Shown here: in pieces, positions 1 through 64,000 of the stretch
Position numbering within the stretch: position 1 is the stretch's first letter
How the letters are laid out: every line of letters begins with the position of its first letter
Assembly (NCBI GenBank): GCA_964453605.1
Contig: CAYVOI010000001.1
Span: forward strand, 166,276-230,275
Origin: an uncultured Gammaproteobacteria bacterium
GTDB taxonomy: Bacteria; Patescibacteriota; Patescibacteriia; Veblenbacterales; UBA10138
DNA length: 64,000 bases
Reading direction: 5' to 3'
The notes under the pieces: generated by a model
Seen by the model: the letters and a program-made list of their open reading frames with translations, nothing else
The model's database searches: none
What the model was told of the DNA's origin: nothing
Translations under genes and position numbers: made by a program

Positions 1-14
1 TTTTATGGCCGGAT

Positions 15-359
15 GTGCCGGGCGCCATGATGCCCACCGCCGGGCAGCTGCCATTTTTTATTTTTCTCTCGGCACTCGAGTCGCTCGCGTTTGGCATCGG
101 CGTTGCGTTTTTACTCTTTGGCTGGGCTGCTCTTCAGCGCTCCGGACGCACCGATGTTTTTACGCGCCTGGCCCTTATTGCCACTGCTTGGCTCATTGCC
201 TCATGGTGGCCGCACGATAATATGCATCGGGTAAACGGCTTGGATATGGCGGGCCTTCTCAAGATTGAGTATACTTTCCATTTCACCCTCATCCTCTCGG
301 GGTTTATCGTTGCAGCATACCTGTGGCGAGAGCTTAAGCACGCCCAGCGTACATTCTAA
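15..359 (+). CDS. membrane protein, possibly 5'-truncated by window edge (frame open to position 3; GTG at 15, ATG at 27)
   Basis: ORF track; hydrophobic helices (FFIFLSALESLAFGIGVAFLLFGW, LIATAWLIASWW); no in-frame stop upstream in window. Confidence 0.4.
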   Translation: MPGAMMPTAGQLPFFIFLSALESLAFGIGVAFLLFGWAALQRSGRTDVFTRLALIATAWLIASWWPHDNMHRVNGLDMAGLLKIEYTFHFTLILSGFIVAAYLWRELKHAQRTF

Positions 360-609
360 GGCGTCTACAAAAATGCCGGCCAAGGGCATTTGTTTTGCGG
401 AGACTGCGGGATACGGTCTTATTCCAAAAAGTTCGAGATCGGGGATGCTCCAGCTTGTGATAGGTTAATCCCGCTCGCGGAGCGTAGGTACCTGAAGGGC
501 GAGAGCACTCCGTATATGTGGGGTGCTTGCTTGTTCTTAAAGCCAAGTTTTGGCAAAAACTGCTATAATGAAACCGGCGTTTTCAATACTAAAAACTAAG
601 GTTTTTTAT

Positions 610-3600
610 ATGAAAATGAGAATTTTGTTGAGCATAGTCTTAGCTGGTTTGCTGTTTATAAGCTCTAGCCCAGCCTGGGCTCAGCTGGGTGGGGTAACAC
701 CACCAGTAGAACCAGCGCCAGTTTCAACTCCGGCCGAGCCAACAGTGGTAACGCCGCCAGCTGATACAGTCACCACTCCTACTGAACCAGTTACCCAAAT
801 CGTCACTCCGCCAGCCGACACCACGGCGCCGGTAATTTCTGGCGTAGCCAACCTCTCGCTCGCCGAGCACGATGCCACGATTGTGTGGACCACTGATGAG
901 TTGGCTGTTTCGACACTTGAGTATGGCACGAGCGCAAGTTACGGGCAGCAGGCCACCTTAGGCGTCAGTGCGCTGCTCGCGCACACCGCAGTTCTTACTG
1001 GTCTTAGTTCGGGCACCACCTACTACTACTGTATTCACGCCGCCGACTTAGCAGGTAACGCCGCCAACTCTTGTGGCCATACGTTCACCACTGCTGCGCA
1101 AACTGTTGTTCTCGACACCACGCCGCCCGACGTTACGCTGGTAACCGTGTCGCCGGTCACTGCCACAGGAGCAACCATTACCTTCACCACCAGTGAAGTA
1201 GGGAATGCACGAGTTGAATACGGAACAACTGCTGGCTATGGACAATCGACGCCGCTCGATACCGACCTTGCGCTCTCGCACAGCGTAACACTTAGTGGTC
1301 TCACGCCGAACACGCTGTACCATTACCGAATTATTACGAGTGATGAAATTGGGAACGAGAACATAACTCCCGACGAAACATTTACCACCACTACCCTGGG
1401 CGCACAAGCCAATGTTGGTTCTGCTGATACCACGCCCCCGGTTATTTCGGGCGTGGGTACGGTTACCCTCGGGCTCACCGACGCTACCATTGTTTGGGAA
1501 ACGAATGAGCTTTCCATTTCCACACTTGAGTACGGCACCACGCCAAACTACGGCTCGCACGCTACGCTTCCCTTAAGCGCACTGCTTGCACACAGCGCGA
1601 CCTTAACTGGCCTTGCCGCCAGCACAACGTACTACTACTGCATTCACGCCACCGATATCGCCGGAAATTCGACCACCTCGTGTCCGCACTCCTTCACTAC
1701 CCAGGCTACTAGCTCAGGGGGGTATGAAGCTATGCCGAATGTGCCCGTTACGCCACCCCTACAACCGGTCGAGCCGCCCCAACTCCCACAAACTCCTACG
1801 CCCGAGGTGCCTGGCTCTGGCGGGCAACTAGCGACTGTCACTATTACTGCGGTTGAAGCCAGTACTGTGAGTCAGACCGAGGTAACCATCACCTGGCATA
1901 CGGATGTGCCAGCCGATTCGCAAGTGTTCTATGGTGACAGTGAAAATCTAGGTAGTGCTAGTGAACTAAGCTTGACCCTTACCACCTCACACTCGGTTAC
2001 ACTTTCTGGCCTTACACCGAATACGAACTATGTGTTCCGCGTACAATCGAAACCAGTTGGGGCCCTCACTGCTACCACCCCCGGCTACTACGAGTTTACC
2101 ACCTTAAGCCACGAGGTACCGATTGTGGCGCCAGCTAACATTATAGCCGTTTCAGCTAGTGGAATTACCGCTACCAGCGCCACCATTACCTGGTTAACTG
2201 ACAAAGCTGCCACAGCGCACGTGGAGTACGGCATTTCGCCAGGCTATGGTGTTGTGTCCACGTCCAACCTAACACTCGCGACATCTCACGCCATAACTCT
2301 GACCGACCTGGAGCCCGCTACCGCCTACCATTTCCGCGTGAGATCGGTTGACGAGGCAGAGAATGAAACATTTTCGGAAGATTATACGTTTACCACTGCT
2401 GTCGCACAGTCTGGTTCCTCTGGGGGTAGCAGTGCGCTCAGCACCCCGGCCGCTATTACCGGATTAAGTGTTGGGGGATACGACAACGCCTCGGTAGAAC
2501 TTGTGTGGCACACTGAGAGCGCTAACGCCGACGTAGCCGCGCTCTACGATATTCGCTATAGTACTTCTCCCATTACTGCCGCAAGTTTCGAGAACGCTTC
2601 CCCTGCCCAAGCCACGCCAATTTACTACGGTGATGTAAGTCCACAGGGCACCACGCGCGCCTACATTGTGGCGGGGCTAGAGCCAAACACTATGTATTAT
2701 TTTGCGCTTACGTCGAAGCATGAGGCGAGCGCGTACTCCGATATATCAAACGTAGTTTCAATTACTACCAATAACACGAGCGTAGATACAGGAGCAGGAG
2801 AAGCTACGCCTGGTGTAGGGTCTAGTGCAGTGGGTGGTGGTAGCAGTGCTGGTGGTGGGGCTCTTGGTGGCTCAGTCAGTACACCGTACGGTGATGGCTC
2901 TGGCGGTACGTCCAGCGGGAGCTTTGAACCAACCATGGTAAAAGCCGAACCGGTTGACGGACAAATTGTTTTTTCCTGGCGTAACCCTGGAGAGCAGAAC
3001 TTCGTGCGTACGGTAATTGTGCGTAAAGTAGGTGGGTACCCATCATCGCCGGCCGACGGCACAACTATTTACGAAGGCCGCGGTGCCACCTACGCCGATA
3101 CCGTCCTTACGAATGGTGTAACGTACTTCTACGCGCTGTACTCCTATAACCACAGTAAAATCTACTCAAAAGGGCTATTGGTTTCCTTGGCGCCCAAGGC
3201 TGACATCAGGCAAGTACAGTTCAATGAAGGCGGAACACTGACCACCGTTGGCCCCGTATTCCATTTTGTCCGCAGCTGGAAACGGGGTGACAAGAACATC
3301 GAGATAGAACACTTGCAGGAGCTGTTGGTGGCTGATCGCGATTCATACCCCGAGCAGTACATCACCGGCTACTTCGGGGCACTCACCGAGGCAGCGCTCA
3401 GGCGTTTTCAGAAAAAGCACGGCCTCCCACAAACGGGAATTGTCGACGCCGCTACACAGAAGGAGCTGAATACTGTATCGCAGTCAGAAACCAGGTTGAA
3501 TATTCCCACCGACCTGGTGGTGTTTACTACCGATCTCAAGTTTGGGGATAGGGGCGAGGCGGTGAAAGATTTGCAACAGTACCTTATCTACGAAGGTAGT

Positions 3601-3747
3601 TACGCGGAGGCTATAATCAGTGGCTACTTTAGTACCTACACCTGGAAGGCGGTAAGGGCGTTCCAGGCCAAGTACACCATTAGCCCCGTCTCGGGCTACG
3701 TGGGGTATAAAACACGGCACAAGATGCAGCAGCTTGTCGGGTTATAA
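610..3747 (+). CDS. large secreted surface protein: signal peptide, multiple fibronectin-III-like repeats, two C-terminal peptidoglycan-binding (PG_binding_1-like) repeats
   Basis: Start moved to ATG 610 (AAGG 9 nt upstream, MKMRILLSIVLAGLLFISSSPAWAQ signal peptide); repeated ~95-aa units with motif TTYYYCIHA.D.AGN; C-terminal GYFG.LTEAALRRFQKKHGLPQTGIVD motif typical of PG-binding domains. Confidence 0.8.
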   Translation: MKMRILLSIVLAGLLFISSSPAWAQLGGVTPPVEPAPVSTPAEPTVVTPPADTVTTPTEPVTQIVTPPADTTAPVISGVANLSLAEHDATIVWTTDELAVSTLEYGTSASYGQQATLGVSALLAHTAVLTGLSSGTTYYYCIHAADLAGNAANSCGHTFTTAAQTVVLDTTPPDVTLVTVSPVTATGATITFTTSEVGNARVEYGTTAGYGQSTPLDTDLALSHSVTLSGLTPNTLYHYRIITSDEIGNENITPDETFTTTTLGAQANVGSADTTPPVISGVGTVTLGLTDATIVWETNELSISTLEYGTTPNYGSHATLPLSALLAHSATLTGLAASTTYYYCIHATDIAGNSTTSCPHSFTTQATSSGGYEAMPNVPVTPPLQPVEPPQLPQTPTPEVPGSGGQLATVTITAVEASTVSQTEVTITWHTDVPADSQVFYGDSENLGSASELSLTLTTSHSVTLSGLTPNTNYVFRVQSKPVGALTATTPGYYEFTTLSHEVPIVAPANIIAVSASGITATSATITWLTDKAATAHVEYGISPGYGVVSTSNLTLATSHAITLTDLEPATAYHFRVRSVDEAENETFSEDYTFTTAVAQSGSSGGSSALSTPAAITGLSVGGYDNASVELVWHTESANADVAALYDIRYSTSPITAASFENASPAQATPIYYGDVSPQGTTRAYIVAGLEPNTMYYFALTSKHEASAYSDISNVVSITTNNTSVDTGAGEATPGVGSSAVGGGSSAGGGALGGSVSTPYGDGSGGTSSGSFEPTMVKAEPVDGQIVFSWRNPGEQNFVRTVIVRKVGGYPSSPADGTTIYEGRGATYADTVLTNGVTYFYALYSYNHSKIYSKGLLVSLAPKADIRQVQFNEGGTLTTVGPVFHFVRSWKRGDKNIEIEHLQELLVADRDSYPEQYITGYFGALTEAALRRFQKKHGLPQTGIVDAATQKELNTVSQSETRLNIPTDLVVFTTDLKFGDRGEAVKDLQQYLIYEGSYAEAIISGYFSTYTWKAVRAFQAKYTISPVSGYVGYKTRHKMQQLVGL

Positions 3748-3909
3748 GGTGTACCATTCAGGTGTGTTTGTGTCGGCACCTTCCTCAAGGTGCCGCTGAC
3801 CTACGTGGTGCTCCTGGATGGTTTTGGCATGGCAATGCTGGCGTTCGTATTAATTTTCCTTTGAGCTAGGACCGTGCTAGGATATTTATGTTCTTCCACC
3901 CGGTAAAAC

Positions 3910-4959
3910 ATGAGTTGGTACGTAAGGCAATTCATCACCTGGCTTGCACCCATCGTTCTAGCGATGGCTGCTCTTACGCTGTTCCAACTGCAAGTCCATG
4001 AGCCATATGTAACCCAGCCAATCCCACCGCCCGCCACCCCGGCCGCTGCCCCAGCCAACCGCAGCCAACTGCAGCATAACATTAACGAACTCCTGGCGTT
4101 GGTGGATACCCATAACCCCCGCTTGGCGCTGCAAGAGCTGGCCAAGCGGATGCAGGTGAACAGCGAAGTGTTCAAGAATTGCCACGGCATCGCCCACACC
4201 ATCGGGCATGAGGCGTACAAGAAATACCGGGATTTTGTAATCGCCCTCCAGTACCAGGATAGCGTTTGTAGTGATGGCTACCTGCACGGTATCATTGAGG
4301 AGCGGTTTAGCTACGCCACGAGCGTAACCGCCTTGGCCAAGGAAATGAGCACCATATGCCACAGCGCCGTGGTAGCCGCCGGACGCTGCTACCACGGGGT
4401 TGGCCACGGGCTCATGTACTTTACTGGCAATGACCTGCCCCAAGCTATTCACCTGTGCGGCAGGTATAAGGGTGCCCCGCAGAGCCGCTGCTTTGAGGGC
4501 GTATTCATGGAGAATTTCATTTCCGACGACATCATTCACCCCTCTAGCTATCGCAGTAAGGAAGCGTTATTCTACCCCTGCCCCACTGAACCGTCCGGGT
4601 TGAAGTCGTACTGTTACTTCTACGTGCCATATTTTTACCGCAGCCTGCACGGTAACGACTACAGCCAGGCCCTCGCCTGGTGTACTACAGCTGAGCGGGC
4701 TGGCGTACTGCCGTGCATTCGGGGTGTGGGTAGCCTGGTTATGAAAAATCACCTTGATCAACCAAGCTACGCTGAACACGTCTGCAGCCAGCTACCAACC
4801 AAGCAGGCCCCCTACTGCATCGATGGTATGGTGAGTTACTATTTGACGTTTTACGACCACCTGGACCTGGCTGAGAACATGTGCGACCACCTGGCGGTGA
4901 GCAACCAGCCCGCCTGTCGGAGCGCAATTGTGCACCGCGATAAGCTGTTTGCTGATTAA
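3910..4959 (+). CDS. membrane-anchored Cys/His-rich repeat protein of unknown function
   Basis: N-terminal TM helix; six degenerate repeats of C-x2-G-x2-H-G/C-x-x-G-[IV]-G (CHGIAHTIGH, CSDGYLHGII, CYHGVGHGLMY, CFEGVFMENF, CIRGVGSLV, CIDGMVSYY); 22 Cys. Confidence 0.55.
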   Translation: MSWYVRQFITWLAPIVLAMAALTLFQLQVHEPYVTQPIPPPATPAAAPANRSQLQHNINELLALVDTHNPRLALQELAKRMQVNSEVFKNCHGIAHTIGHEAYKKYRDFVIALQYQDSVCSDGYLHGIIEERFSYATSVTALAKEMSTICHSAVVAAGRCYHGVGHGLMYFTGNDLPQAIHLCGRYKGAPQSRCFEGVFMENFISDDIIHPSSYRSKEALFYPCPTEPSGLKSYCYFYVPYFYRSLHGNDYSQALAWCTTAERAGVLPCIRGVGSLVMKNHLDQPSYAEHVCSQLPTKQAPYCIDGMVSYYLTFYDHLDLAENMCDHLAVSNQPACRSAIVHRDKLFAD

Positions 4960-4970
4960 CTCCTACGCCT

Positions 4971-5393
4971 GTGGCCAAGGTGCTAGTTACCACCATAGCT
5001 CTACTGCTGTTGGGTGCCGCTTGCGCCCACCCCCCGGCAGCCAGCCAAGCCCCCCTGCCCCCAGCCCAGGCTTCTCACCTCGCGCCCGCCCCGGCTGAGC
5101 CGGCTCTGTACCGGGTAGGGCACGTTACCTGGCACCCCCAGGGGTTTGTAAACCAACCTGTTCGTATCGTGGGGTACCTCCTGAGGCGCGAGGTGGGCTA
5201 CCTTTTATTTTCTGATGAAAACCACGGCCCGGTAACCCTGCACGACTTACCGGTTACTGGTTCCGGCCTTGATCTGGTAGCGTTCGGCCCAAAGTATCTA
5301 CTGTCGGGCGTGTTCCTGCCGTCCGGGTTGGTAGCGAGCAATAAGAACCCCTACCACTTGCAGCTTACCAGCCCGCCGCGGGTAGCACCCTAG
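4971..5393 (+). CDS. secreted or lipoprotein-like hypothetical protein
   Basis: Signal peptide MAKVLVTTIALLLLGAACAHP with possible lipobox; Pro/Ala-rich linker. Confidence 0.45.
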   Translation: MAKVLVTTIALLLLGAACAHPPAASQAPLPPAQASHLAPAPAEPALYRVGHVTWHPQGFVNQPVRIVGYLLRREVGYLLFSDENHGPVTLHDLPVTGSGLDLVAFGPKYLLSGVFLPSGLVASNKNPYHLQLTSPPRVAP

Positions 5394-5470
5394 TGCGAGG
5401 TGATTTGGTGTTTGGAAAAATCGGCTGCGCCTGCTACCATAGAACTACTTAAGCATTAAACAGGTCACCT

Positions 5471-5863
5471 ATGAACCCCGTAGTGCACTTTGAAATGCCG
5501 TACGAAGACCAAGACCGGCTGATACAGTTTTACTCCAGTGCGTTTGGCTGGAACATGCAAAAGACTGGTAAGGAAATGGGCGACTACGTTACCGCCTGGA
5601 CCGCTGAAACTGATGAGAACAGAATGGTAAAAACTCCCGGCGCAATTAACGGCGGCTTCTTCCCCAAGAAGCCAGACTGGCCGGCGCAGTACCCCTCGGT
5701 AGTTATTTCGGTAGCCGATATTAAAGCTGCTATGAGCAAAGTTACCGAGGCTGGCGGTAAGGTGCTGGGCGAACCGATGGAAATACCGGGCATTGGCAGC
5801 TACGTTTCGTTTACCGACACCGAGGGTAACCGCGTAAGCTTACTCCAGCCTAAGGGAATGTAG
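5471..5863 (+). CDS. VOC (glyoxalase/bleomycin-resistance fold) family protein
   Basis: MNPVVHFEMPYEDQDRLIQFYSSAFGW... typical glyoxalase-like N-terminus; ~130 aa. Confidence 0.75.
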   Translation: MNPVVHFEMPYEDQDRLIQFYSSAFGWNMQKTGKEMGDYVTAWTAETDENRMVKTPGAINGGFFPKKPDWPAQYPSVVISVADIKAAMSKVTEAGGKVLGEPMEIPGIGSYVSFTDTEGNRVSLLQPKGM

Positions 5864-5865
5864 CC

Positions 5866-6087
5866 ATGCCTAAGAAGCACGTTGTCAAACACCGCGACGG
5901 CAGCGTGTGGGGCAGAGGTTACCTCAGAAACGGTAAACCTGATGGGTACTGGGAGTGGTTTAGAACCGACGGCACCAAAATGCGCTCCGGCCACTTTAAA
6001 AACGGCCAGAACGTTGGTGAGTGGATAACGTACGACCATAAGGGCAAAGTGTATAAAGTAACAACGCTTAAACCTAAGAAGAGCTAA
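5866..6087 (+). CDS. MORN-variant repeat (YwqK-like) small protein
   Basis: Repeats GxW.W...G (GYWEWFRTDGTKMRSGHFKNGQNVGEWITYDHKGK); 2-nt gap after upstream gene suggests operon. Confidence 0.6.
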   Translation: MPKKHVVKHRDGSVWGRGYLRNGKPDGYWEWFRTDGTKMRSGHFKNGQNVGEWITYDHKGKVYKVTTLKPKKS

Positions 6088-6104
6088 TCTATATCTATAT
6101 CTAT
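6087..6104. repeat. (ATCTAT)3 microsatellite forming the entire intergenic spacer between MORN gene stop and PhnB-like start
   Basis: taATCTATATCTATATCTATGgca. Confidence 0.8.
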
Positions 6105-6561
6105 GGCAAAAATAACCCCTCACCTGTGGTACAACACGCAGGCAAAAGAGGCCGCTGAGTACTACGTTTCGGTGTTTCCGAATTCCAAGATTACCAACGT
6201 CACCACCCTACACAACACGCCATCGGGTGACTGTGATATTGTTTCGTTCGAACTTGTGGGCCAACCGTTCATGGCTATGAGCGCTGGACCGTTGTTTAAG
6301 TTTAATGAATCTATTTCCTTCATTGTGTCATGTGAAAACCAGGAGGAGATTGACTACTACTGGGGCAAGCTTTCGGCCGTGCCTGAGTCTGAACAGTGTG
6401 GTTGGTGCAAAGACAAGTTTGGTCTTTCTTGGCAGGTTGTGCCTGCCGATATGGCAAAAATAATGAGCCAAGGCACGCCGGAGCAAATTGATAGGGTGAC
6501 CCAGGCGCTCCTCAAGATGAAAAAGTTTGACCTGGCCACCCTAGAACAGGTGTACAAGTAG
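6103..6561 (+). CDS. PhnB-like VOC-fold protein (3-demethylubiquinone-9 3-methyltransferase-domain family)
   Basis: [30 protein letters not shown]... characteristic of PhnB/PF06983 family. Confidence 0.75.
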
Positions 6562-6588
6562 GCTTACGTCCCAGGTGTCGACAGTACC

Positions 6589-6616
6589 ATAAACGCCAAC
6601 CTCAGTTGGCGTTTAT
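6589..6616. terminator. bidirectional hairpin terminator between PhnB-like gene (+) and DUF1059 gene (-)
   Basis: ATAAACGCCAA-ctcag-TTGGCGTTTAT, 11-bp stem. Confidence 0.5.
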
Positions 6617-6638
6617 GTATTGCATGGAGGTATATGGG

Positions 6639-6812
6639 CTACGCCTCTTTGATATTGGCGCGCATAGCTGCATTACTCAAACCTTTAGCCATGTCGGGAT
6701 GTTCAACCTTAACGTGGGACATCATGGCGTTCATAACTTCTTTGTCAGTTTCACCTTGCGCCACAAAGGGGCAGTCGGCCATGCCCATGCTGGCACAGGA
6801 AAGCGTTTTCAT
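6639..6812 (-). CDS. DUF1059-family small protein (57 aa), not in supplied ORF track because it is <60 aa
   Basis: Manual translation of minus strand: MKTLSCASMGMADCPFVAQGETDKEVMNAMMSHVKVEHPDMAKGLSNAAMRANIKEA; paralogous to 7052..7237 and 11129..11314 (shared SC..G..DC.F...G....E....M..H....HP motif). Confidence 0.6.
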   Translation of the reverse strand: MKTLSCASMGMADCPFVAQGETDKEVMNAMMSHVKVEHPDMAKGLSNAAMRANIKEA

Positions 6813-7051
6813 AAAGCGTTAGTAGTTAGTTGATAAACCAACAGCGCGTAGAGCGCTGTTGGGTGCTTACCAGCATCTTAAAGAGTACTAGTAAACACAG
6901 AGTACAGCATAGCTTGGGCATAATGAATTAAGTGTGAACGTTTCGCTCATTGTTTGAAACACTAGTGCAGTTATGAGCGTTATATACCTACGCGTGGACG
7001 TGGCCCCGAGGTTGCGTCCAGGTGCGTTAACTATTAACCTGCATAAGGTTT

Positions 7052-7237
7052 ATGAAAATCTTATCGTGTGCTGACCTCGGCGTAGCTGATTGTAATTTTG
7101 TAGCTCGCGGTCAGAGTGAGCAGGAGGTTATTGGTAAGATGATGTCGCACGCCAAGCCCAGCCATCCGGACCTCCTGAAGACAGACCCCAAGCAGATGGT
7201 CTCGCTCATCAAGGAGCAGGTACCAGTTTCTGCCTAA
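7052..7237 (+). CDS. DUF1059-family small protein
   Basis: MKILSCADLGVADCNFVARGQSEQEVIGKMMSHAKPSHPDLL...; followed by strong terminator. Confidence 0.7.
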   Translation: MKILSCADLGVADCNFVARGQSEQEVIGKMMSHAKPSHPDLLKTDPKQMVSLIKEQVPVSA

Positions 7238-7249
7238 GTACATTATTAA

Positions 7250-7287
7250 CCCAGGCCGCAGCGGAGGCTGCGGCCTGGGTTGTTTGT
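7250..7287 (+). terminator. rho-independent terminator
   Basis: CCCAGGCCGCAGC-ggag-GCTGCGGCCTGGG followed by TTGTTTGT. Confidence 0.7.
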
Positions 7288-7305
7288 GCTGTAATTGAAA
7301 CCGTT

Positions 7306-7314
7306 TGGTATACT
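7306..7314 (+). promoter_or_regulatory. extended -10 promoter TGGTATACT upstream of M23 peptidase gene
   Basis: Motif TGnTATACT recurs ahead of many genes in this window. Confidence 0.45.
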
Positions 7315-7352
7315 GGGCGTTATATAGGTAACGGGATTCTTATTTCTTTCGC

Positions 7353-8375
7353 ATGTTGATGTGGAAACGCTGTAGCACGTTGGTCGCAGCTCTAGTGGTA
7401 GTGTGGGCGCAGTTTCCCGTGACTACTACCCTGGCCCAAGAAACTAGGCCAATAGTTTTCCCTACCGACGTTACCCAAACCACCTTTAGTGATGACTTTG
7501 GCGACCTACGTGCTGGGCACCTGCACGAGGGCATAGACATACTGGGCCGGAAAATGCTCCCCCTGTACTCGGCCGTTAACGGCTGGGTGAGGTACGTGGT
7601 TATTCCTGAAGCTTCCTACGGTTACGCCATAGTGCTCGAGGATGTTGATGGCTACACGTACCACTACCTGCACGTAAACAACGACAACCCAGGTACCGAC
7701 GATGGCTTAGGCGGCCCTGAGCACGCCTACGCCCCGGGTATTGAGCGTGGCGCCGCCGTTACCAAGGGGCAGCTCGTAGGCTGGATGGGGGACAGTGGTA
7801 ATGCGGAGAACGTGGGACCTCACCTGCACTTTGAAATTCGTTTACCCGACGGCACAGCTATTGACCCCTACCCAAGCTTAGTAGCTGCCCGCAACGTTGG
7901 CAGCTACAGCGTGAGCGAGGCCTTGGCAGGTAGCCCGGACATTAACACTGACAAGGGGTTACTGGCTATACCCGGTGTAACGCCACCTTGTGTGTCAGGC
8001 CGCAGGATTAAGCTCGCCACCTCCCGCGCCGTGTACTACTGCGGAGCCGATGGTAAGCGCTACGTGTTTCCCAACACCAAGGTGTACTACAGCTGGTACC
8101 GTGACTTTACCGGTGTCACCGTGCTAACAGCCCCACAAATGGCCAACATACCTCTCGGAGGCAACGTTACCTACCGCCCAGGCTACCGCATGATAAAAAT
8201 TCAAACCGACCCCAAGGTCTACGTAGTAGGGAAGAGTGGGGTTTTGGGCTGGGTAGGGTCGCAGGCTCTAGCTGCTGAGCTCTACGGCGACGCTTGGGCT
8301 ACTAAGGTGGACGACGTGCCCGATGCGTTTTTTGTGAACTACCAAGTGGGCGAACCAATCTTACGAGCCCGGTAG
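7353..8375 (+). CDS. M23-family metallopeptidase (peptidoglycan endopeptidase-like) with signal peptide and C-terminal domain of unknown function
   Basis: HLHEGIDILG ... GDSGNAENVGPHLHFEI motifs (HxxxD / HxH of M23). Confidence 0.8.
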   Translation: MLMWKRCSTLVAALVVVWAQFPVTTTLAQETRPIVFPTDVTQTTFSDDFGDLRAGHLHEGIDILGRKMLPLYSAVNGWVRYVVIPEASYGYAIVLEDVDGYTYHYLHVNNDNPGTDDGLGGPEHAYAPGIERGAAVTKGQLVGWMGDSGNAENVGPHLHFEIRLPDGTAIDPYPSLVAARNVGSYSVSEALAGSPDINTDKGLLAIPGVTPPCVSGRRIKLATSRAVYYCGADGKRYVFPNTKVYYSWYRDFTGVTVLTAPQMANIPLGGNVTYRPGYRMIKIQTDPKVYVVGKSGVLGWVGSQALAAELYGDAWATKVDDVPDAFFVNYQVGEPILRAR

Positions 8376-8382
8376 TGGTTTT

Positions 8383-8895
8383 GTGGTGTATACTAAGAGT
8401 ATGCGCTACAGCCAAGAGCAGTACGTGTGGGAAACACTCCGACTCGTGATGGGTTGGCTGTTCCTCTGGGCTTTTTTCGACAAGCTGTTTGGGTTAGGGT
8501 TTGCGACGCTGCCTGACAAGGCTTGGGCGGGGGGCGCCTCGCCAACCTACTGGTTTTTGAAGTTTGCTGCCACTGGCGCCATGGGTAGCTTTTACCACCA
8601 CCTGGCTGGTAGTGGACTAGTGGATTGGTTGTTCATGCTAGGGTTGCTAGCAGTGGGGGTAAGCTTAACACTCGGCATACTAGTGCGGTTGGGGAGTTTA
8701 CTGGGGGTGCTGATGGTACTGCTTATGTTTACCGCCCTCTCGCTCCCACCCGCCAACAACCCGCTGTTTGATGAGCACATTGTGTATGCCGTGGTCTTTT
8801 TTGGTATTCACGTTACCCGGCCTGGGTTGTGGCTTGGCTTAGGCAACTGGTGGCGCAGTACCACGTTGGTACGGGGGTACCCGTGGTTAGAGTAA
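8383..8895 (+). CDS. DoxX-family membrane protein
   Basis: 4 predicted TM helices, WLFLWAFFDKLFG motif typical of DoxX. Confidence 0.55.
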   Translation: MVYTKSMRYSQEQYVWETLRLVMGWLFLWAFFDKLFGLGFATLPDKAWAGGASPTYWFLKFAATGAMGSFYHHLAGSGLVDWLFMLGLLAVGVSLTLGILVRLGSLLGVLMVLLMFTALSLPPANNPLFDEHIVYAVVFFGIHVTRPGLWLGLGNWWRSTTLVRGYPWLE

Positions 8896-8909
8896 ACGTG
8901 TACAGAGGT

Positions 8910-8945
8910 AACAAAACATCCCGCTGGCCGGCGGGATGTTTTGTT
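8910..8945. terminator. bidirectional terminator hairpin between convergent genes
   Basis: AACAAAACATCCCGC-tggccg-GCGGGATGTTTTGTT, 15-bp stem. Confidence 0.6.
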
Positions 8946-8962
8946 AAGCCTAATGTAAAGAC

Positions 8963-9430
8963 TTAGAGGTTGTCCTGGCCTTGGCCGCCGCCTTCTTCAC
9001 CAGGGCTGCCGTGGCAAGCCTTGGCATCGGTACGGAACGTGCCCCAGGCAGATTTCACAGCCTTGTTATAGTCCATGCGCGCGGTACGCTTGGCCTTACG
9101 GAAGGCACTCCAGGCAGCGCGAATGGCAGCCCGGCGTGCCTTGGTATCAGTCATGCCCCAGGCGGTGTGGAGGGCCGAGGTGCGTGCTGACAGTGCGCTC
9201 TGCATAGCGGTGTTAAAGGCGTTCCAGGCGCTCACCGTGGCAGCTTCGCGCTTGTCGACTGCGCTCGTCATACAGGCGAGATCAACTGGTGACTTCGTCA
9301 TCATGTGTTCGCCGGTGTTCGTATTTGCGTTCGAGTTGGAGCTCTCGTCGTTAGCCTGGGCTGCCAGCGCAAAAACGCCGGTTAAGGCCAGGGTAGCGAG
9401 TGAGGCTCCTAAAATTTTCTTCAAGTGCAT
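8963..9430 (-). CDS. secreted hypothetical protein (Ala/Arg-rich helical)
   Basis: Signal peptide MHLKKILGASLATLALTGVFALAAQA; no recognisable domain. Confidence 0.5.
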   Translation of the reverse strand: MHLKKILGASLATLALTGVFALAAQANDESSNSNANTNTGEHMMTKSPVDLACMTSAVDKREAATVSAWNAFNTAMQSALSARTSALHTAWGMTDTKARRAAIRAAWSAFRKAKRTARMDYNKAVKSAWGTFRTDAKACHGSPGEEGGGQGQDNL

Positions 9431-9581
9431 AAGGTAGTGGTTAATGGTTATAGAGTAAAACGTTCGACCTTTGGGTGGTTACTACTATTATACGATATTT
9501 TACCAGATAAAGTTTCTCCTCCCTAGGCATATGTTCCTGAGGGGCCCTGGTTAACGTCAAAAAACCGCTAAGCTAAGGGTT

Positions 9582-9590
9582 TGGTATACT
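9582..9590 (+). promoter_or_regulatory. extended -10 promoter TGGTATACT, 7 nt before ATG 9597 (leaderless-type)
   Basis: Sequence ttTGGTATACTagaggcATG. Confidence 0.5.
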
Positions 9591-9596
9591 AGAGGC

Positions 9597-10211
9597 ATGC
9601 CAACGTTTGGTTTTACCGCCAGCGAACTTAAGGTTTTTAGGTCACTCCGTACTCCAGCCCTGATTCAGGACTTTTTGAACCGTATCCCCATTGTGGGAAA
9701 GGGCGGGGACCGCTGTCGGAGCCCCCGGCTGGTCCTTAAAGAACACCGGGCGCACTGTGTGGAGGGCGCGCTGTTAGGGGCTGCAGCCTTGAGGTTCTTA
9801 GGGTACCCGCCACTCATTGTAGATCTCCGATCTGCGCAACCAGACTATGACCACGTGGTGGCGGTGTGGCGTGCCCAGGGCCGCTGGGGAGCTTTGAGTA
9901 AAACAAACTACGGGGTGCTCCGGTACCGCGAACCCATTTACCGTGACATTCACGAGTTGGCTATGTCGTACTTTCATGAGTACTTTTTAGATACCGGCCG
10001 CAAAACGTTGCGGGACTTTTCTAAGCCTTTTGACCTCAGGCGTTTTGACAAGCGGCGATGGATGACCGTCGAAGAGGACGTGTGGTACATTCCCGAGGCT
10101 TTGGACAAGGTAGCACACACCGCGATACTGACCCCAGCGCAGGTGCGGAAGCTCCGGCGTGCCGACCCAATTGAAATTAAGCTGGGGAAACTTCGGCAGT
10201 GGAAGCCGTGA
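9597..10211 (+). CDS. hypothetical protein, possibly transglutaminase-like/papain-fold (Cys-His pair)
   Basis: AHCVEGALLGAA ... DYDHVVAVW spacing resembles transglutaminase-like core; weak. Confidence 0.45.
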   Translation: MPTFGFTASELKVFRSLRTPALIQDFLNRIPIVGKGGDRCRSPRLVLKEHRAHCVEGALLGAAALRFLGYPPLIVDLRSAQPDYDHVVAVWRAQGRWGALSKTNYGVLRYREPIYRDIHELAMSYFHEYFLDTGRKTLRDFSKPFDLRRFDKRRWMTVEEDVWYIPEALDKVAHTAILTPAQVRKLRRADPIEIKLGKLRQWKP

Positions 10212-10215
10212 GGTT

Positions 10216-11049
10216 ATGGTGAGCGTGCTCGCATTCCGTAAACAGGTTTGGGTGTGGTACCGTAGCCACGGCCGCCATAGTTTACCCTGGCGCCAAACGC
10301 AGAACCCCTACCGCGTGCTGGTGTCAGAAGTCATGCTGCAGCAGACACAAGTGCCACGCGTGCTGCCTAAGTACGCTGAGTTTGTGCACTCGTTTCCAAA
10401 CGTGCGAGCGCTCGCGCGAGCGCCACTCCGTAAGCTACTTAACGTTTGGCAGGGCTTAGGGTATAACCGCCGGGCGCTTAACCTGCGCAGGGCGGTGCAG
10501 GCAGTGGTAGGTACGCACCACGGCACAATGCCTAAGCGCGTGGCCGAACTAGAGCAGCTGCCAGGTGTGGGGCCGTACACGGCTCGAGCTGTAGCGAATC
10601 TAGCTTTTAACCAACCAGTGGCGCTACTTGAGACCAATATTCGTAAAGTTATTCTGCATCACTTTTTTCCTCGTCGTAAAAAGGTGACCGATAGAGAAGT
10701 AGTGGCTATTGCCGAACATTTACTCGACGCTAAGCGTCCCCGTGAATGGAATTTGGCACTCATGGACTACGGCGCCGCACACTTTAACGGTCGGGTACAG
10801 AACCCTAACCTGCGCAGCGCGCACTACACAAAGCAGTCCGCGTTTAAAGGCTCCCGTCGGTTTGTACGGGGTAAGGTAGTAGCTTTCCTGAGCCAACGCG
10901 GCTCGGTGAGTCGTGCCGAGCTCAGGCGCTACCTCAAAGCGCAAGGTCTTACGGCTCCCGAGCTAGCCCAGCTCAGTGCTGTGCTGGCGGCACTCAGCGC
11001 TGAGGGACTGGTTGTGCACCGGCGGACGCGGTATAGCTTGAGTGCCTAG
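10216..11049 (+). CDS. HhH-GPD superfamily base-excision DNA glycosylase (MutY/Nth-like) lacking the 4Fe-4S Cys motif, with C-terminal extension
   Basis: Start moved to ATG 10216 (MVSVLAF...); LVSEVMLQQTQV..., LPGVGPYTARAV HhH-GPD signature; no C-x6-C-x2-C-x5-C cluster. Confidence 0.7.
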   Translation: MVSVLAFRKQVWVWYRSHGRHSLPWRQTQNPYRVLVSEVMLQQTQVPRVLPKYAEFVHSFPNVRALARAPLRKLLNVWQGLGYNRRALNLRRAVQAVVGTHHGTMPKRVAELEQLPGVGPYTARAVANLAFNQPVALLETNIRKVILHHFFPRRKKVTDREVVAIAEHLLDAKRPREWNLALMDYGAAHFNGRVQNPNLRSAHYTKQSAFKGSRRFVRGKVVAFLSQRGSVSRAELRRYLKAQGLTAPELAQLSAVLAALSAEGLVVHRRTRYSLSA

Positions 11050-11128
11050 ATCCTGCTAGTTTATTCATGCCAGCTTCACCGCTGCCTGGCAGTGTTTTGG
11101 TACTTACCAAACTATAGCCACCTGGGTT

Positions 11129-11314
11129 ATGAAATCACTAGCTTGCCTTGACATTGTGGGGAGTAGAGCCTGCAGCTTTCTGGCTACCGGGGAAACTGAA
11201 GAAGAGGTAGTTGATGAAATGCAGCAACACGTAGAAGCTATGCACCCCAGCTTCGCTATTACGAGCGGCAAGCAGCTGATGGCCCTCATGCAATCAAAAA
11301 TGGAAGAAGTGTAA
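11129..11314 (+). CDS. DUF1059-family small protein (third paralog)
   Basis: MKSLACLDIVGSRACSFLATGETEEEVVDEMQQHVEAMHPSF... Confidence 0.7.
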   Translation: MKSLACLDIVGSRACSFLATGETEEEVVDEMQQHVEAMHPSFAITSGKQLMALMQSKMEEV

Positions 11315-11347
11315 GTAGCTAAAACCCACATGCAACATATTTGAAAA

Positions 11348-11374
11348 GAGCCCCTTGGGACCGGGGTTCTTTTC
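11348..11374 (+). terminator. rho-independent terminator
   Basis: GAGCCCC-ttgggacc-GGGGTTC followed by TTTTC. Confidence 0.5.
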
Positions 11375-11415
11375 ACTAATATTTTATGCGTATTCGTTTG
11401 GTATGCCGATAGCCC

Positions 11416-11445
11416 TTGACAAGTTTACTCTTAATGGGCTATAGT
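11416..11445 (+). promoter_or_regulatory. sigma70-like promoter TTGACA-18-TATAGT
   Basis: cccTTGACAagtttactcttaatgggcTATAGTac; ~100-nt leader follows. Confidence 0.55.
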
Positions 11446-11464
11446 ACACTGTTCTTTACCAAAC

Positions 11465-11522
11465 GTTTGTGATTTCCGATTGGAGGTCTCTATCCCCAGT
11501 TCTTTAGTCGTAAATCACAAAC
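11465..11522 (+). repeat. 11-bp perfect inverted repeat (GTTTGTGATTT ... AAATCACAAAC) in 5' leader of island gene
   Basis: Arms separated by 36 nt; read directly. Confidence 0.6.
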
Positions 11523-11548
11523 CATAACATAACAGAGGGAAAACTAAA

Positions 11549-12169
11549 ATGAATAATATGCTGCTGCCGACAGAAATAGATAGCATCTTTAGTTTACTTA
11601 GGGCTGCATTTCCCAACGTGAATCAATTTTCTGATGAGATACGTCAACTATTGATTCATAACGCGGCCGACGTAACTAAAGAAACCATTACCGCAATCAC
11701 CGATGCCTTAATACGACTGGTGGCGAGGACGACGACTACTATAGTACTTACTCTTGATGTTGATCGCTCTCGTTCGCCTGAAGAGATGCTTGAAGCGACG
11801 AAATTTTTTTCCAGGGAGTCGAGTACCGATGGTTCTCATCTAGCCAACATGCCACGTGCGGGCAGTACACGTCAAGTTGTAGAGCTGTTCCGGCTTGAAT
11901 CATATACTGTCGGTTATCAGTTAGAGCTGGAACGTAAGCGGCGTGGTTATAAAACGCTGCTTGATTCATACCAACTAGGGTCCATTGCGGAGAAATATCC
12001 CGCCTTCGCTGATGAATGTACGCTGGTTACTCAATGGAAGAAGCCGGGGAGCCCTTATTGGGTTAGCTTAGTTTTTAAGCAATACCAAGGAAGACGCTTG
12101 GCTTCAATCAGTAAGCGTGGTGAGAACTACGATTGGCGTGGTCCTTGTTGGTGTGGTGGCATTCGTTAA
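11549..12169 (+). CDS. hypothetical protein (ORFan) in AT-rich islet
   Basis: SD AGAGGGA upstream; local AT-richness contrasts with flanks; no recognisable domain. Confidence 0.5.
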   Translation: MNNMLLPTEIDSIFSLLRAAFPNVNQFSDEIRQLLIHNAADVTKETITAITDALIRLVARTTTTIVLTLDVDRSRSPEEMLEATKFFSRESSTDGSHLANMPRAGSTRQVVELFRLESYTVGYQLELERKRRGYKTLLDSYQLGSIAEKYPAFADECTLVTQWKKPGSPYWVSLVFKQYQGRRLASISKRGENYDWRGPCWCGGIR

Positions 12170-12232
12170 TTAAGTGCATGTCCGTTAAGAAAATTAGAGC
12201 CCCGCGATAACATCAAGGGGCTTTTATAATAT

Positions 12233-12255
12233 AAAAAACCACTCTCATCGAGTGG
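12233..12255 (-). terminator. terminator hairpin after tRNA-Glu
   Basis: minus-strand CCACTC-gatgag-AGTGG followed by TTTTT. Confidence 0.5.
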
Positions 12256-12266
12256 TGTGGAAGTAC

Positions 12267-12344
12267 TGGTACCGCCACCGGGATTCGAACCCGGGTTACC
12301 AGGATGAAAACCTGGCGTCCTAGACCGGCCTAGACGATGGCGGC
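12267..12344 (-). tRNA. tRNA-Glu (anticodon UUC)
   Basis: Minus-strand read GCCGCCATCGTCTAGGCCGGTCTAGGACGCCAGGTTTTCATCCTGGTAACCCGGGTTCGAATCCCGGTGGCGGTACCA; anticodon loop TTTTCAT; CCA encoded. Confidence 0.85.
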
Positions 12345-12489
12345 AAAAAAGTGAGCAGAATGTAAATGTCCTAACCATTACCCCGCCTCAAGCGGGGGCA
12401 GGGACGATAGGGCTGTGAGCGTAGGCATTCTAGGTTCTCCTAACACGTGCGTCAAGGCGCCAAGCCTTGCTCCGGGCCCCTGCCTTACC

Positions 12490-12495
12490 TATACT
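12490..12495 (+). promoter_or_regulatory. -10 box TATACT 8 nt before hsp20 ATG
   Basis: cctTATACTaagagcgtATG. Confidence 0.4.
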
Positions 12496-12503
12496 AAGAG
12501 CGT

Positions 12504-12950
12504 ATGGCTAAGCTTTTTGTGCCTGAGCGCTCCAGAATAGATGACACCCAACAGGTGGTGCCAAACGTGGCGGCTGAAGCGGTTGAAGCCGCCTGGGCCC
12601 AGGCTGAGTACGAGGGGCAACTTTCGGTGGACGTATACCAAACTGAAGAGGCCCTGGTCATTACCTCCACCATAGCTGGCGTAAATCCGGAGGACTTAGA
12701 GGTGACGCTCAACAACGACGTGGTGACCATACGGGGTAAGCGTCGGCCTGAGCAGGTGGTGCCACCGGAAGACTACTTCTACCGCGAGTGCTACTGGGGT
12801 GGGTTTTCGCGTTCCATTGTGCTGCCCATGGAGGTCAAGGCCGAAGCTGTGCAAGCCAGGCTTCGGCACGGGGTGCTAACCGTGGTTCTCCCCAAAGCTC
12901 TTCACCCTAAGGCCGTGGCGGTTAAGATTGAGCCGCAGGACGAAGCCTAA
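12504..12950 (+). CDS. Hsp20/alpha-crystallin family small heat-shock protein
   Basis: ACD core: LSVDVYQTEEALVITSTIAGVNPEDLEVTL...GVLTVVLPK. Confidence 0.85.
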   Translation: MAKLFVPERSRIDDTQQVVPNVAAEAVEAAWAQAEYEGQLSVDVYQTEEALVITSTIAGVNPEDLEVTLNNDVVTIRGKRRPEQVVPPEDYFYRECYWGGFSRSIVLPMEVKAEAVQARLRHGVLTVVLPKALHPKAVAVKIEPQDEA

Positions 12951-12953
12951 GGT

Positions 12954-14816
12954 ATGTGGTTTTGGGTTAGCCGCCATCGTGTACTTGGGTGGCTTGGTTT
13001 GGCAGTGTTGGTTATGGCTCTAGCTGGTGGGGCGTCGGTTGCTTACGTTACCGCAGCCTACCAGAGTAGGGTGCTGCCGCGGGTTCACGTGGGCGCGCTG
13101 GATCTCAGTGGTTTAACCCGTGATCAAGCTGAACGGCAGCTGCAGCAAGCCTGGGATAGGGTTACCTCAGCTGGTATACCGGTGAAGGCTGGGCCCTACG
13201 AGCTCACGCTCACGCCGATTGTGAGCTCGCCTACTGACCCTGACCTCACCTACGAGCTGGTGCACTTTGACGCGGCACGTAATGCCGAGCGTGCCTTTGC
13301 GCTGGGGCATAAGGGGCAGTGGTGGCAGCGCTGGTTCATGCCGCTTATTGCCCTGGCGCGTAAACCCATGCTTAAGCCTGAGTTTGAGATTAACGCCGAT
13401 CAGGTGGCAACGTACCTGAGGGAGAACTTGCCGCAGCTGGAGCAGCCACCCCACCCCGCCCGTATTGCTATTGATGATTTTGGAAACTTAAGCGCACTGC
13501 CCGAGGCACCTGGGTTGGCCATTGATGTGGCCGGTTTTGCTCGTGAGCTTGAGGGTGCACTTACCCCCCTGCGCGCGCCCCTTGAGGCACTGGAGGTGCA
13601 GCTCACCTTAGTCAAGCCGCAGCTCACTGAAGCCGAGGTGCTAGCCAAGCTTCCTGAAGTTCGCCAGCTCATGCAGCCTAACGAGTTGGTGTTTACCTTT
13701 GAGCAGACCACCTGGCACGCGTCCGCCAGAACCTGGCAGCGCTGGCTCGAGGTGCGGCCGGCGGAAGGTGGCCTTGGCGTTGGGCTAAGTGAGCAGGCGG
13801 CGGCTGAGTTTTTTACCGCCATTAGTGAGCAGGTGAACCAACCTACTCAGGACGCTCGGGTAGAAGTTGCCGAGGGTAGGGTAGCGACCTTTACGCCAAG
13901 CCGCCAAGGCCGCACGGTTGATGTAGCGGCTACCCTAGCCTCTGCTGAAGCCTTGCTCAAAACTGGCCAGTTCGCACCGTTGCCGCTCACGGTGCGAACT
14001 ACCGAGCCCACTATTACCACCGCTGATGCCAATAGCTTAGGCATTACCGAAATAATCGGCGTTGGTGTCTCCAATTTTGCCCGTAGCCCTAAGAACCGGC
14101 GCGCCAACATTCGTACCGGGGCAGCTAAGCTCAATGGTGTCATTATAAAGCCCGACGAGGAGTTTTCACTTGTTAAAACGTTAGGCGATATCAACCAGGA
14201 CGCTGGCTACCTGCCCGAGCTGGTTATCAAAGGGGACAAAACCATTCCTGAGTTTGGCGGCGGGCTGTGCCAAATAGGCACCACCACCTTCCGGGCGGCC
14301 CTGGCCACCGGCCTGCCTATCTTAGAGCGCCGTAACCACTCGTACCGTGTGCCGTACTACGAGCCCGCCGGCACCGACGCCACTATCTACGACCCCAAGC
14401 CCGACCTGAGGTTTAAGAACGACACGGGCCATGCCATACTCATTCAAACCTCTATTACAGGGGATACCCTCACGTTCGAATTCTGGGGTACCGCTGACGG
14501 CCGCACCGTGGAGCAGACAAAACCCCTGCTCTCTAACTTTGTGCATCCCGACCCGTCGAAGCTGGTTCAAACTGAAGATCTGCCCGTTGGCACCAAGAAG
14601 TGTACGGAGAAAGCTCATGTAGGGGCTGACGCCAAGTTCACCTACACCGTAACCTATGCGGACGGCCATGTAGAGAGCCAGGTGTTCAAGAGCCACTACG
14701 TGCCGTGGCAGGAGGTGTGCCTTATCGGCGTGCCCAAAGGCACTCTGTCGCCCACGCCCGCTGGTGGGCCAGAGGTGTTGCCTTCCGCTGACACCTCGGG
14801 GGCCATAGGGAACTAG
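12954..14816 (+). CDS. VanW-family protein (N-terminal TM anchor, PG-binding-like region, C-terminal VanW domain)
   Basis: GGGLCQIGTTTFRAALATGLPILERRNHSYRVPYYEP motif of VanW domain. Confidence 0.8.
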   Translation: MWFWVSRHRVLGWLGLAVLVMALAGGASVAYVTAAYQSRVLPRVHVGALDLSGLTRDQAERQLQQAWDRVTSAGIPVKAGPYELTLTPIVSSPTDPDLTYELVHFDAARNAERAFALGHKGQWWQRWFMPLIALARKPMLKPEFEINADQVATYLRENLPQLEQPPHPARIAIDDFGNLSALPEAPGLAIDVAGFARELEGALTPLRAPLEALEVQLTLVKPQLTEAEVLAKLPEVRQLMQPNELVFTFEQTTWHASARTWQRWLEVRPAEGGLGVGLSEQAAAEFFTAISEQVNQPTQDARVEVAEGRVATFTPSRQGRTVDVAATLASAEALLKTGQFAPLPLTVRTTEPTITTADANSLGITEIIGVGVSNFARSPKNRRANIRTGAAKLNGVIIKPDEEFSLVKTLGDINQDAGYLPELVIKGDKTIPEFGGGLCQIGTTTFRAALATGLPILERRNHSYRVPYYEPAGTDATIYDPKPDLRFKNDTGHAILIQTSITGDTLTFEFWGTADGRTVEQTKPLLSNFVHPDPSKLVQTEDLPVGTKKCTEKAHVGADAKFTYTVTYADGHVESQVFKSHYVPWQEVCLIGVPKGTLSPTPAGGPEVLPSADTSGAIGN

Positions 14817-14830
14817 CTCGTAGATAGACA

Positions 14831-14860
14831 AAACCCCGGCTCAGTGAGTCCGGGGTTTTT
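14831..14860 (+). terminator. rho-independent terminator after VanW gene
   Basis: AAAACCCCGG-ctcagtgagt-CCGGGGTTTTT. Confidence 0.8.
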
Positions 14861-15095
14861 GGGCAGAGTAGCCACGGTTATAGCTACCGTATCGCTACCG
14901 CCTGCGCTTCGGGGAACTGCGACCAGAGTTGGTAATAGTGATGCTGAGTCTGGTCATACGGTTGAACTTCCGCCACAGCCACGGTCGGTGGGGGAGTTCC
15001 CAGGCCCCAATCTGTTGGTGGGGGGAGATAAACTGCAGTATCTCGTTTACCGTGGTTCGCACCGGCAATTTGATGTCGCTCAACTCGAGCTGTAG

Positions 15096-15431
15096 GTGCG
15101 CACACGGGATGACGTTGTGAGGCGCTTTGAGCAAGAAGTAGAGTGGCGTGTCGCCACGCTCTCGTCCGCTGTGGCCGAAGACAACCACGTTCGGCGATTT
15201 ACGCTCGCGTTCGAGCGTCAGGTTAAAGCCCTCGAGGAGCTGGGTGGGAGGTTGGCTGGGGCCAAGGGCGACGCCGGCGAGCTGGTCGGCCGGGATTGGT
15301 CGGCTGTTAGCGTGGCTGTTTTCAGTCGCATTAAGAATGGCGATTTTAATGGACATAAGACCTCCTATGTTTGTTGGTGGTTGTTTGGGTTTGGTTGCCT
15401 GCTGTTACACGTTTATAACACAGTACCTTAG
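15096..15431 (+). CDS. uncertain small ORF (111 aa, helical N-part and C-terminal hydrophobic tail); GTG start immediately after an in-frame TAG that closes ORF 14844..15095
   Basis: G-enrichment at first codon positions and helical composition favour + frame over antisense ORF 14895..15356; plus-strand terminator lies downstream at 15654..15677. Confidence 0.3.
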   Translation: MRTRDDVVRRFEQEVEWRVATLSSAVAEDNHVRRFTLAFERQVKALEELGGRLAGAKGDAGELVGRDWSAVSVAVFSRIKNGDFNGHKTSYVCWWLFGFGCLLLHVYNTVP

Positions 15432-15653
15432 CATAACGTTTTAGTTCGTCAAGCTCGTAAAAAACAGGCACCCTTGCACGTTTGGGCACGCGCCCTACAC
15501 TTATGGAGAAACAAAAGATACCCCAGGAGGGGGTGGCAAGAAAATCTTCGTTGGCGTAGCTGAGCCAGAGCCCGGCTAGCCAGACAGTAGATTCCCATGC
15601 TTGTCGTGCCACCTCCTCTCGGGGTACCTGTAGTGTCTGCACTGTTCCGTACT

Positions 15654-15677
15654 AGGCCTTGTTTTAGGCCTGTTTTT
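15654..15677 (+). terminator. plus-strand rho-independent terminator with no annotated gene immediately upstream
   Basis: AGGCCTTGTTTTAGGCCT followed by GTTTTT. Confidence 0.55.
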
Positions 15678-15781
15678 CTAGTGTTTCGCCCATAGGCAAG
15701 GGTACGAAACATGCCAGCTTAGCACAGGGGCCGAACCTTGTCAAGGCCCATTGGTTAGTACGTTAAAAGGTAAAAATAATA

Positions 15782-15811
15782 GAGGCTACTCGCAATATTG
15801 CGAGTAGCCTC
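15782..15811 (-). terminator. perfect 14-bp-arm palindromic terminator downstream of minus-strand 312-aa gene
   Basis: GAGGCTACTCGCAA-ta-TTGCGAGTAGCCTC; T-run follows on minus strand (complement of AAAAATAAT). Confidence 0.7.
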
Positions 15812-15886
15812 TTAAGTTGCGAACCCTAGACCCAAGCCGCCTTGGGCGGAACACAAGGTTCAATTATTCGAACATCAAGGTACAGA

Positions 15887-16825
15887 TTACTGCGGTAGGA
15901 AGCCGGACACCGCGCCGCAGTTCCGATCGACAAAGCCAACCCAGTAGCCGACGAACCTCAGCTGACCGTCGTAGAAGCGGAAGTACAGCGAGAGCGAGAA
16001 ATCGCCATCGGCCTCAAGAGAATATTCGTCTCCTGCACAGTTCATGTCGAGTTCCTCGGTACGGACCGCGCGATCCGGATGCGTCAGCAACATGCAGCCG
16101 ACCTGAAACGCGCCGAGACCAAACTCGGTGAGCTTGTTCATGAGCTCGCGGCTGCGCTGGGTAGATTTGCCGCGGTACTTCAAGCCGAACTGACACGGAA
16201 TGACGAGCATGTCGCCAGGCTGCTGCTCGCCGATCCTGCCCAGGAACTTCGTCGTGCGTTCGCACTGACGAACGTACTCGGGACCGAGCTCGCCCTCGCG
16301 GTAGTTCTGGAACTTCCTGGTCGAGCCGATGATGGCGACAACTTTCTGCAACGCCTCGTGGTACGTCGGTGCGACCTTGTCGGGTCGCGGAATAGCGAAG
16401 TACCCCTCGGCACCGGCAGGTAACGTGAGTGTCGGCAGAACGGTTTTGATCCATTTGTTCGTCTGCTCAACCTTGAGCTCTGGGAAGTGCTTCGTCAGAA
16501 TGGCAATTTGTTCGGCAAGCGGCTTGTACGTGTACTCGGGCGGATAGGTGTAGCTCGAGGCCACTTCCTCGTCGGCGTACTGGTCGGAGACTGTCAGGCT
16601 CTCGATTTTTGCCAGAACCGCGTCAACCGCTGCGTTCTGCAGCTTACCGCCGCTCTTGATCACGACCTGGGCGTAGGTTTTGTCGAGCGCCACGCGCTTG
16701 CGAACAAGCTCGTACACCTTGGGTGCCATGTCTTCGAATAAACGTTTGATTTGCTTCCACTGTTCGTCGGTCGCTGGTTCGACCGTTGCAACTTCAGATG
16801 TCATTGATCCGTTGATCATGATCAT
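15887..16825 (-). CDS. hypothetical protein, 312 aa, unknown function (true start may be second/third Met near 16819)
   Basis: Longest ORF with natural composition in locally GC-skewed region; SD AAAGGGGA upstream; dedicated terminator. Confidence 0.6.
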   Translation of the reverse strand: MIMINGSMTSEVATVEPATDEQWKQIKRLFEDMAPKVYELVRKRVALDKTYAQVVIKSGGKLQNAAVDAVLAKIESLTVSDQYADEEVASSYTYPPEYTYKPLAEQIAILTKHFPELKVEQTNKWIKTVLPTLTLPAGAEGYFAIPRPDKVAPTYHEALQKVVAIIGSTRKFQNYREGELGPEYVRQCERTTKFLGRIGEQQPGDMLVIPCQFGLKYRGKSTQRSRELMNKLTEFGLGAFQVGCMLLTHPDRAVRTEELDMNCAGDEYSLEADGDFSLSLYFRFYDGQLRFVGYWVGFVDRNCGAVSGFLPQ

Positions 16826-17057
16826 CCCCTTTCTTTATGTTTGTGAAACAATAGCGGTTTATGGCAGGTGCAAACCTTACGTAGTATCTATATTCGTTTA
16901 CCCCTACCAACCTAACTAAAACTATCTGGTTTCAGTTACGTTGGCGGGGGTAACATAATTTGTTAAGGAACAACCTATAGTACCCTTATTTTCAGGCGTA
17001 GTCAATAGCTAGTGCCTTGCCGCACAGCCCTCTGCCACGGTATGCTGAAGGTGCGCT

Positions 17058-18095
17058 ATGGCAACTGAAGAACAAGCAGCTCCGCGCCTTGTAACTGGCG
17101 AGGAACAAACTACAGACCGCGAGCTCGACACCCAGCTCCGGCCAAAGTCTTTGCGTGAGTACGTGGGGCAAACCCAGGTTAAGGCGAACTTAGAAATTTT
17201 CTTGGAGGCCGCTCGCCAGCGCGGCGAACCGATTGAACACGTGCTGCTCTATGGCCCACCGGGGTTAGGTAAAACTACGCTGGCCCACATTATTGCAGCC
17301 GAGATGAAGGCGCCTATCAAGGTAACTTCGGGCCCGGCCATTGAGCGTGCGGGGGACTTGGCGGCCATACTTACCAACCTTGAGCCGGGGAGTATTCTCT
17401 TTATTGATGAAATTCACCGTCTGAACAAGGTGATTGAGGAGGTGCTGTACCCGGCGATGGAGGAGTACGCGCTTGATTTGGTAATTGGTAAGGGGCCGTC
17501 AGCGCGTACGCTCCGGCTCGACTTGCCAAAGTTTACGCTCATTGGTGCCACTACGCGCTACCACCTACTTTCTGGGCCTCTCCGAAACCGGTTTGGTGCT
17601 ACCTACCGCTTGAATTTTTACCAGCCAGAGGAAATGGCGAAGATCGTGGAACGCTCTGCTAAGCTCCTCAGCCTACCTTTAGGCAAGGGGGCGAGTGAGG
17701 CGGTGGCTATTCGCTCGCGCGCTACTCCGCGGGTTTCCAACCGGCTCCTCAAGCGCGTGCGGGACTACGTTCAGGTGAAGGGTAGTGGCGCGGTGACGCC
17801 TGAGCTCGCCATTGCCGCGCTCGATCAGTTGGCAGTGGACCCGGTAGGGCTTGACGATCTAGACCGGCAAATCTTGCGGATTATTATAGAGAAGTTTAAG
17901 GGTGGCCCGGTGGGGCTAAACTCAGTGGCCGCCGCGCTCCAGGAGGAAATGGGCACCATTGAAGAGATTTACGAGCCCTTCCTCATGCAACTCGGGTTTC
18001 TGGCCCGAACTCCGCGGGGTAGGGTGGTGACCGAGGCGGCCTATGAGCACCTGGGGCTCCCTGTCCCAAACCAAAACCAGCACCGCTTGGTCTAA
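17058..18095 (+). CDS. ruvB: Holliday junction branch-migration ATPase RuvB
   Basis: [12 protein letters not shown]...[18 protein letters not shown], sensor motifs, 345 aa. Confidence 0.95.
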
Positions 18096-18098
18096 CCT

Positions 18099-18350
18099 AT
18101 GGCTATTCCGTTCACTATATTTTTAGGGCTCTACCTACTAGCAGTGTTCATTGTGCTCCTCTTCGGGCTGGCCAGTCTGTATCACCTCTTGAAGTTTGGG
18201 GTGCTCTCTACCACCTCGGTCACTATGACCTTTCTGCTCTGGGCCGGCACCATTAGTATTTTGTTTGCCTCATATCGTTTTATTTCTGCCTTTGATTGGA
18301 GCCAGAGTTTCGATGTGGTGAACTTTGCGGTGAGCCTCAAACCGTTCTAG
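18099..18350 (+). CDS. small membrane protein (2 TM)
   Basis: Hydrophobic 83-aa ORF immediately after ruvB. Confidence 0.4.
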   Translation: MAIPFTIFLGLYLLAVFIVLLFGLASLYHLLKFGVLSTTSVTMTFLLWAGTISILFASYRFISAFDWSQSFDVVNFAVSLKPF

Positions 18351-18361
18351 CCCTTACCCCG

Positions 18362-18931
18362 ATGCTCTCAGCTAAAATTTTGCCGCAACCACTGCCTGGT
18401 GAGCACATTGTGTTCATGCTCAGGCGGCACTGGTTAGTATTTACCCGTATCGTGCTGTTCTACCTGGTTCTGTTGCTGCTACCCCTGGTGGTGCGCTACG
18501 TGGTACAGAACTACTACCCCGGCGTGCTCGACGTTATTTTCAGTGGAGGGTTGCTGGAGGCGCTGTTCCGCTTGGGCGTTAGTTTGTACTTTTTGGCGGT
18601 GTGGGTGTTCTTCTGGAGCGCCTGGGTGGACTACTACCTTGACCTCTGGGTGGTAACCAATGAGCGTGTGATTAAGTTTGAACAAGATGGTTTGTTTAAC
18701 CGTACCGTGGCCGAGCTCAGGTTACTCAAGGTGCAGGATGTCTCGGCTACTACGCGCGGGCTCCTCAGCACGTTCCTTAACTTTGGCGAGGTGCGGCTCG
18801 AAACCGCTGGCGAGGAATCAGAACTCACCTTCACCTTTCACCAGGTACCTGGACCAAGTGTAGTGTCAGAGAAAATACTCCACCTGGCCGACGACTGCAG
18901 GCACGAGCACCAAAGCGAGAGCGGAACCTGA
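18362..18931 (+). CDS. membrane protein with bacterial PH domain (DUF304/YdbS-like)
   Basis: Start moved to ATG 18362 (MLSAKIL...); two TM helices then WVVTNERVIKFEQDGLFNRTVAELRL...FGEVRLET pattern. Confidence 0.6.
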   Translation: MLSAKILPQPLPGEHIVFMLRRHWLVFTRIVLFYLVLLLLPLVVRYVVQNYYPGVLDVIFSGGLLEALFRLGVSLYFLAVWVFFWSAWVDYYLDLWVVTNERVIKFEQDGLFNRTVAELRLLKVQDVSATTRGLLSTFLNFGEVRLETAGEESELTFTFHQVPGPSVVSEKILHLADDCRHEHQSESGT

Positions 18932-19026
18932 AGGGTCCCTAGGCCTTGACAGAAAAGGCCAGTAGTGCTAACCTAGTCCAGATAAAAACCCGGCTTACAG
19001 CAGGGTTTTTGTTATACCAGAACCCT

Positions 19027-19485
19027 ATGTATCACACTGCAAAAATTCAGTTTATTCGCCTACCTGTGCTATTAGCTGCGTTAATTTGCCTCTCTCTAGA
19101 GGCACTGTTTCCGCACCTGGCGCTAGCACAGGCAGGGAGCATTCCTGACTACACTCCAGCGGGCCTGAGGCTCCCCGTAGCGGCTGCGCGCCCCGCTCGT
19201 TTGGTGGTTCAGGTGCTGGTGACGGCATATTCGTCCACTCCTGATCAAACCGACTCTTCTCCGTTCACCACGGCTAACGGTACCACCGTGCACACCGGCG
19301 TGGTGGCGGCAAACTGGTTACCATTTGGTACCCACGTCAGGCTGCCGGAACAGTTCGGTGGGCAGATGTTTGTGGTGGAGGATAGAATGAACCAGCGTTT
19401 TGCCAAGCGCCTCGACATTTGGATGCCAACCAGGGAACAAGCTGTAACCTGGGGCGCCCGCTACATTACCGTGGAGGTGCTGTAA
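19027..19485 (+). CDS. 3D-domain protein (MltA/YuiC-like lytic transglycosylase fold) with signal peptide
   Basis: Start at ATG 19027 (MYHTAKIQFIRLPVLLAALICL...); VTAYSS.PDQTDSSPFTTANGT....GVVAAN..PFGT.V core. Confidence 0.7.
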   Translation: MYHTAKIQFIRLPVLLAALICLSLEALFPHLALAQAGSIPDYTPAGLRLPVAAARPARLVVQVLVTAYSSTPDQTDSSPFTTANGTTVHTGVVAANWLPFGTHVRLPEQFGGQMFVVEDRMNQRFAKRLDIWMPTREQAVTWGARYITVEVL

Positions 19486-19636
19486 CGGTTTGGCCCCAGA
19501 GACTGTCTGAGCTTCAGACAGTATGTAGCCTAGTTGCCGCCCGCCATGAGTTCAAAATTACGGCGGGTTTGCTTATGCATGTAGCCTTGCTCCAGGGCTT
19601 ATTTTTTGTTAGAGTTCGATGTGCCTTGTACGCATT

Positions 19637-19711
19637 GGGCCTGGTAGCCAAGTAGTAAGGCAGGGGTCTGCAAAACCCCTATACGCGAGTGCAATTCTCG
19701 CCCAGGCCTCC
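19637..19711 (+). tRNA. tRNA-Cys (anticodon GCA) with atypical T-loop (G at position 55)
   Basis: GGCCTGGTAGCCAAGTAGTAAGGCAGGGGTCTGCAAAACCCCTATACGCGAGTGCAATTCTCGCCCAGGCCTCCA: 7-bp acceptor stem, 5-bp anticodon stem with loop CTGCAAA, 5-bp T stem, U73 discriminator (Cys identity), CCA encoded. Confidence 0.6.
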
Positions 19712-19765
19712 ACGTTTTTGTCTTTCAGTCAGTAACCACCCCTCGCGGGTGCTTACTGCCTCGAG

Positions 19766-19774
19766 TGATATACT
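19766..19774 (+). promoter_or_regulatory. extended -10 TGATATACT 8 nt before polA ATG (leaderless-type)
   Basis: gaGTGATATACTtaccctgtATG. Confidence 0.45.
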
Positions 19775-19782
19775 TACCCTGT

Positions 19783-22530
19783 ATGGCAACTTCGGCCAAA
19801 CTCGTAGTGTTTGATGGTAACGCGTTGCTGCACCGGGCCTACCATGCCCTGCCGCCCCTCACTACCAAAGACGGCGTTCTGGTGAACGCGGCCTATGGGT
19901 TCACGACCATTTTTTTGCGCGTGCTCAAAGAGCTTAGGCCAACGTACGTGGCTGTTACCTTCGACCGCAAAGAGGCCACCTTCCGGCACCAGGCGTTTAA
20001 GGAGTACAAAGCTCAGCGCATAAAAAAACCCCAGGAGCTCTACGACCAGATTCCTATTATTAAAGACATACTCAAAGCTTTTAACCTGCCAACCTATGAG
20101 GCAGTCGGGTTCGAGGCTGATGACGTTATTGGGTCCATAGCTGCGCGAGCGGGGGAACTTAAGCCCCCACTGGAAACCGTTATAGTAACTGGCGATCTCG
20201 ACACGCTGCAACTGATAGACGACCATACCAGCGTGTACACTTTAAGGAAGGGCTTGGGCGAAACAGTTACCTACGATGTGGCGGCGGTGGAGGAGCGCTA
20301 CGGCCTAAAACCTGAACAGCTTATAGATTTTAAGGCGCTCCGCGGGGACCCGTCGGACAACGTGCCAGGGGTTAGGGGAATTGGCGAGAAAACCGCCCTC
20401 GAGCTCTTGAAGCACTACGGTAGTCTAGAAGCTATCTACCAACAGCTTAAGGCCGGTAAGCTCACTAAAGCTTCACCCAAGGTAGTTGAGCTTCTCAAGG
20501 CTTCAGCAGCCGAGGCGGAACTTTCCAAGAAGCTCGTCACTATTGTGCGGGATGTGGATTTTAAGTTTTCGCTGGAGGATTGCCGTCTTAAGGGTTTTGC
20601 GACTGACAAGCTGGTGGAGCTGTTTCAGCGTTTGGAGTTTAAATCCCTGCTTCCTAAAATTCCCGAGCTTCAGGCTAAGCTCAACTTGACGCCACTCGCG
20701 AGTGCATCAGCTAAGCCAGCTGCACCTTTGGGTACGTACCACCTGGTGCAAGAGTCGGCTGAGCTTGCCACGTTAGTAGAGGCAGTTAGGGGCGCCGCGG
20801 AGTTAGCAGTTGATACCGAAACCACCTCCGTAAACCCTTGGGGTGGCCGCTTGGTTGGGGTGAGTGTCAGCCTAAAGCGCGGTGAAGGCTACTTTGTGGC
20901 GGCCACTCCGGTGCTCCTGAAAACTAAAGAGTGGAAAGCGTTTATGGCCGTGCTCGCGAACTCTCGCGTGAGCAAAACCGCCCACAACGCCAAGTACGAC
21001 CTGGAGGTGCTGGAGCAAGCAGGCCTGCCCCTTAGCGGTTTAACTTTTGATACCCTAGTGGCCGCCTACCTTTTGCGCTCAGGCGAGCGAGGGTTGGATC
21101 TGAAATCACTAGTGTTTCAAGAGTTCGGCGTGCAGATGACGACTATTGAGTCCCTAATTGGCAGCGGGAAAGATCAGAAAACTATGGCCGAGGTGCCGCT
21201 TCCTGACGTTGCTCAGTACGCCTCGGCCGACGCAGACTTTACCCTGCGGCTTAAGGAGAAACTCGAGCCGCAGCTTAAGGCCATGGGCCTGAGTGAGTTG
21301 TTCAACGAGGTAGAAATGCCGCTGGTGCCGGTGCTAGCTCAAATGGAGGCAGCGGGGGTTAAAGTTGATGTGGCCTACCTTGCGAGTTTGGATAAGGAAT
21401 TAACTACCACCCTAGCTAAGCTGGAGAAGAAAATTCACAAGCTGGCAGGCAGCGAGTTTAACATCAACTCTCCTAAGCAGCTTAAAGAAGTGCTGTTTGA
21501 TAAGCTCAAGCTGTCACCAGAAGGCCTCCGACACACCAAGAGTGGCGTTTCTACGGCCGCCTCGGAACTAGAGAAAATGCGAGGGTTGCACCCGGTTATT
21601 GACCAGCTGTTCGAGTGGCGCGAACTTTCGAAACTGCTTTCGACTTACGTGCAGGCACTGCCAGAACTGGTGAACACCAAAACTGGTCGGGTGCACACAA
21701 GCTACAACCAAACCGTGGCTGCCACGGGCCGCCTGTCATCCTCCGACCCAAACCTGCAAAACATCCCCATACGCGGGGAGTGGGGTGGTCGCGTGCGGCG
21801 GGCGTTCGTAGCCGAGCCAGGCAACAAGCTAGTGTCGGCTGACTACTCGCAGATCGAGCTCCGCATAGCCGCTCACCTAGCCAAGGACAAGAAAATGGTA
21901 CAGGTGTTTAAGCAGGGCCAAGACATTCACACCTCTACAGCGGCGTTTATTTTTGACGTCGCCCCTGACCAAGTTAGCCCTGACCAGCGCCGCAGCGCCA
22001 AAGAGGTGAACTTTGGCATACTCTACGGCATGGGCGCCTGGGGTTTGTCCGAGCGCACTGGCCTCTCGCGTACCGAAGCTCAGGACTTTATTGATCGCTA
22101 CTTTAAGGCCTACCCCAAAGTTGCCGAGTGGGTAGAGCAGACCAAGGCCGAGGCGCACAGCCAAGGCTACGTCACCACCATCTTAGGGCGCCGGCGCAAC
22201 TTGCCTGAGGTGAACTCTGGTATGGCGCAGGTCAGGGCAGCGGCTGAGCGTATGGCCGTAAACTTGCCTGTACAGGGCACAGCCGCTGATCTTATGAAAA
22301 TGGCCATGGTGAGCGTAGCGGCTAAGTTGCCCAGCGTTAGCAAACAGGCGCGCATGATTATGCAAGTGCACGACGAACTGGTGTTTGAAGTGCCAGCGGC
22401 TGAAGTTGAGCAGGTGGCGAGGGTCGTAAAGCATGAAATGGAGCAAGCCCTTGAACTCACCGTGCCGATTGTCGTGGAAGTGAAAGTAGGGGACAACTGG
22501 AGCGAAATGGAACCTTTGGAAATAAAGTAG
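19783..22530 (+). CDS. polA: DNA polymerase I
   Basis: 5'-3' exonuclease N-domain (LVVFDGNALLHRAYHA), degenerate 3'-5' exo region, polymerase motifs A/B/C (DYSQIELR, RRSAKEVNFGILYG, QVHDELVFE). Confidence 0.95.
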   Translation: MATSAKLVVFDGNALLHRAYHALPPLTTKDGVLVNAAYGFTTIFLRVLKELRPTYVAVTFDRKEATFRHQAFKEYKAQRIKKPQELYDQIPIIKDILKAFNLPTYEAVGFEADDVIGSIAARAGELKPPLETVIVTGDLDTLQLIDDHTSVYTLRKGLGETVTYDVAAVEERYGLKPEQLIDFKALRGDPSDNVPGVRGIGEKTALELLKHYGSLEAIYQQLKAGKLTKASPKVVELLKASAAEAELSKKLVTIVRDVDFKFSLEDCRLKGFATDKLVELFQRLEFKSLLPKIPELQAKLNLTPLASASAKPAAPLGTYHLVQESAELATLVEAVRGAAELAVDTETTSVNPWGGRLVGVSVSLKRGEGYFVAATPVLLKTKEWKAFMAVLANSRVSKTAHNAKYDLEVLEQAGLPLSGLTFDTLVAAYLLRSGERGLDLKSLVFQEFGVQMTTIESLIGSGKDQKTMAEVPLPDVAQYASADADFTLRLKEKLEPQLKAMGLSELFNEVEMPLVPVLAQMEAAGVKVDVAYLASLDKELTTTLAKLEKKIHKLAGSEFNINSPKQLKEVLFDKLKLSPEGLRHTKSGVSTAASELEKMRGLHPVIDQLFEWRELSKLLSTYVQALPELVNTKTGRVHTSYNQTVAATGRLSSSDPNLQNIPIRGEWGGRVRRAFVAEPGNKLVSADYSQIELRIAAHLAKDKKMVQVFKQGQDIHTSTAAFIFDVAPDQVSPDQRRSAKEVNFGILYGMGAWGLSERTGLSRTEAQDFIDRYFKAYPKVAEWVEQTKAEAHSQGYVTTILGRRRNLPEVNSGMAQVRAAAERMAVNLPVQGTAADLMKMAMVSVAAKLPSVSKQARMIMQVHDELVFEVPAAEVEQVARVVKHEMEQALELTVPIVVEVKVGDNWSEMEPLEIK

Positions 22531-22533
22531 CCT

Positions 22534-23577
22534 ATGCCTCGCCGTGCCGCTGCTGTAAAAAAGGAAAAGCCACTCGCTGCTAAAGTCTCGGCCGTGCAGC
22601 TGTGGTACGGGGAGAACCAGTCACTCCTCAGCTTAGAGGTGGCCAGGTGGCGCGACGAGTTTGCCAAGCGCCACCCACAGGCAGTAATTACCCGTTTAGA
22701 GTATAAGCCCAGTGAGGCTACAGAATTTTCTGGCAAGTTGCACCAGGCTGCCTACGGCGGTGGGCTGTTTGTGGATAAGCGGTTAGTAATAGTGTACAAC
22801 GTGCTTAAGGCTGAGGCTAAGGGTGAAGTGGCAGAGCTAGTGAAGCAGCTTACACACGAAGCGCCCGAGGGGTTGTTTCTACTCTTGGTTGAAACTGATA
22901 AAGTTGCCTGGTCCAAACCTCTGGCCGCGGCGATAAAAAAGTCGGAGCAGGTAACCTTGCGAGAGTTTAGCAATTTGCCACCAGCTGAACTGGAGCGTTG
23001 GATAGTGGCACGCGCCAAAGCCGAAGGTGGCAATGTGTCACCAGCAGTAGCACGGCTCCTCGCTGCTCTCACCGGTAATGACTTTTTAAAGCTCACCCAA
23101 GAAATTGCCAAACTCACCGCCTACCGCGGGGCAGCCGAGGTCAGGGCAGCTGACCTTGACCTGCTAGTCACCTCAACGTTGCAGGACGACGTGTTTGTAT
23201 TTGTGGAGGCAGTGGGGAGGCGCGACATGAAGGCTGCCTCCGCAGCCTTAACTCGCCAGTTTGACCAGGGTACCAGCGCGCAGCAACTGGTAGGGTTGCT
23301 GGCCTGGCACCTCAGGGTGTTAACTGGTGTACGGTTGGCGCTGGATGATGCGACCGGCAAACCAACTGCCCGCGAACTCGCCGAAACGTTAGGCCTGCAC
23401 CCGTTTGTGGTTACTAAAGCGTTGCAGCAGATTCCCTACTACTCAGCTGACCGTTTGGCGTGGCTCTATGGTGAGCTGTCGAACCTCGACGTGGCCCTTA
23501 AGACCAGCCAAACTGACCCGCAGGTGTTGTTTGGGTTGTTCCTGAGTAAGCTGGCTACACTTAGTGTGGTGAGATAG
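22534..23577 (+). CDS. holA: DNA polymerase III delta subunit (HolA-like)
   Basis: 3-nt gap after polA; size and helical clamp-loader-like composition; weak motif support. Confidence 0.6.
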   Translation: MPRRAAAVKKEKPLAAKVSAVQLWYGENQSLLSLEVARWRDEFAKRHPQAVITRLEYKPSEATEFSGKLHQAAYGGGLFVDKRLVIVYNVLKAEAKGEVAELVKQLTHEAPEGLFLLLVETDKVAWSKPLAAAIKKSEQVTLREFSNLPPAELERWIVARAKAEGGNVSPAVARLLAALTGNDFLKLTQEIAKLTAYRGAAEVRAADLDLLVTSTLQDDVFVFVEAVGRRDMKAASAALTRQFDQGTSAQQLVGLLAWHLRVLTGVRLALDDATGKPTARELAETLGLHPFVVTKALQQIPYYSADRLAWLYGELSNLDVALKTSQTDPQVLFGLFLSKLATLSVVR

Positions 23578-23750
23578 TTCTTGGCGGAGGTAGGGGACTC
23601 AGAGTTGCGAAGCCCGCCCCCTACCTCCGCCGCCTCCACCCCCGGCACGCCCGGGGTGCGCCGGGCGAGGCCAAACGAATTTGCTATGCACAAACTACCA
23701 CAGCACGCACAATTCTGTTGCCTCGCCTCGCCGCCCAACCTGCACATACC

Positions 23751-23780
23751 AAAACAAAAGCACCCCTCACCGGGGTGCTT
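23751..23780 (-). terminator. terminator hairpin downstream of rpsT
   Basis: AAGCACCCC-ggtg-AGGGGTGCTT on minus followed by TTTGTTTT. Confidence 0.6.
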
Positions 23781-23796
23781 AATTCGTGCTAGTGAT

Positions 23797-24060
23797 TTAC
23801 TTCTTCAAAGCGTGGAGAGCTTTCATCAGGCGAGACTTCAGGCGCCCGGCAGTGTTGGCCTTGAGCACACCCTTCTGGGCAGCCTTGTCCAAGGTCTTAA
23901 TGGCAGCCTGTACAGCTGTGGAGGCTTCTTTGGTCTTGGCGGCCATAGCTTTACGGGCGGCCCGTACGGCTATTTCCACCTTGGTGCGGACACCCTGGTT
24001 GTAGGCAAAGTGTTTCTTGGTTTGTCGCCAGGCTTTGGCAGCGGCAGCTTTGTTCGGCAT
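23797..24060 (-). CDS. rpsT: 30S ribosomal protein S20
   Basis: MPNKAAAAKAWRQTKKHFAYNQGVRTKVEIAVRAA... typical S20. Confidence 0.9.
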   Translation of the reverse strand: MPNKAAAAKAWRQTKKHFAYNQGVRTKVEIAVRAARKAMAAKTKEASTAVQAAIKTLDKAAQKGVLKANTAGRLKSRLMKALHALKK

Positions 24061-24116
24061 GGTCGTCAGTAATCAGTAATACAATAATTATAGTAGCCAG
24101 GTTATGGTAGCGGCTC

Positions 24117-24145
24117 TTGACTAAGCTGTCAATACGGCGTATGAT
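24117..24145 (+). promoter_or_regulatory. sigma70-like promoter TTGACT-17-TATGAT for paralog A
   Basis: cTTGACTaagctgtcaatacggcgTATGATtag; palindrome CCACCTAATTTAGGTGG at 24155..24171 near predicted TSS. Confidence 0.55.
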
Positions 24146-24239
24146 TAGTTGTTACCACCTAATTTAGGTGGTACTCAACACAAATAAACCCCAAGAGCAA
24201 TGGGGATTCGTTTACAAATAAAGAAAGGAAGGTGTGCGA

Positions 24240-24847
24240 TGCCAAATCGTGAGCCTTTATCGTACCATGCTGGGCACGAGTTCCTGCTCAAGCTCGAGCA
24301 AGCCGGATTAACTACCCAGGACATGCAAGCTATTACCGAGTGCCCTGGTAATACTAAGGCGTTAAAGCTGGTCAACTACGTTCGTCGTGGATATCCTGAC
24401 ATCATCGTTCCGTCTAGCATTATTCAGGCCGAACCGTTCGACCCCGTTGCCTTCTTACGTCAAGGCTGGTCTATCGAAAGGGAAGAGCAGGACGAGCGCT
24501 CCCTGGCGCTAACCGAAGTTGACCTTAGTAAGGTCAAGCTCAAAACCTACCTTCGGAAAGGTGAAGTCAGCATCACGGGCGAAGAAAAGCTCAACCGCGC
24601 AAAAGCAAGCGGTGACATCCGCCTTGACGCCAGGTTCTTCATGGCCCTCTGGAATAACAAAAAACTTATCCCCGAAAGCTGGAAGGGTAAGACCATCTAT
24701 TTCGATGGCACCATCCTCCGGAGCCCGAGTGGGGGCCGTTGCGTCCTCTGCCTGTACTGGCTCGACGACCAGTGGGACTGGAGCTACTACTGGCTTGAGG
24801 ACGGTTGGCACGCTGACGAGCCCTCCGCTGTTCTCGCCGCCGCATAA
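24240..24847 (+). CDS. hypothetical protein, paralog A of a two-member family in this window (conserved ~140-aa C-terminal module ending ...PSAVLAAA)
   Basis: Start at ATG 24240 with SD AAGGAAGG; aligns with 46022..46663 over EEQDERSLALTEVDLSKV...IRLDA...YFDGT.LR...LCLYW.D.Q.DW.Y.WLE.GW...PSAVLAAA. Confidence 0.6.
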
Positions 24848-24933
24848 TGCGGGGCAGGCAAGTTAGTTCTTTGAACTTTGGTCTTTGGTTTTTGACCTTA
24901 GACACTGAGTGCTTAGAGCTTTCGTAATGTTTT

Positions 24934-24971
24934 ACACCCGTGTTCACCGTAGTGAGCACGGGTGTTTTATT
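24934..24971 (+). terminator. rho-independent terminator after paralog A
   Basis: ACACCCGTGTTCAC-cgta-GTGAGCACGGGTGT followed by TTTATT. Confidence 0.6.
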
Positions 24972-24993
24972 GTCTGGTGGTAGGGCTGCAGTG

Positions 24994-25431
24994 TTACGGC
25001 CTTAAAAGACTGCTCTTGTAGCGTTCAGGGTGGAACGGTTTAAGGCGCACCAGCCTGACTTTTAGTCCGAGTTTTGTCAGGTCTTTGGTCAGTGAGTGTG
25101 TCCGTGTCATTTGGTCGTAGCCCAGGACAATAACATCAGGCTTGAGTTTGTGTACCAGGTTGTAACGATGGCTAAACTCACGCTGACCAAGCAGGCCTTG
25201 GGTAACAGATTTTACTCGGCGTATATTCCGCAGCCTGGTTCGCTCATGGTCTATAGGCCAGTGGCCTTTGAGTTTGTAGACGTTGCGGTCGCGGGCCACT
25301 ACTACTATAAGTTCCTGGCCCAAACGTTTGGCTTGGCGCAAAAACCACCGGTGCCCGGGGTGGAGTAGGTCAAAGGTGCCAAAGGCAAGGACTATGGCTG
25401 GTTTTTTACTTTTGGGTTGACGTTGTGGCAT
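24994..25431 (-). CDS. cytidylyltransferase-like nucleotidyltransferase (FAD synthase RibL / glycerol-3-phosphate cytidylyltransferase family)
   Basis: FGTFDLLHPGH (HxGH nucleotidyltransferase motif), 145 aa. Confidence 0.7.
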   Translation of the reverse strand: MPQRQPKSKKPAIVLAFGTFDLLHPGHRWFLRQAKRLGQELIVVVARDRNVYKLKGHWPIDHERTRLRNIRRVKSVTQGLLGQREFSHRYNLVHKLKPDVIVLGYDQMTRTHSLTKDLTKLGLKVRLVRLKPFHPERYKSSLLRP

Positions 25432-25493
25432 AGCTACGGTAAGGTAAGCAAACTAAAACCAAACAACTGTACATTACCTAGCAAAGGACAACT

Positions 25494-26135
25494 ATGAAGA
25501 AAAAGCAAGTAAAACCAGCGCGCCGGTGGCTTGGCTACCGTCTTGAAATAAAGCGAGGGAAACCATACCTCTGCCTGACCCAGCTCCAGTGGGAAGGGCT
25601 TTTGAGAAAGCTGGCCTGTAAGTTGATCGACGCTGAGTATGTGCCCGATTTCATCATAGGTGTGGCTAAGGGCGCCCAATGGGCCAGTAGTTTTTCAACC
25701 CAGCTGGAGGTTGACTGGGGCCTGTGGGCAATTCGGCGCTACCGCAAGCAGCGTGGTCACGAGGCCGACAGAGCCAACAAGCAAACCGATATTGCACCCC
25801 ATATTACCACCTACAGTGATTGTTTGGAACGATTGACCAACGGGGAACAGCTCGATATCCTCCTCGTTGAGGACCTTACCGATAAAGGGGATACTTTCAA
25901 GGACGCTATCCTGTGGCTGCGCAAGAACTACGGCCAACGCTTTCAGATTAGAACAGCCTGTATCTGGCGTAAGCGATCCTCAGATTTTATGGTCGATTAC
26001 TTTGTGGACGAGATCAGCTTCGAACCATCGACTGGTAAAATGCCGTGGATACGGAAGGTGGATGAAGATACGTTTAAGCGGGTGTTCACAGGTGTGCCCA
26101 TGCGGCGCTGGAAAAAGATAAAGACGAAGAAATAG
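25494..26135 (+). CDS. phosphoribosyltransferase (type I PRTase) domain protein
   Basis: ILLVEDLTDKGDT matches PRPP-binding motif (V/I)LLVDD..DTGxT. Confidence 0.6.
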   Translation: MKKKQVKPARRWLGYRLEIKRGKPYLCLTQLQWEGLLRKLACKLIDAEYVPDFIIGVAKGAQWASSFSTQLEVDWGLWAIRRYRKQRGHEADRANKQTDIAPHITTYSDCLERLTNGEQLDILLVEDLTDKGDTFKDAILWLRKNYGQRFQIRTACIWRKRSSDFMVDYFVDEISFEPSTGKMPWIRKVDEDTFKRVFTGVPMRRWKKIKTKK

Positions 26136-26158
26136 GCCGTGGTATATACGGTGTAAGG

Positions 26159-28177
26159 CTACCTGGTTCTCCGGGTGGCCTTTCTTTTTTTACCCGTTAG
26201 TTTGGTAACTTCTGCTAGCTGGTCCCGCAAGGTAGCCGCGCGTTCGAACTCGAGGTTCTGAGCAGCGAGCTCCATTTGGTTGGTGAGGTCCGCTGCTATG
26301 TGCTTAAGTTCTTCTGGCGGTAACTTCCCGAGTTCCAGGTGGGTAAGGTCCAACGTTTCCTCGGCACCTTTTTTACTGCCAGCGAGCCTATCGTCGGCTA
26401 TGGCGCGAACGATAGTTTGCGGTGTTATGCTGTGTTTTTGGTTGTAGGTTTGTTGCGCTTTGCGCCGGCGTTCCACCTCAGCAATGGCGCTGCGCATGGA
26501 ACCGGTGATAGTGTCGGCGTACATAATAACGTGACCCTCGGCGTGTCTAGCAGCCCGGCCCATAGTTTGAATGAGCGAGGTGTGGGAGCGTAGGAACCCT
26601 TCCTTATCGGCATCTAGAATAGCGACTAGTGATACTTCCGGCAGGTCTAACCCTTCGCGCAGCAGGTTTATGCCTACCAACACATCGTACTTGCCGAGGC
26701 GTAAGTCGCGGAGTATTTCTAAGCGTTCCATAGTGTCGACATCAGAATGTAGGTACTGCACCTTTATACCTTCGTCCTGCAGGTAGTCAGCTAGGTCCTC
26801 GGCCATGCGCTTGGTGAGCGTGGTGATGAGCACACGCTGGTGTTTCGCAATACGCGCCTTGACCTCGTCCACCAGGTTATCCACCTGGTGCTTAGTGGGT
26901 TTTATTTCCACCGTAGGGTCCAACAGCCCGGTGGGGCGAATGAGCTGTTCTACTGTGTTTTGCGAGAGCTTGCGTTCGTACTCCGCTGGGGTGGCTGAGA
27001 CGTAGATAAGCTGCTTCAGGCGCTGGTTAAACTCGTCAAAGGTCAGGGGCCGGTTGTCGAGTGCGCCAGGCACGCGGAAGCCGTAGTCTACTAGTGTTTG
27101 CTTGCGGCTGCGGTCGCCAGCGTACATGCCCCCGACTTGCGGAATGGTCATGTGCGACTCATCAATAAACACCAGCGCGTTTTTGGGGAAGTAGTCGAGC
27201 AGGGTGTAGGGTGGCTCCCCGGGCTTGCGGCCGTCGAAGTAGCGCGAGTAGTTTTCTATGCCGTTGCAGTAGCCGGTGTTTTTCAGCATTTCTAGGTCAA
27301 AGTTAGTGCGCTCTTTGAGGCGCTGCGCCTCCAAGAGCTTACCGGCTTTGGTGAATAGGGCAATTTGCTTTTCCATGTCGCGGCGAATGTCGGTAAGCGC
27401 TCCCTCAAACCGTTCGGCTGGAGCTACGTAGTGGCTGGCTGGGTACACGTCGGCCTGGGGGAGTGTGGTCACCACATCGCCCGTTAAACTGTCGCACTCC
27501 TGCAGGTTGGTTAGTTTGTCGCCGTCGTAGCTTAGGCGCAGGTACCTGTCGAGCGAGTCGGCGGGGAAAATGTCTACGGTTTCGCCGCGCACGCGGAACG
27601 TGCCGCGGTGAAAGTCCATATCATTCCGTTGGTACTGGAGCTTAGTGAGCTCTCGCAAGAGCTTTTGTCGTGGGAAGGTTAAACCGATTTTAAGAGTGAT
27701 GCGCACTTTAGCGTACTCTTCAGGGCTACCTAAGCCGTAGATGCATGAGACTGAAGCCACAATCAGGGTGTCGGGTCTCGAAAGCACACTCTGCGTGGCA
27801 GCGTGGCGGAGCCTGTCTATTTCCTCGTTCAGTTGAGTTTCTTTTTCAATGTAGGTGTCGGAGGCGGGGATGTAGGCTTCAGGCTGGTAGTAGTCGTAGT
27901 AGCTTACAAAGTAGTGCACGGCGTTTTCGGGAAAGAAACTACGAAATTCACTGGCGAGTTGGGCGGCCAGAGTTTTGTTGTGGGAGATGACGAGTGTCGG
28001 GCGTTGCACTTTGGCGACCACAGAGGCCATGGTGAACGTCTTCCCAGAGCCAGTAACGCCAACTAGGGTTTGGTGGTGCAGGTTTTTTTCTACGCCCTCA
28101 ACTAGCTTGGCAATGGCTTGAGGTTGGTCTCCCGTAGGTTTAAATGGAGCAACGAGGCGGAACTTATTTTGTGTCAT
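26159..28177 (-). CDS. uvrB: excinuclease ABC subunit B (UvrB)
   Basis: Start at internal ATG (MTQNKFRLVAPFKPTGDQPQAIAKLVEG...; E. coli UvrB begins [21 protein letters not shown]); GSGKTFT Walker A, C-terminal UVR domain ATLRDQLAEV. Confidence 0.95.
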   Translation of the reverse strand: MTQNKFRLVAPFKPTGDQPQAIAKLVEGVEKNLHHQTLVGVTGSGKTFTMASVVAKVQRPTLVISHNKTLAAQLASEFRSFFPENAVHYFVSYYDYYQPEAYIPASDTYIEKETQLNEEIDRLRHAATQSVLSRPDTLIVASVSCIYGLGSPEEYAKVRITLKIGLTFPRQKLLRELTKLQYQRNDMDFHRGTFRVRGETVDIFPADSLDRYLRLSYDGDKLTNLQECDSLTGDVVTTLPQADVYPASHYVAPAERFEGALTDIRRDMEKQIALFTKAGKLLEAQRLKERTNFDLEMLKNTGYCNGIENYSRYFDGRKPGEPPYTLLDYFPKNALVFIDESHMTIPQVGGMYAGDRSRKQTLVDYGFRVPGALDNRPLTFDEFNQRLKQLIYVSATPAEYERKLSQNTVEQLIRPTGLLDPTVEIKPTKHQVDNLVDEVKARIAKHQRVLITTLTKRMAEDLADYLQDEGIKVQYLHSDVDTMERLEILRDLRLGKYDVLVGINLLREGLDLPEVSLVAILDADKEGFLRSHTSLIQTMGRAARHAEGHVIMYADTITGSMRSAIAEVERRRKAQQTYNQKHSITPQTIVRAIADDRLAGSKKGAEETLDLTHLELGKLPPEELKHIAADLTNQMELAAQNLEFERAATLRDQLAEVTKLTGKKRKATRRTR

Positions 28178-28291
28178 AAAAGGTAGGACATGCGAGCTGA
28201 CTTGCCCCGTGGGGAACAGTCCGCCTAGTGGCGGAGAGTTCTCCTTCGGGGTCGCCCGTGGGCTTAAATGGTGCCTTGAGCTTGAACTGCA
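28163..28291 (-). other. 42-codon leader ORF upstream of uvrB whose first 14 residues (MQFKLKAPFKPTGD) mimic the UvrB N-terminus; overlaps uvrB start by 11 nt in another frame
   Basis: Manual translation of minus strand: MQFKLKAPFKPTGDPEGELSATRRTVPHGASQLACPTFYDTK*; -10 TATACT (28302..28307) lies 10 nt upstream of its ATG. Confidence 0.5.
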
Positions 28292-28301
28292 TAGGTTTAG
28301 G

Positions 28302-28307
28302 TAGTAT
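28302..28307 (-). promoter_or_regulatory. -10 box TATACT for uvrB transcript (minus strand), 10 nt before leader-ORF ATG
   Basis: minus-strand read ggtcTATACTacctaaacctATGcag. Confidence 0.45.
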
Positions 28308-28379
28308 AGACCGGTTGGCGAAGAAAAAAAATAAAGTAGCCCTCGGTCAGACTGCTTTGTCAACACGAGTTCCAAGCTC

Positions 28380-28385
28380 TATAAT
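28380..28385 (+). promoter_or_regulatory. -10 box TATAAT 6 nt before ruvA ATG (leaderless-type), divergent from uvrB promoter
   Basis: ctcTATAATgaggctATG. Confidence 0.5.
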
Positions 28386-28391
28386 GAGGCT

Positions 28392-28961
28392 ATGATAGCT
28401 CAGGTAGCTGGCAAAGTTGTTGGTAAAACGCCGCGTTCAGTGGTAGTCCAAGCTTCTGGCGTGGGCTATGAAATTTTTTGCACCAAAGACCTGCTGACGC
28501 GGCTGCCTGACGGCAAAGAGGTAGGGCTGTTTACCTACCTGAACGTGCGGGAGGACGCGCTCGAGCTCTATGGTTTTGCCAGCCAGAACGATCTAGCTTT
28601 TTTTAAGCTGCTCCTTGGTGTTTCCGGAATTGGCCCCAAGTCAGCGCTTAACATTCTAGAAGTTGCGAAGCCCGATGACATTCGCCGGGCCGTGGTGGCG
28701 CAAGATGCTGGCAACCTCCATGCTCTGCACGGCCTGGGCAAGAAGACGGCTGAGAAGTTGGTGGTGGAACTTAAAGACAAGCTGGAGGCAATAGAGCCGG
28801 GCGGCAGTACGATGAGTGACGACCAAGCTGTGCTTGAGGCGATTGTGAACCTAGGGTACTCCACCAACGAGGCCCGGAGTGCGCTACAGGCGACCAAGGG
28901 CGTTGCTGGTGGGCTAGAGGCTAAGGTTAAAGCTGCGCTTAAAGCCCTGAGCCGGTCATAG
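28392..28961 (+). CDS. ruvA: Holliday junction DNA helicase RuvA
   Basis: MIAQVAGKVVGK...VGYEIF...LYGFAS..DLAFFKLLLGVSGIGPKSALNIL. Confidence 0.9.
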   Translation: MIAQVAGKVVGKTPRSVVVQASGVGYEIFCTKDLLTRLPDGKEVGLFTYLNVREDALELYGFASQNDLAFFKLLLGVSGIGPKSALNILEVAKPDDIRRAVVAQDAGNLHALHGLGKKTAEKLVVELKDKLEAIEPGGSTMSDDQAVLEAIVNLGYSTNEARSALQATKGVAGGLEAKVKAALKALSRS

Positions 28962-28964
28962 CTT

Positions 28965-29978
28965 ATGGAAGTGCATTCCATAAGTGCTGAGGCACTCGCC
29001 GAGTTCGTTTCACGTGAGCCCGGAACCCCGGGTTCGTTTTTACAAACTGCGGCGTGGGGAAAGTTTCAGGCCGAGCTTGGGCATAAGGTTGAGCTCTTAG
29101 GGTTTTGGGAAGTGAGGGACCTGGTGGGTACTGCAGTTGTCCTCTACCAGGCCTTGCCTGGTGGGTTACGCTATGCCTACGTGGCTCGGGGGCCAGTGAG
29201 CCTAACGCACTATAGAGAAGTAAGTCAGTTGCTGGTGGAGTACTACAGAAACAAAGGCATGGTGTTTTTGCGCCTCGAGCCTCCACAGTCGGTTGGTGAC
29301 CAGCTCCTTAGGTTTATGCAGGCACCCGACGTTCAACCGCGCGCTACGGTAGTCATTGACCTTACCCAGTCAACAGCGGAGCTCTTGAGCCAGATGCACG
29401 AAAAAACTCGTTATAACGTTCGCCTGAGTGAGAAAAAGGAGTTAACCTGGCGCCTCCGTGGCGCTGAGGGGGCGGGCGGGTTTTGGCAGCTGCTTAAAAC
29501 CACAGCCGAACGTGACGGGTTTTCGCCTCACCTTGAGCACCACTACCGCAAGCTCCTCGAGCTCTATGGTTCAGTCCACCTGAGTGCCGACGTTGAACTG
29601 GCAGTACGCTTAAGTGAAGTTTCGCTGGGGAGTGAGGTTTTGTCTTCTAACCTCATGTTGTTTTCCCGCGGTGTTGTTACCTATCTCCATGGTGCTTCAA
29701 GCAGCAGCCGACGTGAACTCATGCCAACTTACCTCAACCACTGGCGAATAATGCAAGAAGCTAAGGCCCTGGGTTTCACTCGCTACGACCTTTGGGGTGT
29801 GGCTCCGCACGATAACTCAAAACCTTCATGGGCGGGCATAAGCCGTTTTAAGCTCGGCTTTGGGGGTAACTACCTTGGTTACGCTGGAGCGTTTGACTAC
29901 CGTTACCGTCTCTTTCTCTACACACTCTACAAGTTGGGTAGAGCTATACGTCGCTCAAGTCTAGCTGCTGAATTATGA
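28965..29978 (+). CDS. FemAB-family aminoacyltransferase (peptidoglycan interpeptide bridge formation)
   Basis: N-terminal FemAB-like region (FLQTAAWGKFQAELGHKV), GNAT-like duplicated fold length ~337 aa. Confidence 0.7.
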   Translation: MEVHSISAEALAEFVSREPGTPGSFLQTAAWGKFQAELGHKVELLGFWEVRDLVGTAVVLYQALPGGLRYAYVARGPVSLTHYREVSQLLVEYYRNKGMVFLRLEPPQSVGDQLLRFMQAPDVQPRATVVIDLTQSTAELLSQMHEKTRYNVRLSEKKELTWRLRGAEGAGGFWQLLKTTAERDGFSPHLEHHYRKLLELYGSVHLSADVELAVRLSEVSLGSEVLSSNLMLFSRGVVTYLHGASSSSRRELMPTYLNHWRIMQEAKALGFTRYDLWGVAPHDNSKPSWAGISRFKLGFGGNYLGYAGAFDYRYRLFLYTLYKLGRAIRRSSLAAEL

Positions 29979-30937
29979 CACCTCTGGAGTGTGCCATTCT
30001 CAGGGCCATAACCTGGTTTGACCTATGGCACTACCCGCTCACCGCGTTTGAGTGCTGGCAGTATTTGTACCAGGAAGGCGAGTACTTAGGTACGGTTACT
30101 CCCTGGGAAGTGCGTGTGGCGCTCGCCAGGTTAACCGAGCGTGGAGTGCTACGGGTTACCAATGGCTTTTGGCGACTAGCTAGTGCGCCGCCGCACCTCT
30201 CGGAGCGGCAGCAGCGGGCACGCTGGAGTATTGGTAAGCACCAGCGTGCTCGAGCGGGCGCGCGGCTTATTGCCTCCCTACCTTTTGTGAGGCTGGTAGC
30301 TCTCGGTAACAGCGTGGCCTTTAGTGCACCGCGGACAGCAGAGAGCGACATCGACCTCCTCATAGTGGTGCAGCCCGGGCGGTTGTTCTTAGCGCGGTTG
30401 TGGGTAACTCTGGCCGTGCACCTTTGCGGTTGGCGGCGGCACGGTACCAAAGTGCGCGACCGCCTCTGCCTGAGTTTCTACCTCGATCAGAACAGCTTAG
30501 CCCTGCAGCCATTTGCCTACCCCGACGACCCCTACCTCAAGTTTTGGTTAGCGACCCTGGCACCACTCCTCGATAGCGGAACATACCGACGGCTCCTTAG
30601 TGCGAACTCTTGGGTGGCAGATAGCCTTAGTAACCTAGGCTTCCAGGCTGAGAGCTACGTGGCGAGTGCTACAGCCGTGCCAGCTGGCTCGAGGTTCGTG
30701 CAGCGTGCGCTTGAAGTACTCTTCTCTGGTGGTTTTGGCAACTGGTGCGAGTACCTGTCAGCGCGGCTGCAGCTTCCACGCATGCGTCGCTATGTCGGCG
30801 AGCACCTGGGCGATGGTACAGGTGATGTGGCGGTATCGGCTCAGGTCATAAAAATGCACCTCTCGGACCGTCGCCGAGAATTCGCGCGCGCGTTTCGCCA
30901 GAAGCTCGAGGCTGTTACGCCAGCAGCTCGGGGGTAG
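29975..30937 (+). CDS. nucleotidyltransferase (Pol-beta superfamily) domain protein
   Basis: GNSVAFSAPRTAESDIDLLIVV resembles GS-x9-13-DxD NTase motif; 4-nt overlap with upstream gene. Confidence 0.5.
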   Translation: MTPLECAILRAITWFDLWHYPLTAFECWQYLYQEGEYLGTVTPWEVRVALARLTERGVLRVTNGFWRLASAPPHLSERQQRARWSIGKHQRARAGARLIASLPFVRLVALGNSVAFSAPRTAESDIDLLIVVQPGRLFLARLWVTLAVHLCGWRRHGTKVRDRLCLSFYLDQNSLALQPFAYPDDPYLKFWLATLAPLLDSGTYRRLLSANSWVADSLSNLGFQAESYVASATAVPAGSRFVQRALEVLFSGGFGNWCEYLSARLQLPRMRRYVGEHLGDGTGDVAVSAQVIKMHLSDRRREFARAFRQKLEAVTPAARG

Positions 30938-30940
30938 CCT

Positions 30941-31669
30941 ATGGTACCTCCGGTGGTTATTTCGGCGGCGGGCAGGGGCACACGCATGAACGAGCTGACA
31001 CACGACAAGCCCAAGCACCTTATCTCGGTGGCTGGTCGGCCGTTTCTCAGGTATGTACTGGACAACTTGTACAAGGCCGGAGCCCAAGAGGTGTACTTGG
31101 TCATTGGTCACCAGGCCCAAGCTGCCTACCAGTTCGTGGAGGCTTACCGTAAGCGCTACCCGGTACACGTGGTAAACCAGTTTGAACGGGTAGGCTCCGA
31201 GCGTTACGGTACGCTGATGCCGCTCCTCAGTGTTGCTCCTGAACTCCAGGGTCAGCCGGTGGTGGCAGTGAATGGTGATAACCTTTACTCAAGCCACGAC
31301 CTCAGTGATTTTTTTAAGCTTGTTTCTGGGTGTGCAGTAGCTGGTGTTGAGCACGAACACCCGGAGCGCTATGGCGTGTTGGTGCACGAGAGTGGCATAC
31401 TGAAGCAGATTATAGAAAAGCCCACCTCGCCACCTTCGCGGCTGGTCAACACCGGACTCTATGGTTTTAGCAGCGCTATGTGGCAGGTCTTGCCTGAGGT
31501 CGGACTGTCTCCCCGGGGGGAGTACGAGCTTACCGATGCCGTGAGCCTGCTGGCGAGGCAAGAGCCAGTGCGGGTTTTCCCCATTGCCGACTACTGGCTC
31601 GACTTTGGCCGGCCAGAAGATATCCCTAAAGTCGAGGCGGTGGTTGCCAAAGCTGGTCACGGCCGCTAA
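30941..31669 (+). CDS. sugar-phosphate nucleotidyltransferase (NTP_transferase family)
   Basis: VVISAAGRGTRMNELTHDKPKHLISVAGRPFLRYVLDNL N-terminal signature. Confidence 0.8.
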   Translation: MVPPVVISAAGRGTRMNELTHDKPKHLISVAGRPFLRYVLDNLYKAGAQEVYLVIGHQAQAAYQFVEAYRKRYPVHVVNQFERVGSERYGTLMPLLSVAPELQGQPVVAVNGDNLYSSHDLSDFFKLVSGCAVAGVEHEHPERYGVLVHESGILKQIIEKPTSPPSRLVNTGLYGFSSAMWQVLPEVGLSPRGEYELTDAVSLLARQEPVRVFPIADYWLDFGRPEDIPKVEAVVAKAGHGR

Positions 31670-31690
31670 CCTGTACACGTTCCCCTACAC

Positions 31691-31762
31691 GCCCTCGTAG
31701 TTCAATGGATAGAACGTAGGCCTCCGAAGCTTGAGATGCAGGTTCGATTCCTGCCGAGGGCA
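31691..31762 (+). tRNA. tRNA-Arg (anticodon CCG), CCA not encoded
   Basis: GCCCTCGTAGTTCAATGGATAGAACGTAGGCCTCCGAAGCTTGAGATGCAGGTTCGATTCCTGCCGAGGGCA; anticodon loop CTCCGAA. Confidence 0.85.
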
Positions 31763-31951
31763 AAGAACTGGGCTTCAGATAGGGCCTGAAATGAGGGCAC
31801 GCCGCCGCCGGGCGCAAAGGCGGGTACTTATTATGGCACGTGCTTTTTAGACCTAGCCTTAGCGGCCAGGAGGAGTTTGTAGTATACTATGTGGTAGAAC
31901 TTTACCGTTCACTCCTTGTTGGGAGCTTGAGCATTTATACTTAAACTGCCT

Positions 31952-34327
31952 ATGGATTTCGCCCAAAGCATGGCCGAAACCTTTGCCCCCAAGACTGCCC
32001 ACCCGGCCAGCCGCTACCTCGATGCTGTCTTGGTCTGGGGGTTACGGGTACTTACCCTACTCTTACCTCTCACTTTTCTACCGTGGACGTTCGAGGCGTT
32101 TGAGCTCAACAAGCAGTTTTTGCTCCTGGGGGGCGGGGTGGCGCTCCTGGCGGTGTGGGTGGGGAGCGTGGTACTAGCCCGGGAGGTACGCTGGGTGAGG
32201 TCTGTGCTCAACTGGGCCGTGCTGGCGTTTCTGGCGGTTGTGGTCGTTTCTACCGTTTTTTCTATTGATAAGGTTACCTCTATCTTAGGTTTCTACGGTC
32301 GGTTCAACGGTGGGTTAGTGAGCGTTATAGCGTACGTGGTGTACTACTTCCTGGTGCTCCACGTAGTACGGCGCGAGGGCAACGTTCGCTGGCTCGTTGG
32401 CAGCTGGCTCACGGGCGTGGGTGTGGCGGCGTTGGTGCTCGCGCTTAACCTGTTCGGCGTTCATGCCCTTGGGTTTTTCCCGTTGGGTCAGGCCAGTAGC
32501 TTTACACCGCTGGGCTCGTCACTCAATGCCCTAACGCTCATCCTTGGAGCCAGTTTCCCCTTGGCACTGTTCTTTGCTCACTCAGCGCGGACGACCGTTG
32601 GTCGAATGTTCAGTTTACTGTTCAGTGTACTAGTGCTGGCCGTGGTATTCCTGGTTGACTACCAGCTCGGTTGGGTGGCCCTGCTCACCGCTTCGGTAGT
32701 GTGGCTGGGGTTTGTGTTCTGGAAGAACGAGACCGTTGGGTTCCAGTGGACCATTCTGCCGGCCGTGGCACTTCTCTTGGTGGTAGTTGGCTGGCCGGTG
32801 GTTACTACCCAGCTCACGCGTCGTTCGATTCCCGTAGAAGTTAACCTGTCTCTGCCCGCGAGCTGGAAGATAGCCAACCAGAACATTAAAGCCAACCCGC
32901 TCATTGGCACTGGACCCGAGACCTTTATCTTTGGTTTTTCGAAGTACAAGCCGGACCAGTTTAACCAGAGCGATTTCTGGGCTTACCGCTTCGACAAGTC
33001 TGCCTCCGAGCTTAGCCAGGCTTTTGGCACCATGGGCATTTTGGGCTTGGCGAGCTACCTCGGCATTCTCCTGCTCGGCCTGTACCTCGCCTGGCGGACT
33101 ATTTCGCATCGTGCGCACGAGGACTGGTACCTCCGAGCAGCCGTGGTTACCAGCTACCTCGTACTCGCGGTTGGTAGTGTGCTCTACTTTTCTAACACCG
33201 CGCTGGCGTTTATGTTCTGGCTGGTGCTGGCGTTGCTGGCTGGCTTTAGCTCAGCCGGTAACCGTGAGCTTACGCTCAAGGGTAGCCCGCGCATATCGTT
33301 CTTGTTTTCGTTTGGCTTGGCAGTGGTGGTGCTGCTGGCCGCTGGTGTGTGGGTTGGTATAGTGCGGTTCTGGTCAGCTGACTACGCCTACGCCAAGGCC
33401 CAAGGTGCGGCACAGCTCGAGCAGGCCCAAGGTGAGTTGCAAACTGCAGTAAGCTTGAACCCGTGGCGCGATACCTACCGCGTAGGCCTAGCTCAGGTGT
33501 ACCTGGGGCTCGCGAACCAGCAAGCCAGGCAGCCAGCCGGTGACACCGACGCTAAGCGTAAAGCGCAACTCGCACAGCTTCAGCAGTACATAAGCAGCGC
33601 CATCGCCGCCGCCCGCTCCGCCACCGACCTCAGCCGCGAGAACGTGTTCAACTGGGAGTCGCTGGGTTCCATCTATCGCGGCACGGTGCCCTACGCTCGG
33701 GATGCCCAGGCCTGGGTCATCAGCTCATTCCAAGAGGCTATTAAGCTTGAGTACTCCAACCCCGCGCTCCACACCGAGCTCGGCAAGGCGTACCTGCTCT
33801 CTGCCAGCCAATCCAAGGCGCAGGCCAGTACCACTACTGACCAAGCTGCCAAGGCTAAGCTCGACAGCGACACGGCCACAAACTTGGGGTTGGCTATAGA
33901 GCAGTTCAAAGTCGCCATACAGCTTAAGGCGCAGTACACCCCGGCCCACTTCAATGAGGCCCTGGCCTACGAACTCCAGGGAAAAATTGATGATGCTATT
34001 GCCAAGCTCGAGAGCATCCGCAGTTTTAACGCTACGGACGTAGATGTGCTCTACGAGTTGGGGAGCCTGTACTACAGCAAGGGGAACTACGACCTCGCCC
34101 TCTCTGCCTTTAGCACCATTACCAGCTTAGTCCCGAACCACAGCAACGCTCACTACGGTCTCTCACTGGTGTACCAAAAGAAGGGGGACAAGGACAAGGC
34201 GGTGGCGGAAATGCAGAAAGTGCTGGACCTTAACCCCGGCAACCAGCAAATTCAGCAGCAGCTTGATGCTCTGAAGACTGGTGCCGCTCCAGCAGCTCCC
34301 ACTACCCCGACCACTCCCAAGCAGTAG
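31952..34327 (+). CDS. O-antigen ligase/Wzy-like polytopic membrane protein fused to C-terminal TPR repeats
   Basis: >=10 TM helices in N-terminal 470 aa; C-terminal region with TPR-like repeats (AHFNEALAYELQGKIDDAIAKLE, YELGSLYYSKGNYDLALSAF). Confidence 0.7.
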   Translation: MDFAQSMAETFAPKTAHPASRYLDAVLVWGLRVLTLLLPLTFLPWTFEAFELNKQFLLLGGGVALLAVWVGSVVLAREVRWVRSVLNWAVLAFLAVVVVSTVFSIDKVTSILGFYGRFNGGLVSVIAYVVYYFLVLHVVRREGNVRWLVGSWLTGVGVAALVLALNLFGVHALGFFPLGQASSFTPLGSSLNALTLILGASFPLALFFAHSARTTVGRMFSLLFSVLVLAVVFLVDYQLGWVALLTASVVWLGFVFWKNETVGFQWTILPAVALLLVVVGWPVVTTQLTRRSIPVEVNLSLPASWKIANQNIKANPLIGTGPETFIFGFSKYKPDQFNQSDFWAYRFDKSASELSQAFGTMGILGLASYLGILLLGLYLAWRTISHRAHEDWYLRAAVVTSYLVLAVGSVLYFSNTALAFMFWLVLALLAGFSSAGNRELTLKGSPRISFLFSFGLAVVVLLAAGVWVGIVRFWSADYAYAKAQGAAQLEQAQGELQTAVSLNPWRDTYRVGLAQVYLGLANQQARQPAGDTDAKRKAQLAQLQQYISSAIAAARSATDLSRENVFNWESLGSIYRGTVPYARDAQAWVISSFQEAIKLEYSNPALHTELGKAYLLSASQSKAQASTTTDQAAKAKLDSDTATNLGLAIEQFKVAIQLKAQYTPAHFNEALAYELQGKIDDAIAKLESIRSFNATDVDVLYELGSLYYSKGNYDLALSAFSTITSLVPNHSNAHYGLSLVYQKKGDKDKAVAEMQKVLDLNPGNQQIQQQLDALKTGAAPAAPTTPTTPKQ

Positions 34328-34386
34328 GGCTTCATTAGTTCATTTTCCGTCCAGCCCCCGCCTTGGTTAGACGGGGGCTGGAGTTC

Positions 34387-34392
34387 TATACT
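34387..34392 (+). promoter_or_regulatory. -10 box TATACT 9 nt before Mur ligase ATG
   Basis: ttcTATACTgagtaagctATG. Confidence 0.4.
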
Positions 34393-34401
34393 GAGTAAGC
34401 T

Positions 34402-35763
34402 ATGTCTGGTATTAAAGCCACGGTTCGTAAAGTTATACCCAAGTGGGGCTTAGGCCTCTATCATGCAGGTTATGCGTTTATTGCTGCAGCACGTTACGGG
34501 TTTCCCGGGCGGCGTTTAGTTGTGGTTGGCATCACTGGTACTAAAGGGAAGTCGACCACCTGTGCAATGGTGTGGCATATTTTACGTTCGGCTGGTTACA
34601 AAACCGGCCTTATCTCAACGGCGCAACTTTCGAGTGGCGGCGAGGCTAGAATTAGTGACCTAAAGATGACCATGCCCTCGCCGTTTTGGTTGCAGGGGTT
34701 TTTGCGAGACATGGTCCTGGCGGGCTGCACGCATGCAGTTGTCGAAACTTCTTCCGAGGGCTTAGCCCAGTGGCGCAGTTTAGGGATTAACTACCGTGTA
34801 GCAGTGTTCACAAACTTGGCCCCTGAGCACTTGGAAGCACATGGCAGCTATGCCGCCTACCGGGCAGCTAAGGGCAAACTCTTCCGCTTAGTAGGGGGGT
34901 CTGGTGGCACGAATGTAGTAAACCTCGACGATGCTGAGGCCAGGTACTTTCTGCAGTTTCCTACGCAGTCACGTTATGGTTACACATTACACGACGCACA
35001 CCCTGATGGTTTGACTAAAACATTCGCTGCTCAGGTGCAAGAGGTGACACCACGGCAGGCCCGGTTTACGTTTGGTGTTATACCAGTTGAGCTGTCCGTA
35101 GGTGGTGAGTTCAATGTGTACAATGCCCTGGCTGCTCTGGCTGCAGCACAAGCTGTTGGTGTCCCGCTAGAAAAATCAGCTGCAGCACTTGCAACTTTTT
35201 CTGGTACACCTGGGCGTTTGGAGTTTGTAACTTCTGAACCGTTTAACGTGGTAGTGGACTACGCCCACACACCAGAGTCGCTCGAGGCGGTATACTGTAC
35301 CCTCAAGCCGTCGACCGAACCTACGCCAAATCACTACCTGTCAAATTTGTCCGGCCGGACAAATTTGACAGGGCTTAACGGCCGGTCCCGTTTGATTGCA
35401 GTGTTAGGCTCTTGCGGTGGCGGGCGCGATAAGGCTAAACGCGAGCCGCTCGGGAAGTTGGCTGGGTACTACGCTGATCTGATAGTAGTGACAGACGAAG
35501 ATCCCTACGATGAAGATCCATTAAGCATCATGCAGTCCGTGGCTACGGGTGTCAGAGCGGCCGGAAAAAAAGAAGGAGAAAATTTTTGGATTGTGCCAGA
35601 GCGTAAGGAGGCAATCCGCCGGGCTATGTCACTTGCTCGAGCAGGGGATACGGTGGTCATAACCGGCAAAGGCGCCGAGCAGTGGCTGTGCGTTGCAGGT
35701 AACAAAAAAATTCCCTGGGACGATCGCCAGGTGGTACGTGAGGAGTTAGTTAAAGCTTCCTAG
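34402..35763 (+). CDS. murE: Mur ligase family protein (MurE-like UDP-N-acetylmuramoyl-tripeptide synthetase) with short N-terminal extension and internal insertion
   Basis: VVGITGTKGKSTT P-loop, DYAHTPESLEAV, GSCGGGRDKAKRE motifs; ~15-aa insertion between DYAHTP and GxCGGxRD motifs coincides with palindrome. Confidence 0.75.
   Translation: MSGIKATVRKVIPKWGLGLYHAGYAFIAAARYGFPGRRLVVVGITGTKGKSTTCAMVWHILRSAGYKTGLISTAQLSSGGEARISDLKMTMPSPFWLQGFLRDMVLAGCTHAVVETSSEGLAQWRSLGINYRVAVFTNLAPEHLEAHGSYAAYRAAKGKLFRLVGGSGGTNVVNLDDAEARYFLQFPTQSRYGYTLHDAHPDGLTKTFAAQVQEVTPRQARFTFGVIPVELSVGGEFNVYNALAALAAAQAVGVPLEKSAAALATFSGTPGRLEFVTSEPFNVVVDYAHTPESLEAVYCTLKPSTEPTPNHYLSNLSGRTNLTGLNGRSRLIAVLGSCGGGRDKAKREPLGKLAGYYADLIVVTDEDPYDEDPLSIMQSVATGVRAAGKKEGENFWIVPERKEAIRRAMSLARAGDTVVITGKGAEQWLCVAGNKKIPWDDRQVVREELVKAS
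35337..35372. repeat. perfect 36-bp palindrome (18-bp arms, no spacer) inside Mur ligase coding sequence
   Basis: CCTGTCAAATTTGTCCGG|CCGGACAAATTTGACAGG read directly; encodes in-frame YLSNLSGRTNLTGL. Confidence 0.9.
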
Positions 35764-35778
35764 GACTACAACTGCACC

Positions 35779-36801
35779 ATGATTCATATTTTATCGTTGC
35801 TCTGGAACCTGCGCCCTCTAGCGGCTGCCCTAGTGGTGGTAGTGGTAGATTTTGGTATGGTCTGTTTGCTCATGTGTTTAGAGGGTCGTCCGCCCTGGCA
35901 GCGCACGCTTTACAAAACGTTTGTCTATAATGATACGGTGTTTATCCCGCTTTACATTGCTATGGCTGTTGTTGTCATGCAGCCTGTGAAGGCAGCCTCT
36001 ACGTTTTACACTTTTCCTCGATGGCACATGGGGCTCCTGGTGGTAGGCTTTGTCGTTTCCTTCCTCATTGAGTACATTGCCGTCAAACGTGGTCAGTTCA
36101 CAGTGAGCCAAGAGTTAAGCCCTTCTAAGCTTTGGCATACTTTTATCTTTGCAATTATATTTTATTGGTCGCTGAGTTCACTAGTCCTAGTAGCGGTAAT
36201 CCACCGTCCGTTGTGGGCGATGGGCCTTATTGCGCTATCGTTCCTAGGTTTTGTTTATACGTGCTACCTAGACCTTATACTACCCTGGCCCAAGGACGCA
36301 CACCTAGAAGGGACCTATATACCCTGGAAGTGGCAAGTTAGGGGACAACAAGAAATCGCCCAAGACAGCCGGGAGGTAATACGACAAAATTTGCACCAAG
36401 ATGAAGATACCTATAGGGGTGTAGTTATTGAAGAGTCGCTTCAAAGCAAAGATATACTTCGAAAGTTGAAGATTGTCTCCACTAAAGTGGAACAGGTGAC
36501 TGAGAAACACCATACGCCTTGGTTGCAACAGTGGACGCTACACGCCATTGAAGTACCTAGTAGCCAGGCCGAGGGGGTTGCTGCGACGTTGAGCAAAGTC
36601 CTCGACTACAGCCATGGTGGCGCTTGGTATGCTGATTTTAAGAATACTACTCATCACTACATAATTTTTCTAGACAAAGTTTTTTCTATTGATAGGCAGA
36701 GCAAACAACAGTACGACGAGGCTAAGCGCTATGGTATGAGTTTAGGCATACCGGAGTACCAAGTTGATTTTCATCCCGAGGTTAAAACTTGGGAGAGGTA
36801 G
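35779..36801 (+). CDS. polytopic membrane protein with cytoplasmic C-terminal domain, unknown function
   Basis: 5-6 predicted TM helices then soluble 150-aa tail. Confidence 0.5.
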   Translation: MIHILSLLWNLRPLAAALVVVVVDFGMVCLLMCLEGRPPWQRTLYKTFVYNDTVFIPLYIAMAVVVMQPVKAASTFYTFPRWHMGLLVVGFVVSFLIEYIAVKRGQFTVSQELSPSKLWHTFIFAIIFYWSLSSLVLVAVIHRPLWAMGLIALSFLGFVYTCYLDLILPWPKDAHLEGTYIPWKWQVRGQQEIAQDSREVIRQNLHQDEDTYRGVVIEESLQSKDILRKLKIVSTKVEQVTEKHHTPWLQQWTLHAIEVPSSQAEGVAATLSKVLDYSHGGAWYADFKNTTHHYIIFLDKVFSIDRQSKQQYDEAKRYGMSLGIPEYQVDFHPEVKTWER

Positions 36802-36817
36802 TGTTACGCTTTGCAGT

Positions 36818-37357
36818 ATGCCAGAGCAACCCACTCAGATAGATGCTTTAGCTCAAGTGCTCTGGGATTACAATCACCTTGAGCAGCCTATTAAGCCGGC
36901 TGATTGTATTTTTGTGCTCGGTAGTCATGATTTACGTGTAGCTAGGCGAGGTGCAGAGTTATTTTTACAGGGTTATGCTCCTAGGATTATTTTTTCTGGC
37001 GGTTTTGGTAGGTTGACTCGAATTACTAAAAAACTTTTAGCAGAGAATCATATTACGCTACGCACCGCTATCGTGGTACAAAAACCATATATGCTTAGGC
37101 GCGCTTACGCGGCACTGCGTAAGCAATGGCCTGAGCTGGAGGTGATGATGACTGCTCCCGCAATTACATATCAAGAATACCCCGATGCATTTACATCTCG
37201 TGGGCGACTCATACATGTACTAGTTGGTGATACCCAACGCCTTAGGTTATATGCTGAGCGTGGGTTACAAATACCACAAGAAATACCGGATGCGGTTTGG
37301 GATGCTTACTCTGAGCTCGTTAAGCTGGGCTATAATAAACACCTAGTTGTTACCTAG
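36818..37357 (+). CDS. YdcF/ElyC/SanA (DUF218) family protein
   Basis: Start at ATG 36818; ADCIFVLGSHDLRVARRGAELFLQGYAPRIIFSGGFG core. Confidence 0.7.
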   Translation: MPEQPTQIDALAQVLWDYNHLEQPIKPADCIFVLGSHDLRVARRGAELFLQGYAPRIIFSGGFGRLTRITKKLLAENHITLRTAIVVQKPYMLRRAYAALRKQWPELEVMMTAPAITYQEYPDAFTSRGRLIHVLVGDTQRLRLYAERGLQIPQEIPDAVWDAYSELVKLGYNKHLVVT

Positions 37358-37507
37358 TTCTAGGGGTTCGGCCTACCACCCATGGCATACTAGATCTAGT
37401 ATCTGTGGATAACTTTGATCAAGGGATTATCTTTTTGCTTAAAATAGGCAATTTTGTAAAGAAAAGCTTGTTCTTCATCAAAACCTCAGGTTTTGCCACT
37501 TGACAGT

Positions 37508-37536
37508 TTGACAGTGGAAAACCTGTCTGTTAGACT
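37508..37536 (+). promoter_or_regulatory. candidate rpoBC promoter TTGACA-17-TAGACT (tandem TTGACA)
   Basis: cacTTGACAgTTTGACAgtggaaaacctgtctgtTAGACTcaa; ~145-nt leader with hairpins precedes rpoB. Confidence 0.4.
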
Positions 37537-37681
37537 CAATATACTTTGTTTTGTTACCTGTAAGCTAACTTTAGCCCTTAGCTTGGCGCACGCCTGCATG
37601 CGTCCCATTGTTCTTGCTTGAGCTTTGCAAGAATTAGACATCTCGTCCCCAAGAGTCCCATATGGGGAAGAGCTATTTTTT

Positions 37682-40600
37682 ATGTCTGCCAAATTAATTA
37701 GCACTGCTACCTCGCCACTTAACGAGCGTAAATCCTTTACACCAATAAAGGATACTATTCCCTTGCCTGACCTGATTGAGGTTCAGAAGGCCTCGTACAA
37801 GTGGTTTTTTGATGAAGGCTTAAAAGAGCTGTTCGACGAAATTTCGCCGATTCGTGATTTTATCGGCCGGGACCTCGAGCTCTACTTTTTGGATTACTAC
37901 TTGGATGAGCCAAAGTTTGACGAGGTGACGGCTCGTGTGAAGAACACCAGCTTCGAAGCTGCGCTCCGCGTGAAGACCAGGTTGGTCAATAAGAAGACTG
38001 GTGAAATTAAAGAGCAGCAGGTGTACCTCGGCGACTTCCCGATCATGACCCCGAGGGGTACGTTTGTGGTGAATGGTATTGAGCGCGCGGTAGTTTCGCA
38101 GCTCATTCGCTCGGCGGGTGTGTTCTTTACCTCGGAGTTCCTGCGCGGCCGGAGGTACTACGGCGCAAAGATAATCCCGAACCGCGGCGCCTGGTTGGAA
38201 TTTGAAACTGATTTGAACCACGTGCTGTGGGTGAAGATAGACCGTAAGCGCAAGGTGGCGGTGACCTCACTGCTCCGTGCTTTTGGCTACAGCTCAGACG
38301 CCGACATCAAACCACTGTTCACTGATGTGGATACTAGCCCTGAGGTGCAGTACATAGCCGCCACGCTCGCCAAAGACACGGCTAAGGACGAAGCTGAGGG
38401 GTTGATTGAGGTATACAAGCGCATTCGCCCTGGCGACCTGGCTACGGTAGACAACGCCAAGCAGCTCATCCACAACATGTTCTTCAACTTCGCGCGCTAC
38501 GACTTTGGCCGGGTAGGCCGCTACAAACTGAACCAGCGCTTTGGTTTTAAGCTGGAGAACAGCAAGGAGACCAGGGTCTTACGGCCAGAGGACTTGGTCA
38601 TGATTGTGAAGGAGATTATTCGCCTCAACAACGCCCAGGCCGAGCCAGACGACATTGACCACCTGGGAAACCGCCGCGTACGCGCGGTAGGCGAGCTGGT
38701 GCAGAACAAGTTCCGCGTCGGGTTGGCGCGCTTAGAGCGTATTATCAAGGACCGCATGTCGACCCTAGACATTTCGACTTTGACGCCAAACCAACTCGTG
38801 AATGCGCGCCCTATCATCGGGGCTATTAAAGAGTTCTTTATGAGCTCGCAGCTTTCGCAGTTCATGGATCAAACCAACCCGTTGGCTGAACTCGAGCACA
38901 AGCGTAGGCTTAGCGCTATGGGCCCTGGTGGTCTTTCGCGCGAACGCGCCGGGTTCGACGTTCGCGACGTTCACCGCACCCACTATGGCCGCATTTGCCC
39001 CATTGCTACGCCAGAAGGTCCAAACATCGGTTTGGTTGGTCACCTAGCTTCTTACGCCCGGGTAAACAGCTACGGCTTTATTGAAACACCGTTCCGGCCA
39101 GTAGTGCACGATGTAGCCAACGACGGCAAGGCCGCGGTTGGTGAAAAGTTGAGGCAAGACGTTACCGACTCCTCGGGCAAGGTTTTGGGTAAGCAGGGGG
39201 AGAGTGTGAACGCTTCACTAGCCCAGGCGCTTAAAGCCAGTGGCGAGAAGACCGTGCCAGTGGTGCCGCACGTGCTGGACGAGGTGGTGTGGCTCGACGC
39301 GTTTGAGGAAGAGCGCAACGTAACTACGGCCGCCACCACTTCGCTTGATGAGAAGGGCTACTTCTTGACTGAGCGTGCTGAAATTCGTCTCCACGGCGAG
39401 CCGACTATTGACGTAGTGGCAAAAATTGACTACATGGACGTGTCTCCTAAGCAGATTGTGTCGGTGACCACGTCGCTCATTCCGTTCCTGGAGCACGACG
39501 ACGCCGTGCGTGCGCTGATGGGCACCAACATGCAACGTCAGGCTGTGCCGTGCATTAAGCCGCAAGCGCCGGTGGTTGGTACCGGTGTGGAGGGTAAGGC
39601 AGCGCAAGACTCAGGCCAGGTGCTGGTGGCTGAGCAGAGCGGTGAAGTGGTAGCGGTGCAGGCTGACCGGATTGAGGTGAAAGACGACAACGGTAAAGTG
39701 CATGTCTACAATTTAGGAAAATTCGTACGCTCCAACGCTTCGACTTGTATGAACCACAAGCCGATTGTGGCCAAAGGACAACACGTGAAGAAAGGTGACG
39801 TGTTGGCTGATGGTGCCGCGACCCAGGTAGGGGAGCTGGCGTTGGGGCAGAACGTTTTAGTTGCCTACTTGCCGTGGGAAGGCGGTAACTACGAAGACGC
39901 GGTGCTCATTTCGGAACGCCTGGTGAAGGACGACCGCTACACCTCTATCCACATCGAGGACTACACTATCGACGTTCGCGACACCAAGCTTGGGCCTGAG
40001 GTGGTGACCCGCGACATTCCGAACGTAGGTGAGGAAAAGCTCAAAGACCTGGACGAGGGTGGCATTGTCCGTATTGGCGCCGAGGTCTCCTCGGGTGACA
40101 TATTGGTCGGGAAAATTACGCCAAAAGGTGAAACCGAGCTCTCAGCTGAGGAAAAGCTGCTCCGCGCCATTTTCGGTGAAAAAGCTAAGGATGTTCGGGA
40201 CTCCTCGCTCTACCTGGAGCACGGTGAGCACGGCAAGGTGGTAGGCATCAAAATTTTTTCACGCGAGAACGGCGACCGCTTGCCCTCTGGTGTTATCCAA
40301 TCTATTCAAGTTTCTATTGCGCAGCTTAGAAAAGTGCAGGTAGGCGACAAAATGGCTGGCCGCCATGGTAACAAAGGTGTTATTTCGAAGATCGTGCCCA
40401 TTGAGGATATGCCCTTCTTGGCTGATGGCACGCCAGTCGACATTATTTTGAACCCCTTAGGTGTGGCCTCGCGTATGAACATCGGGCAGATTCTGGAAAC
40501 GCACTTGGGGCTGGCGGCCTGGACACTAGGCTACCGTGTGGCCACGCCAGTTTTGGACGGTGTGCCCGAGACCACCATTCGCTCTGAGCTCAAGAAGGCA

Positions 40601-41080
40601 GGGTTCCCTGAGACTGGTAAGCTGAAGCTGTACCACGGCCGTACCGGTGAGCCGTTCGACGAGCCGGTGACCGTTGGTGTTACCTACATGCTGAAGCTGA
40701 ACCACTTGGTGGAGGACAAAATCCACCAGCGTTCTATTGGTCCGTACTCACTGGTAACGCAGCAGCCCCTTGGCGGCAAGGCGCAGTTCGGTGGTCAGCG
40801 CTTTGGTGAAATGGAGGTGTGGGCGCTCGAAGCCTACGGCGCGGCACATACGCTGCAGGAAATTTTGACCATTAAGTCTGATGACGTCCCTGGCCGCTCG
40901 AAAGCCTATGAATCCATTATTAAAGGCGAAGCTATTAAGAAGCTTAACGTGCCTGAGTCGTTCAACGTGCTCATTCGTGAACTCAAAGGCCTAGGGCTTG
41001 ATGCCGAACTCTTGAAGGGTGAGCAGGTGGTGCCTATAGACCAGCCCGAGCGACCAAGGGCTTCAGAGTCAGCGAGCTAA
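37682..41080 (+). CDS. rpoB: DNA-directed RNA polymerase subunit beta
   Basis: Start at ATG 37682 ([12 protein letters not shown]...); conserved RpoB blocks throughout. Confidence 0.97.
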
Positions 41081-41090
41081 TTGTAACCCT

Positions 41091-44000
41091 ATGTTTCCTG
41101 AACGCGACTACCTCAACGTCAACGACTTCGACTCCATCCGCCTGAAGCTGGCCTCACCGGAAGGCATTGCCAAGTGGTCGTACGGCGAGGTGACGAAGCC
41201 TGAGACTATTAACTACCGTACGCAGAAGCCCGAGAAGGACGGCTTGTTCGACGAGCGCATTTTCGGTCCCACCAAAGACTGGGAGTGCTACTGCGGTAAG
41301 TACAAGCGCGTGCGCTACCGCGGCATCGTCTGTGATAAGTGTGGTGTGGAGGTTACCCGCTCGGTGGTGCGGCGTGAGCGCTTTGGCCACATTAAGCTGG
41401 CCTCCCCCGTCTCCCACATTTGGTTCCTCCGCGGTGTGCCCTCCAAGATTGGGCTTACCTTAGGGCTATCGGTGCAGGAGCTCGAAAAGGTGATCTACTT
41501 TGCCTCGTTCATTGTAACCCAGGTGGATGAGCCTAAGAAGCAGGCACTCTTAGAACAGGTGACGGCCGAGTACAAGTCCAAGCGTAAGTCGATTGAGGCC
41601 GAGGCCTCGCAGAAGCTCGGCGAGGCACCCAAGCGGCACACGGGCAAGGAGCTCGAGCGCGAGCGTAAGTTGATTGAGACTTTGAAGCAAGATAAGCTCA
41701 AGAAACTCGACGAGGCGTACGAGATCGCCCGGCGCGAGCTCAAAGACCTGAAGGTGCTCCAGATTATTTCGGAGAGCCAGTACCAAGACCTCTCCCTCAA
41801 GTATGGGGCAGTGTTTGAGGCCAGCATCGGGGCGGAGGCGATTCGGAGCCTCTTGGAGCGGGTAGACCTGAAGAAAGAAATCAAAGCACTCGAGGCTGAA
41901 GGTGAGAGCGTGGCGGCTAAGCAGAAGAAAGCAACCCGTAGGCTCAAGCTCTTAAAGAGCTTGGCCGCGGTGGGCCTGCGGCCTGAGTGGACTATTCTCA
42001 CCATGCTGCCGGTGATTCCGCCAGACCTTAGGCCCATGGTGCAGCTCGACGGTGGCCGGTTTGCAACTTCCGACCTTAACGACCTCTACCGGCGTGTGAT
42101 TAACCGTAACAACCGCCTGAAGCGTTTGCTCGAGCTTAATGCGCCAGAGGTTATCTGCCGCAACGAAAAGCGCATGCTGCAGGAAGCGGTGGACGCCCTC
42201 ATCGACAACAGCGCCCGTCACGGCAAAACAGTGACCGCCTCCACTGGCCAGCGCCGCATGCTCAAGTCTATTGCCGACATTTTGAAGGGTAAGCAGGGGC
42301 GCTTCCGCCAGAACCTTTTGGGTAAGCGTATTGACTACTCGGGTCGCAGCGTTATTGTGGTGGGCCCTACCCTGGAGCTCCACCAGTGCGGGCTACCCAA
42401 GCGCATGGCCTTGGAGCTGTTTAAGCCTTTTGTTATTTCTAAGCTCATCGCGCGCGAGCTGGTACACAACGTCAGGAGCGCCAACCGTTTCATTGAGTCT
42501 GGCCGGCCAGAGGTGTGGGACATTCTAGAGGAAATTATTAAGGGCGCTCACGTGCTTTTGAACCGCGCGCCCACGCTCCACCGCCTGGGCATTCAAGCCT
42601 TCCAACCCATACTCATTGAGGGTAAGGCTATTCAGGTGCACCCGCTGGTGTGCCCAGCCTTTAATGCCGACTTCGATGGCGACCAAATGGCCGTGCACGT
42701 GCCCCTGACGGAGGAAGCCAAGTGGGAGGCGGCCAACATTATGCTCTCGTCCAAGAACCTGCTTAAGCCTGCCACGGGCGAGCCAGTGTCCACGCCGTCA
42801 CAAGACATTGTGCTCGGTTGCTACTACATGACCAACCAAGGTGCTGTGCCTGAGGGGGCTACGCCCAAGGCGTTTGCTGATCCAGCTGAGGCGGTGATGG
42901 CGTACCAGAACGGTTACATAACCTTGCAGCAACCTATACGTGTCCGCTACGAGGGCGAGCGGCTCGTAACGTGCGTGGGCCGTTTGCTGTTCAACGAGGT
43001 GCTGCCCGAAGAGCTCAGGTTTTTCAACAAATCGGTGGACAAAAAAGCGCTTAAAGGGTTAGTCGCCGAGACACTGTCGCGCTACGGCATTCTGGCTACC
43101 GCCAAGTTCCTCGATAAGCTCAAAGAGATCGGGTTCCAGTACCTCACGCGGTCCGGGCTTTCCTGGGGCATGTCAGACTTACCCTCGCTCCCTGAGCGGG
43201 AAGAGGTATACGCCAAGGCTGAAACTGAGGTAGGGGAAATTCATGACCAGTACCAGCAGGGGCTGCTTACGGAGGAAGAGCGTCATGCTAAGGTGATCGA
43301 GATTTGGGCGCAGGTCAAAGAGCGCGTTACCGAGCTGTCACGAAAAATTTTGCCGAACCATGGTTCGGTCTACTCCATGATCGAGTCTGGCGCGCGTGGC
43401 TCGTGGGGCCAGATCACACAGATGATGGGTATGAAGGGTTTGGTCACCAACCCGGGCGGCGAAACCATTGAGCTGCCGGTCAAGGGAAACTTCAAGGAAG
43501 GTTTCGACGTGCTGGAGTACTTTATCTCCACCCACGGCACCCGTAAGGGCCTCACTGACATTGCGCTCCGCACTGCGAACGCCGGCTACTTAACGCGCCG
43601 TTTGGTGGACGTAGCCCACGATATTGTGGTGGTGGAGCAGGACTGTGGCGACAGAGAGGGTATTGTGTTTACCACCGTCGAGAGCGAGGAAATGGGCGAC
43701 CCCTTGGGCAACCGCGTCGTCGGGCGCTTCTTGCTCCAAGAGGTGAAAGACGACAGCGGGAAGGTGGTCGTGAAGAAGAACGAGCTGGTGAGCCCAGAGC
43801 AGGGTAAGAAGATAAGCAAGCTAGGGCTACCAGAGCTTAAAGTTCGCTCGGCCCTGACCTGTAAGACCAGGCGCGGTATTTGCCAGCGGTGCTACGGCTT
43901 TGACCTCGGCTGCAATGCCTTGGTAGAAATTGGTACTGCGGTCGGCATCATCGCCGCGCAGTCGATTGGTGAACCAGGTACCCAGCTCACCATGCGCACC

Positions 44001-45074
44001 TTCCACACCGGCGGTGTGGCCTCAGCTGAGGACATTACCCAAGGTTTGCCGCGCGTGGAAGAGGTGTTCGAAACCAGGCCCGTGAAGCGTCCAGGGCTCC
44101 TTTCGCCCGCTGACGGCAAGGCGGCAGTAACGAGCCGCGGCCGCCAGAAGTTCATTACCCTGAGCTTTCAAGACGCGGTCGAAGAGCGCTTCCCGCTCTC
44201 AAAGTACGCTGGCGCTAAGGTGCTGGTGAAAAAGGGTGCTAAGGTGGCCGCTGGCACGCCGCTCTTTAAGGTGGGCGAAGCCCAAGTTTCAAGCACTCAC
44301 GGCGGTACTGTCACCCAAGTGGCCGACGCCGTGGTGGTCGCCGGTACTGGTACGGTGAGTAAAGAGTTTGCCGTACCGATTGGTGTAGCGCTGTGGGTGC
44401 GGGACGGTGATCTGGTAGCGAAGGGTCAGCAGCTCACCGAAGGGTCCTTAGACCTGCACGAGCTCTACGCGCTTAAGGGTAAGGACGCGGTGCAGAAGTA
44501 CATCTTAAAGGAAATTCAGTACATCTACTCCTCCCAAGGCCAGAAGCTCAACGATAAGCACATCGAGGTTATCATCCGCCAGCTGTTCTCTAGGCTCTAC
44601 GTGACCGAGCCGGGGGACACCGATTTGCTGCCCGGCGAGGTGGTAACGGTAGCACAGTTTGGCGAGGCCAACGACGAGGTAGCAGAGGGTGGCACCAGGG
44701 CTACCGCCGAGCACCTACTCCTGGGGATTACCAAGGCCTCGCTCTCTACCGATAGCTTCCTCTCGGCCGCCAGCTTCCAAGAAACGGCCCGTGTGCTTAT
44801 CGACGCGGCTGTCACCGGCAAGGTAGACAAGCTCCGCGGGCTTAAGGAGAACGTCATCATCGGCCGCCTGATTCCAGCTGGCACAGGCTTAGGGCCCCAA
44901 GCTGAACGCCTCAAAGAGGCCATGGTAGAGGTTGAGCGTGAGCAAGCAGCTGCCCGCGCCGCGGCTAACGCTCGCCGCGAGGCAGAACTTGCGGCCTCTA
45001 TTGCAGCTGCTCATGCCGAACTAGCCCCGGTGGTGAGTGAAAGTGCTCCGGCCATACCCGTTGAGGAGGTGTAG
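41091..45074 (+). CDS. rpoC: DNA-directed RNA polymerase subunit beta'
   Basis: Zn-binding [26 protein letters not shown] catalytic motif, 1327 aa. Confidence 0.97.
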
Positions 45075-45097
45075 TTTGGGAGCCTGGAAGTTATAAA

Positions 45098-45127
45098 CCC
45101 CACGGGTGGCCACCCGTGGGGTTTTGG
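45098..45127 (+). terminator. rho-independent terminator after rpoC
   Basis: CCCCACGGGTGG-CCACCCGTGGGG followed by TTTTGG. Confidence 0.8.
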
Positions 45128-45279
45128 TTATGCTGGCAGCGCGACCTAAAGCCCTTGACAAAACATCCGTTTCACGCCATCATAACTTGTTACTGTGCCG
45201 GTACGGACATTAACAAATTAACCCCTGAATAGCGCGGAAAAATATTCAATTCACACATCTAGGGAAGGAGTAAGGAAAA

Positions 45280-45900
45280 ATGTTAAAACAAAATCGACCA
45301 CCCTCGGTCGCTAACTTGGTGGCGCTGGGTAGGAAATTGGCCTACGGCGTTCTCATGGTAGGGTTTATAGGCCTGCTGCTGGGTAGCCAGGTTAACGCCC
45401 AGCCACCCAAGCACATCAAGCTCGGCACCCTGAAGAACGCCGATGCCATTCGCCAGGCCCTTACAGGGCAGGGCTACCGTATCAGCGATTGGGCCAGTAA
45501 TATTCTCAGTAAGCCAGCCTTCACGGTGGCAAGCGCAGAAACCAGCCTTGAGCTAGTGCAGGTGGCGGTCGGCGAACTTGGCTTTGAGCAAGGACACACT
45601 CTGATCGTCGGCTACCCTGACGTTAAGCTGCTAGTTACTCGTGAGCAAATTTACGACCGTGCCCTTAAGAAGGGTCTCGTGCTCTGCCCTGCGGAGGTGG
45701 GCCCACAGCTCAGGCTACAGTACCCAGACCAACCCATGGGCGAATGGATGCTAATTGCCATTGAACCAATCGCTGACTCGGGTGGCGACCTCAACGTGTT
45801 CTGCGTCGAGCGCGATAGCGCTGGTTGCTGGCTCCACGCCTGCACCGACGCCGGCTACTGGGATCAACGCACTCGTTGGGTGTTCGCTCGCCGCCATTGA
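45280..45900 (+). CDS. secreted/membrane-anchored hypothetical protein
   Basis: N-terminal hydrophobic segment LAYGVLMVGFIGLLLGSQVNA; no recognised domain. Confidence 0.5.
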   Translation: MLKQNRPPSVANLVALGRKLAYGVLMVGFIGLLLGSQVNAQPPKHIKLGTLKNADAIRQALTGQGYRISDWASNILSKPAFTVASAETSLELVQVAVGELGFEQGHTLIVGYPDVKLLVTREQIYDRALKKGLVLCPAEVGPQLRLQYPDQPMGEWMLIAIEPIADSGGDLNVFCVERDSAGCWLHACTDAGYWDQRTRWVFARRH

Positions 45901-45925
45901 TAAATCGGCGGTTTAGGCGTATACT
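45897..45925 (+). promoter_or_regulatory. sigma70-like promoter TTGATA-17-TATACT for paralog B (overlaps stop of upstream gene)
   Basis: caTTGATAaatcggcggtttaggcgTATACTac; hairpin CCGTAGCTGTACGG in leader. Confidence 0.55.
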
Positions 45926-46021
45926 ACTTTGTTACCGTAGCTGTACGGCAACAGCTTAACAAACGCCCGAGGCCGTAACCTTGGGACCATCAAACAATAA
46001 ACATACATAAGGAGATACACC

Positions 46022-46663
46022 ATGGGTAAATCCGTAAGTACGGACCAATCTCATGCCATTATGGCTGCACTGGCCACGAACGTAGATTGGGCGCAGTTAA
46101 ACCCTGACTTGCTCCAAGAGCAAGTTGTTCGAAACGCCACCGAAGCCGGCAGGCACTTTACCGCTTTCCTTAAAGCGGGCGCCCGCCTGGTTTCAAACCA
46201 GCCCACCATCATCACCATCGACCGGTCGCAGCCGTTTGACCTGGCTAAATTCATAGGCCCAGGCTGGTTCATCGAAGAGCAAGAGCAGGACCAGCGCTCC
46301 CTGGCACTCACCAAAGTTGACCTTGCCAAAGTCGAACTCATTACCTGCCTCAAGCCGGGAGAGGCCCAGGTTGGTGGCGAGGAGAGGCTGAAGCGCCTCA
46401 AACAGGATGGCCGCATCCGGCTCGATGCTAAGATCTTTCAGACACTCTGGGAGAACCAGAGCCTCATTCCTGGGGCCTGGAAAGAGAAAATGAACGGTAA
46501 TACTACGTACATCTACTTCGACGGCACTCCTCTGCGCAACCCGCGCGGTAGCCGTTACGCCCTCTGCCTGTACTGGCGCGACGGCCAGTTGGACTGGTGC
46601 TACCGCTGGCTTGAGTACGGCTGGGGCTCTAACGCGCCGTCGGCGGTTCTCGCCGCCGCATAA
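46022..46663 (+). CDS. hypothetical protein, paralog B of 24240..24847 family (shared C-terminal module ending ...PSAVLAAA)
   Basis: SD AAGGAG; strong amino-acid and ~80% nucleotide identity to paralog A over the last ~120 nt, divergent N-terminal 70 aa. Confidence 0.6.
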   Translation: MGKSVSTDQSHAIMAALATNVDWAQLNPDLLQEQVVRNATEAGRHFTAFLKAGARLVSNQPTIITIDRSQPFDLAKFIGPGWFIEEQEQDQRSLALTKVDLAKVELITCLKPGEAQVGGEERLKRLKQDGRIRLDAKIFQTLWENQSLIPGAWKEKMNGNTTYIYFDGTPLRNPRGSRYALCLYWRDGQLDWCYRWLEYGWGSNAPSAVLAAA

Positions 46664-46801
46664 TGCGGGGCAAGCAAGTGCTTAGCACTTTGTAAAAATA
46701 TAAGCTTCATTGGCCACTAATCCTCAGTCTTCGCAACAATCTCTACCCCCTCATGTTCGTATCGCACGAGCGTGAGGGGTTTTCTTTTGCTAAAATTTCG
46801 C

Positions 46802-46807
46802 TATACT
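46802..46807 (+). promoter_or_regulatory. -10 box TATACT 15 nt before ftsK ATG
   Basis: cgcTATACTaaaggggtacacgctATG. Confidence 0.4.
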
Positions 46808-46822
46808 AAAGGGGTACACGCT

Positions 46823-49051
46823 ATGCTACGCCAGAACCAAGAAGAGAACGTAAGGCCCAAAAGTTCTAGCTCAGTCACTGGTTTGGAAACAGCCACTAAG
46901 CATGGTTTGGTAGTTGTTTTTTTGTTCGCCCTGGGGCTTATCACCGCCCTGGCGTTCTTTGGACTGGCTGGTGTGGCAGGTGAAACTATACGGCAGGCGC
47001 TTTTGTTCTTACTCGGTTGGGCCGCTTACGCTGTGCCACTGGCATTCTTGGTGTTGGCCTACTCGCTGCTTAGCCCAGGTCGCAGCTTCCGCTGGCTGCA
47101 CGTGGTTGGTCTTATCATCCTTACCCTGGGGGTTACCGGGTTGCTCCACTCTACGGTACCAGCTAAGGAGCAGTGGTCGGCGGTGCTAGCTGGGAGCGGC
47201 GGCGGCGCCTTAGGGTACATCAGCTTAACGCCGCTCATGAAGGTGTTGGGGGTCTACGGTGCGGCTGTGTTTTTAGTGGCGTTTGTAGTTGGCGGCATAC
47301 TCATACTCTTTGAAACTTCGCTCCAAGGTTTGGGTCAGGGGTTATCAAACGTGTTTGGTCAGGTACGTGGCAAGGTAAAGCTGCCAGAGGTTCACTTGCC
47401 TAAAACTCCAGAAGTACATGATGGTAGCGATGATAGGCCATCCGTGTTCAGTAAGGTGTTCAAGAGTCGGGTGGTGGAGGCGCCAACATCTCCTCCCACA
47501 CGTAAACCAGAGCAGCCACCGCTGTTAGAGCTTAAACCCTCGCCGCGACGCCCCGCGGTTCAGCTTTCGCTCGACCTTTTGGAAGACCGGGTAGGGAAGC
47601 CGACCTCGGGTGACATTCAGGCTAACCAGGAGAAAATACAAAAGACGCTACAGAACTTTGGTATTGAGGTAGAAATGAGCGGTGTCAACGTCGGGCCGAC
47701 CGTAACCCAGTACACTCTGGCTCCGGCTGAGGGCGTGAAGCTGTCGCAAATCACCAGCCTGTCGAACGACCTGGCCCTGGCTCTGGCGGCCCACCCCATT
47801 CGCATTGAGGCGCCTATTCCTGGAAAGTCGTTAGTTGGTATCGAGGTGCCTAACCAAGCCGTGGCCACGGTGGGCCTAAAAGAAATACTTGCGTCGGAGG
47901 CATTTAAGAAGCGTGCCTCAAACCTCACAGTTTCTATTGGTAAAGACGTGGCGGGTGGCGCGTTTGTGGCGGACATCGACCGCATGCCGCACTTGCTGAT
48001 TGCTGGCGCCACTGGCTCGGGTAAGTCGGTCTGTATAAATACCATCATCATCTCCCTGCTCTACACGAACTCGCCAGATGACTTGAAGCTCATTCTGGTG
48101 GACCCGAAGCGCGTGGAACTTACGCCCTACAACGAAATTCCGCATCTCTTAACCCCTGTTATCACCGATACCACCAAAACCATCAACGCGCTCAAGTGGG
48201 TGGTAGGCGAGATGGATAGGCGCTACCAGGTCCTAAACCAAGCTGCCAAGCGCAACCTGGCGAGCTATAACCAAGGCGCTGGGGAGAAGCTGCCGTACAT
48301 TGTGGTAGTAGTAGACGAGCTGGCAGATCTTATGGCGGTGGCGGCGGCGGACGTAGAAACGGCCATTATCCGCTTAGCGCAGATGGCCCGGGCAGTTGGT
48401 ATTCACCTGGTGGTCGCTACCCAGCGGCCCAGCGTGGACGTTATCACTGGGCTCATTAAGGCTAACATCACCTCCCGCATCGCTTTTGCCGTGGCCTCGG
48501 GCACTGACTCACGGACCATTTTGGATACCGCTGGCGCTGAAAAGCTCCTCGGGCGCGGTGACTGTTTGTTCGTATCAGCCGAGCTCAGTAAGCCCAAGCG
48601 CTTGCAGGGTGCCTTCATTAGCGACGCTGAAATTGAGCGGGTAACGGCGGCGCTGAAGCAAGACGCCCAGCCAGACTACAACCCTGAGGTAGTAGTGAAG
48701 CGCGGCGGTGGCAGCGCGGTTGTCGGGGGTAGTGATGATGACTCTGACGATGAGCTTTTGAACGAGGCCAAGGCCGAGGTAGTGAGGGCTGGTAAGGCGT
48801 CGGCCTCGCTCCTGCAGCGTAGGCTTAGGGTAGGCTACGCTCGGGCCGCCCGCCTGCTTGACCTCCTGGAGGAACGAGGCATTATTGGCCCCGGGGAAGG
48901 TGCTAAGCCACGCGATGTGTTAGTGAGCCGCCGTGATATTGAACAAGATTTTGCTACTATGCCTGACGAGACGGAGGTTGACGAGAGCTCAGAAACGGAG
49001 GATGATACAACGGTAGTTGAGGAAGCAGGAGAGCCTGAAGAAACCCTATGA
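46823..49051 (+). CDS. ftsK: DNA translocase FtsK/SpoIIIE
   Basis: Start at ATG 46823; N-terminal TM helices, linker, motor domain (LLIAGATGSGKSVCIN Walker A, DELADLM Walker B), C-terminal gamma winged helix. Confidence 0.9.
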   Translation: MLRQNQEENVRPKSSSSVTGLETATKHGLVVVFLFALGLITALAFFGLAGVAGETIRQALLFLLGWAAYAVPLAFLVLAYSLLSPGRSFRWLHVVGLIILTLGVTGLLHSTVPAKEQWSAVLAGSGGGALGYISLTPLMKVLGVYGAAVFLVAFVVGGILILFETSLQGLGQGLSNVFGQVRGKVKLPEVHLPKTPEVHDGSDDRPSVFSKVFKSRVVEAPTSPPTRKPEQPPLLELKPSPRRPAVQLSLDLLEDRVGKPTSGDIQANQEKIQKTLQNFGIEVEMSGVNVGPTVTQYTLAPAEGVKLSQITSLSNDLALALAAHPIRIEAPIPGKSLVGIEVPNQAVATVGLKEILASEAFKKRASNLTVSIGKDVAGGAFVADIDRMPHLLIAGATGSGKSVCINTIIISLLYTNSPDDLKLILVDPKRVELTPYNEIPHLLTPVITDTTKTINALKWVVGEMDRRYQVLNQAAKRNLASYNQGAGEKLPYIVVVVDELADLMAVAAADVETAIIRLAQMARAVGIHLVVATQRPSVDVITGLIKANITSRIAFAVASGTDSRTILDTAGAEKLLGRGDCLFVSAELSKPKRLQGAFISDAEIERVTAALKQDAQPDYNPEVVVKRGGGSAVVGGSDDDSDDELLNEAKAEVVRAGKASASLLQRRLRVGYARAARLLDLLEERGIIGPGEGAKPRDVLVSRRDIEQDFATMPDETEVDESSETEDDTTVVEEAGEPEETL

Positions 49052-49752
49052 CCCGTTTTTCTACCCATGAACTATCGCAACCCGCCTACGGTGGTGCTGC
49101 ACTAGCCGCTGCTAGGTCTGCACGTAGGCTAACCGTGGCTCAGGTGAGTCGGGTTTTGAAACTCAGACGCCAGCACATTGAGACCATGGAGGAGAGCCGC
49201 TGGTACGACCTGCCGTCAGGTAGCTACGGGCGCTACTTTATTCGTTCCTATGCTGAGTTTTTAGGTTTGGATCCGCAACCCCTTTTGGTGCACTACGGCG
49301 AGATAACTCAAACGTCTCCAACCCTGGCAGCCGTGCGCCCGGCGGTGGTAACTCAGAAACTAGACCGTCCCCTCACACACCCCTTGCGCCGTTTGCTCTT
49401 GGCTTCGGCTGTCGCGGGGTTACTTTTGTACTTGGGGCTGGCTGCTTGGCACACCTTTCTCCCACCTGAGCTCACCTTGGTGAGTCCGGCAGCTGATGCT
49501 GCTACCGCCAGTTCAAGCTTTACGGTGCGCGGCCTCACTCAGCCGGGGACTAAGGTAACCATAAACGGTGAAGCGGTTCAGGTTTCAGAACAGGGTGACT
49601 TTAGTACGCTACTGGCCTTGACACCCGGCCTCAATACCATTACCGTAGTAGCGCAGAAAGCTTACAGCCGGGCGAGCACGCTGCAGCGGCAGGTGTTCTT
49701 CACCCCAGCCCCGGTGGGCCTCGCACCTGCAGCCACACCCACCACACCCTAA
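49048..49752 (+). CDS. RodZ-like HTH (XRE-family) membrane protein
   Basis: LTVAQVSRVLKLRRQHIETMEE...YGRYFIRSYAEFLGLD (HTH_25-like), single TM, Pro/Ala-rich tail; ATGA overlap with ftsK. Confidence 0.6.
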   Translation: MTRFSTHELSQPAYGGAALAAARSARRLTVAQVSRVLKLRRQHIETMEESRWYDLPSGSYGRYFIRSYAEFLGLDPQPLLVHYGEITQTSPTLAAVRPAVVTQKLDRPLTHPLRRLLLASAVAGLLLYLGLAAWHTFLPPELTLVSPAADAATASSSFTVRGLTQPGTKVTINGEAVQVSEQGDFSTLLALTPGLNTITVVAQKAYSRASTLQRQVFFTPAPVGLAPAATPTTP

Positions 49753-49775
49753 GCTCGACGTAATTCCTCCATACT

Positions 49776-50822
49776 ATGCCACCAGTCAAACGAGACGACG
49801 GCAAAAAAGCACAGCCAGAGCTGAGCGGCCGCGAGAAAGCGGCCCAGCTCGCCATAGACCAGATTAAAGAGCGTTTTGGTGAGGGCGCCATTATGAAGCT
49901 GGGCGAGGCGCACGCCATGGCGGTGGAGGTGGTGTCTACCGGTTGCCTGAGCCTGGACCTGGCACTAGGGGTTGGCGGTATGCCGCGCGGTCGGGTGATA
50001 GAGGTGTACGGGCCCGAAGCTTCAGGTAAAACTACACTGACACTCCACGTGATTGCCGAGGTGCAGAAAATGGGTGGCCTGGCAGCCTTTGTGGACGCCG
50101 AGCACGCCCTAGACCCAGTCTACGCTAAAAAGATCGGGGTAAACATCGACGAGCTATTCATTTCTCAGCCCGACACCGGCGAGCAGGCGCTGGATATTGT
50201 AGACACTCTGGTGCGCTCGAACGGCATGGACGTTATCGTGGTGGACTCTGTGGCAGCCCTCACCCCCAAGGCAGAAATTGAGGGCGATATGGGTGACAGC
50301 CACATGGGCCTGCAAGCCAGGCTCATGAGCCAGGCTTTGCGCAAACTTACCGCTATAATCTCCAAGAGTAAAACAGTAGTTATATTCCTCAACCAAACCC
50401 GCATGAAGATTGGTGTGTTCTTCGGTAACCCGGAAACCACGACTGGCGGCATGGCTTTGAAGTTCTACTCTTCAGTACGCCTGGAAATCCGCCGCATTGG
50501 TCAGCTCAAGCAAGGTGAGCAGATGGTCGGAAACCGCGTGCGGGTAAAGGTAGTTAAGAACAAAGTCGCCCCGCCGTTCCAGGTAGCGGAGTTCGACATT
50601 ATGTACAACGAGGGCATTTCGCTCCCCGGTGATTTGCTTGACATTGGCACACTTCAGGAGGTGGTCAAGAAAACCGGCAATACCTACGCTTTTGGTGAAA
50701 CTAAGCTCGGCGTGGGGCGGGAGGCCGCCAAGCAGTTCGTGCGTGAGAACCCGAAAGTGGCTAAGGAGATTAGGGAAGCAGTGGTAGAGAAGGTTAAACT
50801 ACAGCGCGCAGCAGAGAAATAG
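49776..50822 (+). CDS. recA: recombinase RecA
   Basis: [24 protein letters not shown], full-length conservation. Confidence 0.97.
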
Positions 50823-50833
50823 TATACCTTTCG

Positions 50834-50857
50834 AAAAGCCCCATTCAGGGGCTTTTT
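50834..50857 (+). terminator. rho-independent terminator after recA
   Basis: AAAAGCCCC-attca-GGGGCTTTTT. Confidence 0.8.
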
Positions 50858-50890
50858 AGGTTTACCAGTCGGTACTATACTTTTAAGCGT

Positions 50891-51667
50891 ATGCTGCCTG
50901 TGTATATTAGGCGTTTCTTGGTTGACCCGCGGCGGCGGGTGGCGCTGAGTTTAACGCTGGTCTGGCTCATAGCCGCCTGGCACTACGGCTTTGGGCAGTT
51001 TTTGTGGTGGCCGGCAGTTTGTGCTGTGGTAGCAGAAGCTACCGAGGTGTTGTGGCACGCCTTGTTCCAGCGGCGTTTTATTTTTAACTACTCGGCGCTA
51101 GTCACCGGGCTTCTCATTGGGCTTTTGGTGTACCCGGGGGCCTATGTTTTGGCTGTGGCGCTGCCGGTGGCAGCGATCATTTTAAAACGGTTATTGTACC
51201 CGAAAGAGCGGCCCATGTTTAACCCTGCCGCCTTAGCAATAGTCCTGGCGGCTCTGCTCCTTAATGTGCCCACCTCGTGGTGGGGCGTGGCTTGGAGCCC
51301 ATGGTTGGGCCTGGCACTAGCCTTGAGTGTGCTAGATGTACTGTGGAAGCTGAAGCTGTGGATGGTACCGTTTACGTTCCTGGTAGGTTACGCCGCCTAC
51401 CTCAGCCAATCAGGTGGGCTGGCTGGTGCCTGGCCGCTGCTCTTTGATGGTACCGTGCTGACGTTTGCTTTTGTGATGCTGCCTGAGCCAAGGAGCGGGG
51501 TGCAGGGCTTGCCACTGATTGGCAAGCTGACGTTTCCTGTGGTTGTGCTCGGCAGTATAGTTTTGTTAGCTCGCTGGCCTGCCCCTTCACTCGACCCGCT
51601 ACTTACTGCCTTGCTCATAACGTCGCTACTTTTTTCGTTGCGCCGCTTAGCATCAAAAACTCATTGA
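50891..51667 (+). CDS. polytopic membrane protein, unknown function
   Basis: 7-8 hydrophobic helices; TATACT -10 at 50876..50881. Confidence 0.5.
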   Translation: MLPVYIRRFLVDPRRRVALSLTLVWLIAAWHYGFGQFLWWPAVCAVVAEATEVLWHALFQRRFIFNYSALVTGLLIGLLVYPGAYVLAVALPVAAIILKRLLYPKERPMFNPAALAIVLAALLLNVPTSWWGVAWSPWLGLALALSVLDVLWKLKLWMVPFTFLVGYAAYLSQSGGLAGAWPLLFDGTVLTFAFVMLPEPRSGVQGLPLIGKLTFPVVVLGSIVLLARWPAPSLDPLLTALLITSLLFSLRRLASKTH

Positions 51668-51725
51668 GATAAAAATAAACAGAGCTTGGTAGAGCCAGCT
51701 CTGTTTGCAAAACGACGAAGGGAGT

Positions 51726-52520
51726 TCAGCATAGTGTGACTCCGTCACCTACGTGGATCACACCTACGGATAGGTGGTTCATATTTCGGCCAAAGAGCAC
51801 TGTGTTTCCGAGCCCGCGGTAGGTGCTTAAGGTAGCGAGAGGTTCAGCACCTTTTTCGCTGGTGGCTTGGTTTATGGTGGTAGTAACACACCGCTGGCAC
51901 CCGGTGGTGCCGATGAACCCTACACCGTTAACCACGATTTCGCCCCACCGGTCTTCAGCATAAGGTTCTGAGCCAGTGACCACTATATTCGGCCGAAACC
52001 TGTTCATGGGCAGCGGTTGCTCATTTTTCTCCCGCAGACGGCGGTTCAGGTCTTCGAGCGAGGCTTCACCGAGGAGCATAAAGGAGTAGGCGTCGGCGTA
52101 CGCCACCCTGACGACAGCAGATTTTGCCGGGCGAATAGTGTCCCTCGGCATGCGTACCAGTCGGCAGCGGCGGCCGAGGAACTCACTGAGCCATACAGCC
52201 ACCTCTTTGCCCTGGTATACGCCTACCGTGGTGTCCTCGTGTACGGTAACAGCTAGGCCCTTGCCGCCTCGTCGTTCGAGTGGAACGTCGATATTGGGCA
52301 TGGTGGGGGCAGAGAGCTTGAGCACCTCAGCGGTAATAGCGGTATGGATCAGGCAGAGCCCGGGGACTTCGCGCTGGCTCAAGAACCTGCCAGCTTCATT
52401 GATTACCATCCACTCTCGGTCATACTGTAAGCCACGCTCAGCTACCACCGCTCGCCGTTGTGAAATCCCTTGGCATGATTTCACTGGGTAGGTGTTAATT
52501 TGCGTAACAGTTACGTTCAT
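51726..52520 (-). CDS. MOSC (MoCo sulfurase C-terminal) domain protein
   Basis: MNVTVTQINTYPVKSCQGI... MOSC_N beta-barrel plus MOSC domain with conserved Cys (GTTGCQRC). Confidence 0.75.
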   Translation of the reverse strand: MNVTVTQINTYPVKSCQGISQRRAVVAERGLQYDREWMVINEAGRFLSQREVPGLCLIHTAITAEVLKLSAPTMPNIDVPLERRGGKGLAVTVHEDTTVGVYQGKEVAVWLSEFLGRRCRLVRMPRDTIRPAKSAVVRVAYADAYSFMLLGEASLEDLNRRLREKNEQPLPMNRFRPNIVVTGSEPYAEDRWGEIVVNGVGFIGTTGCQRCVTTTINQATSEKGAEPLATLSTYRGLGNTVLFGRNMNHLSVGVIHVGDGVTLC

Positions 52521-52642
52521 GGTTTATTCTCCTTTGGTTTTGATTTTTCTTTTTGGTATTGAGAGCTCATCTTAGCCTCAGGCAATTATTTTGTCAAACA
52601 AAAACTGCCCACGCTGGGTAGGCAGTGCGCTGGGAATTGAGC

Positions 52643-53209
52643 TTAGGCTCGCTCTACGTAGGTACTGGTTTCAGTGTTCACCACCACGAGTTCGCCCTCT
52701 TTTATGAACAGGGGAACGTTTACGGTGAGGCCAGTTTCGAGCTTAGCCTGCTTGGTGCCGCCGGTAGCAGTGTCGCCCCTGACCCCAGGCGGGGTCTCCA
52801 CTACCTTGAGCGTAACTTTCTTAGGTAGCTCCACGGTAATGGGGGAGCCGTTGAAGTTCAGAATGTTGACCTCTAAACCCTCTTTCAGGAACTTAAGCTG
52901 GTCGCCCAAGGTCTCTTTGGAAAAGTCGAATTGCTCAAAACTCTCCTGGTTCATGAAGTGGCAGTGGGTGTCATCGGCGTAGAGGAAGCTAGCCTTAGTG
53001 CGCGACATGTCGGCCTCCTCCACCTTGTCGCCGGGTTTAAAACTCTGTTCTAGCACGCGGCCGGTAAAGAGGTGCCTGAGTTTGGTGCGCATCACCGGCT
53101 TGCGCTGGGCGGTGCGCATGAACGAAGCCTCCAAAACCTGGTAGGGTTCTTCGTTCACCAGAATGTTGAGGCCAACTTTAATGGAGTTGAGGGAAGGGAG
53201 TACTGACAT
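52643..53209 (-). CDS. efp: elongation factor P
   Basis: Start at ATG 53209 (MSVLPSLNSIKVG...; track start 53218 is TTG); KPGKG-like loop region and full-length EF-P similarity. Confidence 0.9.
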   Translation of the reverse strand: MSVLPSLNSIKVGLNILVNEEPYQVLEASFMRTAQRKPVMRTKLRHLFTGRVLEQSFKPGDKVEEADMSRTKASFLYADDTHCHFMNQESFEQFDFSKETLGDQLKFLKEGLEVNILNFNGSPITVELPKKVTLKVVETPPGVRGDTATGGTKQAKLETGLTVNVPLFIKEGELVVVNTETSTYVERA

Positions 53210-53297
53210 AGGTAGCAAATAACAACTAGCGAATGGCCAATAGTATTTAGATTCAGGCAGAGTTTAGGAACCAGCCACTCGGAACCGGGAACTAATA

Positions 53298-53543
53298 TTA
53301 CTTCATGACGAATGGTACCAAGGCCATGGTGCGGGCGCGTTTGACCGCCAGGGCAAACTTGCGCATGTGCTTGAGGCAGGTGCCGGTACGGCGGCGGGGT
53401 AGCAATTTGCCGTGGCTGGAGGTGAACTTCTGTAAAATGCGGGTGTCTTTATAATCAATATCGTTCAAACCATTGACGCAGAAGTAGCAGACGCGGACTT
53501 TAGGCGCTACCGTGGTAACTTGTTTGCGGTGGTTACTTGGCAT
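53298..53543 (-). CDS. rpsR: 30S ribosomal protein S18
   Basis: ...YKDTRILQKFTSSHGKLLPRRRTGTCLKHMRKFALAVKRAR... Confidence 0.9.
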   Translation of the reverse strand: MPSNHRKQVTTVAPKVRVCYFCVNGLNDIDYKDTRILQKFTSSHGKLLPRRRTGTCLKHMRKFALAVKRARTMALVPFVMK

Positions 53544-53561
53544 GGGTGGGTACTTAGGTGC

Positions 53562-53993
53562 TTAAAACGGAATGTCTTCCACGTTTACTGTTGGTTCTTC
53601 GGCTGAGGCTGGTGCAGCAGCCGGTTCGGGCATGCTCTGCGGCTCCTGAGTTTGCGGCCCGCCGTTGGCGCGGTCGAGCATGATGAAGTTTTCTGCCACT
53701 ACCTCGGTGCGCCAGTGCTTTGTTCCTTGGGCGTCGTCCCAGCTGCGGGTTTGGAGCCTGCCCTCCACATAGATTTTCATACCGCGCCGTAGGTACTGGC
53801 CAGCGATATCCGCTAAGCGGCGCCAGGCCACGACGTTGTGGAACTCGGCTTTCTCTTGCCGTTCGCCAGCGGGGTTGGTCCAGCGCATGTTGGTGGCAAT
53901 AGAGAACGTGGCCACGTTAGCGCCCTGGGTGGTGGTGCGCACCTCCGGATCGCGCGTTAAGTTGCCGATGAGCATTACCTTGTTGAGGTCCAT
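53562..53993 (-). CDS. ssb: single-stranded DNA-binding protein
   Basis: MDLNKVMLIGNLTRDPEVRTTTQGANVATFSIATN...; acidic C-terminal tail EDIPF. Confidence 0.9.
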   Translation of the reverse strand: MDLNKVMLIGNLTRDPEVRTTTQGANVATFSIATNMRWTNPAGERQEKAEFHNVVAWRRLADIAGQYLRRGMKIYVEGRLQTRSWDDAQGTKHWRTEVVAENFIMLDRANGGPQTQEPQSMPEPAAAPASAEEPTVNVEDIPF

Positions 53994-54015
53994 AGGGGTA
54001 GTAGTTAAGGTTACG

Positions 54016-54495
54016 TTACTTAACTTCTTCTTCCAAAATTTGTTCCAGCTTTTTGTCGAGCTCTTCCAAGTTTACCTTGGGTTGCTCCTCGGCGGCTGGC
54101 GCAGCCGGAGCTAAGGCGGCCACCTTAGTCGCTTCCTCAGCCTTAGCGTGGAGCCGGGCGAGCTTGGCTTGTAGTGCCCGTTCGCGCTCTAGCTGCTCGG
54201 GTGACTTGACCTTCTTATCTACTATCATAGCCCTGAGTACGTCAGGCGACAGGCGGAACCAATCGTTAATCTGTTTTACCTTGTCAGTCGGCAGGTCGCA
54301 CTCCAGCACCACATAGTGGCCATGGCGTACGTGGTTTATAGGGTAGGCCAGCTTGCGTTTGCCCAACGAGTCCTCGTGGGTAATCTTGGCGCCGGCCGCG
54401 GTCAAGGTGGCGCGTACCTTGTCCTGCACTGCCCCGGGCTCATCGCCAGTTGCCTTCAGCGGGACAATGTACATGATTTCGTAGTGGTTTGTCAT
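54016..54495 (-). CDS. rpsF: 30S ribosomal protein S6 with C-terminal Ala/Glu-rich extension
   Basis: Start at internal ATG (MTNHYEIMYIVPLKATGDEPGAVQDKV...). Confidence 0.9.
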   Translation of the reverse strand: MTNHYEIMYIVPLKATGDEPGAVQDKVRATLTAAGAKITHEDSLGKRKLAYPINHVRHGHYVVLECDLPTDKVKQINDWFRLSPDVLRAMIVDKKVKSPEQLERERALQAKLARLHAKAEEATKVAALAPAAPAAEEQPKVNLEELDKKLEQILEEEVK

Positions 54496-54640
54496 AAAGG
54501 TGGTCTGACTAACAAAAAAACGCTTGAAGTTAAGAGGTTGGCCCTCACCTGTACGTCGCGCCCGTAAGGGCGGACCGGTGAGGCCCCGTGGTCCCGCAGT
54601 GCGGGATTTTACGGGGGTGGAGCGCTCAAAAAGCGCTAGC
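54496..54640 (-). promoter_or_regulatory. structured 5' leader of rpsF-ssb-rpsR operon (candidate S6:S18 autoregulatory leader)
   Basis: ~145 nt with nested hairpins (GCGCTttttgaGCGC, CCCGCActgCGGG, long-range CCTCACC...GGTGAGG) between promoter and rpsF ATG. Confidence 0.45.
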
Positions 54641-54647
54641 GGGGGGA

Positions 54648-54676
54648 AGCTTACCACAGGCCTAAAGCATTGGCAA
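54648..54676 (-). promoter_or_regulatory. promoter TTGCCA-17-TGgTAAGCT for rpsF operon (minus strand)
   Basis: minus read cTTGCCAatgctttaggcctgTGGTAAGCTtcc. Confidence 0.5.
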
Positions 54677-54699
54677 GCCCCTAACGTACAGCGCTAGCA

Positions 54700-54708
54700 T
54701 GGTATACT
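54700..54708 (+). promoter_or_regulatory. extended -10 TGGTATACT 10 nt before methyltransferase ATG, divergent from rpsF promoter
   Basis: caTGGTATACTggggctacctATG. Confidence 0.5.
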
Positions 54709-54718
54709 GGGGCTACCT

Positions 54719-55915
54719 ATGCCAACCTACGTAGCCATGCTAGGGCGAGAGCCAGAACTTAGCGTGGCTGAAGTTGTGGCACTCGCCACGCGTCTTGGCC
54801 TGAAGCTCACCTGGGCTGACCTGAACCAGCGCTACGCTGTGTTTGAGGTTGACTGCGAAGCTGCTGAGCTCAAGCCATTAGCTGGTTTGGTTAAGCTTGC
54901 TCAGGTAGTAAGCACTGTTCCGAGCACAAAAGAAGCTCTGTTCGCCCTGGCGCACGATACGTTAACGGAGAGCGGCTACGACCAGTGGCACTTTGGGTTT
55001 AGCTGGTACGGCCAGCCCCCCCGTTGGTTAACTGCTGTTGGTATGGAGCTGAAGCGTGCGGCCAAGGAAGGTGGTCGGCGTGCACGTTTGGTTGTGGCAC
55101 GAGGGGCGGAGCTTTCCTCCGTTGTGGTAGCAAAGAACAAGCTGTTGCCGCCTAAGGGTTGCGAGTTTGTTGTTTTTCCCAAGGAGTCAGAGGAACTTTT
55201 GGTAGCCAGGACACTTTGGGTGCAAGAGTTTGAAGCCTGGGGCGAGCGCGACTACGGCCGGCCAGAGCGTGATGCTAAAGTTGGCATGCTGCCACCAAAG
55301 CTGGCGCACATGATGGTGAACTTAGCTCAAGTTCCAACCGAGGGGAAAATACTCGACCCATTTTGTGGGTCAGGCACCGTGCTGCAAGAGGCGGCGGTGT
55401 TGGGGTATCAGAATTTAATTGGTACCGATAGCGACGCCCGGGGTGTCGAGCGCACGCGAGCGAATTTTGCCTGGCTCAAACAGCACTATTCAAACATAGC
55501 CGAGCCCGAGCTTGCGGTGTCTGACATTCGCAAACTCCTCTCCACCCTTCAGAACAGACAGTTTGATGCCATTATTACCGAACCTTACCTTGGGCCACCG
55601 CTTCGGGGTAAGGAACAGCAAGGTGAGCTTCGGAAAGTAGCGCAAGAGCTCACCGAGTTCTACAGTGCAGTGCTTAAAGTGCTGGCGCAAGCGTTGCGTG
55701 CCGGCGGTCGCCTGGTTATGGTGTGGCCGGTGGTCCGAGGGAGGGGCGAAGAGCACCTGCTTGCTTTGGTGACTCACGCTCACGACCTAGGCCTTAAGGT
55801 GCAGAACCTGCTGCCCGATAGCGCCCCCCACACCTGGCATCGCAAACGCGGCTCGCTGCTCTACGAGCGGCCGGACCAACACGTGGCCCGGGAGATTTTC
55901 GTTTTCGGCAAGTAG
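54719..55915 (+). CDS. THUMP/TRM11-like SAM-dependent RNA methyltransferase
   Basis: KILDPFCGSGTVLQEAAVLGY (motif I), IITEPYLGPP (NPPY-like motif IV) typical of N2-G/N6-A RNA MTases. Confidence 0.65.
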   Translation: MPTYVAMLGREPELSVAEVVALATRLGLKLTWADLNQRYAVFEVDCEAAELKPLAGLVKLAQVVSTVPSTKEALFALAHDTLTESGYDQWHFGFSWYGQPPRWLTAVGMELKRAAKEGGRRARLVVARGAELSSVVVAKNKLLPPKGCEFVVFPKESEELLVARTLWVQEFEAWGERDYGRPERDAKVGMLPPKLAHMMVNLAQVPTEGKILDPFCGSGTVLQEAAVLGYQNLIGTDSDARGVERTRANFAWLKQHYSNIAEPELAVSDIRKLLSTLQNRQFDAIITEPYLGPPLRGKEQQGELRKVAQELTEFYSAVLKVLAQALRAGGRLVMVWPVVRGRGEEHLLALVTHAHDLGLKVQNLLPDSAPHTWHRKRGSLLYERPDQHVAREIFVFGK

Positions 55916-55986
55916 TAGTTTGCATCATTTTGTTATGTGGACATCGTAGATAGTGCCAATAAGATGCCACGTCTATTTTATAAGGA

Positions 55987-56020
55987 TAAAAAATAGAGCC
56001 GACAACGAATTGTCGGCTCT
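55987..56020 (-). terminator. terminator hairpin downstream of minus-strand 122-aa gene
   Basis: AGAGCCGACAA-cgaa-TTGTCGGCTCT; T-run on minus strand. Confidence 0.6.
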
Positions 56021-56034
56021 TGGATTGTCTAAAC

Positions 56035-56403
56035 CTACCATCTTCTTTCGATATAGACCGAGCCGCTGCGCCTGTGCGTGTTCACCTCAATATAGGCTTT
56101 GAGCTGCAGCTCAGGCATTCTCTCAGGAGATACTGTGGCCTCGATCTCGAAGTTGTCCTTGTTGATTTTTGAGCTGTGTATATCTTTAAGTATCACCACC
56201 CGACCCTTGCCGAGACCCATTTGTTGGTGACGGATGGCCTCTTCACCAGTGACGTATTGGGGCTCTATGGTAAACCACACCCGTTCTTGGATCAGTATTT
56301 GGGGGTACCCAGAGGCGATGAGAAGTTCCATTTTTGATGGGCCACTAATTGTCCAAAAACAGAAATGGGTCTTCAGCAGTTCCTCGTGCTTCGTAGTTGC
56401 CAT
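56035..56403 (-). CDS. hypothetical protein (122 aa)
   Basis: Start at ATG 56403 with SD AGAGGGG 8 nt upstream; dedicated terminator; no recognised domain. Confidence 0.45.
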   Translation of the reverse strand: MATTKHEELLKTHFCFWTISGPSKMELLIASGYPQILIQERVWFTIEPQYVTGEEAIRHQQMGLGKGRVVILKDIHSSKINKDNFEIEATVSPERMPELQLKAYIEVNTHRRSGSVYIERRW

Positions 56404-56621
56404 GACGACAACCCCTCTCTTTGGTTTACAGCGCTTTGGGGGCGCTTTCCCCGTTATCCGCCCGGGGCGGACCACCTAACCATAACGGCTAGGAATTCAT
56501 TAACCAATGTTTTTGGTTAACACTTATTTGTATACCAAATCGCTAATGCTGTCAAGCCCTAAACACTAAACCTAAAGTGGCAGCTATCGTTAGGTAGTGT
56601 TGCTTGTTGTTTTTATAGACT

Positions 56622-56653
56622 GGGTTTTTATGTCCAGCTGGACATAAAAACCC
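56622..56653. repeat. perfect 32-bp palindrome (16-bp arms) in AT-rich intergenic region
   Basis: GGGTTTTTATGTCCAG|CTGGACATAAAAACCC. Confidence 0.9.
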
Positions 56654-56797
56654 AACCAGGGCTGCTCCTCAGGTGAGGGCAGGATTAGTCTTCCAGGTAG
56701 TGGACGGTAGGGCCTATTACGTCGCCGTCGTGTTTTGTTGAGTATAGGAATCTTTCGTGCGAAAGGTTCCATGGTGGTTCTGTAGAGCATTTGGTAT

Positions 56798-56827
56798 TTG
56801 ACAAAAGTCGTCGGGGGGGGGTAGAGT
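56798..56827 (+). promoter_or_regulatory. candidate promoter TTGACA-18-TAGAGT whose spacer contains a G9 homopolymer (56813..56821)
   Basis: tTTGACAaaagtcgtcGGGGGGGGGTAGAGTagg, 35 nt upstream of ATG 56862. Confidence 0.45.
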
Positions 56828-56861
56828 AGGACTGGTCATAATTATTAACTGATAACCATAT

Positions 56862-57569
56862 ATGGATAGGGGAGAACTTGATTTAAATCGAGAAGACGAA
56901 GCCTATAAAGAACTATTGAAAAAAGCCAGTCTACTAATAGATGGGCATTTTGACAACCCCACATTTTTTAGTTATGAGCAGAAAGTTACACAATGTGAAC
57001 CTATACCCAATCAACCCGATTACAATTTAATTACGGCCGTAATTAATGACCGGGGGACATCATCTGCCATTGAAGACATTGGTTTTTTTATTTTAGGTAA
57101 CGATGGCACTCTTTTAACGGAAACGCCAGACCTGATTAGTGCAAAAGAAAAAAGTCTAAATATAAAGCTTGATAAAAGTAAAGAGATGCTACCAGGACCA
57201 GTTGCTCGGGCGACGGTACACCGCAGCGTGGACTCAGGCTCATTTGGGTCCGTTGATTACAATAATAAGAGTTATAAAGTCAGTTATGCGTTTACCGATA
57301 GCGGCACTCTGCTTATAAGAAGTAAGTTGGCTAGAGAGGGACAGGAAACAATTATACCCGTTACCGATAGGGATGTAATGAATGTCGAGGATAGGTCTGA
57401 GCATGAGTACAGTGTCAGCGAGGATACCGAAGAGATTACTGAAGAGTTGAATTTTGATTTACAAAAGCTGTATCTACACCATAAGCGAACCATTAGACGT
57501 CCCGGTACAAAAGATGTAGTTCGAGATCTATCGGCCAGTCTAGTAGAGGTTAAAGAGTCGGGAAGTTAA
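56862..57569 (+). CDS. hypothetical protein (ORFan) in AT-rich islet
   Basis: 235 aa, acidic, no domain recognised; local AT-richness. Confidence 0.5.
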   Translation: MDRGELDLNREDEAYKELLKKASLLIDGHFDNPTFFSYEQKVTQCEPIPNQPDYNLITAVINDRGTSSAIEDIGFFILGNDGTLLTETPDLISAKEKSLNIKLDKSKEMLPGPVARATVHRSVDSGSFGSVDYNNKSYKVSYAFTDSGTLLIRSKLAREGQETIIPVTDRDVMNVEDRSEHEYSVSEDTEEITEELNFDLQKLYLHHKRTIRRPGTKDVVRDLSASLVEVKESGS

Positions 57570-57666
57570 GCCAAGCTCCGAAAAATTATCGCATGTGCAG
57601 GTTTTAGTCGAAAATATTGATTTTAGTCTACGTAGTGACACATAGGTGAGGAACACGCGAGCTGTT

Positions 57667-58728
57667 TTAGGTGCTGAATCTAAAGTGGCAAATGTCGCCG
57701 TCGTGCACCACGTAGTCTTTGCCTTCCAGCCGGAGCTTGCCAGCTTCCCGCGCGCCGCTTTCGCCACCGGCAGTTACAAAATCTGCGTAGGCTATTACCT
57801 CAGCACGAATAAAACCCTGTTCAAAGTCGGTGTGAATAACACCAGCGGCTTGGGGTGCTTTGGTGCCCGCTGTTATAGTCCAAGCGCGTGATTCCTCCGG
57901 CCCGGTGGTGAAGTACGTTATGAGGTTAAGCAGTTTGTAGCTGGCGTGGATAAGTTTGTCGAGCCCGCTCTCTTGAAGCCCAAGATCTTTGAGCATGTCG
58001 CGGGCCTCGTTAGGCGCAAGGTCAGCCAGTTCAGCCTCGAGCTTGGCGGAAATTTGAATGTTAGGGAGTAGGGAGTAGTCAGTAGCGAGTAGGTTTTCGT
58101 CAGAGTTTATAACGTAGAGTAACGGCTTGGCTGTTAGGAGTTGTAGCTCGCGCACGAGTTCTGCTTCTTCCTCGTTCAGTTCTAGGGTTCGTGCAGGCTT
58201 GCCCTGGTTCAGGTGTTGGGCCGTTCGTTCCAGCGCAGCTATTTGTTTGCCAACAGTTTTATCTTGTCCGGTTTTAAGCTTGGGCCGGAGGCTCTGGAGG
58301 CGTTTTTGCACGGTGCTTAAGTCCGCCATGGCGAGCTCCAGGTTTATAACTTCAGCGTCCCCCGTGGGGTCTACCTTGTTCGCCACATGGATAATGTTGG
58401 GGTCCTTAAAGGCTCGCACCACTTGGACAATAGCATCCACCTCGCGAATGTTGCTGAGGAATTGGTTCCCCAAACCTTCACCTTGGTGGGCATTTTTCAC
58501 TAAACCAGCAATGTCCACAAACTCTATGGTGGTGGGAATAGTTTTGGCTGATTTAGACAGCTCGGTGAGTTTAGCTAGCCGCTCGTCCGGCACCTCCACC
58601 ACCCCGACGTTAGGGTCTATGGTGGCAAAGGGGTAGTTCTCAATCACTACCTGTTTGCGGGTTAGAGCCTTGAACAGGGTCGACTTGCCAACGTTGGGCA
58701 GGCCCACAATACCAACTTGGAATGACAT
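57667..58728 (-). CDS. ychF: ribosome-binding ATPase YchF (Obg-family GTPase)
   Basis: Start at ATG 58728 (MSFQVGIVGLPNVGKSTLFKALT...); TGS domain at C-terminus. Confidence 0.9.
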   Translation of the reverse strand: MSFQVGIVGLPNVGKSTLFKALTRKQVVIENYPFATIDPNVGVVEVPDERLAKLTELSKSAKTIPTTIEFVDIAGLVKNAHQGEGLGNQFLSNIREVDAIVQVVRAFKDPNIIHVANKVDPTGDAEVINLELAMADLSTVQKRLQSLRPKLKTGQDKTVGKQIAALERTAQHLNQGKPARTLELNEEEAELVRELQLLTAKPLLYVINSDENLLATDYSLLPNIQISAKLEAELADLAPNEARDMLKDLGLQESGLDKLIHASYKLLNLITYFTTGPEESRAWTITAGTKAPQAAGVIHTDFEQGFIRAEVIAYADFVTAGGESGAREAGKLRLEGKDYVVHDGDICHFRFST

Positions 58729-58791
58729 AAGCCACTTCACTCTAGCGTACTTTTTGTCTTTAGCAAACCTTGCGGTATACTGAAGCCCGGT

Positions 58792-59247
58792 ATGACCCGC
58801 GTAGTATTAGATACCAACGTACTTATAAACGCTGACCGTGGCGAGTTTAGCTACGGTAAGCGTATTGTAGAGCTGGTGCAGCAGGGGAAGATAGCTGCCG
58901 TAACCTCTCACCCAGTGCGGCGCGAGAACGAACTCCTAGTCGACCGTTTAGTCACCGACCCTAAGCTTAAGCGTGAGCTGGTGGAGTTTTTAGGTTTGGC
59001 TCAGCCGGTTGTGGCAGCATCAGTTGCCGTTACGCTCGAGGACCAGGAGGACGTTAAGCTCCTGGCGGCGGCGGTAGGTGGTAAGGCAGAGTTTTTGATT
59101 ACCGATGACCGGCATTTGCTTGAGGTAGAGGAGTACGAGGGGGTGAGGGTTGTTACGCCAGCGCAGTTCTGGCAGTGGTGGCAGAAATATGAGGACGAGG
59201 TAGGGGAAACGTGGGGTGCGTGGACCAGGGGTATCTTAGGTCGGTAG
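58792..59247 (+). CDS. PIN-domain protein (VapC-like nuclease fold), no adjacent antitoxin
   Basis: MTRVVLDTNVLINA...ITDDRHLL acidic PIN residues. Confidence 0.65.
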   Translation: MTRVVLDTNVLINADRGEFSYGKRIVELVQQGKIAAVTSHPVRRENELLVDRLVTDPKLKRELVEFLGLAQPVVAASVAVTLEDQEDVKLLAAAVGGKAEFLITDDRHLLEVEEYEGVRVVTPAQFWQWWQKYEDEVGETWGAWTRGILGR

Positions 59248-59254
59248 ATAAGAA

Positions 59255-59290
59255 AACCGTTCAGAGAGCAATGCTCTTCTCTGAACGGTT
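59255..59290 (-). terminator. terminator hairpin between PIN gene and minus-strand 87-aa gene
   Basis: AACCGTTCAGAGA...TCTCTGAACGGTT; T-run on minus strand. Confidence 0.55.
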
Positions 59291-59307
59291 GACTACTGAG
59301 TAGGTCG

Positions 59308-59571
59308 CTAGACTGCTAGGGCCATTTCTGGTTGAATTCCCGGCTCCATGGTGGCTTTGATGCCATTGGTCTGCAGAATCTGCAGGTGTTCGTCGGTGCC
59401 CTCGCACACTAGCATGAAGGGTGGGGTGACCTGGAGCCCGGAAGCTTGTGGCTTGGCATTCAAGCCGGTGAGGGTGCGAATCTTCTTGACCATTTCTCTG
59501 TAGGGAGGAATCATGGGGTGAGTCGCGGCCGCCTCAACTGTTATTTTCTGCACGTGGCTTGCAGCTGTCAT
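59308..59571 (-). CDS. hypothetical small protein (87 aa)
   Basis: ORF with downstream terminator; no recognised domain. Confidence 0.4.
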   Translation of the reverse strand: MTAASHVQKITVEAAATHPMIPPYREMVKKIRTLTGLNAKPQASGLQVTPPFMLVCEGTDEHLQILQTNGIKATMEPGIQPEMALAV

Positions 59572-59670
59572 AGAAACCTCGTTGTTGTATGGTGATTTTG
59601 GTTTGTAAAAACTTCGTATCCTTTTTAGGCAAGGATACGTCGAGTTGCCCCTACTGTCAAACCCTGTGTG

Positions 59671-61503
59671 TTAGCTTCTAGCCAGTGCAGCTTGGCGTTT
59701 GGCTTCGTTTTCGTCCAGTATCAGTTTACGAATGCGAACATTTTTGGGTGTAACTTCAACCAGCTCGTCAGCTCCAATGTATTCTAGAGAGTCTTCCAGG
59801 TCCATGGTGTGGGGGGTGTTGAAGTGTTCGGCGGAACCATCACCCTTGGAGCGCATGTTAGAAAGCTGCTTGGCCTTACACACGTTCACGCGAATGTCCC
59901 CTGGGCGCGAGTTCTGCCCGACCACTTGGCCCTTGTACACCTCTACCCCTGACCCAATGAACATAACGCCGCGGTCTTGCACGTTGAGAAGGCCATAGAG
60001 GTTGCTGGTGCCGCTTTCGTGCGCCACCAAGCTGCCCTGTTCGCGTTCGTGCCAGCCCCCGGGATCGGCTTGGTACTCAAAGAACATGGTGTTCATAATC
60101 CCCAAGCCGCGGGTGTCGGTGAGGAACTCAGTACGGTAGCCAAACAAACCCTTGGTCGGCACCGCAAACTCGAGGAACGTAATGCCGTTCTCCACCCGCA
60201 TTTCTTTAAGTTCGCCGCGCCGAGCGCCCAGTTTTTGTATGACTACACCAGCGTGTGCCTCGGGCACTTCAATAAATACCAGTTCATACGGTGTCAGGGT
60301 AGCACCGCCTGCTTGTTTATTGATTACCTGGGGCTGGGCGACCTGGAACTCATACCCCTCACGCCGCAAACGCTCAATCAAAATAGCCAAGTGCAGCTCA
60401 CCCCGGCCTGACACCACCCATCCGCCAGGCGGCGGTCCACTAGCGTCGTCTTCTACCCGAAGGGCCATGTCAGTTTCGAGCTCTTTGTAGAGCCGGTCCC
60501 TGACCTGCCGCGAGGTTACAAACGTGCCCTCGCGTCCGGCGAACGGGGAGTTGTTAACACTGAATGTCATTTTTACCGTGGGCTCCTCAATCTTCAACAA
60601 GGGGAGTGCTACCGGGTTCACGGGGTCAGCTACGGTTTCACCAATCGTGACGTCGGAAATTCCAGCCAGCGCCACAATGTCCCCAACGCTGGCGGAGGTT
60701 ACCTCCACCCGCCCCAAACCCTCAAACGTCATCAGAGAAACTAGGCGACACTTTTCGCTCTGGCCTTGGCGGTTGATGTGTGCCACCTCTTGCCCAGCCT
60801 TAACTGTGCCGTTCATGACCTTGCCAGTGGCGATGCGGCCCTTGAACGTGTCACCGCTGATGGTAGTAACCAAAATTTGTAAAGGCTTGTCAACCTCGCC
60901 CTTGGGCGCTGGCACGTACTTGAGGATAGCCTCAAAAATGGGGTTGATGTCCGTCATCTTGTTTAAGTCCGGCTCAAAGCCAGCTTTGCCGTCGCGGGCT
61001 GAGGCGTACACAATGGGGAAGTCGGCGGCTTCGTCGCTCGCCCCCAGTTCCACAAACAGGTCAAACGTTAGTCCGTGTACGTGGTCTATGCGGGCGTCTG
61101 GTTTATCTATTTTGTTTATGACCACAATAACCTTAAGCCCCATCTTAAGTGCCTGCTTTAGCACGAACCTGGTTTGGGGCATGGGGCCTTCCTTAGCATC
61201 CACCAGCAGCAGACAGCCGTCGGCCATGGTGAGTACGCGCTCTACCTCGCCGCCAAAGTCGGCGTGGCCGGGGGTGTCGATGATATTGATCTTGGTCCCT
61301 TGCCAGTTTATGGAAGCGTTCTTAGAGAAAATGGTGATACCGCGCTCACGCTCCAGCTCATTTGAATCCATGATCAATTCCTTGCTCTCCATTTCCTTAC
61401 CGAGCTTGGTTTTAGATTGGCGCAGCAAAGCATCGACCAGGGTAGTTTTACCATGATCGACGTGTGCAATGATAGCTACGTTACGAATGGAATTAGAGGT
61501 CAT
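59671..61503 (-). CDS. typA: translational GTPase TypA/BipA
   Basis: Start at ATG 61503 (MTSNSIRNVAIIAHVDHGKTTLVDALL...); EF-G-like domain series. Confidence 0.93.
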   Translation of the reverse strand: MTSNSIRNVAIIAHVDHGKTTLVDALLRQSKTKLGKEMESKELIMDSNELERERGITIFSKNASINWQGTKINIIDTPGHADFGGEVERVLTMADGCLLLVDAKEGPMPQTRFVLKQALKMGLKVIVVINKIDKPDARIDHVHGLTFDLFVELGASDEAADFPIVYASARDGKAGFEPDLNKMTDINPIFEAILKYVPAPKGEVDKPLQILVTTISGDTFKGRIATGKVMNGTVKAGQEVAHINRQGQSEKCRLVSLMTFEGLGRVEVTSASVGDIVALAGISDVTIGETVADPVNPVALPLLKIEEPTVKMTFSVNNSPFAGREGTFVTSRQVRDRLYKELETDMALRVEDDASGPPPGGWVVSGRGELHLAILIERLRREGYEFQVAQPQVINKQAGGATLTPYELVFIEVPEAHAGVVIQKLGARRGELKEMRVENGITFLEFAVPTKGLFGYRTEFLTDTRGLGIMNTMFFEYQADPGGWHEREQGSLVAHESGTSNLYGLLNVQDRGVMFIGSGVEVYKGQVVGQNSRPGDIRVNVCKAKQLSNMRSKGDGSAEHFNTPHTMDLEDSLEYIGADELVEVTPKNVRIRKLILDENEAKRQAALARS

Positions 61504-61598
61504 ACTTGTTTTGCCGTGGCCTGCCCCGTAGTTCCGCCCCAAGCGGATACTGTGGGGTCGACGTGGGCGATGATAGCAACATTACGGATGTTCTGCAT
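61500..61598 (-). other. 32-codon leader ORF upstream of typA: MQNIRNVAIIAHVD + tail; residues 4-14 mimic TypA residues 6-16 with only synonymous differences; stop overlaps typA ATG (ATGA)
   Basis: Manual translation of minus strand: MQNIRNVAIIAHVDPTVSAWGGTTGQATAKQV*; a (D/G)HGKT-coding remnant follows in the typA frame after a 35-nt non-homologous segment. Confidence 0.5.
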
Positions 61599-61654
61599 GG
61601 TTGGAATAAAAATAGCTCGAGGAGCAAGTCGCTTACCTCAAGCAACCTTAGGCC

Positions 61655-61683
61655 ATGATAGGTGGAATTGCGCGCGCTGTCAA
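61655..61683 (-). promoter_or_regulatory. sigma70-like promoter TTGACA-17-TATCAT for typA (minus strand)
   Basis: minus read ggTTGACAgcgcgcgcaattccaccTATCATggc. Confidence 0.6.
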
Positions 61684-61712
61684 CCCTGGTTTGGGTAGCG
61701 TTAACTAGATAT

Positions 61713-61755
61713 AATTAAAAAAGAGCCTCCAGCAAAAAAATTTTGCTGAAGGCTC
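61713..61755 (-). terminator. rho-independent terminator downstream of minus-strand gene 61831..62697
   Basis: GAGCCTTCAGCAAAA-aattt-TTTGCTGGAGGCTC then TTTTTTAATT on minus strand. Confidence 0.7.
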
Positions 61756-61830
61756 AAGAGTATCCGCCTTCATCCCACTTAGCGGGACTACGGCGGACAG
61801 GCAAGAGGAACGAGTCCTCCCCGCGCTCCT

Positions 61831-62697
61831 CTACGCGGGGCGAGCAAGGTTCGAGATTGGTTTTGGATACTTCCGGGAGGCACCAGCGCCAAGGTGGCAG
61901 CCACGGACGTTATCCATGGAGTAGCTCATGCTGAACCCATCAGAACCGAGGTAGCCACCTTCGAAGCGGAAAACGTCCGAAGAAAGGTCCTTACACCGAG
62001 CATACCGATTGGGGTTGGCTCGTACTCCTGTTTTCTTGAAGTAGTGGAACGACTTCACGGTTTCCTCGATGGCGAGTGGAAGCTCGTAGTCAGCGCCCAC
62101 CATGACTTGCTGCTCCGGGGTGGTCTTGTTTTCTGACTTCGGCACAATCTCAATGTGCGTCAGGTACCACCGCAGCTCCATCGTTACCGTGGCAAGGTTC
62201 TGGTCACTGTACCCGGCGTTGTCGTAGGTGTAGAATTTGGGCTGTCCTGTGGATGGGTAGAACTCCCTGAACTTCACGATGGAGAGCTTCTCGCCCTTGA
62301 TTTCCTCAAGCCCGACGTGGGCAAAGTGGCAATCGCGCACGGTTTTGCCACACAGCGGGCAGGTGGACAGCAGCACCTCCTCGTTCCAGGGGAATAGCGC
62401 CAGCTCCTTGAGCTGCTTCTTGGTGTAGATGCCACCGTAGGTGGCAACCCAGTCTTCGGGGCCCCAGTAGTTTTTGCCCATGATGGCACGGGCAATACGC
62501 TGGTCGAGCGAGGGTTCGATGCCCCGACGGAGCATGAAGTTGGCGACCTTTTTGTTGAACGGGTCATTCTCATCATCAAGCTGAGTGATGATAGCAGCAC
62601 CTTGGCTACCGAGGTTATTGAACAGCTTGCTCAGGGCAGTGTTATGCTTTCCCACGGGAACTGTCCAAACAGTTCCTTCTTTTGGTGAGTTTGGCAT
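61831..62697 (-). CDS. hypothetical protein (288 aa) with CxxC...CxxxH putative metal site
   Basis: SD AAAGGAG 7 nt upstream; CPLCGKTVRDCHFAH motif; no family recognised. Confidence 0.55.
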   Translation of the reverse strand: MPNSPKEGTVWTVPVGKHNTALSKLFNNLGSQGAAIITQLDDENDPFNKKVANFMLRRGIEPSLDQRIARAIMGKNYWGPEDWVATYGGIYTKKQLKELALFPWNEEVLLSTCPLCGKTVRDCHFAHVGLEEIKGEKLSIVKFREFYPSTGQPKFYTYDNAGYSDQNLATVTMELRWYLTHIEIVPKSENKTTPEQQVMVGADYELPLAIEETVKSFHYFKKTGVRANPNRYARCKDLSSDVFRFEGGYLGSDGFSMSYSMDNVRGCHLGAGASRKYPKPISNLARPA

Positions 62698-62852
62698 TGT
62701 AAATCTCCTTTTTGCTTTGGCCTTTTGAGGCTTTAGCGGTTTGTATTTTCCTCTGTACCCGAGGCAGGGTGCCTTTCCTTGTATGTGTTGGTTACGGAAA
62801 GACAGGTCAACGTAACACGTTGGCCATGCTTATGTCAAGCAAGTAGATTGTT

Positions 62853-64000
62853 TTACTCAGTGCTGCTCTGCTCGCGCCACAGCGCGGCGTAGAGCCCAGG
62901 TTGGGCTACCAGTTCGGCGTGCTTACCCAGCTCAACCACCTGGCCCCGCTCTAGCACGTAGATGCGGTCCGCGTGCGCCACGGTCGAAAGCCGGTGGGCA
63001 ACCAGAACCGTCATGAGGTTCGGACGTGTGCTCGAAATGGCGCGGATGGTGGCGGTGATGGCGCGCTCGGTAATAGAGTCCAGGCTCGAGGTAGCCTCGT
63101 CAAAAATAATGAGGTCAGGGTTCCTCAAGAGTGCGCGCGCAATCGCCAGGCGCTGGCGTTCACCGCCCGAAAGCTTGATACCCGCCTCCCCAATGCGCGT
63201 GTCGAGCCCCTGTTTGCCGCGCTCCAGAATGCTCTGCGCCTGCGCTTGGTCCAGCGCCTTCAGGCAGTCACCGTCGGTAGCCTCTGGCCGCACGAACAGC
63301 AGGTTCTCGCGGATGGTGCCGGCGAAGAGCTGAGTTTCCTGGGATACGTAGCCAATGTGGCGCCTGAGCTCGTCTACGTCAATAGTGTTCGACGGTATGC
63401 CGTTCACGCTTACCTGTCCGCTGGTTGGTTGGTATAAGCTTACCAAGAGCTTCACCAGGGTCGTTTTGCCTGAGCCTGATGGGCCAACAAAAGCTACAGT
63501 CTCTCCGCGGTTTACTTCCAGGTTTACACCCTCGAGTGAGGTGTTGGCCGCACTGGCGTAGCTAAAGCTTACGTTGGTAAAACTCAAGTGGCTAATAGTC
63601 CCCGTTGGTTTAGGATTGGCTGGTTTAACCTCAGGTTTGAGCTGTAGAATTTCCTCCAGCTTGTCCAGGCTGGCCGAGGCTTCTTGGTAGTTGGCGGTCA
63701 CCGTGCCAAACTCACTGAGCGGCTGGAACAGGAAGAACGAGTAGAACAGCAGGCTAAAGAACTGCCCCAGGGAGATGCCACCCTGGAACACGTACCACAG
63801 CATGAGCAACATAATGCTAGAGCGGAGTGCGTTGATAACCGTGCCCTGCACAAAGCTCAATTTACGGATGAGCTTCACCTTCTTAAGTTCCAGCTCGAGG
63901 ATTTGCTCGTTCACGCGGTTGAGCCTCAAGGTTTCCTGTTCGTCGAGCCCCAGGCTCTTTACGAGCTCTACGTTGCGCAAGGTTTCGGTAGTGGAGCCAG
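62853..64000 (-). CDS. ABC transporter ATP-binding/permease (MsbA-like exporter), N-terminal part beyond window
   Basis: Walker A GPSGSGKTT, signature LSGGERQRLAIARAL, Walker B LIIFDEATSSLD; TM region at high-coordinate end. Confidence 0.85.
   Translation of the reverse strand, partial: GSTTETLRNVELVKSLGLDEQETLRLNRVNEQILELELKKVKLIRKLSFVQGTVINALRSSIMLLMLWYVFQGGISLGQFFSLLFYSFFLFQPLSEFGTVTANYQEASASLDKLEEILQLKPEVKPANPKPTGTISHLSFTNVSFSYASAANTSLEGVNLEVNRGETVAFVGPSGSGKTTLVKLLVSLYQPTSGQVSVNGIPSNTIDVDELRRHIGYVSQETQLFAGTIRENLLFVRPEATDGDCLKALDQAQAQSILERGKQGLDTRIGEAGIKLSGGERQRLAIARALLRNPDLIIFDEATSSLDSITERAITATIRAISSTRPNLMTVLVAHRLSTVAHADRIYVLERGQVVELGKHAELVAQPGLYAALWREQSSTE

Follow-up and report, generated by a model that had tools for sequence, protein, structure and literature searches.

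Duplicated gene starts around a palindromic core at uvrB and typA in CPR bacteria: a candidate 5'-end replacement cassette

Replacement of a gene end by integrating DNA is known from phage 21 at the icd gene of E. coli and from islands at the 3' ends of tRNA and tmRNA genes. In these systems, as in e14 at icd, the insert supplies a replacement gene end and the displaced native end stays beside it as a fragment. Direct repeats of the gene end flank the insert, one of them contiguous with the functional gene, and most differences between these repeats are synonymous. Recombination between the copies of e14/icd leads to loss of the insert and regenerates an intact chimeric gene (PMC13626634). Homing introns, inteins and the T4 gene 60 bypass with mobA are selfish-looking insertions that occupy the best-conserved codons of their conserved host genes, occur patchily among close relatives and come with a device of their own by which the host gene continues to function. 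REP, REPIN and MITE-like repeats (RAYT REP, Rickettsia palindromic elements, Correia) are short GC-rich imperfect palindromes with conserved ends and a variable centre, present in several copies per genome as lineage-specific variants; they can lie within or beside a gene and leave it intact, and REP carries a CTAC/GTAG tetranucleotide beside its stem. Bacterial leader peptides and coupled uORFs, including the mycobacterial leaderless uORFs (PMC4633059, bioRxiv 10.1101/834739), are short ORFs that end at the main start.

The window, the whole 64-kb stretch of DNA analysed from a contig of 876 kb, contains two clear and one or two weak copies of a palindromic core, and each clear one stands between two copies of a gene start. 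A search of the literature, incomplete in coverage, found no description of this arrangement. The original prediction that uvrB and typA are each preceded by a leader ORF copying the gene's own N-terminus holds at both genes. At uvrB, ATG1 lies at 28292 with TATACT 10 nt upstream, and the true ATG at 28177 follows 115 nt downstream. The locus is composed as follows.

28303..28308, minus strand: TATACT, native uvrB -10-like hexamer; near-leaderless start
28251..28292, minus strand: copy 1, read as the displaced native start, 14 codons, MQFKLKAPFKPTGD; its final C also belongs to the core
28199..28251, minus strand: core, 53-nt GC-rich imperfect palindrome, CCCCG...TCCGCC-ACTA-GGCGGA...CGGGGCAAGTC
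28178..28198, minus strand: spacer from core to real ATG, keeping CTACCT of the native promoter-proximal sequence
28127..28177, minus strand: copy 2, functional start joined directly to the gene, 17 codons, MTQNKFRLVAPFKPTGD, N-terminus of B type
28164..28292, minus strand: uORF, 42 codons, copy 1 and then read-through of the core, out of the uvrB frame
26159..28177, minus strand: uvrB coding sequence, 672 aa, Pfam UvrB_inter, Helicase_C, UvrB and UVR

The UvrB of the window matches P0001 at 100% identity and begins MTQNKFRLVAPFKPTGDQPQ at 28177; the Veblenbacteria UvrB cluster holds 17 sequences, with a length of 670 aa in 13 of the 15 matches listed. Copy 1 agrees with the start of P0002, the closest relative without an interruption, MPFKLQAPFKPTGD. 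The geometry of the -10 is the same in the empty-site relative L082 (TAAAAT) and in L083 (TAAACT), each 9 nt before the ATG, and the spacer at 28178..28198 contains no good -10. At typA, the predicted TTGACA-17-TATCAT promoter and 32-codon ORF are likewise present, with ATG1 at 61598 and the true ATG at 61503, 95 nt downstream.

61655..61683, minus strand: native typA promoter, 11/12 consensus positions, leader of ~50 nt to ATG1
61557..61598, minus strand: copy 1, read as the displaced native start, 14 codons, MQNIRNVAIIAHVD
61518..61557, minus strand: core, 40-nt palindrome, CCCCACAGTA-TCCGC-TTGGG-GCGGA-ACTACGGGGCAGGCC
61504..61517, minus strand: spacer
61456..61503, minus strand: copy 2, functional start, 16 codons, MTSNSIRNVAIIAHVD
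61500..61598, minus strand: uORF
59671..61503, minus strand: typA/bipA coding sequence, 610 aa, Pfam GTP_EFTU, BipA_C and EFG_C

The real TypA begins MTSNSIRNVAIIAHVDHGKTT at 61503. The empty-site relative L088 shows TTGACA-17-TACTAT at the position equivalent to the typA promoter, and its uninterrupted protein P0122 has the same amino acids as copy 1, with 7 nucleotide differences, all synonymous (counted by hand). Both uORFs of the window overlap the authentic start as claimed, the stop lying 14 nt into the gene at uvrB and forming the TGA of ATGA at typA. The tally of 10 synonymous versus 2 non-synonymous codon differences was reproduced as well (4 + 2 at uvrB, 6 + 0 at typA). The start MQ common to both uORFs was also seen, but it is a coincidence; the native N-termini of relatives read MP, MN, ME or MK. 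No other gene of the 64-kb window was found to have an upstream copy of its own start; an upstream-copy score of 14 at rpsT was a false lead.

The sequence between the N-terminal copies, which was overlooked at first, is the same element at both genes. The window cores are imperfect palindromes of 40-53 nt with the form 5'-CCCC(G/A)...hairpin...ACGGGGCA(A/G)G-3'. The ends read 5'-CCCC(G/A) ... (Y)AC(G/A)GGGC(G/A)(A/G)(G/C)-3' family-wide, and inverted ends CCCCG/CGGGG are present in every intact core, extended to 9-10 nt in L093 and L085. The motif TCCGC-loop-GCGGA..ACGGGGCA occurs in the window at these two sites only, with 0.00 expected from 100 shuffles, and among the eight families of local direct repeats listed for the window, those of uvrB and typA take the first and third places. 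Folding yields one hairpin with ATG2 outside it; that of the uvrB core reaches -30.3 kcal/mol (z = -4.75). Covariance model R1 gives 40.7 bits for the uvrB core and 35.7 bits for the typA core, both sequences belonging to its training set. Conservation of the core ends extends over different genes and over hosts of 38-62% GC, and the apical stem shows compensatory changes (CCTGCC/GGCGGG versus CCCGCC/GGCGGG; UCCGC/GCGGA versus UGCCG/CGGCA). The core is read in differing frames at different loci. The distance from the 3' box to ATG2 varies from 18 to 52 nt (counted by hand), and the 3' box was therefore rejected as a fixed -35 element. Rfam gave no match at the gathering threshold and noise only at E up to 10, and no ribozyme, intron, riboswitch or ribosomal-protein leader model matched the cassette loci. 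One further candidate was found in the window.

54580..54619, minus strand: possible third core, divergent, CCCCGTAAAATCCCGCACTGCGGGACCACGGGGCC, ~85 nt upstream of rpsF; weak candidate (R1 13.1 bits, E ~1), with no recognisable gene-start copy upstream

The core resembles the REP-type repeats in its palindromic build, conserved ends and variable centre, several copies per genome, lineage-specific variants and the CTAC/GTAG tetranucleotide beside the stem. Unlike the core, REP sequences lie mostly after genes and have no flanking target repeats of 25-60 nt. The core has the terminal inverted repeats of a MITE but not its target-site duplication, which is short, of fixed length and initially identical. 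The available DNA showed neither a RAYT nor a transposase.

Comparison of related genomes, which the original prediction had called for, revealed the arrangement in several other lineages and its absence from the closest relatives. At the same uvrB codon, six other CPR lineages carry related elements with the 3' box CGGGGCGAG. Cores with the same ends were found at uvrB in L083, L084, L085, L086 (also L087, L096 and L102) and L104, and a decayed core in L108. The typA core of L089 lies at a codon different from that in the window, and a yebC core is present in L093 (also L094 and L098). Altogether, the cassette occupies three genes and four target sequences, including two typA codons, and the core interrupts a conserved housekeeping gene after 8 to 17 codons. 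In the ten occupied lineages, 35-102 nt separate copy 1 from ATG2, and this interval holds only the read-through ORF and no recombinase. A pattern scan of metagenomes gave 13 matches, about the number expected by chance, of which five are real (L093, L094, L096, L098 and L102) and eight have no flanking repeat; it exposed yebC as a new target. A flanking-repeat score separates real cores (12-23) from chance pattern matches (5-11). Viral contigs yielded nothing but two chance matches.

The closest relatives lack the uORF. L082 (UvrB 89% identical) and L088 (TypA 91% identical) are empty sites whose N-terminus equals copy 1, and in L105, the 91% identical sister of L084, uvrB is uninterrupted with an N-terminus equal to copy 1 of L084. 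The upstream copy is also absent at ~60 distant uvrB loci, a negative control taken from a full-length UvrB scan of genome contigs whose listed matches are at most 62% identical. Among the uvrB loci examined, all seven of B-type carry the core or the 3' box, and both of A-type have neither. In a UvrB tree limited to homologues in which the PTGDQP motif can be recognised, B-type genes are scattered among A-type sisters. Two loci are layered or decayed. L083 shows a decayed A-type relic behind the native promoter, followed by an intact B-type copy, the core and a B-type gene; in L108, copy 1 and the 5' box are gone, and the 3' box, spacer, TATAAA and ATG2 remain. The upstream copy can thus decay with the gene retained. 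The presence or absence of the cassette differs between close relatives, a pattern that suggests a mobile element.

The two copies were compared at nine loci. The flanking repeats comprise 23-51 nt of coding sequence plus upstream DNA of variable length and are 67-83% identical. The repeat reaches upstream of the ATG, and similarity within a locus exceeds that between loci (p = 0.004). Over 101 codons, 48 synonymous and 14 non-synonymous differences were counted, including AGT/TCT and AGA/CGT pairs. A diversity-generating retroelement was rejected, as the differences are third-position changes of all kinds and not adenine-specific; no reverse transcriptase was found near the window loci, and fragments of one occur in L108 and at no other locus. 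Copy 1 is intact at all nine loci where the adjoining core is intact.

Codon composition differs between the copies. Copy 1 has host-like GC3 (counted by hand), 0.77 at uvrB versus 0.65 for the gene, and copy 2 deviates in every host: 0.38 versus 0.65 at both uvrB and typA of the window, 0.31 versus 0.67 in L083, 0.44 versus 0.79 in L085 and 0.56 versus 0.35 in L084. The downstream copy is the real start and is best read as incoming, and the upstream copy, together with the native promoter, is best read as the native start that was displaced. The original suggestion of a 5' tandem-duplication remnant fits the presence of two 5'-end copies, but not the conserved palindromic element between them, nor the absence of the arrangement from the closest relatives, nor copies that look to be of different lineages by GC3 and N-terminus type, with one cassette common to distant hosts.

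That cassette is shared by L084 and L104. Their gene bodies have a nucleotide identity of 70% and an amino-acid identity of 71% (third positions 0.54), and the intergenic DNA is 53% identical, yet they have in common a tract of 107 nt that is 94% identical. It covers the final 15 nt of copy 1 (15/15), core and spacer (55/59) and the initial 33 nt of copy 2 (31/33), beyond which identity falls to 13/18 and then 0.75. Copy 2 of L084 bears the FILKSS motif typical of the L104 clade, and copy 1 is the N-terminus of the empty sister. The tract suggests horizontal exchange of segments below the scale of a gene among uncultivated reduced genomes. Co-conversion tracts were also sought between the window genes and their empty-site relatives, a comparison that was uninformative with third positions ~50% identical everywhere. 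Third-position identity is ~0.5 even at 89-91% amino-acid identity; as synonymous sites are saturated between all available relatives, the window insertions are not datable.

The uORF that starts in copy 1 is 28-48 codons long and runs through the palindrome. Its stop lies within -8 to +15 of ATG2 at 8/9 loci, compared with 6/18 control frames (p = 0.013), a weak control since stops cluster near AT-rich starts in any frame. A frameshift model was rejected, as the distances from ATG1 to ATG2 occur in all three phases. Like the known coupled leaders, the uORF begins at or near the transcript 5' end and ends at the main start codon. Unlike them, its first 8-17 codons are homologous to the gene's own N-terminus, the remainder is unconserved read-through of the palindrome, and the uORF as a whole is not kept among close relatives.

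We propose that each locus is probably an insertion and not primarily a regulatory design: a horizontally moving 5'-end replacement cassette with a palindromic core, in which the leftover start serves as a coupling uORF. The core and downstream copy behave as a unit of 95-150 nt. The part 3' of the core, consisting of promoter-proximal DNA, the ATG and the first 8-17 codons, is contiguous with the gene and is its working start. A new cassette would arise when a core inserts near a promoter and the segment from promoter to insertion point is duplicated. Cassettes may then spread between lineages by recombination, with the flanking conserved codons (PTGD|QPQ, AHVD|HGKT and SGHSKW|H) as putative short homology arms, the same logic by which homing introns and inteins sit in conserved motifs. 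Ribosomes would start at the native ATG1, cross the palindrome, stop at or beside ATG2 and re-initiate there. Some cassettes have a -10 of their own, TATAAA 6-9 nt before ATG2, and may give a second, leaderless transcript.

The proposed cassette shares with e14/icd the arrangement of displaced and replacement ends, but it replaces the 5' end, including promoter-proximal DNA and start codon. It also differs in its small size without a recombinase or other gene, in ends ~35-102 nt apart and not kilobases, and in the use of one core at four target sequences. With homing introns, inteins and T4 gene 60 it shares the conserved codons, patchy distribution and protection of the host gene. It differs in that protection comes from a spare start and N-terminus and not from splicing or ribosome hopping, in having no endonuclease gene, and in that intron, intein and ribozyme signatures were not found.

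Several points count against this proposal. Pfam/NCBIfam scans of neighbouring ORFs found no transposase, integrase or nuclease in or next to cassettes, and no transposase was among the 10 proteins scanned. Recombination at only ~70-75% sequence identity is normally very rare. The horizontal case rests on one clear pair, L084 and L104, where local constraint could mimic part of the signal, and the intact copy 1 at 9/9 loci could mean selection and not youth. In addition, the uvrB and typA cores of one genome are alike, which gene-specific transfer of cassettes does not predict.

A more tentative reading is an undescribed class of CPR mobile elements, with a core of ~40-85 nt whose insertion site would lie in the very first nucleotides of a transcription unit. 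Its target would possibly be promoter DNA that is melted or bound by RNA polymerase, and each insertion would duplicate or import the whole segment from promoter to insertion point. The 5' ends of essential leaderless genes would be colonised harmlessly in this way, and gene-specific cassettes would then spread between lineages with conserved codons as homology arms. In a yet bolder version, ribosomes would bypass the cassette and both N-termini would be expressed.

That the arrangement is instead a conserved cis-regulatory leader seems doubtful. Here an old 5' duplication would have been kept, the leaderless uORF and hairpin would control the gene, and a common trans-acting factor would bind the hairpin. 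The stop beside ATG2 at 8/9 loci, the core ends held over genes and hosts of 38-62% GC, the compensatory substitutions in the apical stem, the intact copy 1 and the resemblance between cores of one genome all agree with such a leader. However, it is missing from the closest relatives of three occupied lineages, its typA position differs between two lineages, and no Rfam family matches. The uORF peptide after the copy is unconserved and the frame of the core differs by locus. No terminator-like site was found at uvrB or within the typA leader, the sole one in the typA scan lying upstream of the promoter. The gene of L108 is kept without copy 1 or the 5' half of the palindrome, and a core upstream of rpsT begins 2 nt after the -10, so that the transcript would lack the 5' arm. 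The original idea of a regulatory leader peptide therefore survives in part: the uORF is probably translated and probably couples to the real start, as its stop position indicates, but it is no conserved attenuator, having neither a conserved peptide after the copy nor a terminator or antiterminator, and being dispensable in L108.

It is improbable that the loci are scars of larger integrative elements, in which an attP with a substitute 5' end integrated and later deletion of the cargo left attL and attR adjoining. The replacement end, displaced native end and mostly synonymous differences would agree with e14 icd/icdC (PMC13626634), and layering like that of L083 is what repeated integration at a single att site typically leaves. 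Against this, all ten occupied lineages retain only 35-102 nt, with no cargo or integrase, and the same core ends at four targets in three genes would demand one recombinase with four specificities.

We consider it very unlikely that translational bypass or RNA-level excision joins copy 1 to the gene body, with both N-termini made and selected. The final codon of copy 1, from whose last base a stable hairpin begins, would be the take-off codon, and it matches its copy 2 equivalent in 8/9 loci (GAC/GAC, GAC/GAT or CAC/CAC). A join there always yields a normal protein, and the copy differences are almost only synonymous. The gap would measure 100-153 nt, whereas that of T4 gene 60 is 50 nt. The codon after copy 1 is always CCC or CCG and never a stop, GAC triplets occur inside the gap, as at uvrB, and the codons are unmatched in L089 (ATT versus ATA). 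Copy 2 moreover retains its own ATG and a promoter-like -10, copy 1 is dispensable in L108, and ribozyme and intron models gave no match.

An assembly artefact by collapsed strain variants or a chimeric join, for which the largely synonymous differences had been the only argument and no support was found, is refuted by Logan assembly L001 (SRR12313479), 100% identical over 6,165 bp across the uvrB junctions, by the same architecture with differing sequences in other organisms, in assemblies from NCBI, JGI, ENA and Logan (at least eight further genomes, each assembled independently, and among them the Veblenbacteria UvrB cluster), and by the conserved non-coding palindrome between the copies.

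If the proposed replacement cassette is confirmed, genes that are conserved and probably indispensable can tolerate a tiny element within their coding region and need no splicing, by means of a spare promoter-proximal region, start codon and N-terminus that the element brings or creates. The cassette would also account for the two classes of N-terminal length between which UvrB, TypA and YebC alternate in closely related CPR bacteria. For studies of how translation terminates and re-initiates behind a leaderless uORF, the loci provide natural material from organisms where translation signals are poorly known. Gene callers read through cores and produce N-terminally extended proteins (P0148, 631 aa; P0026, 694 aa), and they annotate uORFs as genes, such as a 29-aa gene in L085.

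Both uvrB and typA, whose identities were confirmed by Pfam, lie on the minus strand of the window and are provided with two starts. A displaced upstream gene start (copy 1, ATG1) opens an ORF (uORF) that copies the N-terminus of the gene, and the real, working start (copy 2, ATG2) follows downstream:

28292, minus strand: uvrB ATG1, 10 nt 3' of TATACT, start of a 42-codon ORF MQFKLKAPFKPTGD...
28177, minus strand: annotated UvrB start MTQNKFRLVAPFKPTGDQPQ, 115 nt 3' of ATG1
61683-61655, minus strand: typA promoter TTGACA-17-TATCAT, 11/12 consensus positions matched
61598, minus strand: typA ATG1, ~50 nt after the promoter, start of a 32-codon ORF MQNIRNVAIIAHVD...
61503, minus strand: real typA start MTSNSIRNVAIIAHVDHGKTT

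These leader ORFs, claimed in the original prediction, are real and reproducible, with coordinates, promoters and stop overlaps in agreement. The uORF stop overlaps the real start at both genes, and a recount of the copied segments gave the same 10 synonymous versus 2 non-synonymous codon differences. The uvrB and typA repeats are first- and third-listed among eight local direct-repeat families of the window, which is part of an 876 kb NCBI contig of Patescibacteria (CPR). The nearest named relatives of the organism are annotated Candidatus Kerfeldbacteria.

uvrB and typA have a segment of one kind between the copies (55-75 nt), a GC-rich imperfect palindrome termed the core; the core and the downstream copy together form the cassette. 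In both cores CCCC stands directly 3' of the last copied codon, followed by a long imperfect hairpin (TCCGCC-ACTA-GGCGGA in uvrB, TCCGC-TTGGG-GCGGA in typA) and a closing 3' box, ACGGGGCA(A/G)G. The combined motif has two sites in 64 kb, uvrB and typA only, with 0.00 expected from shuffles. The uvrB hairpin (-30.3 kcal/mol, z = -4.75) is far more stable than shuffled sequence, and the typA hairpin (-17.9 kcal/mol, z = -1.67) is not clearly beyond it. No Rfam family match to the cores was found, and neither a recombinase nor a nuclease lies in or near any cassette examined.

Comparison with related genomes, one of the checks proposed originally, revealed the same architecture in other organisms. 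The uvrB cassette is carried by the loci L083, L084, L085, L086 and L104 (UvrB identity of 85%, 75%, 74%, 72% and 69%, respectively), and the L086 locus was seen again in L087, L096 and L102. The UvrB cluster of L086, annotated Candidatus Veblenbacteria, has 17 members, with 670 aa in 13 of the 15 listed. In the common layout, a short N-terminal copy ending ...PTGD is followed by CCCCG, the palindrome, (Y)ACGGGGCGA(G/C), a spacer of ~13-36 nt and the real ATG. In the typA locus L089 (TypA 74% identical), these core ends recur at another codon than in the window; its copy 1 is MINIRNIAI, with the core directly after ...GCGATTA. A metagenome scan with the core ends yielded a third target gene, yebC (Pfam TACO1/YebC), in which the core separates copy 1 ATGTCCGGTCACAGTAAATGGCA from ATGTCAGGGCATTCTAAGTGGCAC...; the yebC copies show six nucleotide differences, all synonymous, AGT versus TCT among them. 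The core junction is invariably A followed by CCCC(G/A), and the targets ending there differ (GGCGA, GTCGA, GATTA, TGGCA). True cores were cleanly separated from chance pattern matches by flank similarity. The two window cores are more alike than either is to the orthologous uvrB cores elsewhere, an indication of spread within the genome or of co-evolution with a host factor. The cassettes lead public annotation astray: P0148 (TypA, 631 aa) and P0026 (UvrB, 694 aa) are extended upstream, in frame through the core (for example ...TRTLRGET... from CTACGGGGCGAGAC), and the uORF at L085 1406-1495 is annotated as a 29-aa gene.

Several relatives are empty, that is, without the cassette. The closest uvrB relative, L082 (89%), reads promoter-ATGCCCTTCAAGCTCCAAGCCCCGTTCAAACCTACGGGCGACCAACC uninterrupted. 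The closest typA relative, L088 (91%), starts MQNIRNVAIIAHVDHGKTT, identical in amino acids to window typA copy 1, with seven nucleotide differences, all synonymous by hand count. Similarly, L105, the 91% identical sister of L084, is uninterrupted, and its N-terminus is amino-acid-identical to L084 copy 1. It follows that the native start is the upstream copy and that the arrangement represents an insertion polymorphism. Neither an upstream copy nor anything similar was found in ~60 distant uvrB loci. The UvrB N-termini of the clade are of a short A type (MxFKLxAPFKPTGD) or a B type three residues longer. The core or its remains were present in 7/7 B-type loci examined and both A-type loci examined were empty. 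In a neighbour-joining tree that leaves out the N-terminus, B-type genes are interspersed with A-type sisters. Third-position GC (GC3) of copy 1 is host-like by hand counts. For copy 2 versus host gene, GC3 is 0.38 versus 0.65 in each of window uvrB and typA, 0.31 versus 0.67 in L083 and 0.44 versus 0.79 in L085, and it deviates the opposite way in the AT-rich L084 (0.56 versus 0.35). The repeat takes in some DNA 5' of the ATG, and similarity is higher within than between loci (p = 0.004). In a TypA homologue from a 5.9 kb NCBI contig (P0206), the P-loop reads AHVDPGKTT, not AHVDHGKTT; this His-to-Pro change is at the exact start position of the window typA core (between GAC and CCC), and could be the trace of a cassette lost imprecisely, or just a variant.

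Between L084 and L104, the uvrB bodies have 70% nucleotide and 71% amino-acid identity (third positions 0.54), and the upstream intergenic DNA has 53%. Nevertheless, the two loci have a common 107-nt tract that is 94% identical.

Identity between L084 and L104 by segment
Copy 1, last 15 nt: 15/15
Core and spacer: 55/59
Copy 2, first 33 nt: 31/33
Copy 2, next 18 nt: 13/18
Gene after copy 2: ~0.75

The tract edges are at equivalent positions of copy 1 and copy 2. All four core differences fall in the apical stem-loop and keep the predicted stem; L084 has an extra 20-nt hairpin. L084 copy 2 carries FILKSS, typical of the L104 clade, and its copy 1 is the N-terminus of the empty sister L105. The simplest reading is that the L084 lineage, once separated from L105, received a cassette from an L104-like lineage. 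In L083, a native promoter is followed by a decayed A-type relic (MFKLELTSKPAYT*), an intact B-type copy, the core and a B-type gene, a layering that looks like two successive events. Synonymous sites are saturated between all available relatives, which prevents dating. In L108, the sister of L086, the upstream region is rearranged: copy 1 and the 5' box survive in degenerate form, and the 3' box, spacer, TGCTATAAA and ATG2 are retained. Therefore, copy 1 and the complete palindrome are dispensable for the gene, and presumably the cassette's own promoter-like sequence can suffice. In several cassettes a -10-like hexamer lies 6-9 nt before ATG2 (TATAAA in L084, L104, L086 and L108, TATAAC in L083), with the geometry of the native near-leaderless promoters. 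Split reverse-transcriptase ORFs (L108 114-871, minus strand; YCDD motif; RVT_1, E = 2e-5) occupy the place of ruvA, at the very spot where decay has struck copy 1 and the core's 5' half.

At 8/9 loci the uORF runs on across the core, and its stop falls no more than 7 nt upstream or 14 nt downstream of the A of ATG2, compared with 6/18 control frames (p = 0.013). At every locus it either uses a different frame from the gene or ends shortly before the gene. Window uvrB and typA would be expressed largely from the native promoter, with termination and re-initiation at ATG2, since there is no Shine-Dalgarno sequence at either real start and no good -10 in either window cassette. Next to an intact core, copy 1 is always intact, and the copies differ by 48 synonymous and 14 non-synonymous changes over 101 aligned codons. 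This fits a functional start that a foreign homologue has recently displaced; selection on both copies, in a regulatory or bypass role, would equally fit the intact copy 1 and the mostly synonymous differences. Replacement predicts protein N-termini MTQNKF... and MTSNS... alone, and bypass or splicing predicts MQFKLKAPFKPTGDQPQ... or MQNIRNVAIIAHVDHGK... The earlier leader-peptide explanation holds as far as a probably translated leader, but the key feature is a palindromic element family associated with 5'-end replacement, polymorphic and at least occasionally horizontally transferred. A 5' tandem duplication likewise accounts for the partial 5' duplication but misses the palindromic element between the copies. 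Collapsed alleles or an assembly artefact are contradicted by the Logan assembly of SRR12313479, which spans the uvrB junctions with 6,165 bp of identical sequence, and by the same architecture with other sequences in independent NCBI, JGI, ENA and Logan assemblies.

The searchable literature yielded no account of such an arrangement. Closest in logic are elements such as e14 at icd, an integrative element that carries a substitute gene end and leaves an icdC fragment (PMC13626634), whereas the cassette is 100-fold smaller, at the 5' end and without a recombinase. The cores resemble REP- or MITE-like palindromes but have neither short identical target duplications nor the typical REP/MITE location. 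Homing introns and inteins likewise occupy highly conserved codons with a patchy distribution; however, the cassettes have no splicing signature.

Promoter-proximal position may be the common denominator of the cores, because some also exist without a coding duplicate (L086 rpsT and a weak window rpsF candidate). The rpsT core (L086 4695-4741, the same as L096 11223-11269), CCCCGAACCAGATCCGCACAGGACGGAACGGTACGGGGCATAG, lies ~105 nt upstream of the gene and begins 2 nt past a TTGACA-17-TACACT promoter, at the transcription start and without coding duplication; the uvrB core of this genome, at a distance of 3 kb, is of a different subtype. In the window, two core-like GC-rich palindromes (54580-54619 and 54672-54715, both minus strand) lie within the 223 nt separating rpsF (ATG 54495, minus strand) from a divergent methyltransferase gene (start 54719, plus strand). 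The first of these, CCCCGTAAAATCCCGCACTGCGGGACCACGGGGCC, is a weak candidate that resembles a diverged member of the family, with no copy of a gene start beside it. The second coincides in part with TATACT, the -10 of the methyltransferase gene. Another long hairpin and a T-run lie between these palindromes and rpsF.

The ruvA gene, divergent from uvrB, has a TTGTCA-17-TATAAT promoter (28357-28394, plus strand) whose -10 ends 6 nt before the ATG, and is therefore probably leaderless. Near-leaderless starts are also found at uvrB and at the methyltransferase gene (54719). The ruvA-uvrB intergenic region is variable, with no extra small ORF in the window and one or two in L082 and L083, one of which encodes a cysteine-rich 153-aa protein:

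L082 1905-2366: extra small ORF, no recorded Pfam match
L083 1831-2244 and 2495-2707: extra small ORFs, no recorded Pfam match

Between an ABC-transporter gene and typA, the window holds a 288-aa ORF (61831-62697, minus strand) with no Pfam or NCBIfam match; in L088 and L089, typA directly follows the ABC-transporter gene.

Follow-up and report, generated by a model that had tools for sequence, protein, structure and literature searches.

A perfect 36-bp palindrome translated in frame within a patescibacterial murE gene and its likeness to dyads flanking PaaX-like genes

In the REP/RAYT (REPIN) system of Proteobacteria, palindromes of ~35 bp are lineage-specific to the protein gene that they bracket and also occur as solo copies elsewhere. 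The Rickettsia palindromic elements (RPEs) are selfish, multi-copy palindromic repeats of ~100-150 bp that lie in-frame within protein-coding genes. To our knowledge, very few regulators are known in Patescibacteria and almost no regulatory sites have been experimentally defined, and in the literature we found no description of PaaX in these organisms or of palindromes of the kind reported here. At the level of mutation, template switching creates perfect stems and maintains them via apparently compensatory changes (PMC8794818).

The window (the whole stretch of DNA analysed, 64 kb) encodes a MurE-type ligase whose gene contains a palindrome (Table 1). The host ORF has an intact reading frame with the domains Mur_ligase_M (PF08245) and Mur_ligase_C (PF02875), and its product has thousands of homologs, many labelled MurE by their source. 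The two 18-nt arms are 100% complementary over a total of 36 bp, with the symmetry centre between 35354 and 35355; this is the full extent of the palindrome, because the next bases outward (A at 35336 and G at 35373) are unpaired. The initial annotation had described this sequence, at this position, as a spacer-less perfect inverted repeat wholly within the coding sequence and unlikely to arise by chance, and both statements hold. By our own calculation, 64000 x 4^-18 = ~1e-6 perfect 36-bp palindromes are expected per 64 kb, and the window has five palindromes with arms of at least 10 nt versus none in ten mononucleotide shuffles. Other long palindromes in the window (perfect at 15781-15812, 45095-45124 and 56621-56654, near-perfect at 8909-8946) are all intergenic; the one in murE is the only intragenic palindrome of at least 30 bp. 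A search for other copies of the arm, which the initial annotation had proposed, returned none in the window besides the site itself when up to three mismatches to the 18-mer were allowed, and the family pattern described below, also with up to three mismatches, matched the murE site alone. The count of dispersed REP-like copies is thus one in the 64 kb scanned, and with a single copy a dispersed regulon or repeat family in the source genome is without support.

Table 1. Coordinates of the murE palindrome and associated features (window positions, except for the last row, which refers to L001)
Feature	Position	Strand	Sequence, basis or remark
Host gene, MurE-type Mur ligase (UDP-MurNAc-tripeptide synthetase family), 453 aa	34402..35763	+	ORF list, Pfam
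Insertion of 23 codons, ~residues 305-327 (...STEPTPNHYLSNLSGRTNLTGLN...)	35314..35382 approx.	+	Alignment A1, codon comparison
Perfect palindrome without spacer	35337..35372	.	CCTGTCAAATTTGTCCGG followed directly by CCGGACAAATTTGACAGG; read directly
Left outer half-site TGTCA, arm positions 3-7	35339..35343	+	Fits TRTCA family motif
Centre CGGCCG	35352..35357	.	Fits CGRYCG family motif
Right outer half-site TGACA	35366..35370	+	Mirror of TGTCA
Palindrome in murE of L001	10921-10956		36 bp exactly

With its first base at the third position of codon 312 and its last at the second position of codon 324, the palindrome encodes (Y)LSNLSGRTNLT(G), a peptide placed between the DYAHTP and GSCGGGRD motifs. 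It lies within an insertion that nearly all orthologs lack (25 of the 26 other sequences in protein alignment A1). The initial annotation had located an insertion between these Mur-ligase motifs correctly and had put its length at ~15 aa; measured against the closest insert-free ortholog (P0003 in L004) it comprises 23 aa, with boundaries uncertain by a few codons. Overall, we estimate its size at 20-23 aa (60-69 bp), of which 12 codons come from the palindrome. Across 76 MurE sequences of the Candidate Phyla Radiation (CPR), the length of this loop ranges from 33 to 58 aa; the stretch from DYAH to GGGRD is typically 33-35 aa long versus 58 aa here. Residues 302-330 are coil in an AlphaFold2 model, with pLDDT <50 for residues 314-326, and the palindrome sits in a hypervariable surface loop that is predicted to be disordered. 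As in RPEs, the element is an in-frame insertion at a structurally permissive site of a gene.

We found an ortholog of the window murE in three independent assemblies (L001, L002 and L003; MurE 71% and RpoB 90.5% identical), and it carries its own perfect palindrome, TGTGTCAGATTTCCTCGG followed directly by CCGAGGAAATCTGACACA, over the same codons in an identical reading phase. The arms of the window and of L001 differ at six of 18 positions (1, 2, 8, 13, 14 and 15), each difference being mirrored in the opposite arm, and 7 of the 12 residues encoded by the palindrome are identical. The initial annotation had envisaged orthologs with the same peptide on non-palindromic DNA as evidence against its reading; the reverse was seen, with a diverged peptide and perfect DNA symmetry. 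Arm identity (12/18) equals the nucleotide identity of murE as a whole (67%) and third codon positions are just 43% identical, and therefore the symmetry has outlasted near-saturating divergence. All six differences miss the eight motif positions of the family described below (hypergeometric C(10,6)/C(18,6) = 0.011, our own calculation). Judging from these two sequences, the constraint on the murE palindrome appears to be on DNA or DNA structure, not on protein. The case is a natural test of palindrome maintenance, in which DNA symmetry is held within an essential coding sequence while the peptide drifts.

RpoB identity to the window genome is 95.7% for the insert-free L004 versus 90.5% for L001, and because this makes L004 sister to the window genome, either a clean loss of the insertion in L004 or two gains are required. 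Downstream in the murE-rpoB interval, the window and L001 encode a membrane protein and L004 a NUDIX protein. Scans of genomes and metagenome contigs for closer relatives with the insertion gave only matches of at most 53% identity, and a focused protein search with 68 aa for insertion-bearing relatives gave no useful match.

Both murE palindromes fit the architecture NN-TRTCA-N8-CGRYCG-N8-TGAYA-NN, with the arms meeting between R and Y, of a 36-bp dyad family that was defined in this analysis and whose motif was partly first spotted using the window sequence itself. Scanning 172 fetched loci together with the window, 1.70 Mb in total, we detected only six unique exact matches: the two murE sites (window and L001) and four sites adjacent to PaaX-like genes (two in L006, one each in L170 and L171); the site in L167 has one mismatch to the pattern. 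The dyad length of 36 bp is also found at L006a, both L013 sites, L170b and L171b, some with one or two mismatches. The TGTCA half-site, which the window and L001 share unchanged, occupies the register that TRTCA has at the PaaX-like-adjacent sites of L006, L167, L170 and L171, and centres of the CGRYCG type are seen also in L013, L184 and L185, with columns 16, 17, 20 and 21 at the palindrome centre invariant in alignment A2. When the motif is defined solely from the sites linked to PaaX-like genes, the chance of an 18-nt arm fitting all eight motif positions is ~6e-5 (our own calculation). Raw similarity of the arms was rejected as evidence for family membership because it is too weak alone (16 of 294 control pairs of unrelated palindrome arms reach a similar level), and the case for the family is built instead on the conservation test and on agreement in register, length and centre. 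The window site has the 36-bp dyad with 18-nt arms, TRTCA at positions 3-7 and the CGRYCG centre; as a solo copy, it does not lie within ~130 bp of a PaaX_M (PF20803) gene. Neither the window, at 64 kb, nor the 15 kb of L001 yielded a PaaX-like ORF with phmmer or with a seven-sequence profile, even at E=100.

The PaaX-like genes of other Patescibacteria encode proteins of ~185 aa with a winged helix and a Cas2-like PaaX_M domain. Dyads are present on both flanks of the gene in nine of ten independent loci (L006, L013, L165, L167, L168, L170, L171, L183 and L185), and the tenth, L184, has the upstream dyad only. The repeats are spaced 640-780 bp apart with genes between them, and L171 shows the order palindrome, gene, palindrome, PaaX-like gene, palindrome. 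Dyad sequences are locus-specific, and the half-sites vary with the protein lineage. Across ten aligned sites, pairing holds for 92% of cells and 16 of the 18 pairs change on both sides; none of 500 shuffles attains the observed score. The upstream dyad of L006 covers a match (11/12) to a sigma-70-type promoter of the PaaX-like gene, overlapping both -35 and -10, which on the strength of this promoter match is the layout of a classical autorepressor. L006-type palindromes are identical across seven assemblies; because the six further contigs are identical, this strain comparison is uninformative on how symmetry is kept. The N8 part is asymmetric at several of the PaaX-like-adjacent sites (L183, L185, L165 and L167), and therefore binding alone fails to explain the perfection of both murE copies.

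Against the TIGR02277 PaaX equivalog, the CPR PaaX-like proteins score 33-53 bits, far below the cut-off of 264.6, and they lack the PaaX C-terminal domain, so that they were not taken as canonical full-length PaaX repressors. Searches of Pfam, NCBIfam and PADLOC gave winged-helix and Cas2-like/PaaX_M matches only and no transposase-type domain. Neither a defence system nor a solved structure could be assigned, PADLOC giving only partial Cas2-like matches and PDB nothing convincing, and TTHA0973 is a TetR-family protein and irrelevant here. A special association of the cassettes with murE was also discarded, since two cassettes in ~120 distinct murE loci roughly match the number expected from one gene per genome (our own estimate). 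The family of short winged-helix plus PaaX_M proteins comprises ~3,900 clusters at 50% identity.

Like the genes of the REP/RAYT system, the PaaX-like genes are bracketed by short lineage-specific palindromes, and the murE copy is a solo one. The partner differs, being a winged-helix and Cas2-like protein (PF20803) in place of the HUH/Y1 (IS200-like) transposase of RAYT, and so does the sequence, as the GTAG-type 5' motif is absent and the murE copy is intragenic and perfectly palindromic. Judging by one copy in 64 kb, the copy number seems very low beside the tens to hundreds of REP copies that lie scattered through a genome, largely in intergenic DNA. With RPEs, the murE element shares the in-frame translation of palindromic DNA, which adds a surface loop to a protein of housekeeping or essential function and leaves that protein intact. 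In contrast to the many RPE copies of ~100-150 bp, it measures 36 bp within a 60-69-bp insertion and was seen once; it also belongs to another host phylum, has kept its perfect symmetry through speciation and is tied to one particular protein family. The operators of PaaX/GntR-type repressors are comparable in that a dyad lies beside the regulator's own gene, over -35 and -10 in L006, and in that half-sites follow the protein lineage. They are unlike the present dyads, which at 36 bp and 18 paired positions greatly exceed the usual operator in length and perfection and which, in nine of ten loci, have a second copy past the gene's stop codon; in addition, the murE site is intragenic and the PaaX C-terminal domain is missing from the CPR proteins. 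Template switching at quasi-palindromes (PMC8794818) mirrors mismatches in a single event and would explain why the arms of the window and of L001 differ by seemingly compensatory changes; it is a mutational process and predicts neither the 36-bp length nor the conserved motif nor the association with PaaX-like genes.

Taken together, comparison of these loci leads us to favour, with moderate confidence, the reading that the murE palindrome is a solo in-frame copy of the 36-bp dyad cis-element linked to PaaX-like genes, kept symmetric by motif selection and arm-to-arm correction. Among the candidates put forward in the initial annotation, a palindromic mini-element or cis-site fits best, given the family of 36-bp sites adjacent to PaaX-like genes, and nothing speaks directly for a recombination site or for a target of homing or restriction. 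A putative PaaX-like dimer would recognise both outer half-sites and the CGRYCG centre; we assume that it is encoded elsewhere in the source genome, and a point against the proposal is that neither the window nor L001 has a PaaX-like ORF. The element would have lodged in the loop that links the helix following DYAHTP to the strand preceding GSCGGGRD, where its 12 codons are probably tolerated because the MurE loop is hypervariable and disordered. Since position, reading phase and 5' flank are common to the window and L001, it may already have been present in the common ancestor of the two lineages. From then on, the motif positions would have stayed fixed and substitutions elsewhere in the arms would have been mirrored, probably by arm-to-arm correction through intrastrand template switching, in which a single event at a quasi-palindrome copies a change across the arms; selection for a hairpin or a symmetric site may contribute. 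Intragenic binding could roadblock transcription of the 3' part of murE and of the co-directional downstream genes, which is the weakest link of the proposal, and the murE copy could equally be a tolerated passenger without host function. That a perfect site of 36 bp is far longer than typical operators counts against this explanation.

More broadly, we suggest tentatively that short winged-helix plus Cas2-like (PaaX_M) proteins pair with lineage-specific dyad or hairpin elements of ~36 bp that bracket their gene, in a REP/RAYT-like system built on the Cas2 fold instead of the HUH transposase, whose solo copies spread or persist even in murE, some of them kept perfect by arm-to-arm correction. 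The association with PaaX-like genes suggests that an uncharacterised cis-element/protein pair is widespread in Patescibacteria and, if it holds, would offer a route to predicting binding sites for thousands of PaaX_M proteins. Were solo copies mobile, they would represent a second and mechanistically different translated palindromic element beside the RPEs of Rickettsia.

The bracketing of PaaX-like genes by their own lineage-specific palindromes, repeated on both sides of an additional gene in L171, would also fit a selfish 36-mer, in the manner of REP or RPE repeats, that is a mobile non-autonomous derivative of the palindrome/PaaX-like gene/palindrome cassette and that survived in murE solely by landing in-frame in a permissive loop, without benefit to the host. 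The solo copy lies in a disordered loop of an essential gene, as RPEs do, two of its three reading phases are free of stops (read from the sequence), and the murE-rpoB interval varies among relatives. We nevertheless regard such an origin as unlikely: no second copy is present in the 64 kb or, outside the surroundings of PaaX-like genes, in 1.6 Mb from other CPR loci, neither a target-site duplication nor conserved flanks were seen, the insertion of 60-69 bp exceeds the 36-bp element, and the associated protein has no domain of the transposase type. Viral contigs (2.9 million) contain no copies beyond chance; four pattern scans gave nothing or five matches, which we attribute to chance because their N8 parts are asymmetric, and a phage or mobile-element origin was set aside. 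It is likewise doubtful that the inverted repeat was born locally in the murE loop by replication template switching and is kept perfect in the same way, with no trans partner and a merely coincidental resemblance to PaaX-like sites. Such a process is documented (PMC8794818) and would fit the symmetry through the centre in both lineages, including bases that cannot pair in a hairpin loop, as well as arm divergence at the murE background. Perfect palindromes free of the motif do exist within CPR genes (murE of L073, 30 bp; murE of L129, 26 bp; L066 and L162), and the native coding sequence just downstream holds GGCCG (Gly-Arg codons) as a possible nucleation point. What speaks for the solo cis-element over this local birth is that length and boundaries are the same in both lineages, that all six differences fall off the motif positions (p ~0.011), and that TRTCA at 3-7 and CGR at 16-18 match the independently defined PaaX-like-adjacent sites exactly (p ~6e-5).

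A function of the stem-loop in the murE mRNA, such as a role in its processing or stability or a ribosome pause before folding of the C-terminal domain, is in our judgement very improbable. The predicted RNA fold is strong (16-bp stem with a 4-nt loop; centroid of -29.4 kcal/mol in a 111-nt context, context z-score -3.9) and double-sided changes are many across the dyad family, but the four central bases are symmetric where an RNA loop imposes no such constraint, both murE copies use Watson-Crick pairs only (zero G-U pairs), and the dyads of the family are found on both strands with respect to the genes beside them. At gathering thresholds, Rfam matched only three tRNAs and neither the palindrome nor a CRISPR-DR. 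The palindrome is followed by GCTTAACGG and is not a canonical intrinsic (Rho-independent) terminator because a U-tract is absent; a terminator scan left it unflagged, and the sole nearby match on the + strand (35371-35388) is a weak 5-bp stem that starts at its final two bases. A promoter role was rejected as well, as the right arm has TTGACA and no -10 element, and a CRISPR repeat (at least three near-identical repeats with 25-50-bp spacers) does not agree with the single copy. The assembly artefact that the initial annotation had listed, a fold-back chimera, is refuted by the comparison with L001-L003 and is left with a vanishingly small probability: a palindrome diverged from that of the window and equally perfect occupies the same codons in assemblies from three different samples, the reading frame and conserved flanks are intact, and the L006-type palindromes agree in seven assemblies. 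De Bruijn assemblies break at palindromes longer than the assembler k-mer. Palindromes of this kind do matter for assembly practice, since they break short-read assemblies, and three Logan contigs (L170, L171 and L185) end within them.

The palindrome in the MurE-type ligase gene (CCTGTCAAATTTGTCCGG|CCGGACAAATTTGACAGG, window 35337-35372; the bar marks the symmetry centre) is perfect and spacer-less with 18-nt arms and ends exactly there, the adjacent outer bases being unpaired. As the initial annotation had claimed, it lies wholly inside the host ORF (34402..35763(+)), which encodes 453 aa with Mur_ligase_M and Mur_ligase_C domains and has thousands of homologs, many called MurE in source records. 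It begins at the third base of codon 312, ends at the second base of codon 324 and codes for (Y)LSNLSGRTNLT(G), between DYAHTP and GSCGGGRD. The annotation's view that it is unlikely by chance also holds: we calculated an expectation of ~1e-6 such palindromes per 64 kb, and shuffled window sequences contained none with arms of at least 10 nt. It is the only intragenic one among the window palindromes of at least 30 bp.

By its homologs the window falls in Patescibacteria (CPR), near lineages named Veblenbacteria and Kerfeldbacteria. The insertion suspected earlier was recovered in a 27-sequence alignment, where a long insertion after DYAHTPESLEAVY.TL is present in just two proteins, that of the window and the closest relative, P0002 (71% identical), and absent from P0003 (69-72% identical) and every other aligned sequence. 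Among 76 CPR MurE sequences, the DYAH..GGGRD stretch typically has 33-35 residues, 40-48 in a few lineages, 53 in P0002 and 58 in the window, and is therefore a hypervariable loop. In an AlphaFold2 model of the window MurE (mean pLDDT 86), residues 302-330 are coil, flanked by helix 291-301 and strand 331-336, and the palindrome-encoded peptide (residues 314-326) has pLDDT <50; the palindrome thus sits in a disordered, length-variable loop. Protein P0028, a CPR MurE in alignment A1, has an unrelated ~33-aa insertion (RPRLEDDNLIGTKADPERVERVEGYATADFVKSE) in another loop, ahead of DYAHT.

The DNA encoding P0002 (locus L001, with identical copies L002 and L003 from two further independent assemblies) has another perfect 36-bp palindrome, TGTGTCAGATTTCCTCGG|CCGAGGAAATCTGACACA, which occupies the same codons in the same phase. 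The two differ at arm positions 1, 2, 8, 13, 14 and 15, each change being mirrored in the opposite arm. The arms are 12/18 identical, which is also the nucleotide identity of murE as a whole (67%), and third codon positions are just 43% identical; independently evolving arms would have lost complementarity long ago, which indicates that symmetry is actively maintained. The palindrome is real and conserved with mirrored changes, and an assembly artefact, one of the origins first considered, has a negligible probability given this diverged yet perfect counterpart in independent assemblies. Orthologs with the same peptide and non-palindromic DNA had been named as evidence against the palindrome; L001 presents the opposite, perfect symmetry with a peptide drifted from LSNLSGRTNLTG (window) to VSDFLGRGNLTQ, so the constraint is not on the protein.

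Long perfect palindromes were also sought in ~160 other CPR murE loci (~1.6 Mb). In L006 (identical to L085), palindromes of 36 and 34 bp (TATATCACATTCAGACGG|CCGTC... and ATATCATATTGAGACGG|CCGTC...) flank an opposite-strand gene directly upstream of murE, whose 182-aa product is PaaX-like, with a winged helix and a Cas2-like PaaX_M domain (PF20803). L013 has the same layout with another 36-bp palindrome, ATACCCACTTCTCTCCGA|TCGG..., on either side of its PaaX-like gene. Eight further independent loci were added (L165, L167, L168, L170, L171, L183, L184 and L185). In nine of the ten, similar dyads stand on both sides of the gene, 20-130 bp before the start codon and 22-57 bp after the stop codon, and in L184 upstream only; L171 has the order palindrome, 144-aa gene, palindrome, PaaX-like gene, palindrome. 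The genes encode ~185 aa and the dyads measure ~36 bp, or 44 and 54 bp in the case of L168, and are usually centred on CGR|YCG. Dyads are alike within a locus, and between loci the outer half-sites vary with the protein lineage. The upstream dyad of L006 covers a sigma-70-type promoter (11/12 match) directed into the PaaX-like gene, which is the layout of a putative autoregulated repressor with its operator. Short PaaX_M proteins form a large family of 3,938 representative clusters (50% identity) at E <=1e-10, mostly of 170-205 aa, with no transposase, defence-system or solved-structure assignment beyond the winged-helix and Cas2-like domains. We found no paper on this family in CPR or on dyad-bracketed PaaX-like genes. 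Contigs from Logan start or stop exactly within dyads (L170 1-24, L171 1-24 and 1215-1231, L185 2292-2319), so dyads break de Bruijn-graph assemblies, and short-read metagenome-assembled genomes will contain too few such elements or have them split.

The clade of L006, L167, L170 and L171 has the architecture NN-TRTCA-N8-CGR|YCG-N8-TGAYA-NN, relative to which the related L165 sites are imperfect and have a one-base offset. The two murE palindromes conform to it exactly and in the same register, and the family is associated with PaaX-like genes. Exact matches in 1.70 Mb were the two murE sites and four sites adjoining PaaX-like genes (two in L006, one each in L170 and L171), with none elsewhere; the L167 site has one mismatch. 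A ten-site alignment showed 92% pairing and double-sided changes in 16 of 18 pairs, and 0/500 shuffles attained its score. With the motif defined non-circularly from PaaX-like-linked sites alone (arm positions 3-7 and 16-18), we calculated a probability of ~6e-5 that an 18-nt arm matches all eight positions, and all six differences between window and L001 are confined to the ten positions outside the motif (hypergeometric C(10,6)/C(18,6) = 0.011). The N8 part is not symmetric in some sites adjoining PaaX-like genes (L183, L185, L165, L167), so perfect symmetry is not a family requirement, which points to the outer half-sites and the centre as the parts probably recognised. The full symmetry of the murE, L006, L013 and L168 sites then needs an extra cause.

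Our leading explanation, on which we stand about evenly divided, takes the murE palindrome to be the cognate dyad site of a PaaX-like protein, present as a solo copy in-frame in the disordered loop and inherited from an ancestor common to the window genome and L001. The protein would bind the dyad and be encoded by the window genome; a PaaX-like gene was sought in the window and in L001 and found in neither. Purifying selection would hold the motif positions, and arm-to-arm correction would keep the others mirrored. Template-switch correction at quasi-palindromes has been shown to generate perfect stems and keep them perfect (PMC8794818) and would explain symmetry through the central bases, which would be unpaired in a hairpin loop; selection favouring a hairpin or cruciform may also cause the full symmetry. 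For the host, the dyad might be a transcriptional roadblock or a silent passenger. Neither mirrored evolution within an essential gene nor the general arrangement of dyads around PaaX-like genes seems to have been described, and any function is putative.

That template switching maintains a purely local palindrome with a coincidental motif resemblance seems unlikely. A weaker control points the other way: 16 of 294 unrelated palindrome pairs attain the raw arm identity of the window and L006 sites (10-11/18), and the case for a family therefore rests instead on register, length, centre and selective conservation. Similarly improbable, in our view, is a selfish REP- or RPE-like mini-element, which would share the family membership and differ from the solo-site explanation in origin and function. 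Among the closest analogues, REP/RAYT systems resemble the present one in a gene bracketed by its own palindromes with solo copies and differ in protein class and copy number; Rickettsia RPEs are palindromic DNA in-frame in surface loops and differ in size, copy number and phylum. An mRNA hairpin function is very unlikely, as the palindrome lacks a U-tract, neither murE copy has a G-U pair, symmetry continues through the loop and there is no Rfam match. Operators of winged-helix repressors, a further close analogue, share the promoter overlap seen in L006 but not the length, perfection and downstream second copy of the dyads. REP/RAYT, RPE, intrinsic terminator, CRISPR repeat and canonical PaaX each fail at least one defining feature tested, and we rate the murE palindrome as a putative protein-linked palindromic cis-element, here translated in-frame.

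RpoB identities (window-L004 95.7%, window-L001 90.5%, L001-L004 91.3%) place L004, the insert-free locus encoding P0003, as sister to the window genome, which leaves two histories for the insertion, a clean loss in L004 or two separate gains. Distances in MurE are about equal among the three (~70% identity for all pairs). The divergence of window rpoB (37625-41080) and murE from L001 and L004 is discordant, which could reflect much faster murE evolution or exchange of the murE region. Downstream of murE, window and L001 share a membrane protein (74% identity, 189 aa), in place of which L004 has a NUDIX gene. The window ORF after murE (340 aa) consists of the 190-aa membrane protein, as in L001, plus ~150 extra C-terminal residues, and is followed by a DUF218-like ORF.

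Coordinates of palindromes, dyad-bracketed genes and the murE-rpoB interval
Feature	Location	Context
murE-rpoB interval	window 35779-37357; L001 11364-11936; L004 1582-2073	variable, low GC (45%)
Dyad-bracketed PaaX-like gene	L006 1316-1995	
Dyad-bracketed PaaX-like gene	L013 5888-6700	
Dyad-bracketed PaaX-like gene	L165 3925-4621	
Dyad-bracketed PaaX-like gene	L167 1785-2472	
Dyad-bracketed PaaX-like gene	L168 2960-3675	
Dyad-bracketed PaaX-like gene	L170 1-760	
Dyad-bracketed PaaX-like gene array	L171 1-1231	
Dyad-bracketed PaaX-like gene	L183 1458-2166	
Dyad-bracketed PaaX-like gene	L185 about 1430-2319	
Near-perfect palindrome (mismatch)	window 8909-8946	intergenic, between convergent genes
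Perfect palindrome	window 15781-15812	intergenic
Perfect palindrome	window 45095-45124	intergenic, directly after rpoC; AAA...TTT ends like a bidirectional terminator
Perfect palindrome	window 56621-56654	intergenic
Perfect intragenic CPR palindromes, 24-30 bp	L073 6544-6573; L129 2442-2467; L066 4928-4953; L162 1372-1395	
12-bp perfect stem, 8-nt loop, AGTTCGCACCGT...ACGGTGCGAACT	window 13969-14000	inside gene of VanW-like, peptidoglycan-binding protein (12954-14816)
20-bp perfect palindrome TTAATTACGG|CCGTAATTAA	window 57027-57046	inside ORF 56862-57569, no Pfam match

The window contains four more long spacer-less palindromes (30-38 bp, three perfect and one with a mismatch), all intergenic and all different in sequence, several in terminator-like positions. 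Among window palindromes, symmetry extends through the centre more often than a role as hairpins would by itself demand. Of 35 unique long palindromes in 1.7 Mb, only 7 are within long ORFs. The intragenic palindromes of L073, L129, L066 and L162, two of them in murE at different positions, all lack the TRTCA/CGR motif. Hairpins like that in the VanW-like gene are expected ~0.03 times by chance in the window. The 20-bp palindrome has a CGG|CCG centre as in the dyad family, lies in a low-GC stretch (around 56000-58000; 46% GC vs ~55% elsewhere) and may be related to the family in degenerate form or match it by chance.

Follow-up and report, generated by a model that had tools for sequence, protein, structure and literature searches.

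Genes and features at the end of ychF

The end of the ychF gene in the window (the whole 64-kb stretch of DNA that was analyzed) adjoins a 235-aa gene without recognizable relatives, a candidate promoter with a run of nine G residues in its spacer, a perfect palindrome, a displaced ychF 3' end and a second orphan gene of 122 aa. The features of this region are as follows.

56035..56403, minus strand: orphan gene of 122 aa, native-looking and outside the insert, with a host-like GC3 of 0.593
56500..56520, minus strand: inverted repeat TTAACCAA-N5-TTGGTTAA, the predicted start of the ~120-nt structured leader of the 122-aa gene
56529..56558, minus strand: host-type promoter GGCTTGACA-15 nt-TGgTATACA, directly after the ychF remnant and directed toward the 122-aa gene
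56559..56589, minus strand: displaced ychF 3' end (the remnant), GAT AGC TGC CAC TTT AGG TTT AGT GTT TAG, reading D S C H F R F S V stop
56590..57666, no strand: inserted DNA, 1,077 bp, GC 0.421, with no ychF similarity beyond the remnant pieces and absent from relatives
56621-56654, no strand: perfect palindrome of 34 bp without a spacer, TGGGTTTTTATGTCCAG/CTGGACATAAAAACCCA, assigned to a dispersed family
56721..56732, minus strand: a further, second fragment resembling ychF, CACGACGGCGAC, with the codons H D G D, which precede I-C-H-F in ychF
56798..56827, plus strand: sigma-70-like promoter match TTGACA-18 nt-TAGAGT, with G9 at 56813-56821 in the spacer
56862..57569, plus strand: orphan gene of 235 aa, its product acidic (pI 4.8) and hydrophilic, with no N-terminal hydrophobic stretch
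57570..57666, no strand: gap of 97 nt from the stop of the orphan gene to that of the convergent ychF, without a convincing terminator
57667..58728, minus strand: functional ychF (Pfam YchF-GTPase_C and MMR_HSR1), its product 87% identical to YchF of the closest relative

GC content is 0.38-0.45 across 55900-57700 vs. 0.52-0.62 in the flanks; the insert itself has 0.42, compared with about 0.55 around it. The original prediction had recognized this sharp change in composition but described it as a drop in AT, a slip for a drop in GC. It had also placed the limits of the unusual region at 56480-57660, which have to be replaced by those of the insert, 56590-57666; the AT-rich stretch 56480-56589 consists of the native promoter of the 122-aa gene and the ychF remnant and lies outside the insert.

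The 122-aa protein matched only itself among 5.8e9 protein clusters and had no family match in Pfam, PHROGs, PADLOC, NCBIfam or PDB, and an AlphaFold model of it computed without alignments had a pLDDT of 44. A Shine-Dalgarno-like GAGAGGGG lies upstream of its gene and a terminator is located beside the gene at 55995-56020. The promoter of this gene carries the same TGGTATAC(T) extended -10 element as other genes of the window. The leader (56404-56530) folds with a free energy of -41 kcal/mol (z = -2.3), and Rfam yielded no match, either over the whole window at the gathering threshold or over 55900-57700 at E <= 1.

A small insertion at the end of ychF

The remnant at 56559-56589 is in register with the real end of ychF at 57667-57697, 1108 bp away. 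Eight of its 10 codons, including the stop, are equal to those of the real end, while none of 3000 Markov simulations reached even seven, and seven of the 10 nucleotide differences between the two copies fall at third codon positions (P = 0.02). The flanking repeat is interrupted and has a length of only 31 nt, with 68% identity. The 12-base fragment at 56721-56732 agrees in all 12 bases with 57694-57705; of 20,000 simulations, 41 gave a 12-mer match on the same strand within the final 110 nt of ychF. In ychF this 12-mer abuts the remnant sequence directly, whereas here 138 nt intervene, among them the palindrome, which sits between the two pieces of the remnant. The last 31 nt of the functional gene, the proximal repeat copy, end in ...D I C H F R F S T stop, and the remnant ends in ...FSV stop, the ancestral form found in L002-L004, L055, L073 and L075.

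A decayed tandem duplicate of ychF was considered because ychF together with a spacer has about the length of the 1108-bp repeat period. It was rejected: in-register identity outside the first 50 nt is ~25%, and local scores of DNA and protein did not exceed those of shuffled sequences. A mosaic structure of ychF that would mark the crossover point was likewise sought, and divergence from the relatives proved too high for such a structure to be recognized.

The insert was absent from all relatives examined, and none of them carries the orphan gene. The comparison of synteny that the original prediction had called for showed a region not common to all, and its proposal of a horizontally acquired cassette is supported by the bounds at the ychF end, the foreign GC3, the absence from relatives and a different insert at the same codons. 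This other insert is found in the closest relative (L053/L054, from two JGI samples), in which a second ychF end lies 874 bp downstream of the first and a different single gene, encoding a 219-aa HTH_17 protein, stands between the two ychF ends at the same last codons. In L053 the two copies of the ychF end are equal at 97 of 108 nt, and at the gene end they diverge in the last three codons (9 nt) only. In both insert-bearing genomes the working copy ends in a non-ancestral residue (T here, N in L053) and the remnant in V, the terminal residue of six insert-free relatives. The slot has diverse contents: 154 bp without a gene in L073, one gene each in L074 and L075, and four genes each in L002 and L003. 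In the closest relative, TAA-at-GGCTTGAC...TATAGT follows right after the ychF stop. No empty-site allele of the same species was found, and acquisition can be called recent only in relative terms, since YchF identity to the nearest relative is no higher than 87%.

These observations point, with a probability that we put at about 0.6, to the recent acquisition of a small insertion by a Kerfeldbacteria-like Patescibacterium, in the hypervariable slot that separates its conserved convergent genes ychF and an RNA/DNA methyltransferase gene. The acquisition would have involved e14-like integration at the ychF end; the orphan gene would have a promoter of its own, and the palindrome would be a separate module. 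A circular element bearing a mimic of the ychF 3' end would have recombined with the chromosome in the core TGCCACTTTAG(G). Integration would then have supplied new final codons to ychF and pushed the original codons to the far side of the insert; the insert-free junction predicted by this scheme is ...TGCCACTTTAGGTTTAGTGTTTAG adjoining the body of ychF directly. The recombinase may have acted in trans or have been lost since, because none is encoded in the insert: neither the insert nor the 64-kb window contained an integrase, excisionase or transposase in tblastn searches with three tyrosine recombinases and Pfam scans of the proteins of the slot.

The model for this reading is the integration of e14 at icd in E. 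coli, in which the incoming DNA replaces the terminal codons and the original 3' end is kept as a pseudo-fragment (PMC6379469). As with e14 and phage 21 at icd, the site here lies in the last codons of a conserved housekeeping gene that stays intact with a conservative change (...FST in the working copy, ancestral ...FSV in the remnant, with N vs. V in L053 as the parallel), and the original 3' end persists at the far side, so that imperfect direct repeats of the target gene's 3' end flank the insert. Relatives provide both an unoccupied site (L073) and reuse of the site by another element (L053, L054). The insert differs from e14 in its size of 1.08 kb and its single orphan gene, in having no integrase or excisionase of its own (its one ORF lacks a recombinase domain), in its repeat of 31 nt plus a detached 12-mer vs. 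163 bp in e14, and in its target, ychF, and its host, a Patescibacterium.

A different history, which appears unlikely, would dispense with a site-specific recombinase altogether. DNA of a related donor would have entered by natural transformation and, through homology-facilitated illegitimate recombination, would have been anchored by homology in ychF and joined illegitimately farther downstream, with the duplicated end as a by-product. Patescibacteria carry competence genes, and recA lies nearby in a relative; the absence of a recombinase in cis, the unequal lengths of the repeats in the two cases (31 nt vs. ~108 nt) and the third-position bias of the differences, which fits two orthologous functional ychF genes, would all agree with such an origin. 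It accounts poorly, however, for two lineages having the junction within the same three to four final codons, both with an altered residue in place of the otherwise invariant terminal V, since ...FSV is the ending that a donor from this clade should have brought. Moreover, the gene-end divergence in L053 is restricted to the last 9 nt instead of extending across the repeat, and the GC3 of the insert (0.35) does not match that of the GC3-rich working ychF end that it would accompany. Integration by the e14-like route remains the preferred reading. The locus would then record a gene gain, resolved to the base pair, at a recurrently used site in the last codons of ychF, with the footprint that integrative elements leave in model bacteria and yet with no recombinase in sight. 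Patescibacteria have tiny genomes, and almost nothing is known about how genes enter them or how their expression varies.

The orphan gene, its candidate promoter and the G9 tract

The stop-free run of the 235-aa gene extends over 237 codons, above the maximum of 170 codons in 1000 shuffles. Its GC1, GC2 and GC3 are 0.517, 0.356 and 0.347, with GC3 below the 0.51-0.72 of host genes. Its designation as an ORFan held, since the protein matched only itself among 5.8 billion protein clusters, and a full HMMER scan of 1.84 billion representatives produced no true homologue. The one other HMMER hit, P0003 (E = 4.5e-14 over 11 stretches), was rejected: its score adds up a weak match of 37 aa at ~30% identity to 11 near-identical sushi repeats in a eukaryote-like protein, and the orphan protein lacks the sushi cysteines. 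Searches of Pfam, PHROGs, PADLOC, NCBIfam and PDB returned no match and viral contigs contained no relative of the protein. An AlphaFold model made without alignments was unusable (pLDDT 37), and inspection of the sequence revealed no signal peptide, membrane segment or repeat (GRAVY -0.6).

Transcription of this gene most likely starts from its own -35-dependent promoter, with TTGACA at 56798-56803, TAGAGT at 56822-56827 and the ATG at 56862. The original prediction had described these boxes and their 18-nt spacer with G9 correctly; the distance between the -10 box and the ATG is 34 nt and not the 35 nt it had given. TAGAGT is also the -10 box of the promoter of ychF itself in this genome. 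The predicted leader would be ~27 nt long, AT-rich and without a Shine-Dalgarno sequence. The usual promoters of the genome are leaderless, with TATACT and a poorly conserved -35 region, and the promoter of the orphan gene is unlike them; because the gene has neither of the common start architectures, leaderless TATACT or Shine-Dalgarno, its expression is considered putative. Promoter-like matches of this kind number five in 3 kb, where 3.1 are expected.

The G9 tract is the longest homopolymer in the window and the only run of G or C above 7. By itself it is not significant, because 0.76 runs of G or C with a length of 9 or more are expected per window under a first-order Markov model. From the five sites in 3 kb, the chance that a randomly chosen position lies within the spacer of such a promoter-like match is estimated at ~3%. 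Since the tract makes the spacer one base longer than the optimum, slippage would change the strength of the promoter. Promoters whose phase variation depends on a homopolymer in the spacer are known from porA and opc of Neisseria, fim of Bordetella and vlp of Mycoplasma, and most phase-variable genes encode products with secretion or surface features; genes under such switches typically serve surface, host-interaction or restriction-modification functions.

Whether G9 forms a slipped-strand switch, in which G8 would give a 17-nt spacer (ON), G9 or G10 would leave the promoter weak or OFF, and the orphan gene would be expressed stochastically, was weighed, and such a switch appears unlikely. 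The geometry is exactly that of poly-G/poly-C spacer switches, in which at least 8-9 units lie between the -35 and -10 boxes; a perfect -35 box with a weak -10 box is the type of promoter most sensitive to spacer length, and the five host promoters in the window with a recognizable -35 box have spacers of 16, 16, 17, 17 and 18 nt. The rarity of the tract can be read both ways, as empirically runs of G or C become about fivefold rarer with each added base, which makes the 9-mer an outlier, whereas the Markov expectation given above makes it unexceptional. Three assemblies agree on G9, that of NCBI and, with one Logan contig listed for both runs, those of SRR12313479 and SRR12313480, which speaks only weakly against a switch because these are consensus sequences and assemblies hide minor alleles. 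Further arguments against it are that the promoter is a candidate recognized by its match to the consensus and that the product has none of the features typical of phase-variable surface genes. The likeness to the Neisseria, Bordetella and Mycoplasma switches lies in the run of ~9 G or C between the hexamers and in a change of one base to or from 17 nt; the differences are a product that is not evidently a surface protein, a host with mainly leaderless promoters and the single tract length, G9, seen in the assemblies. Stochastic on/off control is accordingly regarded as a possibility. We know of no description of promoter phase variation in Patescibacteria, and a G9 tract that slips would provide an example in this phylum.

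The palindrome and its dispersed family

The palindrome had been reported as a 32-bp perfect palindrome at 56622..56653; it is indeed perfect and extends by one base on either side, to 34 bp (56621-56654). Two independent Logan assemblies, of runs SRR12313479 and SRR12313480, contain it as well, and their contigs end exactly within it because a de Bruijn graph must break at a palindrome longer than k. As judged from sequence, it appears to be a module separate from the rest of the insert and a copy of a dispersed palindromic element. Within the window there are one copy and one variant, the latter in frame inside the conserved gene murE.

At each of 14 metagenome loci, a perfect palindrome of 22-50 bp surrounds a conserved 20-bp apex, TTATGTCCAGCTGGACATAA, with arms that differ among the loci. 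The outer arms covary, with 78 double-sided changes, a number reached in none of 500 shuffles. Arms are common to copies within one metagenome (L066, L067a and L067b; L059a, L059b and L062), and L059, L060 and L067 each contain a pair of copies or close variants no more than ~1 kb apart. A PaaX_M-like gene is flanked by two palindromes in L059 and L060 and in their duplicate contigs. In L061, the identical 20-bp apex occurs 10 nt inside both ~62-nt inverted repeats of an element with three tyrosine recombinases (RIT element), together with further TTATGTnnAG half-sites. One family copy lies 44-100 nt upstream of a gene for a wHTH regulator, an operator-like position. The family members are mostly extragenic. 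The 20- and 24-mer apex had no match in viral contigs; matches to a 16-mer apex there, run as a negative control, are chance, as none extends past 18 bp. The inverted repeat of the RIT element had no match among 72,556 plasmids, and a literature search with the palindrome motif matched only unrelated primer sequences. A dispersed palindromic element common to many uncultured genomes may offer a handle on mobile DNA or regulation.

The most likely role of the palindrome is at the level of DNA, where it would be a symmetric site for protein binding or recombination and not a classical terminator. A plain bidirectional intrinsic terminator or RNA-stabilizing hairpin, carried with the insert in a region otherwise without special organization, is rather unlikely. 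In its favor, the RNA hairpin is strong (-23 to -25 kcal/mol, z = -5.3 to -5.8), the distance from a preceding stop codon is 20-90 nt for most of the family, with several members between convergent genes, and long perfect palindromes follow genes elsewhere in this genome (15781-15812 and 45095-45124 in the window) and in other Patescibacteria (7079-7118 in L037). Nevertheless, an intrinsic terminator combines a stable hairpin with a U-tract, and no T-run follows the palindrome on either strand, nor does a U-tract follow the other members; the terminator scan did not call the 34-bp palindrome, which lies between divergent genes and after neither of them. The 20-bp apex has stayed the same at sites that are not orthologous and in genomes with GC contents of 0.38-0.59, the well-paired part of the stem (alignment columns 12-28) is almost free of G-U pairs, and the copies before the wHTH gene and in the inverted repeats of the three-recombinase element also speak against termination.

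Far less probable is a dif-like site for resolution of chromosome dimers at the replication terminus, exploited by the inserted element. Gene orientation in the window flips from plus to mostly minus at ~51.5 kb, and the cumulative GC skew has its maximum at 59.8 kb, a position 3 kb away from the palindrome. TTATGT, which XerD arms also contain, is part of the half-site, and in L061 two half-sites stand in an 11-6-11 arrangement. The location near a terminus is suggestive only, since the skew past 60 kb, where only 4 kb is visible, is flat rather than falling. A dif/Xer site is moreover a unique 11-6-11 sequence with ...CATAA-N6-TTATG... arms, whereas this family has copies or close variants ~1 kb apart and a variant in murE, its arms, as read from the sequence, face outward from the center, the wrong way for dif, and the duplication flanking the insert is ychF and not the palindrome. 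An integron attC site, with an R''/R' core GTTRRRY, extrahelical bases and a promoterless cassette, was rejected because the palindrome is perfect and without bulges, no GTTRRRY stands at its base and the cassette has its own promoter-like site.

A more far-reaching reading, quite improbable as a whole, is that perfect palindromes with the apex TTATGTCCAGCTGGACATAA and with covarying arms specific to each lineage form a hitherto undescribed family of recombination sites in Patescibacteria, to which the palindrome would belong as one copy. These sites would be recognized by tyrosine recombinases of the RIT type, such as those of L061; they would delimit single-gene cassettes and mobilize them in trans, among them the orphan gene and the PaaX_M-like gene, and could land even in frame in essential genes such as murE. 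The islet at the ychF end would then be one visible product of a cassette-shuffling system in ultra-small genomes. A RIT element proper, with three adjacent tyrosine recombinases and terminal inverted repeats, is present in L061, whereas the window has no recombinase and one copy of the motif. The placement of the apex in the RIT inverted repeats of L061 and the flanking of small genes by palindromes, as pdif modules are flanked by Xer sites, are points of likeness to RIT elements and pdif modules; the differences are that no recombinase occurs in the window or beside the other palindromes and that the orphan-gene insert has a palindrome at one end only. Transposition of RIT elements itself has never been demonstrated (PMC10214605).

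In their short length, their placement mostly just after genes and the sharing of arms within a metagenome, these palindromes also resemble REP/REPIN and Rickettsia palindromic elements, and the murE variant resembles the latter in its in-frame insertion into a conserved gene. Both are dispersed short palindromic repeats, REP/REPIN having many near-identical extragenic copies and a RAYT transposase. The present family differs from all of these in consisting of perfect palindromes without a spacer, with a conserved apex and a variable base, and from REP/REPIN in that no RAYT-type transposase was seen and that the 64 kb covered here, out of a genome of 876,493 bp, hold a single copy and a single variant. 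A half-site-like ATGTGCAGG near 57591, in the 97-nt gap between the orphan gene and ychF, is within chance expectation (estimated at ~0.07) and was given no weight.

Limits of the insert beside ychF

Every element named in the original prediction, which proposed an acquired cassette under a slipped-strand G-tract promoter, was present when 55800-58400 was read. The composition shift that it described was borne out, with a GC content of 0.38-0.45 in the islet versus 0.52-0.62 in both flanks, and horizontal acquisition is supported, with limits that can be assigned to the base.

Features of the islet (window coordinates)
56035..56403, minus strand: 122-aa orphan gene
56404-56530, minus strand: leader of the 122-aa gene
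56559-56589, minus strand: displaced ychF end (remnant), GAT AGC TGC CAC TTT AGG TTT AGT GTT TAG, D S C H F R F S V stop
56590-57666: insert, GC 0.421
56621-56654: palindrome
56721-56732: 12-mer CACGACGGCGAC
56798-56803: -35 box TTGACA
56813-56821: G9 tract
56822-56827: -10 box TAGAGT
56862..57569, plus strand: 235-aa orphan gene
57667..58728, minus strand: working ychF, ending GAC ATT TGC CAC TTT AGA TTC AGC ACC TAA, D I C H F R F S T stop

The displaced and working ychF ends lie exactly 1108 bp apart, in register, and match at 8 of 10 codons, stop included. Seven or more matching codons arose in none of 3000 composition-matched simulations and, when any 10-residue YchF window was allowed, eight matches arose in 1 of 300. 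Seven of the 10 nucleotide differences fall on third codon positions (P = 0.02), indicating that the two copies diverged as coding sequence and not as a decaying in-place duplicate; the possibility that the islet is a tandem ychF copy in decay was also tested, and was rejected. The remnant shares its ...FSV-stop with insert-free relatives (L002-L004, L055, L073, and L075), whereas the last residue of the working gene is T. In the real ychF the 12-mer (P = 0.002) directly adjoins the sequence corresponding to the remnant, from which 138 nt separate it in the islet.

Directly after the remnant comes a host-type extended -10 promoter, GGCTTGACA-15-TGgTATACA. The 122-aa gene, whose GC3 (0.59) is host-like, is reached through a structured leader of ~120 nt and then a Shine-Dalgarno-like sequence. 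GC3 of the 235-aa gene is 0.347 versus 0.51-0.72 in host genes. Foreign DNA is therefore assigned to 56590-57666, the AT-rich stretch to its left being a native promoter plus the remnant. The leader of the 122-aa gene begins with an inverted repeat, TTAACCAA-N5-TTGGTTAA, adjoining the predicted transcription start; it contains two GC-rich hairpins, folds at -41 kcal/mol (z = -2.3), and had no match in Rfam.

Inserts and the variable slot downstream of ychF

A comparable arrangement occurs in the closest relative, represented by contigs from two JGI samples with 87% identical YchF and a GC content (0.535) near that of the window.

Duplicated ychF 3' end and the DNA between the copies
L053, 1190-2210
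L054, 3022-4030

The second ychF 3' end lies 874 bp downstream of the real one, and between them are a promoter, a gene for a 219-aa HTH_17/MerR-type protein, and a hairpin, so that the cargo differs between the two lineages. The C-terminal half of the 219-aa protein is receiver-like. Between the L053 copies 97 of 108 nt agree; four differences lie at the repeat start, where homology fades, and nearly all the others fall in the three final codons (AGC AAC TAA versus GGC GTG TAG). In both lineages the junction falls within the final three to four ychF codons, after the common core TGCCACTTTAG(G), and the working ychF carries a non-ancestral last residue while the displaced copy retains the ancestral V.

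Such a footprint is left by an element that integrates in the Campbell manner through an attachment site mimicking the ychF end. It is also what prophage e14 leaves at icd (PMC6379469), although a recombinase gene was found in neither the window insert nor that of L053/L054; a recombinase would have acted in trans or been lost later. The insert might instead have arisen by homology-facilitated illegitimate recombination. Against this stand the recurrence of the junction position in two lineages, the altered terminal ychF residue in both, and the sharp edge of divergence in L053, and because of these features site-specific integration into the ychF end is the preferred reading of the compared sequences. 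The window insertion belongs to an established class in which DNA enters the 3' end of a protein-coding gene and supplies it with a substitute end; within this class it is unusual in being small and lacking a recombinase.

The YchF relatives are Patescibacteria, several of them named Candidatus Kerfeldbacteria, and they conserve the order typA - PIN - ychF -> [slot] <- methyltransferase - rpsF - ssb - rpsR - efp. What occupies the slot, where ychF and the methyltransferase gene converge, varies between genomes.

Content of the slot
Window: two orphan genes
L073: 154 bp, no genes
L074: one gene, adenosine deaminase
L075: one gene, 147-aa protein
L002 and L003: four genes

Four independent assemblies (ENA, Logan, NCBI, and JGI; L055-L058) of relatives with 83% YchF identity all stop 108-219 nt past the ychF stop, just past a terminator hairpin, which suggests that this slot is heterogeneous among strains of that species or holds a repeat. 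GC content is 0.35-0.37 in L002-L004 (75-80% YchF identity) versus 0.53-0.55 in the window and its two nearest relatives (L053 and L055), a large compositional shift inside one clade. Gene orientation in the window changes from almost all plus to mostly minus at ~51.5 kb, and cumulative GC skew climbs to a maximum at 59.8 kb; a replication terminus is probably located in or near 51500-60000.

Promoter, G tract, and orphan proteins

The TTGACA and TAGAGT hexamers are separated by 18 nt, of which the G9 tract forms the last nine, and the ATG of the 235-aa gene lies 34 nt downstream of TAGAGT. G9 is the longest homopolymer in the 64-kb window; a Markov model predicts 0.76 runs of this kind, so that its position, rather than its existence, is unusual. 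In most window genes the ATG lies 6-10 nt beyond the end of a TATACT-type -10 box, often TGGTATACT (e.g., starts at 8401, 9597, 28392, 34402, 54719, 58728-, and 58792), and a Shine-Dalgarno motif precedes only 10 of 46 genes. The -10 position indicates leaderless or near-leaderless mRNAs, and on this pattern the genome appears to be mainly leaderless. Their -35 boxes are mostly unrecognizable or poorly conserved; recognizable ones have spacers of 16-18 nt. The promoter of the 235-aa gene departs from this pattern in its perfect -35, weak -10, and 18-nt spacer, and has a predicted leader of ~27 nt that is AT-rich, unstructured, and without a Shine-Dalgarno sequence. TAGAGT is also the hexamer of ychF's own promoter.

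Promoters that depend on the -35 box are the type most sensitive to spacer length, which makes the proposed switch mechanistically sound. The promoter has the geometry of known homopolymer switches, whose defining feature is length polymorphism. The tract is G9 in the consensus of all three assemblies (NCBI and Logan; one Logan contig covers it). Real phase variation at this promoter is considered unlikely.

The 235-aa protein is an ORFan, as first described: it and the 122-aa protein each matched only themselves among 5.8 billion clusters, and when 1.84 billion representatives were scanned in full with HMMER, the 235-aa protein gained one extra match, a repeat-summed artefact. Neither protein had a match in Pfam, PHROG, PADLOC, NCBIfam, or PDB, AlphaFold without an alignment gave no usable model for either, and nothing in the 235-aa protein marks it as a surface product.

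The palindrome family

The palindrome, described originally as 32 bp and perfect, is indeed perfect and spacer-less, with a length of 34 bp, and it stands between the two ychF-like pieces. On either side of it the window is matched at 100% identity by Logan assemblies of two separate sequencing runs, whose contigs end exactly within it because it is longer than k in a k=31 graph; the window belongs to an 876,493-bp NCBI contig.

An exact search of JGI metagenomes for the central 20 nt returned 14 loci, ~10 of them distinct. At all of them the 20-mer lies within a perfect palindrome longer than itself (22-50 bp), whose outer arms vary from locus to locus yet remain complementary. A 15-sequence alignment contains 78 double-sided changes, as many as were seen in none of 500 shuffles; slid controls collapse, and where the stem is well paired, G-U pairs hardly occur. 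With chance occurrences of the 16-nt center in viral contigs as a negative control, the palindrome never extended beyond 18 bp. Arms are common to unrelated loci of one metagenome (L066/L067a/L067b; L059a/L059b/L062; L060a/L060b).

In L059 (1095-1857), L060 (1107-1906), and duplicate contigs L064, L063, and L068, two GTCCAGCTGGAC palindromes with arms common within one genome flank a ~181-aa gene, one of them 44-100 nt upstream of its start; the product has a winged helix and a PaaX_M/Cas2-like domain. Another contig (L061, 3505 bp) is a recombinase-in-trio element, its three tyrosine recombinase genes overlapping, and has no match in the plasmid collection. Its terminal inverted repeats (~62 nt each) carry the identical 20-mer 10 nt inside both, beside two more TTATGTnnAG half-sites, one pair being dif-like (11-6-11). 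A variant with a similar apex, GTCCGGCCGGAC, lies in frame within murE (34402..35763, plus strand), in a ~22-residue insertion in the inter-domain linker relative to solved MurE structures, and is reminiscent of Rickettsia palindromic elements.

Variant palindrome in murE
35337-35372: 36 nt, perfect, CCTGTCAAATTTGTCCGGCCGGACAAATTTGACAGG, in frame as LSNLSGRTNLTG

Taken together, these features favor a dispersed, probably mobile, DNA-level element, a putative symmetric protein-binding or recombination site. Family members lie mostly 20-90 nt past stop codons, but a plain terminator is less likely, as a U-tract follows none of them; a dif site is also a less likely reading. The family resembles pdif sites and elements of the REP/REPIN and Rickettsia palindromic types, each in a different respect, but clearly shows the defining features of none, and no counterpart was found in Rfam or the literature searched. 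That this is a recombinase-recognized family moving single-gene cassettes in Patescibacteria is quite improbable.

These Patescibacteria commonly have long palindromes (30-46 nt), perfect and without a spacer, just past genes. In L037, a 40-nt palindrome centered instead on GCGATCGC comes after a homolog of the ~181-aa gene; both L037 palindromes have this center, and one lies 4 nt past the ychF stop.

Long perfect palindromes just past genes
Window: 15781-15812 and 45095-45124
L006: 3178-3223
L007: 835-870
L037: 4552-4591 and 7079-7118
L070: 862-893
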